Origin: Mobula hypostoma
Lineage: Eukaryota
Assembly: GCF_963921235.1 (NCBI RefSeq)
Contig: NC_086114.1
Coordinates: 63,922,001-63,986,000, forward strand
DNA length: 64,000 nt
Direction of reading: 5' to 3'
Part shown: positions 1 to 64,000 of the stretch, piece after piece
Layout of the letters: each line of letters begins with the position of its first letter
Position numbering within the stretch: position 1 is the stretch's first letter
Position numbers and translations under genes: made by a program
The notes under the pieces: generated by a model
Databases searched by the model: none
What the model was told of the DNA's origin: nothing
What the model saw: only the letters and a program-made list of their open reading frames with translations

Positions 1-545
1 CCTCACATGTCGGGTCCAGGACAGATTCCCTGAAATAGTAACACCCAGGATGTAAAGTTACTGACCCTCTCCATCTCTGATCCCCCAGTGAGTACAGGCT
101 GATGGGCGTCTGGTTTCCTTCTGCTGAAGTCTACAATCAGTTCCTTGGTCTTGCTGACACTGAGTGAGAAGTTGTTGTTAGGACACCACTCAGACAAATT
201 TTCAATCTCCCACCTGTATGATGATTCATCTCCACCTTTGTTTCAGCCCACAACAATGTTGTCGTCACCAAACTTGAATATGACTTTGGAGCAGTGCTTA
301 GCCACAGCCATAAGTGTAAAGTGAGAAAAGTTGGGGAGTAAGCACACAGCCCTGGGGTGCACCTGTACTGATGGCCTCCGAGAAGGAAGTGTTTTTGCCC
401 ATCCAAACTGACTGGGGTCTGCAAATAGGAAAATTGAGGATCCCATGGCACAAGGAGGTATTGAGGCCAAGGTCTTGGAGCTTGTTAATTAGTTTTGAGG
501 GGATGAAGGTATTAAATGCTGAGCTGTAACCGATAAAGAGCATTT
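1..545 (-). mobile_element. Rex1/Babar-type LINE reverse transcriptase fragment (frameshifted)
   Basis: Minus-strand ORF pieces [34 protein letters not shown] and SVSKTKELIVDF, split over several frames. Confidence 0.8.
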
Positions 546-1039
546 GGTCTACAGCACCAGTTTGAGGATCACCATTTCTGACACCATGTTCTGTTCAATA
601 CTGAGGGAGAGCCCAACCTGGGCAGCTTGATGGTATTGGTCCATGGCACAAGAACAGTTTGGGAACCCCTGCGCTAGAGAGAGTGTGGGATGGAGTTTTT
701 CAGCTCCGAGAAGAGCCCGACTAGGTTACAGTTGTTTTCCTTGTAGCAGAGGGGCTGAGGAGGGAGAGCTAACAGAGGTTTGTAAAATAAGAGAGAAGAA
801 GGGTGAGGATAGCAATAACAGGGGGCATAAGTTTAAGGTGAGAAGGAGTTTTAAGAGGGATCTGAAGGGGAAGTTTATTTTCCACGGAGTAAATGAAAGA
901 TAGTCACTGCGTTTCAGGGACAGTCAGACAGACATTTCAAAGCAGGTGTAGAGGGCTGGCACACACATGGAGGGCCGAAGGTCCGTTTCTGCCCCACATA
1001 ACCCCCAACAGGGACTGGAATGGTTTGAATTCCCGCTGG

Positions 1040-1150
1040 GAGAGTGCGCAGGCGCTGTCCTGGGCGACCTGGAAACCATGGAAACAGGAGACGTGGCGAT
1101 GACGTCGCGGGCTGGCGGCAGGCTGTGAGCCCGGTCCGGGAGCCGTTCTG
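1040..1150 (+). promoter_or_regulatory. GDPGP1 proximal promoter at the edge of a CpG island
   Basis: NRF1-like TGCGCAGGCGC at 1045-1055, X-box-like GAAACCATGGAAAC at 1072-1085, CRE-like TGACGTCG at 1100-1107; CpG-rich from about 1040 to 2400. Confidence 0.55.
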
Positions 1151-2266
1151 ATGGGAGAGCAAGAGCAGGAAAGACCGAGGCCTGAGCCGGAGCCGGAGCC
1201 GGAGCCCGACTTCGTCTACACGGAGCGAGACCTGTTGCGGAGCGGCATCCGCTGGGATGGAGCGCGGCCCGACTCCCGCTTCGACGAGGCGCTGCGCTTG
1301 GCCTGGGAGCGGAGGATGCGAGCCGGCTGCTTCCGTTACCGGCTGTGGGAGCCCGAGCTGCCGGTGCGGGAGCTGCCGGGGAGGTGCCGCCTGCTGGCGC
1401 AGCTCAACGTCCGGCGGGCCACCGAGCGCCGCAAGCCTCAGGAGATCCTCAGCGTGCGGCAGCCCTTCGACCCGCAGCGCTTCAACTTCAGCCGCGTCCC
1501 ACGCCGGGAGCTCCTCTTCCGCCTGCGCCCGAGCCGGAGCCCCGAGGCGGGCGGCGATGCCGAGGCCCTGTTGATAATCAACGTCAGCCCCCTGGCCTAC
1601 GGCCACGTCCTGCTGCTGCCCGAGCCCGAGCTGCCGCTGCCGCAGGCCCTGACTCGAGCCGCGGTGCTCCGGGCCCTCGAGCTGGTCTTCCTGAGCTCCG
1701 AGCCCGCCTTCCGGGTCGGCTTCAACAGCCTGGGCGCCTTCGCCTCCGTCAACCACCTGCACCTGCACGGCTTCTACCTGCCGCACCGGCTGCAGGTGGA
1801 GTCCGTGCCCACCGAGCCGCTGGGCGAGGCCGGCGTCGGGGCCCGGCTCCACCGGCTCTGCGGCCACTACACCCGGGGCCTGGCGCTCTACTCGGACGGC
1901 CGAGCCCGCGACCGCGCCGAGGTGGCCGACACGCTGCTGGCCGTCAGCGACCTGCTGCTGCGCCGCTCGCTCGCCCACAACCTGCTGGTGAGCCGCGGCT
2001 GCCCGCTGGGGCCGGGGCCGGGGCCCGAGAGCCGGGACGGCGTGCGGCTCATCGTGTGGCCGCGCACTCCCTGCTTCGGTGCCAAGGACGAGTCGGCCTT
2101 CAACGTGGCCGTCTGCGAGCTGGCCGGCTTCCTGCCCGTCAAGACGGCCCGGCACTTCGAGAGCCTGACCGAGGAGTCGGTGCTGCGGGCCATCGGCGAG
2201 GAGCAGCTGCCCGCCGAGCACTTCTCACGGCTGTGCGCCGAGATAGCGGCGCTGCCGCTGCCCTGA
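1151..2266 (+). CDS. GDPGP1: GDP-D-glucose phosphorylase 1 (VTC2-like HIT-family), single coding exon, 371 aa
   Basis: AQLNVRRATERRKPQ, QPFDPQRFNF, INVSPLAYGHVLL, RVGFNSLGAFASVNHLHLHG (HIT motif HxHxH), FNVAVCELAG; close to CIB1 as in human 15q26.1. Confidence 0.95.
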   Translation: MGEQEQERPRPEPEPEPEPDFVYTERDLLRSGIRWDGARPDSRFDEALRLAWERRMRAGCFRYRLWEPELPVRELPGRCRLLAQLNVRRATERRKPQEILSVRQPFDPQRFNFSRVPRRELLFRLRPSRSPEAGGDAEALLIINVSPLAYGHVLLLPEPELPLPQALTRAAVLRALELVFLSSEPAFRVGFNSLGAFASVNHLHLHGFYLPHRLQVESVPTEPLGEAGVGARLHRLCGHYTRGLALYSDGRARDRAEVADTLLAVSDLLLRRSLAHNLLVSRGCPLGPGPGPESRDGVRLIVWPRTPCFGAKDESAFNVAVCELAGFLPVKTARHFESLTEESVLRAIGEEQLPAEHFSRLCAEIAALPLP

Positions 2267-2414
2267 ACCCACAGTGCACCCAGTGCGTCTGCTTCCCGTA
2301 TTCCTGTCACCCCTCACCCCTCCCGGTACCCCCGGCCACGGCCCCTCTGCCTCCCAGCAAAAGGGGAACAGAACGAGGCCACTCGGCCCGTCTAATCCTG
2401 TCCTACGCCACGGT

Positions 2415-2680
2415 ACGGCATGGGGCGGTTAGCGTGGCGTTATTACACTTCGGGACTTTGGAGTTCAGTCCTGGCGTCCTCTGTAAGGCGTTTATATGTC
2501 TTGTTCTATCCGTGTGCATGTGGGTTTCCTCTGCGGGCCCTGGTTTCTTCCCACAGTTCAAAGTCGTAGTTTAATTGGTCATTGTAAATTGTCCCGTGAT
2601 TAGGCTAGGGTTAAATCGGTGGGTTGATGCACTGCTTGAAAGGCTAGAAGTGCCCAATCCATGCTGTATCTCTAAAGTCA
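2415..2680 (+). mobile_element. tRNA-derived SINE (HE1/V-SINE-like), decayed
   Basis: tRNA-like head (GGCGGTTAGCGTGGCG...GGAGTTCAGTCC) followed by TGGGTTTCCTC..GGTTTCTTCCCACAGTTCAAAG..TTAATTGGTCATTGTAAATTGTCCC core. Confidence 0.65.
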
Positions 2681-2789
2681 CCGATGAATCTATCCACTTT
2701 CCTATCACCACCCCCACATTCCTCAGGAAAAACTCTTCCCCTGCTAGTCTCACCTACCCCAGACAGTCAGAGTGGTGCTTGTGACTTGC

Positions 2790-2975
2790 AAGGTTGCTGG
2801 AGAAATTCAGCAGATCAGGTAGTATCTATGGAGGGAAATGGGTAGTCAATGTTTCAGGTCGAGACCCTTTGTCTGGACTCTCTTGTTCATTTCCTTCCAC
2901 AGATGCTGACTGACCAACTGAGTTCCTCCTGCTCTTTGCTCCATATTTCCACTATCAGCCATCTCCTGTGTTTCC
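2790..2975. mobile_element. Penelope-derived fold-back element with a degenerate hammerhead in the loop
   Basis: Arms about 2795-2845 and 2883-2932 are imperfect reverse complements; the minus-strand centre reads AGTC-CAGACAAA-GGGT-CTCG-ACCT-GAAAC-ATT-GACT. Confidence 0.6.
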
Positions 2976-4458
2976 AGGGTGGTTGGCATGCCTGCTCTCC
3001 CGCTGCTGGAATAGAACGTAGAACAGTGCATGTTGTGCTGACGTTTTAACCCCCTGCACAATTAACTTAACCCTTCCCTCCCATGGTCCTCCATTTTGCT
3101 TTCATCCATGTGCCTACCTAACAGTTCCTTAAATTTCCCTAATATATTACCCCCACCCCCACCTCATCATTCCACACGCCTCCCACTTTATGCGTGTTTT
3201 AAAAAGAAAACTTTGACCTTTCCTCCTCTCACAAAAGGATGTGCTCTGGTATTGGCTACTGCTTCCTTGGGAGAAAAGCACTGGCTGCCCCTCTACCTCC
3301 TGTCCACTGCCGATCTTGGAATGAAGCTGCCTGGACCTGGGTCACTGCTGACAATCGGGAATTTCCCGATGAAAATATTTCACTGGCTGTAAATTGGAAA
3401 TAATATCAACATCGGGACAGCTGAAGCTCAGTAGAGAGACAGGAAACATTACCTCCAGGGACAAACACACAGGCTGGACCATCCTGTGTGGAGATGTGTA
3501 AATAAGTTATTTATATCAATCAACCTTTGAGCTTGAACTCGGGGCCTTAACGTGGCTCTGGGTGCCTCAGTTTGAACTGCTCTAGGAACTAAGAGTTGGT
3601 GAGCTGATGCTGGAATTGACGGGAGCACCCTGAGGTTCCAGTCCAGCAGGTTACCTTTGGGCCTCTGTGGAGCAGGCTGGCTCAGTGTCGGACCAGAAAC
3701 CTCCGGCCGCCTGCGTTTTCCGAGATCTCGTGAGTTTGACATTGCGTTGATGTTGAGGCTACCCACGGAAATACTTGAATGATATGGTAACATGGAAGCA
3801 ACTCTGTTGGAGGAAATTCACCTCCTGTTGGCTGCTGCATGCCTTTGTTTGCAAATAGACAACCTAGAAATACTCAACGGGTCAGGCTGCTTCTGTGGTA
3901 AGAGAAACCGGCTGTGCTTCCGGTGGGAAGGCTTTTTTTTTGTTGCAAGGATGAAGTCTGAGCTGAGCATTTTTGGAATTTTCTGATTTTTGTTTTAGAC
4001 TTTGGACACCTTCAGTTTTTTTACACCCAATTGTTCAAAGCTGGTATATCAGCTAGGGAACCAGGTACCTACAAATGAAGACTGTTTCTAACAATCTGTA
4101 TGAGGACTGTGTTTGACAATTTAAGAGCTGCGGATGCTGGAAACCTGAAAGAAATATGGACAATGCTGCGGGTATTCAGCAAGTCAGGCAGCATCTGCAG
4201 AGAGTCACTTAGCGTTTCATGTCAATGACACCGCCAGATTAATACAATAATACATACAACAGAGCCCTTTGGCCCACAGTGTTTGTGCTGACCTCGATGC
4301 CAATTTAAACTCCACATATCATCTATCATTTACGTGTCTGTATGTGAATTCACGTGCCTTTTAAGTGTTTCTGTTTTAACCTCTTCCACCACCTCCCCTG
4401 ACCTGACAGTGTACCTACCCTTCTCTGTGTAAAATAAATTTCCCTCATACATCTGTGT

Positions 4459-4757
4459 CAAACACTCCCCCTCACCGTAAAGCTATGCTCGTTAGTATTT
4501 ACCATTCCTACTTTGGGAACAAGACCTTAAGACATGGGAGCAGAATTAGGCCATTCAAACACTCTTCCTCTCACCGTGAAGTTACCTTCTCTAGTACTTA
4601 CTGTTCCTGCTTTGGGAATAAGACCGTAAGGCTTAGGAGCAGAATTAGGCCATTCAAACACTCTTCCTCTCACCGTGAAGTTACATTCTCTAGTACTTAC
4701 TGTTCCTGCTTTGGGAATAAGACCATAAGGCTTAGGAGCAGAATTAGGCCATTCAAT
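4459..4757. repeat. Tandem triplication, 99-bp unit, spanning a junction of two CR1 fragments
   Basis: CAGAATTAGG recurs at 4541, 4640 and 4739; gives a 33-aa repeat in ORF 4455..4859. Confidence 0.85.
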
Positions 4758-5480
4758 CCACTGAGTCGCTTTCATCATGGCCGTTTTATTTTTTCCCCTC
4801 AAAATCTCATTCTCCTTGTAACCTTTGATGTCTTCAGTACTTATAAACCTCTGCTTTAAATATACCCAATAACTTGACCTTCATGGATCTCCATCTGCAG
4901 AATCACCACCCCATTGCTAAAAAAATGTATCATCGTCTCTGTTCTAAAGGACATCCCTTTATTCTGATGCTGTGCCCTCTGGTCCTAGACTCCCCACTAT
5001 TGTAAACATCCTGTCCGTGCTCATTCTATCCAAGCTTTTCGATATTGGATGGGTTTCAATGAGATTCTCTTTCCCTGGCCCCCACAGTGAGTACAGGCCT
5101 AGAGCCATCAAACGATTGTTGTATGTTAACCATTTTATTCCCAGTATTGTCTTCAAAAACCACCTCTGAACCCTCTCTAACACCATCACGTCCTTCCTTG
5201 GATTTGGGGCCCAAAACATCTCTCAATACTCCAAATATGGAGGTTCTGACTATCTACCCTATCTATGTTTCTCATTATTTTATCCACTTCTGTCAGTTCA
5301 CCATAGCTTCTGGTGTTCCAGAGTAAACAAAGTTTGTCCAACCTTTGCAGCTAATACTCCCTAATCCAGCCGACACCTCTTCCAGAGCCTCCACGTCCTT
5401 CCTGTAATGTGCTGTACACAATATACTTGAATTTCTAAATGAACAGAACTTGACATCTTTCCTGCAGGTAGGTGACCAGA
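4525..5480 (-). mobile_element. CR1 LINE 3' fragments
   Basis: FWAPNPRKDVMVLERVQR..LGLYSL motif and CR1 3' UTR. Confidence 0.75.
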
Positions 5481-5654
5481 ACTTAACATTTGAAAAGCTG
5501 AACTGTTATGCAATTCAGTAAATGACTGGTTTGTTTCTTGTGATGGTTGTCTGAAGCCAGGACCGTGGGGAACTTTGCATGATCTTCCTGCCTGGGGACA
5601 GTGGCTACCTCACATTCTCTACTGTTGCATGAGCCCTGACTTTCCCAGTACACG

Positions 5655-5812
5655 TTCCAGCCAATTCAGTACTTTGGAAGTATAGTCACTGGGGGCCATG
5701 CATTACAACTAAGTCCCATCAGTAATGTGTATTAAAGGAAATAAATATTGGCAGTATTTACATTCACAAGGGAAAGATGTGGCCTTGGTATACTGTAATG
5801 TCATTCCAAGAT
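5655..5812 (-). mobile_element. Decayed DeuSINE (SacSINE1/AmnSINE1-like) relic
   Basis: Blocks CAGCCAATTCAGTACTTTGGAAGTATAGTCACTG, GGAAATAAATATTGGC and TTTACATTCAC..GATGTGGCCTTGGT resemble the reverse complement of the Deu domain as recalled. Confidence 0.45.
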
Positions 5813-6124
5813 AAAAACTTACCGAGTCAACAAAACAAGTTCAAATTATATTTATTATCAAAAGTATATTAATCATTGTCACCATAAAACCCTGAGATTC
5901 ATTTTCTTGCAGGTATTTGCAGTAGAATAAAGTACAATAGAATCAATGAAAACTACGCATAAGCAAAGACTGACAAATAACCACTGTGCAAAAGCAGAAA
6001 ACAATGATAAATAAATAAAATTGAGAACATGAGTTGTAGTCATTGAAAGTGAGTTCTTGTGTTGTGGAATCCGTTCAGAATTGAGGTGAGTGAAGTTTTA
6101 AAGATTTTTATTTTTACTGAAATA

Positions 6125-6346
6125 GTTTTATATATCGAGACATGAGGTTTGGAGCCACACTGCCCAACAGTCCCCTAATCTAACACTACCCTGGTCATCA
6201 GGTAATTTCCAGTGATCAATTAACTGATATGTCTTTATGTGGGAGGAAACCCACAGGGTAGACGTACAAACTGCTTACAGGCAGCGGCAGGAATTGAACC
6301 TGGGTCACTTGTACTGAAAAGCATTGTGTTAACAACTACACTACCA
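6125..6346 (-). mobile_element. tRNA-derived SINE (HE1/V-SINE-like)
   Basis: Minus-strand head TGGTAGTGTAGTTGTTAACAC...CCAGGTTCAATTCCTGCC (A/B boxes), then TGGGTTTCCTCCCAC core. Confidence 0.65.
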
Positions 6347-6622
6347 AAGATTACCATCAGGGAGAAGGTATGAGAGAGTGAAGGCACACACTCTGTGTTT
6401 TAGGAACAACTAAATTTTTCCGTGGCCATGAACACGACGTCACTATTTCGCTCTCTTTTTGAATTAGTTTTCAAAAAATATATTTTTACTGTATGTATTT
6501 CACTGTACTGTCAAGCAAAACAGCAAGTGTCATGTCAGTGATAAAGCTAATTCTGAGGTTTACCAGGTGTTGCCTGAATTAAAGGGTAAGAGCTGTAATG
6601 AGAAGATGAACAAACCATATAG

Positions 6623-6700
6623 CAGGGTTCACAACCTGGGGTTCATGGACCCCTCGGTTAATTGTAGGGGTTCATGGCATAAAACAGTTTGGGAACCCCT
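6623..6700. mobile_element. Short hAT-type MITE (about 80 bp); related copies at about 605-671 and 61020-61099
   Basis: Termini CAGGGTTCACAAC...TTTGGGAACCCCTG. Confidence 0.6.
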
Positions 6701-7146
6701 GCCTCTGGGCACTGGGGCTGACAGACCTGCTAGAGATAATTCAAATAACGAGAGGTATAGATACGGTAGGCAGACAGAATCTTTTCCCCAGGGTACACAT
6801 GTCAAAAACAAGTTAGGGAAGGGAAATTTAAAGGCGACGTGAGGGGCAAGGTTTTTTTGTGCAGGATGGATTACTGAGGTAGCGAGCAGCAGAAGCAGAC
6901 AGTTTGGTGAAATTTAAGTCACAAGAATGTGAAGACTGGGGGAGTGTGGATGATGTATAGGAGGACACTGTATAAATTGGCACAGCCTCGTGGACCAAAT
7001 GGCTGGCCTATTCTATGACAATTTTCACCGCTGGGGTGTATATATTTCGTCAACATGTTATGTAAAGGCTTAGATTTCTGCAGCGCCTTTCACGGTGAAA
7101 TGAGGCCCCAACGCACTGTACATTTTAAATGTAATGCCATCTCCCG

Positions 7147-7162
7147 ACAGCCGGTGGCGCTG
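7147..7162 (+). promoter_or_regulatory. Candidate CTCF site
   Basis: ACAGCCGGTGGCGCTG resembles the CTCF core with one central mismatch; lies in non-repetitive sequence between GDPGP1 and CIB1. Confidence 0.35.
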
Positions 7163-7973
7163 TTTCTCTGTACCGTGTTCTCGTTAGAAAATCTACCTGG
7201 AACTTGTCAAGTCAATTTTTTTTGGTTCTCCACAACTGGGCCAAAATGCACCATATTTCGTAATGCCTAATGCCTTCCCACGGGGGCAGGATGAGGGTTG
7301 GCAGTTTAGGGAATAGCCGCACACGTTAAACCTCTTTGGTCCCTGCGTATTTAATATCAACTCATCAAAAAGGCTGGATCCGTCCTTGGATACCAGCCGG
7401 ACTCTTCTGAGTTAGTGGTGGAGAGGAGGTCACTAAACAAACTTATCTGTTATGGACAATCTGGCACATCCTCTCCATGACCGACTGAATAAGCAGTGGA
7501 GCACCTTTCAAACAGGCTCATTCAGCTCTGCTGTCACAGGGATCGTTACAGAAAATCCTTCCTACCAAATGCAAGAACATACATCACAGTGCAATAGTCT
7601 CTGTTTTATTACTTCATACATTATAATTGCACATTGGTAAATTATAGTGTATATTATTATTCTGTAATGTATTATTAAGTCTGCACACTGTTAAATGTGT
7701 TTTTAAATGTTGCTGCTGTAATGAAGGAATTTCTCACTCGGGTCAATAAAGTGCTTATTATATTAAGGAAGAACGGGGACTTGGTGTACAAAGCCAGTCC
7801 AAGGATCCCTGAGGGTAGATGAAATATTTACCTTCATTAGCCTGGGATAGACTGCTACAGCAGGGAAGTTATAGTACAACTTTCTCAAACATCAGACCAC
7901 AGTCGGAGCATTGTGTGCAGTTCTGGTCACCACACTATCGGAAGGATGTGGTTGCGCGGGACAGGGAACACTC

Positions 7974-8878
7974 GGGTCGAGTATGATGTTCTAAGGGGTC
8001 GTCTATTGCTGGGTCCTCTCGTGGCTGTCCAGCCCGGTCGGGACCGACAGAACCGGGATGCGAGGATGCATTCATTCCCTTAATGGAGAAGGGCTCTGCG
8101 TGGTCGCGGACAGACCAGGGTCAGGGACAGGGGCATGGAATGCAAGTTGACCGAGGACGGTTTCCTGTGTCAACATCTTCCGCCAGCTCCACCGTTGAAT
8201 CGTTGAACCTCCCCTTTGACTCTGTCTCCGTGGGTGACCCCATCCCCCGGGTGACCTTATCTCCCCGAGTGACCCTGTCTCCCCGGGTGACCCTATCTCC
8301 CTGAGCGACCCTATCTCCTCCGGGTGACCCTATCTCCCTGAGTGACCCTATCTGCTCCGGGTGACTCCAGACCCCCGGGTGACCCTAACTCCCAGGGTGA
8401 CTCTCTCTCCCCGGGTGACCCCATTCCCCCTGGTGACTCTATCTCCCCCGGGTGACTCTCTCTCCCCGGGTGACCCTATCTCCCTGGGTGACCCTATCTC
8501 CCTGGGTGACTCTCTCTCCCTGGGTGACCCTATCTCCCTGGTGACTCTCTCTCCCCGGGTGACTCTATCTCCCTGGGTGACCCTATCTCCCTGGGTGACT
8601 CTCTCTCTCCCTGGGTGACCCTATCTCCCTGGGTGACTCTCTCTCCCTGGGTGACTCTATCTCTCCCGGGTGACTCTCTCTCCCCGGGTGACCCTATCTC
8701 CCTGGGTGACTCTCTCTCCCCGGGTGACCCTATCTCCCTGGGTGACTCTCTCGCCCCGGGTGACCCTGTCTCCCTGAGTGACTCTATCTCCCCGGGTGAA
8801 TCTGTCTCCCTGGGTGATTCTACCAGGAGCTAGGCGCCAGATCTCTGGAACTCACAAACCTCTTCACCAGACAAGGTG
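7974..8878 (-). mobile_element. Non-autonomous bipartite RTE-type element containing an expanded minisatellite
   Basis: Minus strand begins CACCTTGTCTGGTGAAGAGGTTTGTGAGTTCC (RTE/Expander-like 5' end); collinear with 34935-35340 (+). Confidence 0.65.
8232..8820. repeat. Minisatellite, about 18-bp unit GGGTGACCCTATCTCCCT / GGGTGACTCTCTCTCCCC, about 30 copies
   Basis: Direct reading; gives spurious (VTLSPR/W)n ORFs. Confidence 0.95.
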
Positions 8879-9378
8879 CCGATCCTCGGGTAGGGCCGGA
8901 ATGTAGTGAGGAGGGGAACGTGTCCGCTGCCCGGAGGGAACAGAGAGCTGGGATTCCTTTTCCCTGGAGCACAGGAGGAACAATTATAAAAACAAGTGTA
9001 GATAGTGGAAATCTGAAACAAACATCAAACAGAATTCAGTGCGATATGGAAAGTTAATATTTTGGGTTGGCGAACCTTCCTCTCTGGGAGAATCTGATTG
9101 AAATGATAAAGAATTGTGAGGTACAGTATGTAGATCGAGAAAGTGGTCAGAACGTTTCTCCGTTGAGAGCTGCCTAAAATTAGAAAGTATATTAGGAGGT
9201 CGCTTCGTCGAGCCACCTCGCTCCATCCGCCACAAAAAGTGGGACTTCCCGGTGGCTACCCATTTTTTATTCTACTTCGCATTCTTATTCCCATTCCGAC
9301 ATGTCGGTCCATGGCGTCCTCTACTGTCACGATGAGGCCACACGCAGGTTGGAGGAGCAACATCTTATAATCTCCCAA

Positions 9379-9415
9379 CATCCTGACGAAGGGTCTCGGC
9401 CTGAAACGTCGACTG
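9379..9415 (+). ncRNA. Minimal type I hammerhead ribozyme motif (Penelope type)
   Basis: CATC-CTGACGA-A-GGGT-CTCG-GCCT-GAAAC-GTC-GACTG: intact CUGANGA and GAAA boxes, 4-bp stem II, GUC cleavage triplet ending at 9410, bulged stem I. Confidence 0.7.
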
Positions 9416-9544
9416 CGCCTCTTCCTATAGATGCTGCTTGGCCTGCTGCGTTCACCAGCAACTTTGATATATCTTATAATCTGCCTGGGCAGACTCCAGC
9501 CTGAACTCCGATTTCTCAAACTTCCGGTAGTTGCTCCCCATCGC

Positions 9545-10200
9545 CCACCCTTCCCCCTTCCCCCTTCCCCATTCACCCTTCACCCTTCACCCTTCCCCCT
9601 TCCCCTTCACCCTTCCCCCTTCCCCCTTCCCCCTTCACCCTTCCCCCTTCACCCTTCCCCATTCACCCTTCCCCCTTCCCCCTTCCCCATTCACCCTTCA
9701 CCCTTCCCCCTTCCCCTTCACCCTTCCCCCTTCCCCCTTCCCCCTTCCCCTTCACACTTCCCCTTCACCCTTCCCCATTCACCCTTCCCCCTTCCCCATT
9801 CACCCTTCACCCTTCCCCCTCACCCTTCCCCCTTCACCCTTCCCCCTTCCCCCTTCACCCTTCCCCATTCACCATTCCCCTTCCCCTTCACCCTTCCCCC
9901 TTCACCCTTCCCCCTTCCCCCTTCCCCATTCACCCCTCACCCTTCCCCCTTCACCATTCCCCTTCACCCTTCCCCTTCACCCTTCCCCCTTCCCCCTTCA
10001 CCCTTCCCCATTCACCTTTCCCCTTCCCCTTCACCCTTCCCCCTTCACCCTTCCCCCTTCCCCATTCACCCCTCACCCTTCCCCCTTCACCATTCCCCTT
10101 CACCCTTCCCCTTCACCCTTCCCCCTTCACCCTTCCCCCTTCCCCCTTCACCCTTCCCCCTTCCCCTTCACCATTCCCCCTTCCCCCTTCACCATTCCCC
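9545..10200. repeat. About 650-bp nearly pure polypyrimidine repeat (CCCTT/CCCCTT/CACCCTT)n
   Basis: Direct reading; almost no G on the + strand. Confidence 0.95.
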
Positions 10201-11639
10201 AGTCCCCATTCCTGATTCCTGTTTCCCTCTCTCACCTCATCTCCTTACCCTGGTGCTCCTCCCCTTCCCTCTCTTCCATGGTCTTCTACCCTCTCCTCCT
10301 CCAGCCCTGTATCTCTTTCACCAAGCAACCTCCCAGCTGGTTACTTCACCCCTCCCCCTTTCCCGGTTTCACCGATCACCTACCGACTTGTACCCCACCC
10401 CACCCCATCTTCCTACTCCGACTTCTCCCCCTCTTTCCCAGTCCTGATGAAGGGCCTCGGCCTGAACTGTCGACTGTTTACTCGTTTCCATAGAAACTGC
10501 CTGGCCCGCTGAGCTCCTCCAGTATTTTGTGTGTATTTTGTATTGCTTCGGATTCCCAGCATCAGCAGACTATTCCGTGTTTGTGAAGTATATCGCAGGG
10601 TTCAGAGAGGAGCTGAGATGAAATTATTGCCTGCGGGGTAGTTTGTCACGCACGTCCTGAGAGGGCGGTGAGAAGTGTTGCAATAAGACCATAACACGTA
10701 AGAACTTAATTAGGCCATTCGGCCCATCGAGTCTGTTCGGCCATTCAATCATGGCTGATTTATTATCCGTCTCAGCCCCATTCTCCTGCCTTCTGCCCAG
10801 AATCTCTGACGCGCTTACTAATCAAGAGCCCATCGACCTCCGCTTTTCGTATCTGTACTCAGTGACATGGTCTCCACAGCCGTCTGTGGCAACGAATGAA
10901 TTCTCCACCCTCTGGCTAAAGAAATCCCCCCGCATCTCTGTTCTAAAGGAACGCCCCTCTGTTCCGAAGCTGGGATCTTGGATTAGCGAGGCATATGTAT
11001 CAAATATTGTCATTAATGCGTGTTTGATGGTTCGGATGGACGGGGTGAGCGAGAGAACATATCTCTGTCCTCTGACTCCAGAAGTTTATAAAATAATGAG
11101 ACGCACATTTGGGGCAGAAACTCTTCCCCAAGGTGAGAATGTCAAATAGTAGAGGGTGTAGCTTTAAAGCGCGATGTTTTGTCGTATACAGAGAGTGGCA
11201 GGAGTCCGGAACGTGTGCTGTCCGGGAAGAGTCAAGGCAAGTCGTGTTCATTGTTATGTGCAGAAGTACGGCGAGGTACTGTCAGAGCAGGGTCACAGGC
11301 GAAAGTCAGACAACACATAACATAAATTACTCAAGAGATTGAGCAAAAGAAGACACTAATACGAGCACATCCGATAGCAACATTTAAGAGGCATTTAAAC
11401 AGGCAATAAATGGAGGGAGAGAGACCATGTGCAGGGGATTTGTTCCGTTTTCATCGTGGTTGCCAGATATCGTGGGCTTTGTTTTTTTCGAGTAAAAAGT
11501 ACGTATAATTTGTTTAATTTACGTTTTCTTTTAAATGTTGTACATCTGATACTATGTGCTGATGCCAGTGTTGTTGTTGTACCTGTGCAGACATGTGTTT
11601 GCCGATGCGACACTGAACTGGATGGACTTTGACACGTTC

Positions 11640-11940
11640 GCTGCTGCTCAGAGCGGCTCGCTGTTCCGGGGAGTGGCAGCGGCCGTCGTCGTTGCAACTG
11701 CGCCGGAGGCCAGCAGGCGGCGCCCGGGGTCACTCAGCGGACCCTCGGCCGACTTCCGGGTAAGTTACCCGTCGGGCGTTGGAATCCCTGAACTTTTTCG
11801 AAGTTGGGGTACCGGACCAACTTTGTCTCTCACCCCGAACACTCCCCACCGTCTCACCGTCCTCCCTCCGCTGCTTCACCTTCGGGATCGCTGAAGCGAC
11901 CTGACGAATCCCCCGGAGCGGCGAGCCCGACGGTAAAGAG
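11640..11940 (+). promoter_or_regulatory. CIB1: CpG island, probable CIB1 promoter and non-coding exon 1 (donor after 11759)
   Basis: CpG-rich; ETS/GABP motif ACTTCCGG immediately followed by the canonical donor GTAAGT (11760-11765); the ATG exon has its own acceptor (branch GCTAAC, TTTCCCTTTCAG ending at 22837). Confidence 0.6.
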
Positions 11941-12329
11941 GAATAGAAGTGAAGAGGGACGGGATTAAGCAGAAGGGGCAAGGGTAGGGGGTGAGAAGTT
12001 TGCAGGAGGGTTTGAAGAGAGGGGCGAGGAGCTAGGTGTAGGAGGGTGAGGAGCTGGGGGTGGGGGGGTTAGGAGTAGCCGGGGAGGGGAGGTGGGAGGA
12101 AAAGTGAGCAGGAACAGTTGTGGGATTGGGGAACAAGGAGACGGGATAGGGAGCCGGAACGGGGGATTCAGGGCGTGTGGGTGACGGACAGGGCTGGTTG
12201 TGAGCACAGGAACCCGGGGGGTGGGGGCAAGAGGTGTGTGTGGTGGGGGGGGGGAGGTAGTGGGGCTATCTGTACTTTGACTCCCTATCCAGTAATGGCT
12301 TCAGTTTTAAAATATTTTTCCAGATCTCT

Positions 12330-13820
12330 TTATCAGAATCAGAATTTGTTGTTTTGCGGTAGCTGTACACTGCGGTACATAATACTAAAAAATTACAGTG
12401 AGAAATGCGTATAGTAATGCAAAAAAGAAAATAGTGAGTTGGTGTTCACGGGTTCAATGTCCATTCATAAATCTGATGGTGGAGAGGAAGAATCTTCCTG
12501 AATCGCTGAGTGTGTGTCTTCAGGTTCCTGCACCACCTCCCTGATCGTGGCATTGAGAAGAGGGCATGACCTGGGTGATGGGTGCCATTAACGATGGATG
12601 CCACCTTTTTGAGGCATCACTCCTTGACAATCTCCTGGATGCTGGGGAGGCTGGTGCCCATGATGGAGCTGACTGATTTCACGCTTCCTGCTGCTTATTT
12701 TGATCCTGACAGCAACCCCCCCCCTCCAATGTTAGAATGCTTTTCATGGTAAATCTATAGACATTTCAGAGTGTTTTTGGTAACTTACCAAATCTCCTCA
12801 AACTCCTAATGAAATATAGCCACTGTCAATTCTTCTTTGTAATTGCTTTGATAACGTTGGGCCCAGGTTAGATACTCAGAGATGTTGACACCTAGGAACT
12901 TGAAACTTCTCAATCTTTCCATTTCTGATCCATCGATGAGGGATCCCTTGTCTTGTCCTTCTTGAGGTCCACAATCAATTCTTTGGTCTTACTGATGTTG
13001 AGTACGTGATTTATTTCGCTCCTGTACGCCCTCTCATCACCATCTGAGATTCTGACAACAATGGTTGCATCATCGGCAAATTTATAGATGGTGTTTGAGT
13101 TATTCCTAGCCACACAGTCTTGGGTGTATAGAGAGTAGAGTAATGGCTAAGCACACACCCCTGTGGTACGTCAGTGTTGATTGTCAGCAAGGTGGAGAAG
13201 TTGTTGCTGATCCCCACAGATTGTGGTTTTCCAGTTAGGAAGTCGAGGATCCAGTTGCAGAGGGAGGTACAGAGGCCCATGTTCTGGAGGTTTGCCATCA
13301 GGACTGTAGGAACAATTGTGTTAAATGCTGAGCTGTAGTTAATGAATAGCAACCTGATGTAAGTACTCGTATTGTCCAGGTGATCCAAGGCCACGTGAAG
13401 AACTCATGAGATCGTATCTGCTGTAGACGTATTGTGGCAATAGGCAAATTGCAGTGGGTCCAGGTCCTTGCTGAGCCAGGAGTTCATTCTAGTCATGACC
13501 GAAGACGTGACCACTACTGGACGGTAGTCATTAATGCAGCTCACTCTGCTCTTCCTGGGCACTGGGATAATTGTTGCCCCTTTGGAGCAAGTGGGAACTT
13601 CTGACTGTAGCAGTGAGAGATTGAAAATGTCTTTGAACACCCCAGGCAGATGGTTAGTGCAGGTTTCAGAGCCGTACCAGCTACTCCATTGAGGCCTGTT
13701 GCCTTGCGAGGGTTCACACTCATGAAAGACATTCTGACAGAGGTCACGGTCACCAGGTGCTGCAGGAATTCTCATAGCTGTAGTCTTACTCTCCCTTTCA
13801 AAGCATAGAAGGCGTTTGAT
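12330..13820 (-). mobile_element. Rex1/Babar-type LINE, RT region plus 3' end, decayed
   Basis: [64 protein letters not shown]. Confidence 0.85.
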
Positions 13821-13947
13821 TTGGATAAGTGTGAGATGTTATATTTTGGGAAGACATAAGACAAGTGAGGGTGGGATGTTCATGAGGAACAGTGGGACCT
13901 GGTTCGGGGAGGGGGGCACACGTGGGTGGGGGATGTTTGAGAATTGA

Positions 13948-14500
13948 GGCCTTTCTTGGTCAGTGTTGACCATGGATGTGTGTCCTAGCTGTCTAAGTCA
14001 GTACACCATCCTGGGCAGTACGATATGGCGAGCAAGCTGTTCCCATGTAACAGGCTCCCATCTCTTTGTGCAGTTGGTGAATCCAGAGGAATGGCAGAGA
14101 CGGATACAGTTCGGCACCAGCGGTGTCGCAGGAGTTGCCAGTCAGCGTTGAACTCAGCGCAGGACTGTCTCAGGGACTCCAGCTCTGGTTGACTCCTGAA
14201 ACCTTTCCCATTAGTGGTACCGTGCAAGTCAGGAGGGGTTTGAGGTCAGAGATTTTGCCTGCGATGGCTGACAAGCGCCATCTGCCCGAATCGACTGGTT
14301 TTAAGGCATCTGTAACCCGCCTTTGCCCCTTCTGTTGGTGGGAAGAGTTCTGCCAGGCTTAGTCGCTAAGCACGTGTGAAGGTCAGGCGCTGGACTCGGT
14401 TATCAGAGGCCATTTGAAACACACACCATTGGGGAGTATTTAATAGGTAGTGGGAGCTCGTCCCCATTACCACCCCGGCACTAACAACCTTCTGGAACCG
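13948..14500 (-). mobile_element. Non-coding RTE-related repeat; further copies 19375-19945 (+), 22305-22655 (+), 43603-44212 (-, interrupted)
   Basis: Four mutually alignable copies sharing GGCACCAG..GTCGCAGGAGTTGCCAGTCAGCGTTGAACTC and the end motif TGACCATGGATGT..TCCTAGCTGTCTA. Confidence 0.65.
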
Positions 14501-14749
14501 TGTAGAACGAGGAGTACAGGGCCCTCGTCCAGACAGTAACCGTTAACATTCTCCACTCCATCTCTCACCTCCTCTCAAACCCCCAATATCACAAACAGGT
14601 TAGCAGTGGATTGTTAGGACCCAGGTTCACTCCTGACCTCTGTCCCCCCGTGACTCCGTGGGCCACACCACCCCCACCCCTGGTGCTCTGCTTTCTGCCC
14701 ACATCCCAAAGACACGCTGGGAAACTCATTGGATGCTGCCCCTAATGTA

Positions 14750-16365
14750 CAGTGGCATGCAAAGGTTTGTGCTCCCTGGTCAAAATTTCTGTTACTGTGA
14801 ATAGTTAAGTGGGTAGAAGATGAACTGATCTCCAAAAGTCATAAAGTTAAAGATGAAACATTCTTTTCAACATTTTAAGCAAGATTAGTGTATTATTTTT
14901 GTTTTGTACAATTTTAGAGTGAAAAAAAGGAAAGGAACACCATGCAAAAATTTGTGCACCCCAAGAGATTTGAACTCAGATAACTTTTACCAAGGTCTCA
15001 GACCTTAATTAGCTTGTTAGGGCTATGGCTTGTTCACAGTCATCATTAGGAAAGGCCAGGTGATGCAAATTTCAAAGCTTTATAAATATCCTGACTCCTC
15101 AAACCTTGTCCCAACAATCAGCAGCCATGGGCTCCTCTAAGCTGCTGCCTAGCACTCTGAAAATTAAAATAAATGATGCCCACAAAGCAGGAGAAGGCTA
15201 TAAGAAGATAGCAAAGCGTTTTCAGGTAGCTGTTTCCTCAGTTCATAATGTAATTAAGAAATGACAGTTAACAGGATCGGTGGAGGTTAAGTTGAGGTCT
15301 AGGAGACCAAGAAAACTTTCTGAGAGAACTGCTCGTAGGATTGCTAGAAAGGCAAATCAAAACCCCTGTTTGACTGCAAAAGACTTTCAGGAAGATTTAG
15401 CAGACTCTGGAGTGGTGGTGCACTGTTCTACTGTGCAGCGACACCTGCACAGATATGACCTTCATGGAAGAGTCATCAGAAGAAAACCTTTCCTGCATCC
15501 TCACCACAAAATTCAGCATCAGAAGTTTGCAAAGGAACATCTAAATAAGCCTGATGCATTTTGGAAACAAGTCCTGTGGACTGATGAAGTTAAAATAGAA
15601 CTTTTTGGCCGCAATGAGCAAAGGGATGTTTGGAGAAAAAAGGGTGCAGAATTTCATGAAAAGAACCCCTCTCCAACTGTTAAGCACGGGGGTGGATCGA
15701 TCATGCTTTGGGCTTGTGTTGCAGCCAGTGGCACGGGGAACATTTCACTGGTAGAGGGAAGAATGAATTCAATTAAATACCAGCAAATTCTGGAAGCAAA
15801 CATCACACTGTCTGTAAAATAGCTGAAGATGAAAAGAGGATGGCTTCCACAACAGGATAATGATCCTAAACACACCTCAAAATCCCAATGGACTACCTCA
15901 AGAGGCGCAAGCTGAAGGTTTTGCCATGGCCCTTAAAGTCCCCCTGACCTAAACATCATCGAAAATCTGTGGGTAGACCTCAAAACAGCAGTGCATGCAA
16001 GACAGCCCAAGAATCTCACAGAGCTAGAAGCCTTTTGCAAGGAAGAATAGGTGAAAATCCCCCAAACAAGAATTGAAAGACTCTTAGCTGGCTACAGAAA
16101 GCGTTTACGAGCTGTGATACTTGCCAAAGGGGGTGATACTAAGTACTGACCATGCAGGGTGCCCAAACTTTTGCTTCGGGCCCTTTTCCTTTTTTGTTAT
16201 TTTGAAACTGTAAAAGATGGAAATAAAAAAGTAATCTTAAAATATTAGAGAAATGTGTCATCTTTAACTTTATGCCTTTTGGAAATCAGATCATCTTTTA
16301 TTCGCTTAATTATTCACAGTAAAATCAACTTTGACCCGGGGTGCCCAAACTTTTGCATGCCACTG
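14750..16365 (+). mobile_element. Full-length Tc1-family DNA transposon (IR-DR type), inactive
   Basis: TIRs CAGTGGCATGCAAA...TTTGCATGCCACTG, TA TSDs at 14748-49 and 16366-67, inner direct repeats near 14940 and 16155. Confidence 0.95.
15127..16149 (+). pseudogene. Tc1 DD34E transposase, disrupted
   Basis: [33 protein letters not shown]; premature stops at 15262 and 15820 plus frameshifts. Confidence 0.92.
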
Positions 16366-16654
16366 TACGTGGGGGCAGGAGGGATGGTGCAGTGACCGTC
16401 ATGTGGACGAGATTCACTTTCGGGCGGAACTAAGTGGGACTGTTGGGACTGCTCTAGGCACTAGTATTGGCTCGATGGGCCAATTGGCAGCTTCTATGTT
16501 GTAAATTTCATGTGGGCAGACAAGTCTATTTGCCCATCCCCTTCATATCGACTTTCACCATTGTGAATTCATTTTAGGCTCAGCTATCTGCAATATTATT
16601 GTCTAAGGTCCCAAATTTTTCTTTTGATTTTCAATTTTTATGGAATTTTTAAGA

Positions 16655-19260
16655 CAATGAAACATGGGAGCAAATTAGGCCATTCCACTCATCGAGTCTG
16701 CTCTGCCATTCCATCATGGCTGATTTATTATACCTATCAACCCCGTTCTCCTGCCTTCTCCCCGTGATCTTTGACGTCCTGACTAATCAAGAATCTTTTA
16801 ACCTCCATTTTAAGTATACTCAGTGACTTGGTCTCTACCGTTGCCCTGTACCGATGAATTGATTCACCACCCTCTGGTTAAAGAAATTTCTCCTCATCTC
16901 TGTTTTAAATAGACATCCCTCGATTCTGAGGCTGTCCCTCTGGCCCTAGCTTCCCCCACTGTAGGAAACACTCTGTATAGTCCTTTTGACATTCGATAGG
17001 TTTCAATGAGATCTCCCCCCATTCTTCTAAATTACAATGAGTACAAACCTAAGTCTTTTATTCCTGGAAACACCTCTGAACCCTCTCCAATGTCAGCACA
17101 TCCTTTCTTAGATAAAGAGCCCAAAACCGCTCACAATACTCCAAGTGAGGCCTCACCAGTGCCTATAGAGCCTCGGTATTACATCCTTGTCTGTATATTC
17201 TGGTCCTCTTGAAATGAAAGCTAACATTGCATTTGCTTTTCTCACCACTGACTCGGCCTCCAAGCTGACCATCGTGGAGTCCTGCAGGAGGACTCCCAGG
17301 TCCCTTTGCAACTTGGATTTTTGAATTTTCTCCCCGTTTAGGAAATAGTCTACACTGTTCCTTCCACCACTGTACTCTATCTGTCCCTTGTTTGCCCATT
17401 CTCCTAATCTGTCCAAGTTCCGTAGCCTCCCTGCTTTCTCAACACTATGTCTCTCCACCTATCTTTGTACCATCCACAAATTTGGCTACAAAGCCATCAA
17501 TTCCATCATCCAAATTATTGACAACTAATGGAAAAAGAAGCTGTCCCAACACCGAACCCTGCAGACCACGACTAGTCACTGGCAGCCAATCAGAAAAGGT
17601 CCCCTTTATTCCCACGCTTTGCCTCCTGCCAATCAGCAAATGCTAGTATCTTCCCTGTAATACCACGGGCTCTCACCTTGCTAAGTAGCCTCTTGTGCAG
17701 CACCTTGTTAAAGACCTTCTGAAAATCCAAGTACACAACATCCACTGATTCTGCTTTGTCTATCCTGGCTGTTAGTTCCTCAAAGGTTGCAACAGATTTG
17801 TCAAACAAGATCTTCCCTTAAGGAAACCATGCTGACTACAGTCTATTTTATCATACGCCTCCAAGTAACCCAAACAATTGGGGTACCTGCGACTCCAACT
17901 TCTTTCCGATCACTGAGGTCAGACTATAATTTCCTTTCTTCCGCCACCTTCTCTGCATTTGCAATTTTCCAGTCTTCTGGAACCATTCCAGAATTTATTG
18001 ATTCTTGAAAGATAATTAGTGCCTCTGCAATCTTGTCAGCTGCCTCTCGCAGAACCCTTGGGGCGTAGTCCATTTGGTTCAGGTGACTTGATCGTTTATT
18101 TATTTATTGAGGGACAGTGTGGAATTATCCCTTTGAGCCGTGCCACCCAGCAATCCCCACATTTAATCTGAGCGTAATCACGGGACAATTCACCTACCAA
18201 CCGGTACGACTTTGGACTGTGGGAGGAAACTGGGGACTTGGTTTATCTACCTTCAGCACTCACTTATCTACATTCAGACCATTCAGTTTCCCAAGCGCCT
18301 TCTCCTTAGTAATAGTAATTGCACTCACTTCTGTCCCCTAACACACTCGAACAGTGTCTTCCTCAGTGAAGACTGATTCAAAATACTTATTCAGTTCATC
18401 CAGCATTTTCTTGCACCCCTCCCCCCGCCCCCCCCCCCCACCAGTTACCATATCTCCAGCATCGTTTTCCAGTGGTCCAATATTCACCCTTGCCTCTCTT
18501 TTAGTTATATATCTGAAAAAAACTTCTGGTATTCTCTCTGATATTATTAGCTAGCTTACCTTCATATTTCATCTTTTCCCACATTATGGTTTTTTATTGT
18601 CTTCTGTTGGTTTTTAAAAGCTTTCCAATCCTCTAATTTCCCACTAATATTTCCTCTATTATTGTATGTCCTCTCTTTTGCTTTCATGATGGCTTTGACT
18701 TTCCTTGTCAGCCATGGTTGGATCAAACTGCCTTTGGAGTACTACTGTGGAATGTATCTATCCTCTGCCTTCTGATTGCTTCCAGGAACAGCAGCCTTTG
18801 CTGCTGTGTCGTCATCCCTGCCAGATCCCTTCCAGTCAGCTTTGGCCAGCTCCTCCCTCATGCCTCTGTAGTTCCATTTACTCCACTGTAAAGTAAAGTA
18901 AAGGCAACTGTTAGTCTTGCGAGACCATGGATCTGCGCCTGGAAAGTCTTCACTCTCCAGGGCACAGGCCTGGGCAGGGTTGTATGGAAGACCAGCAGTT
19001 GCCCATGCTGCAAGTCTCCCCTCTCCATGACACCAATGTTGTCCAAGGGAAGGGCACTAGGACCCAAACAGCTTGGTACCAGTGTTATCGCAGAGCAATG
19101 TGTGACTAAGTGTCTTGCTCAAGGACATAACACGTCCCCTCGGCTGGGGCTCGAACTCTCGACCTTCAGGTAGCTAGTCCAGTGCTTTAACCACTTGGCC
19201 ACGTGCCCACACTACTCCACTGTAATACTGACACATCTGACTTTAGCTTCTCCCTTCCAT
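16655..19260 (-). mobile_element. CR1 LINE ORF2 (RT) plus 3' UTR, decayed, interrupted by SINEs
   Basis: DVVYLDFQKVFNKV, GLQGSVLG, KFVDGTKIGG, QRDLGV. Confidence 0.85.
18892..19212 (-). mobile_element. Intact tRNA-head SINE with RTE-like tail and 13-bp TSD
   Basis: A box TGGCCAAGTGG, B box GTTCGAGCC, (TTTAC)n tail; TSD TACTCCACTGTAA at 18879-18891 and 19213-19225. Confidence 0.88.
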
Positions 19261-22200
19261 AGGTACAAAGCAGTAACAGGGTAGATTGTGAAGACTTGAG
19301 TTCATCTTATTGTGCTAGGGGACTATTCAGTAATCGTATAACAGTGGGAAAGGTGTTCAATGCTATATTAGTGTTCGGTTCCTTAAGGCTGTCATAGCTG
19401 GGGAAGGTTGGGGTAGTAGGGATGATCTCTCACTACCTATTAAATGCTCCCAATGCATGAATCTGACAACCAAGCCCAGCTCCTGTGGCTTAGTGTGGCT
19501 TAGCCAGTTACCATGGCAGAACCATTTCTACTAACGAGAGAAGGGGCAAATTTGGATTACTGGTGCCTTAAAACCATTGGCTGTGGGCAGGTGGGGTTTG
19601 TCAGCCACGTATGGACTCTGATTTCAAACCTCCACTGCCTTGTGTCTATACCCACTCATGGGGAAGGTTTCCGGAGTAAACCCTGAGGGGAATATCTGGA
19701 GTTGGAGACCCGAAGGCAGTCCTACGTTGAGTTCAACGCTGACTGGCAACTCCTGCAATGCCGCTGATGCCAGACTGTATCCGTCTCTGCCGTCCCTTTG
19801 GAGGGTCCGTTGCGTGGAGAGGTGGAATCTGTTGTATGGGCAACAGCTTCTCTTCATATCGATTACACTAGCTTGCTTGCATACTGAAACATAGACAGCT
19901 AGGACACAACGTCTATGGTCAACCCTGACCAGTGGAGGGGCCCCAGTATTCTTTGGGATTCAGCCTGAGAGTTGTGTAGGGTACAGAATTTGTCAGTTTT
20001 ATTTTAGGGGCACATGTTTAAAATGATTCCTCTTGGCTCCAAGGTGGAGGAGGTATTTAGTGTGGGTGGGGCTGCTGGAAGAGGAGGGGGCATTTCCAAG
20101 GATGTAGTCAAATGTCTAATGTCTGCACGTCTGGGTCTAATTCAGAGTCTACTGGAGGCCGGGGAAGCTGTTTTGTTGTGGAGTTAGTGGACTGTGTATA
20201 CGCCTGGGTGGGAGGGAAGGACGGGACTTGTTTCGCTGTTATTGTGTTCTGCCAAGCTTCGTGAGTACGCTATGATGTCGATGTCAGAATGTGTGGTGAC
20301 ACTTGCAGACTGCCCCCAGCAACCCATGAAACGACACATTTCACTGTGTTTCACTGTAAGTGTGTTAAATCGGTCAGAATCTTGAGCAGTGGAACAGAAT
20401 GAAGTTAGTCACTGGTAACATTCCTAAGACTAAATTCATTGCTGTGTGAAAGGATTTGATGATGTCTATTGGAATCAGAATCAGGTTTAGTATCACAGGC
20501 ATATGTTGTGAATTTTTTTGTTATTTCGCAGCAGTACATTGCAACATATAATAAAGAAAACTATAGTTACAATAAGAAATGTATAGTAAGCAGCACAAAA
20601 AGACAGCAAAAATAGTGAGGTGGTGTACATGGTTCAGTGTTCATTCAGAAATCTGATGGCAGAGGGGAAGAAGCTTTTCTTAACTCATTGAGTGTGGGTC
20701 TTCATGCTCCTGTACCCCCTCCTGCCCCCCCCATGGACATGTCTCGATGATGTCGGTCTTCAGTGATGGATGCCTCCTTCTCAAGGCACTGACCCTTCAA
20801 GATGCCCTTGATAGTGAGGAAGAGGTTTTACCTCTAGACTAGTAATGGTTTTACCTGTAGGCCTGGGGGTGCTGGAGTTGTGCCCCTCCCCACTGTACAT
20901 TGGGCTATGGACTGAGAGCTGGGAAATGGAGAAATGTAGAGATCCATTTGTGCTAGTATGGGTGATGGGCCGAAGAGCCCCCTTGCTGTGAATCTTCGGT
21001 GCTTTGCTTGTCACCACGTCAAAGCTCTGGATCTCGCACCTCACAGATCTGGCTGACTGGGCAGGGGTCGCTGAGCGACAATTAAAACCCGTTCTGTCCG
21101 GGAAGTATGATTGATTTCTCTTCCCTTCTCCCTGCCCTCGGACTCTGAGGATCGAAACCCATGCCTTGGCTGAGATCCGCAGTCAGCTTTACTCACAGGA
21201 AGAGCTGGCAGTGGAAACATTTGCATTGCGTTGCATTCTTTATAACAAGATCCAGTATCACTGAACAGATTAATAATAAATGATGCTTTCTAGCAAAGCC
21301 ATTAGTGTCTCTCACCACACTCTCATCCCTCACCTTCCAGTTAGTGTCTACGTATCAAATGTCAGGATAGCTCTGTGTGAGGCCGTGTGTGTGCCTCTCT
21401 GTCCCTAGAAGTGAGCACGAGTGTGTGTGTTCCTGTCTATGGAGGGGTGTTAAAGATAGTGACGAAAACTATCCCTTGCCTCTGAATTTTTCTTTCATCC
21501 ATCTGCCTATCAAAATCCCATGAACGTCCTGACCATTCCTGGCTCCACCACCATCCCTGGTAATACATTCCAGTCACAGACCACTTAAAACAACCTACCT
21601 CTGACATTCCCCCAATATGCCTTCCTCCAATCAACATAAAATGATGCCCCTTGTATTAGCCATTTCCGCCTTGGGAAAACGTCTCTGGTTTGCCACTCGA
21701 TCTATGACTCTTATCGTGTACTGCTCTATCAAGTCACCTCTCGTCCTCCTTTGCTCCAAAGAGAAAAGCCTTATCTCACTCAACCTACCCTCATTAGACA
21801 AGATCTCTGATCCAATCAGCGTCCTGATAAATCTCATCTGCACCCTCCCTAAACCTTCCACATCTTTCCTTTTTATGATGTGATCAGAACTGAACATAAA
21901 ATCCATATAAACTGCTCTACTTTCATCATTTCCGTGAAAAATTCAACCATGCTTGTGAGGCTGGGTCAGCATGTGTGGAGGAAGTTCCTGACTGTCGATC
22001 CTGGGAATTCTGTGGTCCAGAGGGCAGGTGCTCCCCACGTGAGTGCAAGGCTGAGACTGGTAGTGTTTGGGGAATTTGGGGATCAGTCAGTGTGGTGGCC
22101 TTCGTGTGCAAAATCAGCCATGACTGAGAGGTACAGCAGGCTTGATGGGCCGAACAGTCTGCTTATCTTTTACCGAGTGTTTTTTGCATTAGATGATTCA

Positions 22201-22901
22201 AGCTCTTTCTCTTCGTCTCAGGTGATGCAGCTGCTGACACACAAGATGGTAGGGGAACTCAGCAAGTCTATGGAGAGAAATAAATAGTCGCTGCTTTAGG
22301 CAGACAGGGTTCCAGCAGCTCATCTAGAAGGAAAATTCTGATCTCAAACCTCCGCTGCCTTGCAGCTACACCCGCTCACGTGGAAGCCTTCAGGGGTAAA
22401 CCCCAAGGAAAAGTCCGGGGCTGGACTCCCTCAGGCAGTTCCACGTAGAACTCCACACTGACTGGTATCTCCTGCGATGCCACTGGTGCCAGACTGTATC
22501 AGTCTCCGCCGTCCCTTTGGGCTCGTCAGCTGGGTGGAGGGGGGAGTCCGCTGCATGGGCAACAGCTTGCTCTCCACGTCGGAGTGACCTGGCTTGTGTA
22601 TCATGCAGATAGGATACAACATCTATGTTCGACCCCGATCAACGCAGGGCCTCTACATGCTGCCTGACCTGCTGAGTTCCTCCTACTTGTTTTGCTCTGG
22701 ATTTCCAGCATCTCTTGTGTCGCTGTAAACCTTGCAGCCTTAGCCATCGACCCTGTGCAGCCACCCAGCCTGTTATCCAGTCTCCAGTTGTGCCTGCGCG
22801 GGACAAACCCAAGCTAACCTGTTGGTTTCCCTTTCAGGTAACGAGGCTCTGGAGGATCCGAGATCACAGGGGGATCTGGAAAGTTTGGAGCTTCTGTGAT
22901 C

Positions 22902-22952
22902 ATGGGGTCGTCAGCAAGCCAGCTCTCCAAGGAACAGCTCACTGAGTATCAG
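22902..22952 (+). CDS. CIB1: CIB1 coding exon 1 (MGSSASQLSKEQLTEYQ)
   Basis: Myristoylation-type MG-x-x-x-S start, 51 nt, donor GTGAG; matches human MGGSGSRLSKELLAEYQ. Confidence 0.92.
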
Positions 22953-22994
22953 GTGAGATAGTGACTTGGAACTGGTTTGTTACAGCCACATGCA

Positions 22995-24215
22995 CCGAGG
23001 TCAGATGGCATTTGGAGTTTTGTGAGCAGTTTTGGGGCCCCCTATCTAGGGAAAGATGTGCTGGCATTGGAGAGGGTCTGGGGGAGGTTCATGAGAATGA
23101 TTACGGGAATGAAAGGGCAATGCAAGAGGAGGGTTTGGATCTGATCCTGTACTTGCTGGAGTTTAAAAGAATGAGGGAAATCTCTTTAAAATCTACCAAA
23201 TATTGAAAGACCTAGATACAGTGGATGTTTCCCGTAGTGGGAGAGTCTAAGACCAGAGGGCACAGCCTCAGAATAGAAGGACGTCCCTTTAGAACAGAGA
23301 TGAGGAGGAATTTCTTTAGCCAGAGGGTATTGGATTCACACTGTGGAATTAGAACATAAAAAAATTAAATTCCTGGGTGTCGCTATCTCAGAGGACCTGT
23401 CCTGGACCCATCATATAAATGTAATTGCAAGGAAAGCACAACAGCGCCTCTATTTCCTCAGGAGTCTGGAGATTCAGCACGTCATTGAAAACCTCATCAA
23501 ACTTCTATAGACATGTGGTGGAAAGTGTGGTGACGGGCTGCATTGCGGCCTGGTATGGGAACACCAATGCCTTTGAGCAGAAAATCCTACAAAAGGCAGT
23601 GGATTCGGCCCAGTGCATCACGGGTGAAGCCCTCCCAGCCACCGAGTACATCTACATGAAACCTTACCACAGAAAAGCAGCATCCATCATCAGAGATCCT
23701 CACCACCCAGGCCATGCTCTCTTCTTGCTGCTGCCATCAGGTAGAAGGTACAGGAGCCCCAGGTTCAGTAACAGTTACTACCTCTCAACCATCAGGCTCT
23801 TGAACAGAAGGGGAAGACTACACTCATTCTATTTCTGGTTTTCCCACAACTAATGATCGCACTTTAAGGACTCTTTATCCTGTTATTTCAAGCTTGTTAT
23901 TTATTGCTATTTATTTATATTTGGGTTTGCACAGTTTGTTGCTCATTGATCCCGTTCACAGCTACTGTTCTATAGGAGAAGGAATCTCGGGGTTGTATGT
24001 GGTGACGTGTGTGTACTCTGATAATACATCTTATTCAAACTTCAGATGGCTGTGGAGGCTATTTAACACTGAAGTTGAGAGATTCTGGATTAATAACAGT
24101 GTCAAAAGTGATGGGAAGAAGGCAGGAGAACGGAGTTTAGAGGGATAATAAATCAGCCATGATCGAATGGTGAAGAAAACTGAAAGAGCCAAATGGCCTA
24201 ACTGTGCTCCAGTGT
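22995..24215 (+). mobile_element. CR1 3' fragment interrupted by a Rex1-type 3' fragment (about 23355-24045)
   Basis: CR1 HLEFCEQFWGP..; insert FYRHVVESVVTGCIAAWYGN..DPHHPGHALFLLLPSGRRYRS. Confidence 0.75.
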
Positions 24216-25479
24216 CTTCTGGTACAGCGAACAACCTTGTCTTGTTCATACTGAACCTGTCATTCCACGGTACACTGAGGTCGAACAAGGAATGCAGAAT
24301 AAAGTGTAATAACTACAGAGGTAAACAATAAGGTACAAGATCATAACAAGGTAGATTGCAGTCAGGAGTCCTGTTTTTGTTGGGGACTATTTAATAGTTT
24401 ATAACAGTGGGACAGTGTCCTTGGGCCTGGTGGTATCTGCTTTCAGGCTTTTGATTCTTCTGCCTGATGGGAGGGGCAAGGAGGAAATGTCCTGGATGGG
24501 TGGGGTCTTTGATTATGGCACCTAATTCATTAACTCATTTGGAACTTGTTAAATCTTTGGGCGAAGTTTCCCACTCCTGGAGCTAAGCAAGGAGGTGATG
24601 TTTCAGCTGTTCAGGGTACCTGAAGTACTGTGTGCATTTCAGCTATGGGGAGCAGAGTCCACAACCAGATCAGTAATGGTGGAACAGACTCGACAGGTCA
24701 GATGGCCGACTGCTGCTCCTATTTCGTATGTTATTATAACTTCAGGAGTGGGAAGAGTAAAGTTCAGTGTTATAATTTCAAGATGATAAGATTCAGAGAC
24801 TGACTGGACAGCCAGAAACTTTTTCCCAGGGCAGAATTGGCTAATTCTAGGTGATTGGAGGAAAGTATAGGGGGATGTCTGTCAGAGGTAGTTTTTTTTA
24901 CAGTGTGTGGTGGGTGCATGGAACGAGCTGCCAGGTCTGGTGATAGAGGTAGATGCATTAGGGACACTTAAGAGACCCTTAGAGCTGTTTCATGGATGAA
25001 AGAAAAATAGAGGGCTATTTGAGAGTGAGGAGTTAGATTGATCTTGGAGTAGGTTAAAAAGGTCAGCATAGCATTGTGGGCTGAAGGGCCTGTTCTGTGT
25101 TGTACTATATTGTCGCTCCTTCACTCATGAATGCTGAAGGGCAGCCCCAAGTGTGATCCCTGTTGCAGTATCAGATCTGCTGGTCACAAGGTCGGGTTCC
25201 CATCAGAGTGAACACTTACATTAACACCAAAATGCATCACCCTGTGGTGCATCACCAAACCCAGGGGAGGAGGAGACACAAAGGTCTGACATCTTGTATT
25301 TGTGAGGACTGCCTCAAAGGAACCACCTGCCCTCAAGCACGATAAACAAGTGGTTCTTTGAAATCAAAACACAGCAGCTGACAGCAGTAAGATGAAGGTT
25401 GCAGGAAATACTCAGCAGGAAGGCAGCATCTATGGAGAAAGAAACAAAACTACTAATTTAGATCTTCACCAGAGGAGGG

Positions 25480-26780
25480 GGAGCAACAAAAGTGTATATA
25501 AAAACATCGCGAATACTCTTTAAGAGAGAAATCAAGGGGGCAAAGAGAGGCTGTGAGATAGATCTGGCAGGTAAAGTCAAGGAAAATCCCATGAGATTCT
25601 ACAGCTAAATTGAAAGGGTGGTGAGGGGGAGAGTAGGTCTCCTTGGAGATCAACAGGCCAACTACGTTTCAAGCTAAGGAGATGGGTGGGATTTCTTAAC
25701 AAATATTTCTTGGTGTTTACATGGTTTCTCAAGAGACAATGACAAGTTGAGATGTTTTGGACGACTTTCATATAATCAGCAGGGAGTTATTTGCAGCCTT
25801 GCAGCGCATTAAAGTGGATAAATCCTTCAGGCCTAACCGAGTGCATCCTCTGACTCTGAGGGAGGCCAGAGAGATTTGCTTCATCATTAGCCACTGGTGA
25901 AGTTTTCGAAGACTGGAAGGTGGGAAGCAGGCGTTACAAGACATTCTATCCTCTGTAATGAAACCTAGACGGACCCACTTCTGGTCGGTGACTGGGTTAC
26001 ACACAAACTTGGACTTGCCTGCGTGTGCTTGAAACTGCCATGTTGCAATCACATCATGCACTTTGGGAGAACAAGCAGTGAACACAGAGCACTGAGGAGT
26101 GTGATAGAACACGGTGATCTGGGAATATTCCTCGAAGGTGGCATCACATGTAGATAGGGTTGTAAACAGAGCATTTGGAACATTGCCCTTCACAAATCAA
26201 AGTACTGAGTACAGGAGTTGAGATGTTATGTTGAAGTTGTACAAAACTTTGGTGAGGCCTAATTTGGAGCGTTTTGTGCAGTTTGGGTCACTGATCTACA
26301 GGAAAGATGTAAATAAGATTGAAAGCAAGCAGGGAAAATTGACAAGAATGCTGTCAGGACTTGAGGACCTGAGCTATGGGAAAAGGTTGAGTAGGTTAGG
26401 ACATTATTCCCTGGAGCATCGGAGAATGAGGGGAGATTTGATAGAGGTGAGGTATATGGATAGGGTAAACACAAAGAGGCTTTTTCCACTGAGGTGGGGT
26501 GAGAGGCGAGCAAGGTCATAGGTTAAAGGTGAAAGGCGAATGTGAAGGTGAACTTCACTCAGTGTGGTGTGAGCTTGGAATGAGCTGCCAGTGGAAGTGG
26601 TGGTTGCAGGTTCAATTTCAGCATTTAAAAGAAAATTGTATAGGTACATGGATGTGAGGGGTGTGGAAGGCTATGGTCCAGCTGCAGGTCATTGAGACTA
26701 GGCAGAATAGTAGTTCAACACATATTAGATGGGCTGAAGAGCCTGTTTCATGCTGTTGTGTTGTATGACTCTGACTCTAA
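25480..26780 (+). mobile_element. CR1 LINE fragment
   Basis: LKLYKTLVRPNLE..YRKDVNKIE..RRMRGDLIEV; (TGACTC)n tail. Confidence 0.75.
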
Positions 26781-26800
26781 TGTTTGTTCTTTTATTTTAG

Positions 26801-26835
26801 GAGCTGACATTTTTAACAAAGCAAGACATTCTGCA
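26801..26835 (+). CDS. CIB1: CIB1 coding exon 2 (ELTFLTKQDIL)
   Basis: TTTTAG acceptor, GTAAGT donor, 35 nt. Confidence 0.92.
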
Positions 26836-28808
26836 GTAAGTCGAGGTTTTTTTTGTTTTGGAGCAGGGAGGGGTTTGATAGACTGTGCTGCGGGGGTTTG
26901 TGGCCAAAGGTCCTGAGAAGCGTGGGTAGAAGAGGAGGTGTTGTTCCTTGTCCTTGGCTTCATGGAACAGTGCAAGAGATCAAAGGCAGAGTGGAGGTGG
27001 AACAGAGACCTGAATCTGGATGCTCCAATACTTCCTTCCTATCCCTACGTTCTTCACACCCATCACCCAAATACCTTTATTACAAATTCCGTCATCGGTC
27101 TGTGTGAGTGGTTCCATTCAGTCCGCTAGGGTAACCCACAACCCCTAATGGTCTTCATCACACCCCCACTCTCACCTTTCAGTCTCTGCCCTCTTATTCT
27201 CCTCGGATGAAACCCAGTGCAAGTTCTTCACAGGGTGATAGACTTCCGATGACCTGGTCCCTCAACAACAATGATTAGTGTAGATACAGGAGGGGAGCCG
27301 TGAGTCTCCATGTGATCTGAATGAAGGAACTGATGGCATCGTGGACAAGTTTGCAGACATGACCAGGACAGGCAGAGAGACAGGAGATGGGGAGGGGGAC
27401 GGGAGTGGGCAGAGATGGGGGGAGAATGGGAGGGAGGGGAAGTGGCCGGGGATGAGCAGAAGGAGGAGGGACAGATTGTGTCATGGGCAGGGTAGAAAGG
27501 GATGTCAACAGGTTGGGAGAGTGGGCAAAAAGTTGGCAGATGCAATGCAGTGTGGGGGTGATGCCCTTTGGTGGGAAGAATAAAAGCATAGACTATTTTG
27601 TTTAAATATGGAGAGAATTCAGAAATCTAAGGTGCAAAGGGACTTGTGCAGGATTCCGTCAAGGTTAACTTGCAGGTTAAGTCAGTAATGAAGGTAAATG
27701 TTAGCATTCCTTTCAAGAGGACTGGAATATAAAAGCAAGAAGATAATGTTGAGACTTTGTCATTGGTCAGGTCACACTTGATTATTGTGAGCAGTTTGGG
27801 CCCCTTGTCTACAAAAAGATGTGCTGGGCATTGAAGAGGGTCCAGAGGAGGTTAATGAGAATGAAATGGTTAACATAGGAGCGTTTGATGCCTTTGGCCC
27901 TGTACATACTGGAGTTTAGAAGAATGAGGTGGGTTCTCATTGAAACCTATCGAACATTGAAAGGCCTAGACAGAGTGGATGTGGAGAGGTTGTTTCCAGT
28001 AGTAGGGGAGTTTAGGACCAGAGGACACAACCTCAATAAACAGATGAGGAGGAATTTCTTCAGGGGGTGGTGAATCTGTGGAATTCATTGCCACAGAAGA
28101 CTGTGGAGGCCAAGTCATTGGGTATGTTTGAAGCAGAGATTGTCAGGTTCTTGATTAGTTAGGGTGTTAAGGGTTGCAATGTAAAACAGGACAATGTGGC
28201 TGAAGAAAGATATCAACATATCCCAGGTGAAAACCTCTCATCTACCCAGGAAGACACGATTAGATGTTTATCATAGAACACCACAGCACAGAAACAAGTC
28301 TTTTGGCCAATGTAGTCTGTGTTGACCTGTTATTCTGCCTGGTCCCATCAACCTGTATCTGAACTATACCCCTCCTAGCCAACTTCTCTTAAATGTTGCA
28401 ATCCACCACTTCTGCTGGCTGCTCGTTACAAACTTGCACCCTCTCTGAGTGAAGAAACTCCTCCTCAGGTTCTCCTTAAATATTTCACCTTTCACCCTAA
28501 ACCCATGACCTCTAGTTCTAGTCTCACTCAATCTCACTGTGTTGATTTGTAGGAGACAGGCAAAATGTGGGACTTGTGGAGGTTCATCCTAGCAACAGGC
28601 TAACATTACAACATAGGGCAGATGATTTCTGTACAAACCAATAGCAAGAATTTCAACTGGTTCACTCAATGCAGGAATAACTGTCGCCAACCTTGTTTTA
28701 AAAATTAACCTTATGAATTACCACTGCAAATAAGAAAATCAATTACTTTATGTAATGTTCCAGAGACATAATATATTAATGCTGGTCAATTTGTTTTTTT
28801 ATCCAAAG

Positions 28809-28908
28809 TGCTTATCGGCTATTCAAACAGCTGCTTTCAGCTGAACAGATCGACTTACAATACACACGAGTTCCACAGAAGACAGTTTGTGAAATGCCAG
28901 AGTTGAAG
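28809..28908 (+). CDS. CIB1: CIB1 coding exon 3 (AYRLFKQLLSAEQIDLQYTRVPQKTVCEMPELK)
   Basis: Phase-consistent AG/GT, 100 nt, ends PELK. Confidence 0.88.
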
Positions 28909-29481
28909 GTATGAAATTGTATTTGTGGAGGTAAAAGATTCTGGCCATGGTTAATGATTGGGGCTTGGTCTGCTGGCTATGAATAGAACCAACCAGCGTC
29001 AGAATAGTTAATGTTGAAAAATGAGATCTGACAAAAACGTGATCTTGCAGGAATGTTCTGGACAGGGGAGTGAGATGCTCATTACCTGTACAACTCGCTC
29101 ACTAAGTTCTACAGTGGGTGAGATGAGACCCTGATTGCTTGGACTGGGTGGTAAAGTTAGTCTCTGGATATTTGTAGCCTGGGCGCTGAAAGAATTAGTC
29201 CTGGTTATGACAGTCTGTAGGAAGATCATTGATTGTAACTCATTGTTGAGATTTCCACGAGAGTCAGAGTCAAACAGCATGAAATGAGTCATTCAGCCCA
29301 TTAACCAGCTTGTTGGCACCCACCATATTAATCTTCTTCCAGATCTTGACCAATAGCTTTCTGTATATTCATGATTCAAGTGCTTTTACTGACACCTGAT
29401 AGTGGCCTGAATGGTAAGGATGAGACACAAAGGACAGTTTTAAATTAATCTGTTTAATGACTGTGTGTTCTCTGATTATAG

Positions 29482-29635
29482 GCCAATCCCTTCCGGGAGA
29501 GAATCTGTCTCGTGTTTTCAACTTCGGCTGAAAAGGATGGCAGCATGTCCTTCGAGGACTTCTTGGACATGCTCAGTGTGTTTAGTGATTCTGCAACACC
29601 TGAGATTAAGTCTCACTATGCTTTTAAAATCTTTG
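29482..29635 (+). CDS. CIB1: CIB1 coding exon 4 ([51 protein letters not shown])
   Basis: Highly conserved CIB1 sequence, 154 nt. Confidence 0.96.
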
Positions 29636-29699
29636 GTTAGTTTGATTTTCCTGGCTCCTGGATAACTGATACCTTGGCCACATTTAATTCCATGGTGAA

Positions 29700-30080
29700 C
29701 ACAGATGTGGAAATCTTGAGGAACACGTACAAAATGCTGGAGGAACTCATCAAGTTCAGCAGCATCTATGGAGGGGAATAAACAGTCCATGTTTTGGACC
29801 AAGACCCTTCATCTGGACTGGAATGAGAGGGGGAAGAAGATAGAATAAGGTGCTGAGGAGGGGAAGAAATATAAGCTGAAAGGTGATAGATGAAGGCAGT
29901 TGAGAGGGAAGCTAGGAGGGGATATCTGGAAGAGGTAAAGGGTGGAAGAACAAAGAATCTGATTGGAGAAGAGTGGGCCATGGATGAAAGTGAAGGAGGA
30001 GGGGAACCAGAGGATGGTGGGGGGGGGGGGTGGTGAGGGAGAGAAGGGAGATTTCTGGAAGTTGCAGAATCGAGGGTCAT
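29700..30080 (-). mobile_element. Penelope 3' terminal fragment with degenerate hammerhead
   Basis: Minus strand CAGTC-CAGATGAA-GGGT-CTTG-GTCC-AAAAC-ATG-GACTG, preceded by a pyrimidine-rich UTR. Confidence 0.65.
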
Positions 30081-30172
30081 AGAGATTGGTTAAAATTGTG
30101 GTGTGGCCATATTTGAGTGGCATACTCAATGTGGAGAAAATGTCTGTGCAGCTCTAATGCATCTATTTCCAG

Positions 30173-30291
30173 ATTTTGATGGTGATGGGACATTGAATAA
30201 GGAGGACCTGAAGAAACTGGTGAACTGTCTGACAGGAGGCACAGACAACTCCCAGCTGACAGAGTCAGACATGAACCAGCTGATCAACAAC
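30173..30291 (+). CDS. CIB1: CIB1 coding exon 5 (EF-hand 3, DFDGDGTLNKEDLKKLVNCLTG...)
   Basis: EF loop, 119 nt, AG/GT. Confidence 0.96.
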
Positions 30292-30339
30292 GTAAGATGA
30301 TGTCTGTGACCTTGCAACCTCACCACTGGGCTGATCTTT

Positions 30340-33300
30340 AAAAAGATGCCTACTTGCATTTACCCTATCTATATCCCTCATAATTTTGTACACTGCCATC
30401 AAATCTCTTCTCAATCTTCTATGTTCTAAGAAACACAGTCTTAACCTATTCAATCTTTCCTTTATAACTCAGGTCCTTCAGACCTGGCAACATCCTTGTA
30501 AATTTTCTCTGCAATCTTTCAAACTTGTTAACATCTTTCCGGTAGGTAACCAAAACTACACACTATACTCGAAATAAGCCTCACCAAAGTCTTATACAAC
30601 TTTAGCATAACATCCCATCTCCTGTACTCAATACATTGATTTATGAAGGCCAATGTGCCAAAAGCTTTCTTTACTACCCTGTCTACTTATGATACCACTT
30701 GCAATGAATTATTGACCTGCATTCCTGGATCCCTTTGATCTACCACACTCCTCAGTACCCTACCATTTACTGTGCAAGACCTACCCTGTTTGGACTTGGG
30801 AAATGCAAAACCTTGCACTTGTCTGCATTAAATTCCATCTGCCATTTTATTTTCAGCCCATTTTTCCAGCTGATGCAGATCCCTCTGCAAGCCATGATAG
30901 CCTTCCTCACTGTCCGCTACACCCCCAATCTTGGTGTCATCTGTAATTTGCTGATGCAGCTAACCATATCATCATCCAGATCAATGATATAGGTGACAAA
31001 ACTGATCCCTGTGGCACACCACTAGTCACAGGCCTCCAGTCTGAAAGGCAACCACCTCCTACCACTCTCTAACAAAGCCCATGTCTAATCCAAAACACTA
31101 CCTCATCCTGAATGCCGAGCGACTGAACCTTCTTGACCAACCTCCCATGTGGGTCCATCAAATGTCTTGTTGAAGTCCATGTATGCGGTCCCTTAGAATA
31201 GCTTACAATAACTTTCCCATAACTGATGGCAGACTTACCAGCCTATAATTTCCTAGTTTATATTTAGAGCCTTTTTAAAACTGCGGAATATTGCTGGCTC
31301 TCCTCCAATCTTCTAATACCTCTCCTGTCGTTAAGGATGATTTAAATATCTCTGCTAAGGCCCCAATAATTTCTATCCTTGCCTCTAGCAATCAAGGTGA
31401 AGGAGAATCCCCAGGGATTCTCCCGTTGGGTCTGCAGGAACACCTTGTCAGATCCTGGGGATTTAGCCACCCTGATTTGCCTCAAGACAGCAAACACCTC
31501 CTCCTCTATAATCTGTACAAGGTGCATAAAGTTGATGGTTTTGTCCTTTGCAATCCTTTTGATCTTAACATATCTGTAGAATCCCCTGTGATTTTGCTTT
31601 TACCTTGTCTGCTAGAGCAACCTCATGTCTTCTTTAACCCTCCTGATTTCTTTCTTAAATGTTCTCTTGTATTCCATAAGCATCTCATTTGTTCCTACTT
31701 GCCTATACCTGCCATACACCTTTTGTCTCTTAACCAGGGCCTCAATATCTCTTGAAAACCAAGGTTCCCGACGCTTGTTATCTTTACCTTTTATTCTGAC
31801 AGGGACATACAAGCTCTGTACTCTCAAAATTTCATTTTTGAAGGCCTCCCAGTTATCAAGTACGCCTTTGTCAGAAAATAGCCTGCCAGATTATTTCTGA
31901 TACCATCAAAATTGGCCTTTCTCCTTTTTAGAATCTCTTTGCATATGTACTTTGAAGTTAATGGCACTGTCATCAGTAGGTACAAAGTACTGTCTCATTC
32001 CCTAATAGCAGATACAGTATCACACACTCTGTCATTGGGACTTCTACATACTGACAAAGGAAACTTTCCTGAACACGTTTGACAAACTCTGTCCCACCCA
32101 GTCCCAGTCAATATGCGGAAAGTTAAAATCACCTACTGTAGCAACCTTACGTTTGTTGCAAGTCTGCAATCTCTTTACAAAAAGGAGCACTGCCGTGACA
32201 TTTTCCCTGACTTGTAACGCCATGCCTCCTGCTCTGTCACGTCTAAAACAATGGATCTCCAGGATACTGAGCTGCTATTCCTGCCCCTCCTGCAACCAAG
32301 CCTCACTAATGGCTACATCATAATTCAAGATGTTGATCTGCCTTTCCCGTGAAACTTCTTGCATTGAAATATACACCTAGGACCCTAGTTGCACCACGCT
32401 CAACCTTTTGATTCCTGATTTTGTCTGCAGTTTTAACATGTCTCCAGCTCCTCTTCACTGTTCTGGCAACTCCAGTTTAAACCCCACCAGGCAGCATTAG
32501 CAAAGCTTCCTGCTGGGATATTAGCCTCCACACCCCCCTGAGTTCAACTGCAAACTGTCCCTCCTGTACAGATCCCACCTTCCCTGGAAGAGAGCCCACC
32601 GATCCCTCCTACACTAACTCCATAGCCACATGCTAAACTGTATTATCTTCCTAGTTCTGGCACGTGTTGCAACCCCGCGATCCCATCCCTGGAGGTCCTG
32701 CCCTTTAACCTAGCACCCAACTCCCTGAACTCCTGATCCAGAACCAGTCACTCATCCTACCCATGTAATTGGTACCTACCTAGACCACGTTCTCTGGCTG
32801 TTCACTCACCCACTTGAAAATGCTGAGGATTCGATCCAATATGTCCCTGACCTTGGCATCCAGGAATCTCATTCTCACCCACAAATCCTCCTTTCTGTTC
32901 CCCAATGAACGAATCCCCCATCACCACAGCTTGTCTTTTCTCCCCCATTCCTTCTTAGTCACAGAGCCAGAGACCTGACTATGACTTTCCTCTGCTAAAT
33001 CATCCCCTCAACAGTATCCAAAGTGATATATCTGTTGTTGAGTGGGATGGCCACTGGCTCCCTAACCCCTTTCCCCTTCCTGTTACCCAGCTTCCTGTGT
33101 CCTGCACCTTGGGTATAACTACCTCTACTTCCTACCTATCACTCCTCACCCTCCCAAATGATCCAGAGTTCATCCAGTTCCAGTTCCAACTCCTTAATGT
33201 GGATTGTTAGAAGCTGCAGCTGGATACGCTTCTTGCAGTTGTAGTCATCTGGGACACCCTTGGTCTCCCTGCCTTCCCACATCCCGCAAAAGGAGCATTC

Positions 33301-33480
33301 AACTATCCTGCCAGACATCCCTACTGTCCTAACTGAGCAGATGTAAAGAAGAGAGGGGGAAAAGCAAACTCTACCGAGAACTTTTCTTTGTTTTTTTTTG
33401 TGATCAAAGCCTAGAGGAACTAAAGACTCAAAATCACCACACTCTGTGCACGCCAATGATTGCCGCTGTGCTGGGCCCTG
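30340..33480 (-). mobile_element. Near full-length but deleted CR1 LINE including ORF1 remnant
   Basis: ORF1 Zn-finger/leucine zipper VECSFCGMWE..YNCKK..KELELELDEL at 33139-33320; ORF2 pieces KSPGSDKV, REPWFSRDIE, RRLRRDL. Confidence 0.82.
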
Positions 33481-33821
33481 CCTTCCTTTACCTTTTCTTG
33501 CTAATCAATCCCAAATGCTGATTGCTTCCTGGTCAGAGCTCCCAAAAACTGCTGTGAGTTGCTGCACATTTTATAATCAGTCAGCGGACCTGAGTGAGAT
33601 TTCCTCCTCTCAAGCTTCTGATCTTCCAAATGGATTATTTTGTTGTTTGCTGATGAAGGGCAATTTGGCTCTGCCACACTCTGATCTTGACTTTTGTTTG
33701 GGCCAGGCATAGATTGTGTTAATTTTCAATCTTTGAAATTGTTCTATTGAGTTGATAAATGCAAATAACACCAGACTGAAGACTAGAATCCTTTATGAAT
33801 ATTACTAACTGTTCTGCCCAG

Positions 33822-33910
33822 ATTTTGGAAGAATCTGACATTGACAAGGATGGAACAGTGAACCTCTCAGAATTTCAGCATGTCATTTCCAGATCGCCGG
33901 ACTTTGTCAG
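33822..33910 (+). CDS. CIB1: CIB1 coding exon 6 (EF-hand 4, ILEESDIDKDGTVNLSEFQHVISRSPDFV)
   Basis: Canonical EF loop, 89 nt. Confidence 0.96.
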
Positions 33911-34016
33911 GTACGTGAAACAGCCGCAGGATCATTTGTTGGGGGGAAAATATTAATGTGCTGTGCTCTGCCCTGCCCTGTTCTCCATGTCTGATCAATT
34001 TCCATTTGTTTCTCAG

Positions 34017-34038
34017 CTCGTTTCGGATTGTCCTGTAG
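34017..34038 (+). CDS. CIB1: CIB1 coding exon 7 (SSFRIVL*)
   Basis: TTTCTCAG acceptor, TAG at 34036-38; total CDS 570 nt = 189 aa. Confidence 0.94.
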
Positions 34039-34243
34039 CACAATGAGCACCTGCAAAAGGAAAGAATGTACGAAGCTCTGTGGCCAGTTGGAAAGGTCAC
34101 GTTTCTCCTGCTCGCTGCTGTTCTTAATATTCTTTTGTCACGGTTCCTCACTAGAATTACAATGATCAGAATAATTGTTTCCAATATTTACAAGTTGTTT
34201 TTAATAATTATTAATGACGCACCCGTTAATATTTTTACTGTAT

Positions 34244-34249
34244 AATAAA
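34244..34249 (+). terminator. CIB1 polyadenylation signal
   Basis: AATAAA about 205 nt after the stop, followed by T-rich sequence. Confidence 0.65.
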
Positions 34250-34934
34250 GGTGTTTTCTATCTTCACACTCACCACTTTTGTCATATTTATCACCAGTCT
34301 GGTGTCCTTCATTTTTCACTTTATTCTAATGCCAGTTAGCTTATACAGGAAATGATGATACAGAAACAGGCACTGTGACCGCCTTATGTGCCCTTCATGA
34401 TATATAAAAATCTGTAAGGTCACCGCCTCAACCTCCTTCACTCCAGAGAAAAATTAGCCTCTTCTTACAACTCCATCCTCAAATCTCTTCTGCACTCTCT
34501 AGCTTTAATGACACCCTGGGTGACCAGGACTATACACATACTCCAAGAGCCCAGCAATGATCAGACTGCATATATTGAGCTATTGCCAAAGACATAAATC
34601 TATATTCAGTAAAAAACTAAGGACCACACATTAAGAGAGGGAGCAGGAAACTTGATCAACACTTTTTCTGTATGAGAAACATTATTTAACAAGTCTCCAT
34701 ATCTGATATCTTCTGATGTTAATTCATTCTGCTCTGATATTAAAGGGAGAGGTTTGTTTTACAACACATTCCACATCACCTTGAAAGTGCTAATCCCTGT
34801 TGGGCCATAAAGCGCTGGAGATCTCAGCTCCTCATATAAGTCAAGATAAGCAGACTTCCTAAACATGTTATCAAAGTGTTTCAGTCCTGCCCTCACTAGA
34901 GTTGTACACCATATTGGTGCTTCTCCAAGAATCA

Positions 34935-35340
34935 TCACCTTGTTGTGGTGGAGAGGCTTGTGGGTTCCATTTGAGAGCGAAGTCATCTGGACTCTAGCTA
35001 TCTGGCGCTTAGTGTTTGGTAGGGTCACCCATGCCGGTAAGGTCAAGGGGGAGATTTCAGACAAAGAGCAATCTGACCAAGACCTCAATATTGGAGCTGG
35101 CGGAAAATGATGACACATCACAACAGCAATGAAGGCAGAGGAAGGCTACAGAAGTGATGGGTTGCCAGTCATCTTGCACTCCATGTCAAAGATCACGTGG
35201 TTTCTGCCCATGCATCAGTCTCCCCATGTGAATCCAGCCTAACACCCCAGGTTACGTGGATTCTGGATTGAGCTCTGCAGTGGACCTGAGGACTCATCAG
35301 TAAGACAACCCCTTGGGAGAGCATCATATTCTACTCAATT
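34935..35340 (+). mobile_element. Non-autonomous bipartite RTE-type element
   Basis: CACCTTGTTGTGGTGGAGAGGCTTGTG..GGTAGGGTCACCCATG 5' UTR motif; homologous to 7974-8878. Confidence 0.7.
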
Positions 35341-35554
35341 GATCACACTATTACACCACACTGGACCACAATCAGGAGCAGGAAAGGTGGGCCAGCGGGT
35401 TTCCAACCTCGTGTACTCACATCGCAGTAAATGCTTAGTAACTGCTCAGTGATCAAGAGCCAAACCAACAATTTCTGCCTGTAAAATTCACTGAGCCAGT
35501 TGGCTGACTTCCCTCATGACAGTAAACATGGACACTGCATCATCAGAGTACAGT

Positions 35555-35700
35555 TCAATCCTTCTCGTGTGCAAACACAAAGGTGTTCCAAGGCCCGCAG
35601 ACAACATCCAGCACATAAAGCTGTTTCCTCATGAAGTACTCGACACGCCTTGGAAGATCAGTGCTAAGGGTCTGTCCATGGCCAAGTTGTCCATAGCTCC
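35555..35700 (-). CDS. RCCD1: RCCD1 exon 8 ([31 protein letters not shown])
   Basis: RCC1 repeat; matches the human RCCD1 C-terminus; 146 nt. Confidence 0.94.
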
Positions 35701-36086
35701 CTAGAAAATAAGAACAATGTAAAATTTACTGCAAAACATGATGCATTAATTCAACAGTATATCAGATGCTAAACCAGGAACTGGATTTGTAGCACACTGA
35801 CTTATGTTGGAAAGCTGCCACTTTACAGTAGGAACATTCCACAAACCAGCACCCAGATGAATGATTAACCGGCCCACTTTAAGATGGTGAATGATTGCTC
35901 CTGGCCTGAGGTCAAGAGCCACCCACACTGTAAATGACTGTCTTTCTACCGACCAGAGCAACAGACAGAAGCTCAGCTGAAAATTCTGCTGACCGCACAC
36001 ACTTACACCACACCAGCAGCAGAGCAAGAGCTCAGTCTATCAACTTCACAGAACACACAAGTGACAGGATATTGCTTACTACTTAC

Positions 36087-36116
36087 CCCAGCCCCATGTG
36101 AACAGCTGACCACTTC
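36087..36116 (-). CDS. RCCD1: RCCD1 exon 7, 30-nt microexon (RSGQLFTWGW)
   Basis: CCAG/GTAAGT, phase 1-1; human RTGELYTWGW. Confidence 0.9.
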
Positions 36117-36486
36117 CTGGAAACAAGAGAGAAATGATGTGGTTTAATAGTGAACCCTCAGCTTTCATTGAGAACACAGACCAGTACAGCACAGAGCAGG
36201 CTCTTTGGCCCACAGTCTGTGCCAATCCAAACTAATCCCATTTGCCAGCACATGGTCTGTGTCCCTTCATATCCTGCCTGCTCATGTGCCTCTCAAAAAC
36301 TGCTATTGAGAAATTTGATGTCAAAACTAATTTCTAAGTCTTTGCTATTTTTACACTTTTATGTCTATCCATTGAAAGCTGAATGGTGTACACACAATGA
36401 AACAATATCCTAACTCTCAACACTAGTATCTCGTTATTAGAACATACAATATTACAGCACAGTACAGCACCTTCACCCCCAAGAGA

Positions 36487-36873
36487 CCCACAACCTTGTT
36501 GTGGTTTGGAGACTCGTGTGCCTCAAAGACCGGAGAACTATGTTGGCTGGAGTCAAGGCTTTTGCTTTAGCTCTTGGTAGGGCCACCCACGCCAAACAGG
36601 TCAAAGGTTAGAGGGCAGACTAAGAGTGGTCCATCAGTCCTCCAGGCTTGGGAGTTGAGCTCAGGGCTAACAAGGCTGCTGCTGAGGTGGCAATGAAGAA
36701 TCCTACATCTGAGGGTGACAGTGGCATTCCTGAGCCTCCACCTGCAACTTGCACGACTTTCAGTGGCACCGACGGGAAGCTACTGGCTGGCACGATGAAG
36801 GAAACCCTGAACACCATCAGGGACGGAGGAGCTTCACTGCTGCCCTAAACACCAGCAGTGTAAGAGGCAACAA
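36487..36873 (+). mobile_element. Second bipartite RTE-type non-autonomous element, nested in a CR1 3' end
   Basis: ACCTTGTTGTGG..TTGGTAGGGCCACCCA..CAGACTAAGAGTGGTCC 5' motif; 3' end TTCACTGCTGCCCTAAAC; degenerate duplication AGTACAG..CCTTCA.CCC on both sides. Confidence 0.6.
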
Positions 36874-36937
36874 GTACAGGCCCTTCAGCCCATGAAATTG
36901 TGCCCATCTTTTAACCTACTTTAAGATCAATCTAACC

Positions 36938-37129
36938 CAGGGGTGGCCAACCTCTTACATTCCATGTGTCAATTTTTTCACTCAAGAGTTCAAATGCGCC
37001 ATACAACTCTTTTACCCCATTCAATTCTTGTAAAAATATGTTAATATAGAACTCGTGCGTGAAAATATCGCATGTGAACTCGTGCGTGAAAAAATTGACA
37101 CATGGAATGTAAAAGGTTGGCTACCTTTG
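36938..37129. mobile_element. hAT MITE, 192 bp
   Basis: About 43-bp TIRs CAGGGGTGGCCAACC..; 8-bp TSD ATCTAACC at 36930-37 and 37130-37. Confidence 0.9.
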
Positions 37130-39226
37130 ATCTAACCCTTCCCTCCTACATAGCTTTCCTTTTTAAAAAATCATCTATGTGCCTATCTAAGAGCTTCTGA
37201 AACGTCTCCAACCATAGCTATAGACAGCTGCAAATTACCTCATGATTCAACTGAAACCTCTGACTAATCAAGGCTAATACACCAAACATCTTAACAACCC
37301 TATCAACTTAAGGCAACTTTGAGGAAGCTATCAATGTGGATTCTAGATTCCTCCACCCTCCCAAGAATTCTGTTTTCAAATTTGATTTTCCAAACAGAAT
37401 CATTTCACTTCTTGCTAGATTTTACTCCATTTGCCACTTGTCAGCCTGGCTCAGCTTCCTATCAATATCCCCTTGTAACCCACAACAACCTTCTACACAG
37501 TCCACATCACCATCAACCTTTGCATCATGTGCAAACTTACCAACCCGCCCCTGCACTTTCTTATCCAAATCATTTATAAAACTCTCAAAGAGCAGGGGTC
37601 CCAGAACATCAATGTTTGCTGACCGCCTGATAGAATATGCTCCATGTACTACCACCCTCTGTCTTCTTAGAATCTACACAGCTAAGTTTCCCTGGCTCTC
37701 ATACCTCAGGACTTTCTGAATGTGCCTAGCATGGGGAACCTTGGTAGTCAAACACCCTAATGAAATCCACATGCATCACATTCACAGCTTTACCTTCAAT
37801 GTGTTTTGTCACATGCTCAAATAATTGAAGAACCTTCTTAGTAGTGTCCAACTCAAACTAGAATTCTTTTACATTGTATTCAGTACTATTACAAAAATCA
37901 CTACGACAGTTCACTATGAACATTTGTCAAGATACACAGTACTAGATAGTCAAGAGAGGGTTATGGTTCGGGGAATTACTGAATTTTCTTGCTTCAATAA
38001 CTAGTGGAACAAACGTGTGTTTCCAGCACTTTGTATTTCTAATGTTCACTCTTCGGAGGAATGGATTGTCTGAGTTCTGTAGAACATATTAACCTTCTAG
38101 ATTATCAATAATAGGATGGAAGTAACCAACAAGATACATATAGCACACTGACAGCTAAGTTGAAGGGATTCTTTGGACCTGCTAATTAGGAACACTTGTA
38201 AATCTGACCACTGATACATTTGTGGAAGTTGTAGTAAGGCAAGGGTGAAAGATAACTGTGGCAGTGTTCAAACTTAATTACCATTTGACTATACATGAAT
38301 ACCCATGAACATAGCATTCCTTTGGGGCCAAAGTGCAAAACAGAGTCATACAGAGTACATATAAGATAGGAAGTAAACAGACAGTCACACAAAAATAAAT
38401 ACATATAGCTCTAGTCCCTGGGTGACATATCCTGTAAATTGATGGTGCATGGGTGTCATCAGCAAGAACAATCAGTTTTCAGCAGTCTGCAGATGAACAT
38501 GTGCAATCCAGCTGGTCATTCCACCGATTGAACACCTGAGGGCAGCACTGACAGAAGGAGCCAGCCCTCAACCTCATGTGCAGAAAAACGCAGTCAAAGG
38601 AGACCACTGAACTGAGACTGCTGGAGTCAATCTTCCTTACTGCAGACAGTGAGCTGAGAACGACTGTGATAGTGTGGTATCAACCTAGAAGAACATAGCT
38701 TCCCTTTACACAGTACAGAGTGCTGGAGACAGATGAGATAAGAATAACAGAAGGATGTGAAATACATCAACTTGCTTTACTAACTTCAAGATATCATCAG
38801 TTGTCAGCTTGCATTTCTATTGACTTTTAACACATTTATTGTGAACAGCAATTGATCTTGCAAGTAAGGAATTCAAACATATAAAATTTACCAAATCATC
38901 AATATCTGTAACTGTATAAAAATAGGTTTCTGTTCGGACTTCAGAACAGTGTAGGTGACAGGAGCCATGCTGTTCTCCTTGTGCACAAGTAAAATAGAAA
39001 TAATGTTTGAGTTGAGCCCAGTTATTTCATTTTATTATCAGCGACAACATATTCATGGTCTAAACAGCTCTTCAATTTCTCACATTCAAATTCTGCACTT
39101 GTAAATTCATGTACGATTAAATTTGCAGCTGAACTGAACAACACTGAGAAACCATGTAAACAAACACGATTTTAACCACAAACCAGGTTGCCATTCACTG
39201 CACAGAGACATTACACCGGTACCTAC

Positions 39227-39406
39227 TGGTGACAGCTGCCGTATGCCGTGACCCACAGCTAACTCTGCTGATCTCCAGCTCCCCTGGGAGGTCCAAGAGT
39301 GCTGGAAATGCCTGAATTGAGATGAACACATTCATATTTCCCATGGTTGCTTTTTCCGTGGTGGATTTTTGAACCGTGTCACCTGCATCACACAGGATCG
39401 GTGTGC
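39227..39406 (-). CDS. RCCD1: RCCD1 exon 6 (..FISIQAFPALLDLPGELEISRVSCGSRHTAAVT)
   Basis: Matches human FIAVQPFPALLDLP..SCGSRHTAVVT; 180 nt; an alternative in-frame acceptor 24 nt inside is possible. Confidence 0.88.
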
Positions 39407-39897
39407 CTGCACATAAACATTGAGTATTTTCAGCCAAAAACATTCATGCAAACACCAGCCAACACTTACACACTTTGAATACAAGACAATGTACACTGTG
39501 TTACTCAATGCACCAAAACTACAAGTACTAAGTAATGAGGCATTTCTACTGATGTTGCTTCTTCTACACCGGACCCTACCCTGGACATTTGCTCTTCTCC
39601 CCCATCCTACCATTGGGCAGAAGATACAAAAGCCTGAAAGCAGGTACCACCAGACTCAAGGACTGCTTCTATCCGCTGTTATCAGACTCTTGTACAATAA
39701 AATGAACCCTTAAGAACCAGCCTCCGCTCCATGGACACTGCCCACACTTCTTGCTGCCTTAGTAAAGCAGCTGGCAAAAGCAAAGACACTATCCGTCTCG
39801 GGCATTCTCTCTTCTCCCCTTCCCACTGGGCAGAACATACAAAAGCATGAAAGCATGTACCATCAGGTTCAAGGACAAATTCTATCCCACTGTTATT

Positions 39898-41633
39898 GAA
39901 TAATTATTTTGGTTCTGTCTTCACTAAGGAGGACATAAATAATCTTCCAGAAATAGTAAGGGACAGAGGGTCCAGTGAGATGGAGGAACTGAGTGAAATA
40001 CATGTTAGTAGGGAAGTGGTATTAGGTAAATTGAAGGGATTGAAGGCAGATAAATCCCCAGGGCCAGATGGTCTGCATCCCAGAGTGCTTAAGGAAGTAG
40101 CCCAAGAAATAGTGGATGCATTAGTGATAATTTTTCAAAACTCGTTAGATTCTGGACTAGTTCCTGAGGATTGGAGGGTGGCTAATGTAACCCCACTTTT
40201 TAAAAAAGGAGGGAGAGAGAAACCGGGGAATTATAGGCCCGTTAGCCTAACGTCGGTGGTGGGGAAACTGCTGCAGTCAGTTATCAAGGATGTGATAACA
40301 GCACATTTGGAAAGCGGTGAAATGATCAGACAAAGTCAGCATGGATTTGTGAAAGGAAAATCATGTCTGACGAATCTCATAGAATTTTTTGAGGATGTAA
40401 CTAGTAGAGTGGATAGGGGAGAACCAGTGGATGTGGTATATTTGGATTTTCAAAAGGCTTTTGACAAGGTCCCACACAGGAGATTAGTGTGCAAACTTAA
40501 AGCACACGGTATTGGGGGTAAGGTATTGGTGTGGGTGGAGAATTGGTTAGCAGACAGGAAGCAAAGAGTGGGAATAAACGGGACCTTTTCAGAATGGCAG
40601 GCGGTGACTAGTGGGGTACCGCAAGGCTCAGTGCTGGGACCCCAGTTGTTTACAATATATATTAATGACTTGGATGAGGGAATTAAATGCAGCATCTCCA
40701 AGTTTGCGGATGACACGAAGCTGGGTGGCAGTGTTAGCAGTGAGGAGGATGCTAAGAGAATGCAGGGTGACTTGGATAGGTTGGGTGAGTGGGCAAACTC
40801 ATGGCAGATGCAATTTAATGTGGATAAATGTGAAGTTATCCACTTTGGTGGCAAAAATAGGAAAACAGATTATTATCTGAATGGTGGCCGATTAGGAAAA
40901 GGGGAGGTGCAATGAGACCTGGGTGTCATTATACACCAGTCATTGAAAGTGGGCATGCAGGTACAGCAGGCGGTGAAAAAGGCGAACGGTATGCTGGCAT
41001 TTATAGCGAGAGGATTCGAGTACAGGAGCAGGGAGGTACTACTGCAGTTGTACAAGGCCTTGGTGAGACCACACCTGGAGTATTGTGTGCAGTTTTGGTC
41101 CCCTAATCTGAGGAAAGACATCTTTGCCATAGAGGGAGTACAAAGAAGGTTCACCAGATTGATTCCTGGGATGGCAGGTCTTTCATATGAAGAAAGACTG
41201 GATGAACTGGGCTTGTACTCGTTGGAATTTAGAAGATTGAGGGGGGATCTGATTGAAACGTATAAGATCCTAAAGGGATTGGACAGGCTAGATGCGGGAA
41301 GATTGTTCCCGATGTTGGGGAGGTCCAGAACGAGGGGTCACAGTTTGAGGATAGAGGGGAAGCCTTTTAGAACCGAGATTAGGAAAAACTTCTTCACACA
41401 GAGAGTGGTGAATCTGTGGAATTCTCTGCCACAGCAAACTGTTGAGGCCAGTTCATTAGCTATGTTTAAAAGGAAGTTAGATATGGCCCTTGTGGCTACA
41501 GGGGTCAGGGGGTATGGAGGGAAGGCTGGGTTCTGAGTTGGATGATCAGCCATGATCATAATAAATGGCGGTGCAGGCTCGAAGGGCCGAATGGCCTACT
41601 CCTGCACCTATTTTCTATGTTTCTATGTTTCTA
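39898..41633 (+). mobile_element. Very young 5'-truncated CR1 LINE; RT ORF with a single nonsense codon
   Basis: [45 protein letters not shown]; TGA at 40913 (QRDLG to Q*DLG); (TTTCTATG)n tail. Confidence 0.95.
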
Positions 41634-41661
41634 TTAAATGATTCCCTAGTACAATATCATC

Positions 41662-42390
41662 TTCTGGTAAGATGGCAGCGCTGTCAAATGCAGTGGCTTC
41701 TACGGGGCCAACCAAAAGTGTTACCGTCTGTTTTAAATGTACTTTTTATGATCACAAGACCCAGTTGGATATTGAGAACTTAAAGTACTGCAGGCCTACT
41801 CCTTTAGCGAGTTGCTCTGACAAGGAAACTGAAGGAGCTGGACTTGTGTGGATCACGCTGCTGCCTGTGTCAAAGAGGCCTCAGAGTTGGTACACAAAAG
41901 CGATGTGCCTGACAGTGACTGACTGTCTCATTGGCACTTTGTTTTTTAAATCGCAAGACCCTGTTGGACATTGTTAATGTGGAATGCTGCAAGTCCGATT
42001 CACTGATCTATTGGTGGACAGTGGGGGAGCTGCGTGGCCTCAGTTGTAGCGAGGACAAGACCTCAAACGGCAGTGTCGCCAGGAGAACAGGTGGTGTTGG
42101 GGTCGGTGTGTTCCACAGGAGTGCCGGTGGCAGTGTGGTGTGGCATCCATGCTGGAGTCAGTGCTTTGCCCCCAGTGTTCGCTCAGCAGAAGACAAGCCG
42201 TATGGTATTCCGCTGCAACATCATGGACTCAGGAACTTGGACTAATTATTTGGTATGGCTGTATTTTACTGCCATCTTATGTGTGCTATATGTGCTTTGT
42301 GCTGTGGACTGGTGGCCCCCCAAGTAATGCTGTTTTGTTTGGTATATTCCTGGGTATTCACGTATGGTTGAATGACAATTAAACTTGAAC
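41662..42390 (+). mobile_element. Non-coding LINE-derived element (AAGATGGC start, Rex1/L2-like tail); related pieces about 38265-38640 and 50440-50670 (-)
   Basis: Tail TGGTTGAATGACAATTAAACTTGAAC shared with the other copies. Confidence 0.5.
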
Positions 42391-42834
42391 AACAAAACTG
42401 ACTCTCAACTTCACAATCTCCCTCATTATGTCTTTACACCTTATTCTCTACCTGCACTTTTTCTGCTGTAACTGTATTCTGTTATTGTTTTACCTTTAAA
42501 TGCACTGTGTAATGGTTGATCTGTATGAACAGTGTGCAAGACAAGCTTTTCATTGAACCTCACTGTGACAATAATAAACCAATTCCAATCTCTCCTTTAC
42601 GGTCAGTACAATATCAATGGGGAAACATGTGGCTGCTCTACAGAAACACAAGGTCATTGGACACACAGAAGGACACAAATGGCTTAACCGATAGAGAATG
42701 TTGTTGGAACTATAAATTTGCACTTCAGGGTGGCAGGAGAGATTACTATTCTGGGTCATTGAGTGAGTGAGCAAATACATTGCAGGTACAGTAACATGTG
42801 GATAAATGCAAGTTATCCACATGAACGTCCTCAC

Positions 42835-42954
42835 CTTCTCCAGAGAATCCAATGCGTTCAGAAGGCTTCTGATGCTCCTCCCCTGAACACGATCTTGCTG
42901 GCAGACCCAACTGTCCCGACTCATTCCAACCCCACACGTACAGGTCTCCTGAGG
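42835..42954 (-). CDS. RCCD1: RCCD1 exon 5 (ASGDLYVWGWNESGQLGLP...)
   Basis: RCC1 repeat WGWNESGQL, 120 nt. Confidence 0.94.
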
Positions 42955-43651
42955 CTAATCATATTAAAAAATACAAGAACAAAATTTATAACATAGACTG
43001 AGAAACATCTAATGGAGCAGAGGTGTGTTTGAGCATATTTCAGTAAGAGAAATAGCTCCAATATTCCTCCCTTTTATCCCCCTCCCCTACCCACCTTCCC
43101 CATCACCTGCCAGCTTGTACTCTTTCCCCTCCCCTCCCACTTACTTATTCTAGCTTCTGCCCCCTTCCTTTCCAGTCCTGATGCAAATCTCCGTAGATGC
43201 TGTCTGACCCACTGAGTTCCTCCACTTTTGAGTGTGTGCGCTCAAGATTTCCAGCATCGACCCACTCTCTTTCATTCCCCTTGAATCCGACTGCCGAGTT
43301 CCTCCAGCATTTTGTGTGTGTTGCTCTGGATTTCCAGCATTTGCAGAATCTCTTATGTCTTCAACTTTCTTAGTAGTTCAAATTTGGAAGTTCACATTCC
43401 TTATAATTTATTGTATTGCACTGCACTGCTGCCACAAAACAACACCTTTCACAACATATGTTAGTGGTAATAAAACCTGCTTCTGATTATGATTATGGAG
43501 GCAATGAGGAATGTTCTCAATGGTAGAGATAAACTCAATATCCATTGCCTTTGAACTACCAGAGAGTCAACACTGCAGACAATTATGCATGAGAGGAGTA
43601 TCAGGCCCTCTGTTGGTCAGGGTTGACCACGGATGTGGCATCCTAGCTGTC

Positions 43652-44120
43652 TACATGTTGGTGCAGTGCTGTTGATAAAGTATGTAAAAGGGTTAACACT
43701 TCATTAAACAACGGAAACCGCTGATGATCAACAGATGTGCTCATTTTGTTATTCAATGTTGAGCACTATTTCTTTTTGAAGGTAGCCAGCTAGGGCTTCA
43801 GGTTGCTTCTCTCCTTGTGCAGTCATGCATATAGTGAGGACAGTTCCAGTTTGTTTTGTGTATGTGAGGCCATTATGCCTGTTCTGTAATTTGTCTCTCG
43901 GTACTGTCAAGGAATAGATAAGTCTGACTCCAGCTTGGTATGTGTGGGGGATATCTGAACAAATATATCCATTTGTAAGGGGAATTGTGAGTTAGGTGGT
44001 GGATTGGGTGGGAACAGTCACAGGCTGTTCCTATTTGAGCAACTGAGTAAGCCCTGGGTGCTTTGAATAAAGAGTTTGTACTTGGTCTCGGAGTGACTTT
44101 ATCTGGATTCGACTTCCACA
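43652..44120 (+). mobile_element. Putative solo LTR inserted in an RTE-related repeat
   Basis: Interrupts the host repeat; CTGTC at 43647-51 and 44121-25; AATAAA at 44066; ends ...TTCCACA; 5' TG terminus not clean. Confidence 0.45.
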
Positions 44121-44704
44121 CTGTCAGTCAATATGCAAGCCGGGGCAATACGATATGGAGAGCAAACTGTTGCTCCACACAGCTAGTGAATCCAAAAGAA
44201 CGGCAGAGACAGGGAGCTGTAAGTACATGTCTTATGAGTGTAGGTTGAATGAGCTAAGGCTTTTCTCTCTGGAGCAAAACAGGATGAGACATTACTTGAT
44301 AGAGGTGTACAAGATTATAGGAAGCAGAGATCAAGTGGACGGCCAGAGACATTTTCCCAGGCGGAAATGGCTAATATAAGGGGGCAAAATTTTTAAGGTG
44401 ATTGGAGGAAAGTATGGGAGGGATGTCAGAAGTAGTTTTCTTTTTAAAATAGAGAGTGGTGGATGTGTGGAGCACACTGCCGGGGGTGGTGATAGAGGCA
44501 GATACATTTGAGGCATTTAGGATACTCTTAGATAGGCACATGGATGATAGAAAAATGGAGGGCTCTGTGGGAAGGAAGGGTTAAATTGATCATAGGGTAG
44601 GTTCAATGGTCAGCACAACATCATGGGCCTAAAGTCCTGTACTGTGCTTTACTGTTCTATGCTCTATAAAGCAGATTAGGCAGAGGCACAATGTCAGGCC
44701 TTAC

Positions 44705-44826
44705 CACTGGAGCATACAGAATGCCAGGCCCCGGCTGCTAACTCAGTCACCACCAGGCCATGCAACGCCTCCACAATCCGTGGATCTGCTTCATCCTCAA
44801 CACCACCATGTCCTAACTGACCATGT
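44705..44826 (-). CDS. RCCD1: RCCD1 exon 4 ([40 protein letters not shown])
   Basis: RCC1 repeat, 122 nt. Confidence 0.95.
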
Positions 44827-45472
44827 CTGAAACAGGAAGAGCAGGTTGATAAAAAATATCCACAATTACCTTTCCAGCATGGTACATATGAGAGGCTTTA
44901 CAGAGAACCGGCAGCAATAGGAGCAACATTGGTCAATCAGAAGGATGACAGAATGGGTAGATCTTCAGAATGCTTCAAAAGGAGGCAGAAGGCTTCACAC
45001 TAATAACAGTTCATGTAGAAACATTCTCAGTGTAAATCTGAAGTGAAATTGGTACAGAATGGCTATCTTTAGGTTGATTTCATCAAAACAATACAATCTT
45101 GTCTGCCATTTCATCCAATAAGTCACTACTAGTGAAGTCATGATTTGACCATTTTAAGAAAGAGTAAGATGATAATCAAGATTCAGAAAAATCATTAATA
45201 GGTAATAAGTGGAAAAACTCAATCACACAGAGGCTGACTAAACTTGGATTCTCAGCCCAAAATGTCAACTATTGATTTCCCCTCCACAGATGCTGCCCGA
45301 CCTGCTGAACTCCTCCAGCATTTTGTGTGTTGCTCAAGATTTCTAGCTTCTGCAGAACCCCTTGTGTTTGAGGAACTTTACTACAATTATATTCCTTGAC
45401 ATACATCTTCAGCACGGAGCTCATAATTCAGAACAGTTTGGAGGTTTCTCACAACTAAAAAGTAAGCCTTAC

Positions 45473-45629
45473 CGTCCTGCGCCCCAGGAGTACACCGTCC
45501 AGTCACAGGTCAGCAGGAGAGCATGCTCACTGCCAAGTACCAGCTTCCTTGCACCAAGCAGTGGGGGTGACAGTGATTTGTAAAATGGAGGCGTTGTTGT
45601 AATGTAACCACCAGGGATTAATGGAAATG
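45473..45629 (-). CDS. RCCD1: RCCD1 exon 3 (FPLIPGGYITTTPPFYKSLSPP..LVLGSEHALLL..VYSWGAGR)
   Basis: Matches human PFYRPL..LGAEHALLL..VFSWGGGR; 157 nt. Confidence 0.93.
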
Positions 45630-45993
45630 CTGTGGGGGGTGGGGGGTGGGGGGAGAGAGAAAGTACGTAACAATAACAACAAGGAATTCAGCATATGCTC
45701 ATCAGACGAGGCAGGCAGCCAACAGCTTTAAATTCCTGTATGTAACAGACTGGATGAGCAGTCCTGCACCCAGCACATAGATGCAATCATACGGAGTCTT
45801 TATTTCCTCGGGAGGTTAAAGAGGCGTAGGACAATATAACACTAAACTCAACTTTGACCAGGCAGTACATGTGACTTTTTGGGTTGGTTCCCAGATTTGA
45901 AGAACAATCAAGTTCAGAAACACGTTTTAAATTGCAAACAAAAGTGAGAGGTGCTGGGAGAGATTAAGTGACACAAACATTGACAGAGCCACC

Positions 45994-47333
45994 TGTAATG
46001 ATGGGGACTGGGGAGGTGTAGATCGAATGATGCCAGCTGTAATGATGGGGATTGGGGAGGTGTAGATCGAATGATGCCAGCTGTAATGATGGGGATTGGG
46101 GAGGTGTAGATCAGAATGATGCCAGCTGTAATGATGGGGATTGGGGAGGTGTAGATCAGAATGATGCCAGCTGTAATGATGGGGATTGGGGAGGTGTAGA
46201 TCAGAATGACGTCAGCTGTAATGATGGGGATTGGGGAGGTGTAGATCGAATGATGCCAGCTGTAATGATGGGGATTGGGGAGGTGTAGATCGAATGATGT
46301 CAGCTGTAATGATGGGGATTGGGGAGGTGTAGATCGAATGATGCCAGCTGTAATGATGGGGATTGGGGAGGTATTGATCGAATGATGCCAGCTGTAATGA
46401 TGGGGACTGGGGAGGTATTGATCAGAATGATGCCAGCTGTCATGATGGGGATTGGGGAGGTGTAGATCTGAATGATGCCAGCTATAATGATGGGGACTGG
46501 GGAGGTATTGATCAGAATGATGCCAGCTGTAATGATGGGGATTGGGGAGGTGTAGATCGAATGATGTCAGCTGTAGTGATGGGGATTGGGGAGGTATCGA
46601 TCGAATGATGCCAGCCGTAATGATGGGGACTGGGGAGGTGTAGATCGAATGATGCCAGCTGTAATGATGGGGATTGGGGAGGTGTAGATCTGAATGATGC
46701 CAGCTGTAATGATGGGGACTGGGGAGGTGTAGATCAGAATGATGCCAGCTGTAATGATGGGAGTAGGGGAGGTGTAGATCAAATGATGCCAGCTGTAATG
46801 ATGTCCAGAACGAGGGGTCACAGTTTGAGGATAGAGGGGAAGCCTTTTAGGACCGAGATTAGGAAAAACTTCTTCACACAGAGAGTGGTGAATCTGTGGA
46901 ATTCTCTGCCACAGCAAACTGTTGAGGCCAGTTCATTGGCTATGTTTAAGAGGGAGTTAGATATGGCCCTTGTGGCTACAGGGGTCAGGGGGTATGGAGG
47001 GAAGGCTGGGGCGGGGTTCTGAGTTGGATGATCAGCCATGATCATAATAAATGGCGGTGCAGGCTCGAAGGGCCGAATGGCCTACTCCTGCACCTATTTT
47101 CTATGTTTCTATGTTTCTATGTAATGATGGGGATTGGGGAGGTGTAGATCGAATGATGCCAGTTGTAATGATGGGGATTGGGGAGGTGTAGATCGAATGA
47201 TGCCAGCTGTAATGATGGGGATTGGGGAGGTGTAGATCGAATGATGCCAGCTGTAATGATGGGGATTGGGGAGGTATCGATCAGAATGATGCCAACTGTA
47301 ATGATGGGGACTGGGAGGTGTAGATCAGAATGC
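45994..47333. repeat. Minisatellite, 44/45-bp unit TGTAATGATGGGGATTGGGGAGGTGTAGATC(A)GAATGATGCCAGC, about 18 + 5 copies, split by a CR1
   Basis: Direct reading; period 44 between 46021 and 46065. Confidence 0.95.
46804..47119 (+). mobile_element. Young CR1 3' end with 10-bp TSD
   Basis: Nearly identical to 41325-41633; TSD TGTAATGATG at 46794-46803 and 47120-47129. Confidence 0.93.
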
Positions 47334-47514
47334 ATCTATGAAATCTGAAATACTGGAAAAGGAGAAAGAATTAAAACTGAAGGTCACAAACGCATGATAA
47401 AAGCCTGTAAAGAATGTTGATTTTGAAAACATTTTGCTCATTTCTGAGTACAGAAAGCTGCAATGTGCCTCTTTCTAAAGATTAGCTTTATTTGTTACAT
47501 GTACGTCGAAACAG

Positions 47515-48130
47515 AGTGTTGGCATGGTTTCCTCAAGGGAAAATCTTACCTGACAAATTTGTTGGAATTGTTTGAAGAAAGAACAAGCAGGATAGACAAA
47601 GGAGAATCGGTTGATGTTCTGTACTTCGATTTTGAGGAGGCCTTTAACAAGACACCACACGTGTGATTGCTTAACAAGCTACGAGCCCATGGTATTACAG
47701 GAATGATTCTAGCATGGATAAGGCAGCGGCTGATGGCAGGAGGCAAGCAGTGGGAATAAAGGGAGCCTTTTCTGGCCAGCTGCTGGTGACTAGTACAGGG
47801 GTCTGTGTGGGGACTGTTCTGAGGAAGTAGAGAGGCTACAGAAAGACATAGGCAGATTAGATGAATGGGCAAAGAAATGGCAGATGGAATACAGTGTTGG
47901 GAAGTGTATGATCATGCACTTTTGTAGAAGAAATGAAACTGGATGATTTTCTAAATGGAGAGAAAACACAAAAAACTGAGGTGTAAAGGGACTTGGGAGT
48001 CCTTGTGCAGAATTCCTTAAAGGCTAATTTGCAAGTTGAGCCTGTGGTGAGGAAGGCAAATGCAATGTTCACATTCATTTCAAGAGGACTAGAATATAAA
48101 AGCAAGGGTGTAATGTTGAAACTTTATGAG
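47515..48130 (+). mobile_element. CR1 RT fragment
   Basis: HGFLKGKSYLTNLLE, DVLYFDFEEAFNK, DLGVLV. Confidence 0.8.
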
Positions 48131-48237
48131 GCAAGCAATTGCAGCAATATTCAAAAAGAAAAACAAGTGGCAAACACAAAAGAGGTGGAGGAGATGGGAA
48201 AAAATAAGGAAAAAAGCGCTGTTGCAAACAGCCATAC

Positions 48238-48474
48238 CTGCATTTGGTTTCTCTTCCTCCTGCAGGTGCTTCTGCCAAATGACAGCATCTGATGCCTCTC
48301 CAGTACGGCAGAGGCTTGGGATATCCCAACATTCCACCCTGTCCTGCCACAACGTAAGCAGGTATTTCTCAGAGGACAGAATGTCTCTGCATCCTCGCAA
48401 ACCTTGGCTGTTTAGGTACATCTGACGCCATGGAACATCAGCAGCAAACCCCCAGAAATGAATTGACCCATCAT
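48238..48474 (-). CDS. RCCD1: RCCD1 exon 2 (DDGSIHFWGF..GCRDILSSEKYLL..VIWQKHLQEEEKPNA)
   Basis: TTTCCAG/GTATGG, phase 1-1, 237 nt; weak similarity to human RCKDAWASE. Confidence 0.82.
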
Positions 48475-50929
48475 CTGGAAACAAACTGAAACAAAATTAA
48501 TGCAATGGAACTTGTTTGCATATTTACTTTGAACTACAAAGAGAATGAATGGGCGATAGTGTGGATTCATTGTTCCCTCCAAGCTGCACAGGTGAACAGC
48601 CATGCAGCAACTGAAATACTCCCACCCATATCGCTTTTATTGCCACACAGCTGGAATTCTCTCTTATACAATGGCAATATCATTTTAAAATAATGCCAAT
48701 ACAATATTGAAATCTCAAAATGTTCAAAGTCTAAGGTAAAATTTATTATCAGAGTACATACACATCACCACTTACAAAACTGAGATTCTTTTTCTGCGGG
48801 CATACTTAGCAAATCTTTAGAACATTAACTGTAAACAGAATCAATGGACAACAAAGTATGCAAAAGAAGATATAAATAAATAGCAATAAATAACAAGCAT
48901 GAAATAACAAGATAAAAGTTATCCTCATTTTGTTGAAGAGCTTATGTTAATAGAATTGTGAAATACCCTGTGACTATGTGTTAATGACTATAACCTATAA
49001 ATTTTCTAAATAATGAATGTACTACAACCTTTACTTTGAAACACTTTAGAGCGTCAAAGTCCTTACATTGTAGAGTTTCAAGTTGCAAGGCTGCACCAAA
49101 TTGTAACAATAAACACAGAATGGAAGTCGGTAGCTGATTGTTAATAAACTGCCAGCCTGCTGAAAACTAATGGTGTCTCGTCAAAATATTTTACTTTTGT
49201 CATTGTGTTTGTTGGTTGATTTGACCACCTGACATCGTTTACTTATATTGGGAGGTGTGGGTTGTGCTTGTTTGATGTGCATACTACAAAAAACATTTAA
49301 AGTGCTGTGCAATTTTCAGGCCATGTAAAAATTTCCTGCTCAGAACAAAGGTTGGTCTGCGCAGCTGTAAAAAACAATTAGAGGGAACGTTGTGTGGACT
49401 GCTGGGTTAAGTAGTCACTCTAAATTTCCCTCAATATGCAGACGAAATTAAGAGAAAATTGATGGAATGTCAGGAGAATAGATTAAGGTTAAGGCTAGAG
49501 GAGCATTTGATAGCTCAGGGCCTATACTCGCTAGAGTTTAGAAGAATGGGGGGGTGGGAGGGATTTCACTGAAACCTACAGATTTTGAAAAGCCTAGATA
49601 GAGTGGGCATTGAAAGATGTTTCCTACAGTGGGGGAGACCAGAGGACACAGTCTCAGAATACAAAGACATCACTTTAGAATAGAGATAAGGAAGAATTTC
49701 TTTATCCAGTAGATAATGAATCTGTGGAACTGATCTCCACAGATGGTTGTGAAGGCCAAGTCAGTGGATATATTTGAAACAGAGGTTGATAGGTTCTTGC
49801 TAACAGAGGCATCGAAGGTTACGAGGAGAAGGCAGGAGAATAGGGTTGCAAGGGATAATGAATCAGCCACGATGGAATGGCAGAGAGAATTGATGGGGCA
49901 AATGGCCTATCTCTGCTCCTATGTCTTATGGCCTGTAAACAAATTAATTTTCTGCTCCTAAACACCATCAGAAGATTACTTTAATCCAGGATGACAACAA
50001 AAATGCTCATGCAAATGCTCAGCAGTTTTGGCAACAATTTGGAGAGAGACACAGAATTGATTTGGAAACATTACTTCTCTTTTGCTCTCCTAAGACGTCG
50101 TCTAATCTGCAGAGTAATTCTAGCAGTACAGCATTTTTGCTTTTCAATAGAAACTTCACTCCTTTAGATATATTTGAGCCCTTTTTCTCTTCCACCATTC
50201 ACCTTCCAGTTTCAAACATCCCTCCCCCACCTCTCACATGGTCTCACCTATCACCTGCCAGCTAATACTCCATCCCCTCCCCACACCACCCTCTTCTGAA
50301 TTCTCACAAAATGCTGAATGAACTCAGATCAGGCAGCATCCATTGATTCCATATATGTTGTGTGACCTGCTGAGTTCCTCCAGCTTTTGGTGTGTGATGC
50401 TCTAGATTACCAGCACCTGCAGAATCTCGTGTTGCTATTCAAGTTAAGTTTAATTTTCATTCAACCATACATGAATACACGAGTACAACCAAACAGAACA
50501 CCCCTCCAGCACCAAGATGAATAAGGCAGTCCCAACAGTCATGATAGTACATACAAGACAGCATTAAACATACAGGTGCACAAAAAATACAACAGTCCCT
50601 GAGGCTCATGTCCTATAGATTGATGGTGCATGGCAAGAAGCCCGGAGCAGTCCACGACAAATGCAATCCATTAGACTATAAGAGAGAGGAGCAGAACTAG
50701 GCTATTAGGCCCATTGAGTCTGCTCTGCAATTTCATCGTGACTGATTCATTTCTCCTCTCCACCCCATTCTCTGCAAATTTTCCCAGTAAACCTTTCCTT
50801 ATCAACCTCCACCTTAAATACAACCAATAATCTGGCCTCCACAGCCACCCAAATTGAGGGGTGGGGGTTCAGGGTAACAAACATCTCCTCCTTGTAATAG
50901 TACAGGGTCCATGAAGTTGATGCTGCATT

Positions 50930-53900
50930 GCCTCACTTCTCTAGACCTGTATTCACTTCCCGAGTAAATACAGATGCAAAGAATTCATTTAACATCTCCC
51001 CCATCTGTTTAAGCTCCACACATGAATGACCATTCTGGTCCTCCAGAGGACCAATTTTGTCCCTTGCAATCCTTTTGCTTTTAACATACCTGTAGAATCC
51101 CTTAGGATGTTTTTTATAGACCACCCAATAGTAACAGGGACATCGAGGAGCAGATAGGGAGACAGATTCTGGAAAGGAGTAATAATAACAGGGTTGTTGT
51201 GGTGGGAGATTTTAATTTCCCAAATACTGATTGGCATCTCCCTAGAGTGAGGGGTTTAGATGGGATGGAGTTTGTTAGGTGTGTTCAGAAAGGTTTCTTG
51301 ACACAGTACATAGCTATGCCTACAAGAGGAGAGGCTGTACTTGATCTGGTATTGGGAAATGAACCTGGTCAGGTGTCAGGTCTCTCAGTGGGAAAGCATT
51401 TTGGAGATAGTGATCACAATCCTATCTCCTTTACCATAGCACTGGAGAGGGATAGGAACAGACAAGTTAGGGAAGCGTTTAATTGGAGTAAGGGGAAATA
51501 CGACGCCGTCAGGCAGGAACTTGGAAGCATTAATTGGAAACGGATGTTCTCAAGGAAATGTACAGAAGAAATGTGGCAAATGTTCAGGGGATATTTCTGT
51601 GGGGTTCTGCATAGATATGTTCCAATGAGACAGGGAAAGGATGGTAGGGTACAGGAACCAGGATGTACAAAGGCTGTTGTAAATCTAGACAAGAAGAAGA
51701 GCTTACGAAAGGTTCAAAAAACTAGGTAATGATAGAGATCTATAATATTATAAGTCTAGCAGGAAGGAGTTTAAGAATGGAATTAGGAGAGCCAGAAGGG
51801 GCCATGAGAAGGCCTTGGTGGACAGGATTAAGGAAAACTCCAAGGCATTCTACAAGTACGTGAAGAGCAAGAGGATAAGACGTGAGAGAGTAGGACCAAT
51901 CAAGTGTGACAGTGGAAAAGTGTGTATGGAACCAGAGGAGATGGCAGAGGTACTTAATGAATACTTTGCTTCAGTATTCACTACGGAAAAGGATCTTGGT
52001 GATTGTAGGGATGACTTGCAGCTGACTGAAAAGCTTGAGAATGTAGATATTAAGGAAGAGGATGTGCTGGAGCTTTTGGAAAGCATCAAGTTGGATAAGT
52101 CATCAGGACCGGACAGGATGTACCCCAGGCTACTGTGGGAAGAGAGGGAGGAGACTGCTGAGCCTCTGACGATGATCTTTGCATCATCAAAGAGGATGGG
52201 AGAGGTTCCAGAGGATTGCAGGGTTGCGGATGTTGTTCCCTTATTCAAGAAAGGGAGTAGAGATAACCCAGGAAATTATAGACCAGTGAGTCTTACTTCA
52301 GTGGTTGGTAAGTTGATGGAGAAAATCCTGAGAGGCAGGACTTATGAACATTTGGAGAGGCATAATTGATTAGGAATAGTCAGCATGGCTTTGTCAGAGG
52401 CAGATCATGTCTTATGAGCCTGATTGAACTTTTTGAGGATGTGACTGATGAGGGCAGAGCTGTCAATGTGGTGTATATGGATTTTAGCAAGGCATTTGAT
52501 AAGATATCCTATGCAATGCTTACTGACAAAGTAAGGAGGCATGGGATCCAAGGGGACATTGCTTTGTAGATCCAGAACTGGCTTGCCCACAGAAGGTAAA
52601 GAGTGGTTGTAGAGGGATCATATTCTGCATGGAGGCTGGTGACCAGTGGTGTACCCCAGGGATCTGTTCTGGGACCCCTACTCTTTGTGATTTTTATAAA
52701 TGACCTGGATGAGTAAGTGGAGGGATGGGTTAGTAAATTTGCTGATGATACAATGGTTGGGGGTGTTGTGGATAGTGTGGAGGGCTGTCAGAGGTTACAG
52801 CAGGACATTTTTAGGATGCAAAACTGGGCTGAGAAGTGGCAAATGGAGTTCAACCCAGATAAGTGTGAGGTAGTTCATTTTGGTAGGTCAAATATGATGG
52901 CAGAATAGAGCATTAATGGTAAGACTCTTGGCAGTGTGGAGGGTCAGAGGGATCTTGAGGTCCAAGTCCACAGGACACTCAAAGCTGCTACGCAGGTTGA
53001 CTCTGTGGTTAAGAAGGCATACGGAGCATTGGCCTTCATCAATCATGGGATTGAGTTTAAGAGCCGAGAGGTAATGTTGCAGCTATGTAGGACCCTGGTC
53101 AGACCCCACTTGGAGTACTGTGCTCAATTCTGGTCGCCTCACTACAGGAAGGATGTGGAAACCATAGAAAGGGTGCAGAGGAGATTTACAAGGATGTTGC
53201 CTGGATTGGGGAGCATGCCTTATGAGAATAGGTTGAGTGAGCTTAGCCTTTTCTCCTTGGAGCAACGGAAGATGTGAGGTGACCTGATAGAGGTGTACAT
53301 AACGAGAGCCATTGATCGTGTGGATAGTCAGAGGCTTTTTCCCAGAGCTGAAATGGCTAGCACGAGAGGGCATAGTTTTTAAGGTGCTTGGAAGTAGGTA
53401 CAGAGGAGATGTTAGGGGTAAGTTTTTTTACACAGAGAGTGGTGAGTGCGTGGAATGGGCTGCGAGTGGCAGCGGTGGAAGCAGAAACGATAGGGGCTTT
53501 TAAGATGCTCCTGGATGGATACATGGAGCTTAGAAAAATAGAGGGCTAGGAGTAAGCCTAGGTAGTTCTAAGGTAAGGACATGTTCGGCACAGCTTTGTG
53601 GGCCAAAGGGCCTGTATTGTGCTGCAGATTTTCTATGATTCCCCTTCACCTTGTCGGCTAGAGCAACTTCATGCCTTCTTTTAGCCTTCCTGATTTCTTT
53701 CTTAGTGTTCCCTTGCAGTTCTTGTTCTCCGTAAGCAACTCATTTGTTCCTACCTGCCAGGTACCTTTTTTCTCTTAACCAGGGCCTCAATATCACTTAA
53801 AAACCAAGGTTCCCTACACTTGTTATCTTTACCTTTTATTCTGACAGGCACAAGCTTTATATACTCAAAATTCATTTTCAAAGGCCTCTCATTTTCCAAG

Positions 53901-54810
53901 TACACCTTTGCCAGAAAATAGCCTGTCCCAATCCACACTTGCCAGATCATTTCTGATACCATCAAAATTGGCCTTTCTCCAATTTAGAATCTCAACCTGC
54001 GGACCAGACCTATCTCTTTGTATAAGCTAAAGGTATTGGGTCACTGGATGCAAAGTGTTCCCCTAAACAAAATCCTCTCACCTGCCCTGTCGCACTCCCT
54101 AATACTGTATTACATGCTCTGTCGTTTGAACTTCAACATACTGATGAAGGAAACTTCCCTGAATACGTCTGACAAATTCTATCCCATCTAGTCCTTTTAT
54201 AATATGGGATTCCCAGTCAATATGTGGAAAGTTAAAATCACTTACTATAACAACCTTAAGTTTTTTTGCAACAGTCTGTGATCTCTCTACAAATTTATTC
54301 CTCTAAATCCCTGGGATGTTAGGTGGTCTGTAATACGTGGTCATACCTTTACTTTTTCTCAGTTACACCCATAACGTCTCACTAGTAGAGCTCTCAGCCT
54401 ATCCGGACAGAGCACTGCTGTGACATTTTCCCTGGCTAGTAACACGTCCCCTCCTCCATTAACCCCTCTCACTCTGTCATGTCTAAAACAATGGAACCCT
54501 GCAATACTGAGCTGCCAGTCCTGCCCCTTCTGACTCACTAATGTCATAATTCCAAGTGTTGATTCATGCCCTGAGCTCATCTACCTCTCCTACTTCTTGC
54601 ATTGAAATATTGTACACAGCTCAGGACATTAGTCGCACCATGCTCAACCTTTTGACTCCTGACTTTGTCTGAGGTCTTAACAACATCTGCCTCCATAACC
54701 TCTACTTTAAACCCCACTGTGCAGCAATAACAAACCTTCCCACTAGGATATTAGCCCCCCGCCACACCGCCTCCAGTTCAGGTGCAAACCGTCCCTCTGT
54801 ACAGGTCCCA
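50930..54810 (-). mobile_element. Older CR1 (minus), split at about 51110/53640 by a plus-strand CR1
   Basis: KGFYRYVKSKR on the left continues as REPWFLSDIE and AP-endonuclease remnants on the right. Confidence 0.75.
51112..53637 (+). mobile_element. CR1 LINE ORF2 (AP endonuclease C-terminus plus RT) and 3' UTR, several stops
   Basis: VGDFNFP, LDLVL, SDHN, NYRPVSLTS, YMDFSKAFDK, KFADD; TTCTATG tail. Confidence 0.92.
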
Positions 54811-54849
54811 CCTTCCAAAGCAGCTGTTGTGGTGCTGTATAACTCTATA

Positions 54850-57525
54850 CACAGTGCTGAGACTGGAAAATGTTGACAGGATGACAAACTATATGGGAAG
54901 TTAGAGGATTGAGAAGCTTATAAAAACTTGCAGAAGGAAACTAAGGTGGTCATTAGGAAGGAAAAGGTGAATTACAAAAGGAAGCTGGTGACTAATATCA
55001 AAGAAGATACTAAAAGCTTTTTTAAGTATATAAAGGGTAAAAGAGAGTCGAGGGTAGATATAGGACTAATATAAAATGACACTGGAGATATTGTAATGAG
55101 ATGGCTGAGGAAATGAATGTGTATTTTGCATCAGTGTTCACAGTGCAAGACATCTGCAGTACACCTGACATTCAAGAGTGTCAGGGAAGTGAAGTATGTG
55201 CAGTGAAAATTACGACTGAGAAGGTGCTCAGGAAGCTTAATGGTCTGAGGGTGGATAAATCTCCTGGACCTGATGGAATGCACCCTTGGGTTCTGAAGTA
55301 GCTGAAGAGATTGCGGAGGAATTAACAATGATCTTTCAAGAATCGATAGATTTTAGCATTGTACCGGATGACTGGAAAATTGCAAATGTTACTCCGCTAT
55401 TTAAGAAGGGCGGGAGGCAGCAGAAAGGAAACTATAGACCTGTTAGCCTGACATCAGTGGTTGGGAAGTTGTTGGAATCAATTGTTAGGGATGAGATTAC
55501 GGAGTACCTGGAGGCACATGACAAGACAGGCCAAAGCCAGCATGATTTCCTGAAAGGAAAATCCTGCTTGACTAACCTACTGCAATTTTTTTGAGGAAAT
55601 TACAAGCAGGGTAGACGAAGGATATGCAGTGGATGTGGTGTACTTGGATTTTCAGAAGACCTTTGACAAGGTGCCGCACATGAGGCTGCTTAGCAAGATA
55701 AGAGCCCATGGAATTACAGGGGAGTTACTAGCATGGGTGGAGCATTGGCTGATCGGCAGAAAACAGAGAGTGGGAATAAAGGGATCCTATCTGGCAGGCT
55801 GCTGGCTAGCAGTGGAGTTCCACAGGGGTCGGTGTTGGGACTGCCGCTTTTTACGATGTATGTCGATGATTTGGACTATGGAATTAATGGATGTGTGGCT
55901 AAATTTGCCAATGATACAAAGAAAGGTGGAGCAACGGGTAGTGTTGAGGAAACAGAGAGCCTGCAGAGAGACTTAGATAGCTTAGGGGAATGGGCAAGGA
56001 AGTGGCAAATGAAATACAGTTGGCCCTCCTTACCCGCGGGGGATTGGTTCTGGGACACCCCCACCCCCACCCCGTGGATACCAAAAAACGCAGATGCTCA
56101 AGTCCCTTATTTAACCTGTCTCAGTGCGGGTGGGCTTTAAAACCCGGGGGGAGCTGCTGCTGAATCCGCGGTGTTTCAGTTCCGTTGACGGAAAACAATC
56201 ACGATTGAAAATAAAGTGGAAGTAATAAAGTGATTGGAAAGAGGTGAAATGCCATCGGTCATTGGAAAAGTGTTAGGCTACAGTCGGTCAATGATCGGAA
56301 CAATTTTAAAGGATAAAGTGAGAATAATGGAGCATGTGAAAGGTCCTGCTCCGATGAAAGCTACAATTATTACTAAGCAACGCAGTGGTTTAATTATCGA
56401 AACACATATGTTTCTTAAGTGTTTTATACGCATAGAAAGGTAAAATATATACTATATACTCAGACAAACGTTTGACTAACTGATGCTAAATAATACCAGA
56501 TGTACCTGTTCCGATNNNNNNNNNNNNNNNNNNNNNNNNNNNNNNNNNNNNNNNNNNNNNNNNNNNNNNNNNNNNNNNNNNNNNNNNNNNNNNNNNNNNN
56601 NNNNNNNNNNNNNNNNNNNNNNNNNNNNNNNNNNNNNNNNNNNNNNNNNAAACAACGGGTGCTGGAGAGAGAACTTCCGGGTTTTTCCGATCCGCGGCTG
56701 GTTGAATCCACGCATGCGGAACCTGTGGATAAGGAGGGCCGACTGTACAATGTTGAGAAGTGTATGGTCATACACTTTGGTGGAAGAAATAAACGGGCAG
56801 ACTATTATTTAGATGGGGAGAGAATTCAAAATGCAGAGATGCAAAGGGACTTGGGAGTCCTCGTACAGGATACCCTAAAGGTTAACCTCCAGACTGAGTC
56901 GGTGGTAAAGAAGGCGAATGCAATGTTGGCATTCTTTCTAGAGTATAGAATTTAAGAGCAGGGATGTGATGTTGAGGCTCTATAGGGCACTCGTGAGACC
57001 ACACTTGGAGCATTGTGTCCAGTTTTGGGCTCCTCATTTGAGAAAGGATATACTGACATTGGAGAGGGTTCAGAGAATATTCACGAGAATGATTCCAGGA
57101 ATGAAAGGGCTACCGTATGAGAAATGTCTGGCAGCTCTTGGGGTGTATTCCCTGGGGTTCAGGAGAATGAGAGGTGAACTCATAGAAACATTCCAAATGT
57201 TAAAAGGCCTGAACAGATTAGATATGACAAAGTTATTTCCCATGGTAGGACAAGGGGGGACGACTTCAGGATTGAATGACATCCATTTAGAACAGAGATA
57301 TGGAGAAATTACTTTAGTCAGAGGATGGTAAATCTGTGGAATTTGTTGCCACAAGCGGCTGTGGAGACCAAGTCATTGGGTGTATTTAAGGCAGAGATAG
57401 ATAGTTTCCTGATTAGCCAGGGCATCGAAGGGTCTGGGGAGAAGGCAGGGGAGTGGGGATGACTGGAAGAATTGGATCAGCCCATGATCAAATGGCCTAC
57501 TTCTGCTCCTATGTCTTATGGTCTT
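54850..57525 (+). mobile_element. CR1 LINE ORF2 plus 3' UTR, interrupted by a Tigger element
   Basis: [27 protein letters not shown]; KWQMKY|NVEKC reading restored on removing the Tigger. Confidence 0.9.
56017..56745 (+). mobile_element. Pogo/Tigger-type internally deleted DNA transposon (contains a 134-N gap at 56516-56649)
   Basis: TIRs CAGTTGGCCCTCCTTA / TAAGGAGGGCCGACTG, TA TSDs; CENP-B/psq-like HTH remnant RKTITIENKVEVIK..ERGE..IGKVLGYSRSMIGTILK. Confidence 0.9.
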
Positions 57526-57620
57526 ATTTACAACAGGCGGCAGGACCAGAGCACCATGGCCCAATGTTCTCTGGGGCCTCATCCCTTTCCCCGGTCACGC
57601 CCCCCATTCCGTCCCCTTAC

Positions 57621-57933
57621 CAGTCAAGCAGGCAGAATGACTCCAGGCGGGAGAGACTCTACAGGGGGAGACACGCCGCCGCGGATTCGGCCCGGTGCCA
57701 TCGTCCGCCTCAGGCTGGGCTGCCCGTAACTCGAGGCCAGACCGGGGAGGAGGGACATCGCTCCGGTTTGGCCTCGAGTTACAGACTGTCACCTCGCGGG
57801 GCTCGAGCACCCGGTCATCTGCCTCACGTTTCACCGGGCTCCCGGGACGTTCCACGCTATTGATAGTCTGTCCAAAACGATTAAAGCCAAAGCCAAACCA
57901 ACGCCCGGTGCCGGCTGGAGCAGCGGCCGCCAT
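57621..57933 (-). CDS. RCCD1: RCCD1 exon 1 (MAAAAPAGTGRWFGFGFNRFGQ...RVSPAWSHSACLT)
   Basis: Human WFGFGFCGFGQ..RVSASWSYTAFVT; donor GTAAGG; CpG island; total CDS 1305 nt = 434 aa. Confidence 0.92.
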
Positions 57934-58033
57934 GCCCGCAGCCACTGAGTGACGGGAAAACAGACCGCCGTCAACTTGAACCTGTACGCCGCGCCATGCC
58001 TCCCGCCGTCACCGACCTCACTCCCGGCAGCCT

Positions 58034-59099
58034 GTCTGTCTGTCCGTATCTTGTTTCACGGCGGTTGGCATCCAGCTTAATGGTGCATTACCGCCACCCT
58101 CTGCTCCAGAATGTGCACTAGACATACATTCTAAATCCCTTCACCCAATCTCACACACACAAACCTACACTTCACCCTCCCATCTTTGACCATCCTAGTA
58201 TCCTATTCCTGTTTATTCGTCATATTCTATAAAAAACCCCTGTACCCCTTAAAAACGCTAAAAATACCCGGACTTGTGCTCTCTCACCCACGCCCAGCAA
58301 CCCTTTTAATGTGAATTCCTGCATCCCCAACTCCCTTAATTTATTTCTCATCATCTCTCTCTGTATCCCATACTTCCTGCAACTCAGAACTACATGTTCT
58401 ACTGACTCCTCTTCCTGACATTCCTCACACAATCCTGTCTGGTGTTTCCCTATCATTTTCAATGTTTTGTTTAATGCACAGTGCCCCAGCCTTAACCTAG
58501 TCCACACAATTTCCTCTCTTCTGTTTCCATTACCTACCCTAGTAACTGCAACACTCTTTTGTATTTGATATAAATGCCTCCCTTTCCCCTCCCTGTCCCA
58601 TCTTTCTTGCCACATTCGGTTGACTTTTTCCCAGATTACACACTTAACCTCTGCTTTACTGATACTAATGTGCAGTTCCACATTTTCTTTCTTTAACACC
58701 CTCTTTGCCAACTCATCCACCCTCTCATTCCCCTTCACCCCTACATGTGCTGGAACCCATAGAAGTTTTACCTGACCTCCCTGATTTGCAATCCTTGTAA
58801 CTAACTGAAGGACTTCATAAAGTACATCTTGCCGACTGTTTGTGTGAAAAGACCTTAAACTTGCTAGAACTGAGGATGAATCTGAACATATCAATGCTTT
58901 GACTTGTCTGGCTTTCTGCACCCATTGCAACGCAACCAACACCGCCAGCATCTCCACTGTAAACACTCCTAACTTATTAGATGTTCTTCTGCTGATTCCA
59001 ATTTCTTTTGCTGGTATTACCACCCCAAACCCTGTCACTCCTGTTTCAGGTTCCTTCGCACCATCCGTATAAATGTGAGTATAATCACTATACTTTTCC
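58034..59099 (-). mobile_element. 5'-truncated I/Nimb-clade LINE (RNase H plus CCHC knuckle), 13-bp TSD
   Basis: IYTDGAK, E-MLAV, ICSDS, WVPAHVGVKGNERVDELAK, TRLRLGH, CEECQEEESVEHVVLSC; 3' GGTGGCGGTAATGCACC hairpin and (GACA)n tail; TSD CTCCCGGCAGCCT at 58021-33 and 59100-12. Confidence 0.9.
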
Positions 59100-61019
59100 C
59101 TCCCGGCAGCCTCCGCGTGATCACGGACAATGGGAAAGTGGAACACCGGGATTCCCAGCAGTCACCACACAATGATCTCACCCCCATCGACACTTGCACG
59201 ACACTTTTTTTTCTCTCATTCATCGAAACATAATGACAAAATTAAATGGCTTTATTGGCGGACATTTAAATAATTGAGACAGCTCATTCGCTATTGGAAC
59301 GTTTATATTAATATAAATAAATATATAAAAATGACCCTTCAGCAGCAGTCCTGATGAAGGATCTCAGCCAGAAAAGTCAGACTGTTTCTCATCTCCATCC
59401 ATGCTGCTGACCTGCTGGGTTCTTGTAGCATTTTGTGCGTGTTAATCCAGAAGTGAGTGTGAACATTGCTTGCAATCCATGCAATTCCTTACTGACCCGA
59501 GTCAGGGTAGTAGGTAAGGACACCAGTGAACCAGAAACACGAGAGACTGCAGATGGTGGAATCTGCAACTGAAATATTGGAGGAACTCAGCGGATCAGAC
59601 ACACAGTGTGATGGTCGAGATTTCGGGTCGTCACGCTGCTTCAGTAATCCTACGTGTTTTTAAACACCATTACATTGCTCTGCAGTCGCTGTTTCCCAGC
59701 TATTATGTTCCTCAATGGTTCACACCCGTGGCTGCTCCATAAAACTAAGTCTGTTCAACCATTCCATCATGGCTAATTTATTATCCCTCTCAATCTCATT
59801 CTCCTTCTTTCTCCATGTAACCTGACGCCCTGAATATTGCTCAACCATTAACCTATATACATATAGACCTTTATATGTCTATATACTGTACACACATAAT
59901 CTATCTGTATCAGGTTCAAGGATGCATACACAAAAACAGTATCTCAAGATTTGATCTTTTATTATCTGAAGGAGGTGGTAATTAATCCATTGTGATCTTT
60001 AAAATACTTTTCTGTATAAAGTCCAACCCATATCATTCCCACCAGAAAGATGAAATGGGCCTTTTTAAACTTCCATATGAGTAAAAGCATTCAGCCTCTG
60101 GAGGACAAGTGCCTACCTAGAACGGCAATGAGTCATTTGGGCAATAAGATTTATTTAACATGTGGACAATAATTTCATTTTGCATTAGTGGCTTCAAGTG
60201 GGCATTAGGTTCAGGTTGCTTCCATGGGCACTCCTGCCAGCCTTAGCAGCAAATGCCTTTACAGTTCTGTTAGTGTTGGCATCAGACTGTGTGGCAACAC
60301 TTGCGGGTTGCTTCCAGCATATCCACGGGTATGCGGATTGTTAATGCAAATGCTGCATTTCACAGTATGTTTGGATGACAATTAAACCTGAATCTACACC
60401 TCCCGCTCACTATTTTTCTCTAGCTTGCACTATGAATCGGATTGTTCAAAAAACCTTAACAGTCAAATTTTCTTCATGTCACATTTCCAGCACAAAGTTC
60501 TCTGCAACCAATTAACATTATTAATATTCCCATTCAAACTGATGGGTGAAAAGCAAATACCCATTTCATACTATTTTATTTTACTTGGGTATATTTTATA
60601 TACCCGTAAATTAAATGTGCCATAAACGTCGTACAATTTAAGTACAATGGACAATTCCAAAGTTAGCAACATGGGCCCTCTGGCAATATTTTTGTTATCA
60701 CCTATATTTTGCTGGTTTTCTTGAAGGCATTGTTTTATATTTGTTCCACATATATTATAAAAGCTTCTAAGGATCTTCAATCATTGAGTATGGTTGTCTA
60801 TTGTCTTCTATTAAGTTGTTTAATAAGTGAATCTTTTTATCCTCATTATCAGATTTTTGTGTGCTAAAGTCAGTTACCAGAGTGCTCTCAGCTCCCCTGG
60901 TTATATATAATCAGGCCATATAGTAATCAGATTAATGCAGGTTGTAAACAAACAAACATTCAGTATTGAAGCTGCATTATTAAAACTATGCTAAACTGGA
61001 CATGGTTCTTCATGTAGAC

Positions 61020-61099
61020 CAGGGGTTCCCAACCTTTCTTATACAATGGACACCTACTATTCAGCAAAGAATCGGTGAACCCCAAGTTGGGAACTCCTG
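61020..61099. mobile_element. Short hAT MITE in the probable UNC45A 3' UTR
   Basis: CAGGGGTTCCCAAC...GTTGGGAACTCCTG; TSD ATGTAGAC/ATGTAGAG. Confidence 0.75.
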
Positions 61100-61646
61100 A
61101 TGTAGAGGAAACCTCGAATATAATGCCCACTGGCGCAGGTGGGGGCTGACGATCCACCTTAAGGAGGAACCTGGAGATCCTTGACTAGGAGGAGATCTCT
61201 TGGACTGGTTCCAATTATCCAAGAGGAACTTTCTCCCAATTTTCCCCTGGGCTTTCCTCTTTGTCTTTCACAGGAGCTGACAGAGCAATGTTCAATACTG
61301 TGGCTGACTGACTGTGTAGAGGTGAGCCACAAGGGGGAGAAGGCTGCCCAATATCACGCCTAAACCAGAACTCAACAAGCTCATTGTGCCCATGGGGAGA
61401 GCGAACTGTGGTCCAGTGACACTACAGGAAAGTCCTGCAAAACCTTACTTATAGATGCAGTGGACAGTGTCTTAAGGCTTAGCAATGTTGCTGGCATCAG
61501 TACCCCAATTGCAAGGGCTGATGTTCAGTACTCTGTTATCAACAGAAACATAATGTGAGGCACCAAAGCTCATTGGTTTATAGTGAATAGCAAAGTGATT
61601 TGGGAAATAGGTCACATATCCCTGGAATGTCCTGCATTTGCCTCCA

Positions 61647-61919
61647 CTATGGGCTCTTCCCCTCTACACTGGGTTTAATAAGTCCATACTCTACTGCTCG
61701 GTCAAGACAGTCTTTAGCAACCCCACGCACTTTGGATTTCTTCTCATCAGCATCCCTGGCCAGGGCCGACAGGATTTCCATCATCTCTGACTCCATCAGC
61801 AGGGTGGCGAGCTCCTGTTCAGCGTTCATCAGGTTGAGTGTGATGACGACTCCCCGGTGTTGCAAGTCAACATTAGGGCTCAGCACCAGCGCCTGCAGAA
61901 TCTCCAACCAGTGGCTCGT
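61647..61919 (-). CDS. UNC45A: UNC45A terminal coding exon (UCS domain end); rest of the gene lies beyond the window
   Basis: [49 protein letters not shown]; tandem upstream of RCCD1 as in human. Confidence 0.9.
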
Positions 61920-64000
61920 CTGGCGGGCAAAAAGGAACAACACGTAATTAACAAAATGCACTACATTTCATTACAGAGGAGAGATACAGATGCTGTGCCA
62001 ATCTTGTAACCTACTCTAAGATCAATCCAACCCCTCACTCCACAGAGCCCTCCATTCTACTATCATCCATGTGCCTGTCTAAGAGTATTTTCAATGTCCC
62101 TAATGTTTCTGCCTCTACCACCATCCCTGGCACCCAACACTCTGCACCCACCTATCTCTGACACCTCCCACCTATACGTTCCTCCTCATTATAGCCTCTC
62201 ATATTAGCCATTGCCACCTGGACAAAGTCCTTGGTTGTCCTCTCTATCTGTGCCTCTTATCATCTTGTACACCTCTAACAAGTTATCTCTCATCCTCCTC
62301 CACTCCAAAGAGAAAAGCCTGAGCTCGCTCAACCTATCCTCATGAGTCATGCTGTCTAATCCAGGCAGCATCCTGAGAAATTTGCTCTGCACCCTCTGAG
62401 TGTAAACAGAATGCTGCCAGTTACTTCTCCTCACCTGGGTATTGACATTTGCTGCTTGGCAAGGACCATTCACCATCTGCAAGCCCTTCAGCGACAGAAT
62501 GGCCAACTCTGCCGTCTGATAAGGTCATGGCTGTTTGTTTTCTACAGCACCCCATCCCTGTACTAATTATATCCCTTAATACCAGGGTGTCCCTCGTCCT
62601 CCTGGCAGGGAATTGAAAAGGAACTTTGTGGGGGATGAAACTTCTTTTCATCTCTGTCCAGAATGGCCAACCCCGTGCTTTGTGACTGCTCACTGTTGGT
62701 GTATCACCTGAAACAGTATTTTTTTGGTAGTTCCTCCCCACCACTGCCACCTTTTCCTCTCTCTTTGTCTGCCTCTATCATTTACTTGCCACAGTTTTCC
62801 AGTTCCAATCCCTCCTAGCACTACCTACTTTCCTCAGTCCACCAATCACCTCAGAGTCCTTTCCCACCACTCCCCTTCTCCCCTCTGTGCTGCTCATCTC
62901 CCCTCTCCACTCTCAGTCCTGATCAGGGGTTTCAACCCAAAACACCAACAACTTATTTTTCCCCCCACCAGTAACGCTCGACCCACTGATTTCCACCAGA
63001 AAATTGTGTGTTGCTCATCTTTTATTTAAACTTTCTGTTGACTCTCCACTCCAAGTAGATTGTTAAATGTTTCTCCTATTTATCCACAACTAAAGAAGCT
63101 CATCTTGGTACTACTCCAGTAAATGTCATCAGCAACTTCTCTGAGACATTGGTGATATCGTAGGATGGTATTGTGGCTTGCGTTTATGAACTGTGGACTT
63201 TTTCAGACTTATGGTTTTTATATTCTGTGTTTTTTTTTAAATCACCTGTTCCTTTTCTGTTTTGTTGTGTAAGGGGGCTGTTTGGGGATTGATATTCAGC
63301 TGTGTTCTCAGTTTTTTGTTCCAGGATTGTTGTGTTTTTTTTGGGGTGGGGGGTTGATGTTCCTGTTCTGTTTTGTGTGGAGGGGGTTTTTTGGTGGGTT
63401 GATGATTGGGATGCCGTACTTTTTTGTATGGGGGAGGGTTTGATGTTTCTCTCCGAATGATTTTTGTGTTCTTTCTTTGTTTCGTGGCTATCTGGAGAAT
63501 ACAACATTTCAGAGTTGTATATGGATACACACTTTAATAATAAATGAACCTTTGAACCTTAAAACCTTCCAGAGTTAAACACTGATCCAGCCGGAGATTA
63601 ATGTATAACCTGCATGTTTTGTGTTCCATTAATAAATAGATAGGGCTGTGCATTAACTATCAGGAATGTAGTGTTTTATATATAAACTGTAGCTTTCCCA
63701 TCCCATTTCAGATCTTCAAAAGTTGGCAGCTCAGCCCTGCTGCCTGTCCAGGGTTTCCTTTTAAATTTAAAGCCCTGCCCTGTGGCTTCTCCAGGAAATG
63801 AAGGGATTTTACAACTTACTCAGCAGATAAGATACTACAAATAAAAGAAACAGGAACACAAAGACAGGGTTTAATCCTCACCTACAGAACAGATTTACCA
63901 GTAGGAAGCTAACTCAACAGGTCTCCACTTTAGTTCAGGATAGAGTCAGCACATACAGATGACATTGGAATTGAACTCTGAACTCTAGGACGCTCTGGGC

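What the first reader, a model, noticed from the sequence alone, without database searches (positions are those of the whole stretch)
58021..59165. Young RNase H-coding LINE inserted into the RCCD1 core promoter/5' UTR, in sense, with an uninterrupted ORF
Seen: a perfect 13-bp TSD places a 1066-bp element 100 bp upstream of the RCCD1 ATG. It displaces the remaining CpG segment (59100-59200, with ZNF143-like TTCCCAGCAG and TTTCCCATTG motifs) by 1 kb. The 5' truncation falls just before the first catalytic Asp, so the whole RNase H domain plus zinc knuckle is retained without stops. The frame stays open into host sequence, with CTG/GTG near-cognate starts at 59161-59144 but no ATG before the first Asp. 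Inference: if transcription starts upstream, RCCD1 mRNA carries a large uORF or a stand-alone RNase H; otherwise the promoter has been rewired. RCCD1 is a conserved housekeeping gene, so tolerance of this insertion is surprising. It may be a rare allele or an early exaptation.
Basis: partly seen in the sequence, partly recalled or inferred. Interest (0 to 1): 0.72.

Follow-up and report, generated by a model that had tools for sequence, protein, structure and literature searches.

The report
Young LINE fragment in RCCD1 promoter
A 1 kb tail fragment of a jumping gene (an RNase H-coding LINE) landed about 100 bases upstream of the RCCD1 start codon in this ray lineage but not in a close relative; the gene is still expressed from a start below the insert, so this looks like a tolerated promoter insertion and not a new function.

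Summary
A perfect 13-bp target-site duplication (58021-58033 and 59100-59112) brackets a 1066-bp, 5'-truncated LINE on the minus strand. It lies 100 bp upstream of the RCCD1 ATG (57933-57931) and about 140 bp downstream of the UNC45A poly(A) signal.

The fragment is the C-terminal ~290 codons of a ~1250-aa APE-RT-RNase H ORF2, with every RNase H catalytic residue and a CCHC knuckle, plus a 186-nt 3' UTR and an (ACAG)n tail.

A DNA contig of a closely related organism (B) joins 58033 directly to about 59113 with one copy of the target. That is a clean empty site, so the insertion is specific to this lineage.

RNA contigs do not support the functional reading. In the carrier, the RCCD1 mRNA contig ends at 57938. 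Nothing covers 57948-58028 or the upstream junction, so no LINE-RCCD1 chimeric RNA, large uORF or stand-alone RNase H is seen.

In B, which lacks the insert, the mRNA contig reaches 58010, 23 nt from the insertion point. The insertion may therefore have pushed initiation downstream onto a TISU-like ATGGCGGC start.

This is an ordinary young TE insertion of low interest. The scan's notes list other Nimb-type LINEs at promoters in this genome; I could not test that lead.

The parts
58021..58033 (.). Target-site duplication, copy next to the LINE 3' end (RCCD1 side)
   Evidence: Identical 13-mer at 59100-59112, and only these two occurrences in the window. The organism B contig holds one copy only.
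58034..59099 (-). 5'-truncated I-group (Nimb/I-like) LINE, 1066 bp
   Evidence: Homologs are C-termini of ~1250-aa ORF2s with APE, RT and RNase H. It is absent from organism B DNA. The family is very abundant in DNA and RNA contigs.
58034..58046 (-). LINE 3' terminal microsatellite tail, (ACAG)n-like
   Evidence: The minus strand reads ...GATACGGACAGACAGAC directly before the TSD.
58034..58219 (-). LINE 3' UTR, with AATAAA at 58217-58212 and a (TG)n run near 58150-58162
   Evidence: Sequence and motif scan.
58220..59099 (-). Remaining ORF2 coding part (about 293 codons plus stop), uninterrupted
   Evidence: ORF list and translation. Alignments with homologs run from query residue 15-17 to the natural C-terminus.
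58697..59080 (-). RNase H domain with D28, E65, D89, H134 and D144 intact
   Evidence: Pfam PF00075 at 2.3e-15, alignment to HIV-1 RNase H, coordinates.
58379..58429 (-). CX2CX7HX4C zinc knuckle downstream of RNase H
   Evidence: Pattern match at residues 240-256, with weak Pfam zf-RVT.
59100..59112 (.). Target-site duplication, copy at the truncated 5' end (UNC45A side)
59113..59250 (-). Displaced upstream part of the RCCD1 promoter / UNC45A-RCCD1 intergenic CpG segment
   Evidence: CpG o/e 1.0. No RNA contig lies here in either species. 59130-59168 shows no A/B differences while its neighbours do.
59251..59256 (-). AATAAA of the upstream gene (UNC45A-type); an RNA contig ends at 59249
   Evidence: Motif scan. 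X9 record 31 covers 59249-59700. The last coding exon 61647-61961 matches the UNC-45 C-terminus at 6e-18.
57934..58020 (-). Retained proximal promoter / ancestral 5' UTR, holding an uATG at 57997-57995 (8-codon uORF)
   Evidence: The organism B RNA contig reaches 58010 and the organism A RNA contig ends at 57938. uATG.
57621..57938 (-). RCCD1 exon 1 as covered by the carrier's mRNA contig (ATG 57933-57931 in a GGGCATGGCGGC context; donor at 57621)
   Evidence: X9 record 27 has 0 mismatches. ORF. Downstream exons carry RCC1 repeats.

Best explanation
This is a recent, lineage-specific retrotransposition. An I-group (Nimb/I-like) LINE RNA was reverse-transcribed from a nick in the plus strand at ...GCAGCCT^CCGCG. 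That site lies inside the ~240-bp gap between the UNC45A poly(A) site and the RCCD1 start codon. Reverse transcription stopped early, leaving only the last 1066 nt: RNase H, zinc knuckle, 3' UTR and (ACAG)n tail. Second-strand cleavage 13 bp away produced the duplication.

The open reading frame is intact because the copy is young, not because it is used. RCCD1 is still transcribed and spliced in the carrier, from a start downstream of the insert and close to the ATG, which sits in a TISU/YY1-like ATGGCGGC context. The LINE therefore lies in the proximal promoter, not in the mRNA.

Shown: the insertion, the empty site in a relative, the domain content, and the extent of the RNA contigs.
Inferred: the TPRT steps, the downstream shift of initiation relative to the insert-free relative (I put this at about 50%), and neutrality.
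For: - Insertion: a perfect 13-bp TSD that is unique in the window.
- Element identity: the ORF is RNase H with intact catalytic residues. Homologs align from residue 15-17 to the natural end of ~1250-aa APE-RT-RNase H proteins such as P0006 and P0031.
- Junctions in the carrier: organism A DNA contigs cross the 3' junction (57506-58075, 42 nt into the LINE) and the 5' junction (59070-59700, 30 nt into the LINE) with 0 mismatches.
- Empty site: organism B DNA record 17 aligns 57504-58033, then 59130-59695, with 18 record letters between them against 17 window letters at 59113-59129. That is one TSD copy and no LINE.
- RNA in A: contig record 27 (3212 nt, depth 394) covers 57621-57938, and depth is 0 at 57948-58028 and 59163-59243. 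Three organism A RNA runs hold 0.63 of the words of 57595-58060, which fits an end near 57940.
- RNA in B: the contig reaches 58010, and four runs hold 0.65-0.67 of the words.
- TISU elements mark very short 5' UTRs (median 12 nt) and are YY1 sites (PMC2518114).
Against: - All RNA and DNA evidence comes from assembled contigs, which cannot show true transcript starts and which drop rare variants. The tool itself warns that a hole proves nothing.
- The organism A DNA sample may be the one the window was assembled from, so its junction support is not independent. The 5' junction piece has 30 LINE letters, one short of the tool's 31-letter bridging rule.
- Zygosity and population frequency are unknown.
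- Copy-specific transcription of the LINE cannot be excluded, because family RNA is abundant and copy-specific letters are lost in contigs.
- The TISU match covers only the ATGGCGGC core; positions -2 and -3 are G, not A.
Confidence: 0.85

Rival explanations
1. The insertion rewired the promoter. It landed at or within about 25 nt of the ancestral RCCD1 start site, separated that site from its upstream elements (59113-59250), and moved initiation to a downstream TISU-like start. This shortened the 5' UTR and removed the 8-codon uORF (uATG 57997-57995) from the mRNA.
For: The insert-free organism B mRNA contig reaches 58010, although its depth is eight times lower. The carrier's contig stops at 57938. 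The word shares of three A runs and four B runs agree with this. The uATG comes and the properties of TISU from PMC2518114.
Against: Contig ends are not transcription starts. The tissues of the runs are unknown and may differ. The difference might predate the insertion or reflect other A/B substitutions. No reporter or CAGE data exist.
Confidence: 0.4
2. The LINE lies inside the RCCD1 5' UTR. Transcripts start upstream at 59113-59250 and carry the RNase H frame as a large uORF or as a translated stand-alone RNase H.
For: The frame is open from 59161 with CTG and GTG codons, and all catalytic residues are intact. The upstream CpG segment is retained.
Against: No RNA contig bridges either junction, and there is zero RNA depth at 57948-58028 and 59163-59243 while exon 1 has depth 394. 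There is no ATG before the first Asp. AATAAA and ATTAAA signals lie inside the element in sense, at 58217-58212, 58345-58340, 58310-58305 and 58475-58470. The element is absent from the relative, so nothing is conserved.
Confidence: 0.05
3. The difference between the two organisms is a precise deletion in organism B, or the junctions are an assembly artefact in the window, and there was no new insertion in A.
For: The organism A DNA runs may be the assembly's own source, so they are not independent.
Against: The B contig keeps exactly one copy of the 13-mer, which is the signature of an unoccupied target and not of a deletion. The TSD, the 5' truncation, the natural 3' end and the tail are all as expected for target-primed reverse transcription. 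The A contigs cross both junctions without mismatches.
Confidence: 0.03

Closest known systems
5'-truncated LINE insertions made by target-primed reverse transcription (for example de novo L1 insertions in mammalian genes and promoters)
   Same: It has a target-site duplication, a dead-on-arrival 5' truncation, a complete 3' end, an empty site in a relative, and sits near a gene start.
   Different: The parent element is not L1. Its ORF2 carries RNase H after RT, and the tail is a short (ACAG)n microsatellite, not poly(A).
I-group non-LTR retrotransposons (clades I, Nimb, Ingi, LOA, R1, Tad1, Loner, Outcast), listed as the RNase H-bearing LINE clades in PMC4640811
   Same: Full-length homologs have the order APE, RT, RNase H, and a CCHC knuckle follows RNase H.
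   Different: Clade placement by RT phylogeny was not done, because this copy has no RT. 'Nimb' is the label used in the scan's other notes and was not tested here.
TE-derived promoters, 5' UTR exons and uORFs (exapted LTR or LINE sequences in host mRNAs)
   Same: A TE lies in sense orientation directly upstream of a host first exon.
   Different: No chimeric RNA was seen, the element is not conserved beyond this lineage, and the host mRNA contig starts downstream of the TE.
TISU / YY1-type core promoters with very short 5' UTRs (PMC2518114)
   Same: The start codon sits in ATGGCGGC, and the carrier's mRNA contig begins only 5 nt upstream of it.
   Different: Positions -3 and -2 are G/G, not A/A. 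The start site and YY1 binding are untested, and the insert-free relative appears to use a longer leader.

Membership tests
LINE insertion by target-primed reverse transcription | Flanking target-site duplication | tested here: met
   A perfect 13-bp repeat lies exactly at both ends and is unique in the window.
LINE insertion by target-primed reverse transcription | Complete 3' end with tail and variable 5' truncation | tested here: met
   Alignment to ~1250-aa ORF2s starts near their residue 960 and runs to the natural stop. A 3' UTR and an (ACAG)n tail follow.
LINE insertion by target-primed reverse transcription | Unoccupied target with a single copy of the duplicated sequence in a relative | tested here: met
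   Organism B DNA contig record 17 joins 58033 to about 59113.
I-group (Nimb/I-like) LINE | ORF2 with APE, RT and a downstream RNase H | tested here: met
   Pfam finds Exo_endo_phos, RVT_1 and RNase_H in that order in P0006, P0031 and P0048. PMC4640811 lists the RNase H-bearing clades.
I-group (Nimb/I-like) LINE | Placement of the RT domain inside a named clade (Nimb, I or another) in a phylogeny with reference elements | not tested
   No reference RT set was available in the tools, and this copy lacks RT.
Type 1 RNase H domain | Catalytic D-E-D-(H)-D residues | tested here: met
   D28, E65, D89, H134 and D144 align with HIV-1 RNase H D443, E478, D498, H539 and D549 (the HIV numbering is from my own knowledge).
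Exapted TE (TE-derived 5' UTR, uORF or protein) | Host transcripts that contain the TE sequence | tested here: not met
   No RNA contig bridges either junction, and RNA depth is 0 in the unique flanks 57948-58028 and 59163-59243. This is contig evidence only.
Exapted TE (TE-derived 5' UTR, uORF or protein) | Retention across species, or signs of selection | tested here: not met
   The element is absent from organism B. dN/dS was not computed, and no family consensus was built.
TISU core promoter element | SAASATGGCGGC around the start codon, within about 30 nt of the TSS | tested here: inconclusive
   The ATGGCGGC core is present and -3/-2 are G/G. The mRNA contig ends 5 nt upstream of the ATG. 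The true TSS is not known.

The most novel reading that the evidence does not exclude
The RNase H-bearing Nimb/I-type LINEs of this ray genome may integrate preferentially at active Pol II start sites or CpG-island promoters, in sense orientation. This copy landed no more than about 25 nt from the farthest 5' reach of the RCCD1 mRNA in the insert-free relative. The scan's unchecked notes list similar cases at NUDT13, a zinc-finger gene's first exon, a stefin start site and histone genes. Under this reading the host tolerated the hit by shifting initiation to a downstream TISU-like start.
Probability: 0.12. Interest if true: 0.65.

Novelty: new member of a known kind. Interest (0 to 1): 0.22.

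Why it matters
This case cleanly documents, with both the filled and the empty site, a recent LINE insertion into the very short promoter of a housekeeping-type gene that stays expressed. That makes it useful as a natural experiment on promoter robustness. If the assembled 5' ends reflect real start sites, it gives a carrier versus non-carrier pair for asking how a core promoter responds when its upstream 140 bp are moved 1 kb away. It does not reveal a new gene, a new RNA or a new mechanism. A wider question, whether this LINE family prefers promoters, would matter more, but it needs a genome-wide test.

Tried and rejected
- Other copies in the window: blastn and tblastn of the element and its ORF against the window found no second copy, so no in-window family comparison was possible.
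- Rfam: a scan of 57000-60000 gave only a chance match to the bacterial RsmY RNA (25 bits against a gathering score of 57), which I rejected.
- Close relatives: the search for homologous proteins gave no relative above 74% identity. The carrier's own family copies are therefore not in that collection, and I could not analyse target sites, TSDs or dN/dS at family level.
- Literature: a search for Nimb-type LINEs in sharks, skates and rays returned nothing relevant; the single 'nimb' hit was a journal DOI.
- ZNF143-like motifs: only a TTCCCA core matches the site as I recall it, no motif tool is available, and I do not rely on them.
- Alternative acceptor: I considered that the carrier's RNA contig ends at 57938 because of a 3' splice acceptor (AG at 57946-57945). 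The position is off by 6 nt and there is no upstream contig, so I dropped this.
- Copy-specific letters (58291, 58675, 58765 and others): I tried them as a test of whether this copy is transcribed. Even the carrier's DNA contigs lack these letters, so contigs have no power here.
- 13-mer null: the window-wide count of repeated 13-mers (2434) is inflated by repeats and is not a useful null. Mononucleotide shuffles give about 5 per window.

Full report
**What is in the sequence**

The 13-mer CTCCCGGCAGCCT occurs only twice in the window, at 58021-58033 and 59100-59112. The 1066 bp between the two copies (58034-59099) are CpG-poor. The flanks on both sides are CpG-rich, with observed/expected CpG about 1.0 at 57700-58099 and at 59100-59299.

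On the minus strand the insert ends in ...GATACGGACAGACAGAC directly before the repeat. It carries an ORF at 59146-58220 that matches Pfam RNase_H at E = 2.3e-15.

The alignment to HIV-1 RNase H places D28, E65, D89, H134 and D144 at the catalytic positions. A CX2CX7HX4C knuckle follows at residues 240-256.

The frame stays open into host DNA up to the stop at 59164-59162, with CTG codons at 59161 and 59158 and GTG at 59146. The first Met is residue 66, after the first catalytic Asp. The 'ZNF143-like' motifs are the exception: they share only a TTCCCA core with the site as I remember it, and I could not test them.

**What the element is**

An exhaustive HMMER search found 15,492 relatives. The long ones are about 1250 aa (P0006, P0031, P0048) and have the order APE endonuclease, reverse transcriptase, RNase H.

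The window's ORF aligns from its residue 15-17 to their natural C-terminus. In P0006, for example, the matching residues are 962-1248 of 1251. The copy is therefore the 3'-terminal fifth of an I-group LINE: RNase H, knuckle, a 186-nt 3' UTR and a microsatellite tail.

[quoted passage not shown] I did not place the family in a named clade, because this copy has no RT and no reference set was at hand. 'Nimb' is the label used by other notes of this scan.

There is no second copy in the window. The best relatives in the 90%-clustered protein collection are at most 74% identical.

**Gene context**

Minus-strand exon 1 begins MAAAAPAGTGRWFGFGFNRFGQ at ATG 57933-57931, with a splice donor at 57621. 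Downstream minus-strand exons carry RCC1 repeats.

Upstream on the same strand, 61647-61961 encodes the C-terminus of an UNC-45 protein (E = 6e-18 to Drosophila UNC-45). An AATAAA lies at 59256-59251, and an RNA contig ends at 59249.

The order UNC45A then RCCD1 on one strand is the human arrangement as I recall it. I accept the RCCD1 assignment on that basis and on the RCC1 repeats.

Without the LINE, only about 240 bp separate the UNC45A poly(A) signal from the RCCD1 ATG. The LINE sits in the middle of this very compact promoter.

**Insertion in this lineage, empty site in a relative**

I laid contigs of four public runs on 57300-59700.

- Organism A DNA (probably the assembly's own sample, so not independent) has contigs covering 57506-58075 and 59070-59700 with no mismatch. 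They cross the 3' junction by 42 nt and the 5' junction by 30 nt. The latter is one short of the tool's 31-letter rule.
- Organism B DNA has one 1220-nt contig whose letters 1-530 align to 57504-58033 and whose letters 549-1116 align to 59130-59695. The 18 letters between them correspond to the 17 window letters at 59113-59129.

B therefore has one copy of the 13-mer and no LINE, which is a clean unoccupied target. The flanks differ by 7 of 530 and 21 of 566 positions, so B is a close but distinct taxon.

An earlier follow-up note of the scan calls this genome the lesser devil ray. I did not verify that.

The LINE family is very abundant in both organisms. Summed contig depth is about 1e5 over the element against 6-8 in the unique flanks, and thousands of contigs are at least 99% alike.

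**Transcripts**

In organism A RNA (run X9), a 3212-nt contig at depth 394 covers 57621-57938 without a mismatch and ends there, 5 nt upstream of the ATG. RNA depth is 0 at 57948-58028 and at 59163-59243.

Three organism A RNA runs hold 0.63 of the sampled words of 57595-58060. That is the share expected for coverage from 57621 to about 57940, not to 58010.

In organism B RNA (run X10), a 1024-nt contig at depth 47 covers 57621-58010. Four B runs hold 0.65-0.67 of the words despite five mismatches.

No contig in either species joins LINE sequence to exon 1 or to the upstream flank. LINE-family RNA contigs are plentiful but cannot be assigned to this copy. At the copy-specific positions (58291, 58675, 58765, 58793, 58943, 58967) even the carrier's DNA contigs show only the family's letter, so contigs have no power there.

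**How it most likely works**

The anatomy is that of target-primed reverse transcription:
- a nick in the plus strand after ...GCAGCCT;
- priming on the (GACA)n end of the LINE RNA;
- an early stop of cDNA synthesis;
- second-strand cleavage 13 bp away.

The uninterrupted frame is what a young dead-on-arrival copy looks like. It needs no selection to explain it.

The gene remains expressed and spliced in the carrier, and its mRNA as assembled begins downstream of the insert. The start codon sits in GGGCATGGCGGC, whose ATGGCGGC core is that of the TISU element. TISU is a YY1-type site within 30 nt of the start site in genes whose 5' UTRs have a median length of 12 nt (PMC2518114).

I therefore think that a core promoter close to the ATG survives intact below the insertion. 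That would explain why the insertion is tolerated.

The insert-free relative's mRNA contig extends at least 72 nt further, although its depth is eight times lower. It ends 23 nt from the insertion point. The insertion may therefore have abolished or displaced an upstream start and removed the 8-codon uORF (uATG 57997-57995) from the leader. I put this at roughly 40-50%, because contig ends are not start sites.

**Why the functional readings fail**

- A large uORF or a stand-alone RNase H needs transcripts that enter the LINE from 59113-59250. No RNA contig lies there.
- The sense strand of the element contains AATAAA at 58217-58212 and 58345-58340, and ATTAAA at 58310-58305 and 58475-58470. 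These would tend to end such transcripts before they reach RCCD1.
- No ATG precedes the first catalytic Asp.
- Nothing is conserved, because the relative lacks the element.

**Comparison and novelty**

This is a new instance of a well-known kind of event. Two things add mild interest: the filled/empty pair at a 240-bp housekeeping promoter, and the possible start-site shift.

A more novel idea comes from the scan's own unchecked notes. They report Nimb-type LINEs in sense orientation at the following places:
- the NUDT13 promoter (s1-143834);
- the first exon of a zinc-finger gene (s1-143919);
- a stefin start site (s1-144027);
- histone genes (s1-144161, s1-143403).

Another note reports a hAT element 57 bp upstream of the VPS33B ATG, 90 kb away (s1-142767).

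These notes could reflect a promoter preference, general accessibility of germline-open promoters, or simply what readers find worth reporting. I could not test this, because the protein collection holds no close copies of the family and no other part of the genome can be read with these tools.

**Limits**

- All read evidence comes from contigs.
- Read laying could be called only once, so organisms C, D and H, which also hold parts of the stretch, were not examined.
- Zygosity in the carrier is unknown. No empty-site contig was listed for organism A, but the tables are truncated.

Noticed in passing
window 57300-57527 (+ strand), continuing from the ORF at 56966-57331: RCCD1 intron 1 holds the 3' end of a CR1-like LINE (RT C-terminal motif ...[17 protein letters not shown]...). 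It belongs to an extremely abundant repeat: summed contig depth is about 1.3 million against 6-8 for unique DNA, and hundreds of contigs end at 57524-57527, the element's 3' end.
   Followed up: partly
window 45900-47340 (- strand frames): A long tandem array inside an RCCD1 intron reads in several frames as repeats of ...PNPHHYSWHHSDLHL.../...PIPIITAGIIRSTPPQSPSLQLASFDLHL..., giving an open frame of up to 310 codons. It is probably a minisatellite and not coding sequence.
   Followed up: no
window 59325-59650: A moderately repeated element lies inside the presumed UNC45A 3' UTR (summed depth 1e3 to 2.5e4). Some contigs join it to the 57527 repeat end, so the two repeat types lie side by side elsewhere in the genome.
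   Followed up: no
window 59130-59168 against 59113-59129 and 59169-59306: Between organisms A and B, a 39-bp block upstream of the insertion site has no differences. The 17 bp next to the target could not be aligned, and the next 140 bp carry 10 differences. This may be a conserved promoter element, but the numbers are too small to be significant.
   Followed up: no
window 57997-57971 (- strand): An upstream ATG opens an 8-codon uORF (ATG GCG CGG CGT ACA GGT TCA AGT TGA). It lies inside the leader that organism B transcribes, and outside the carrier's assembled mRNA.
   Followed up: partly
window 58034-59099, RNA runs X9 and X10: RNA contigs of this LINE family are abundant in both organisms. 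One example is a 136-nt contig identical to 58345-58480 at depth 439. Together with the thousands of DNA contigs at least 99% alike, this suggests the family was active recently.
   Followed up: partly
window 56516-56649: A run of 134 N lies in RCCD1 intron 1.
   Followed up: no
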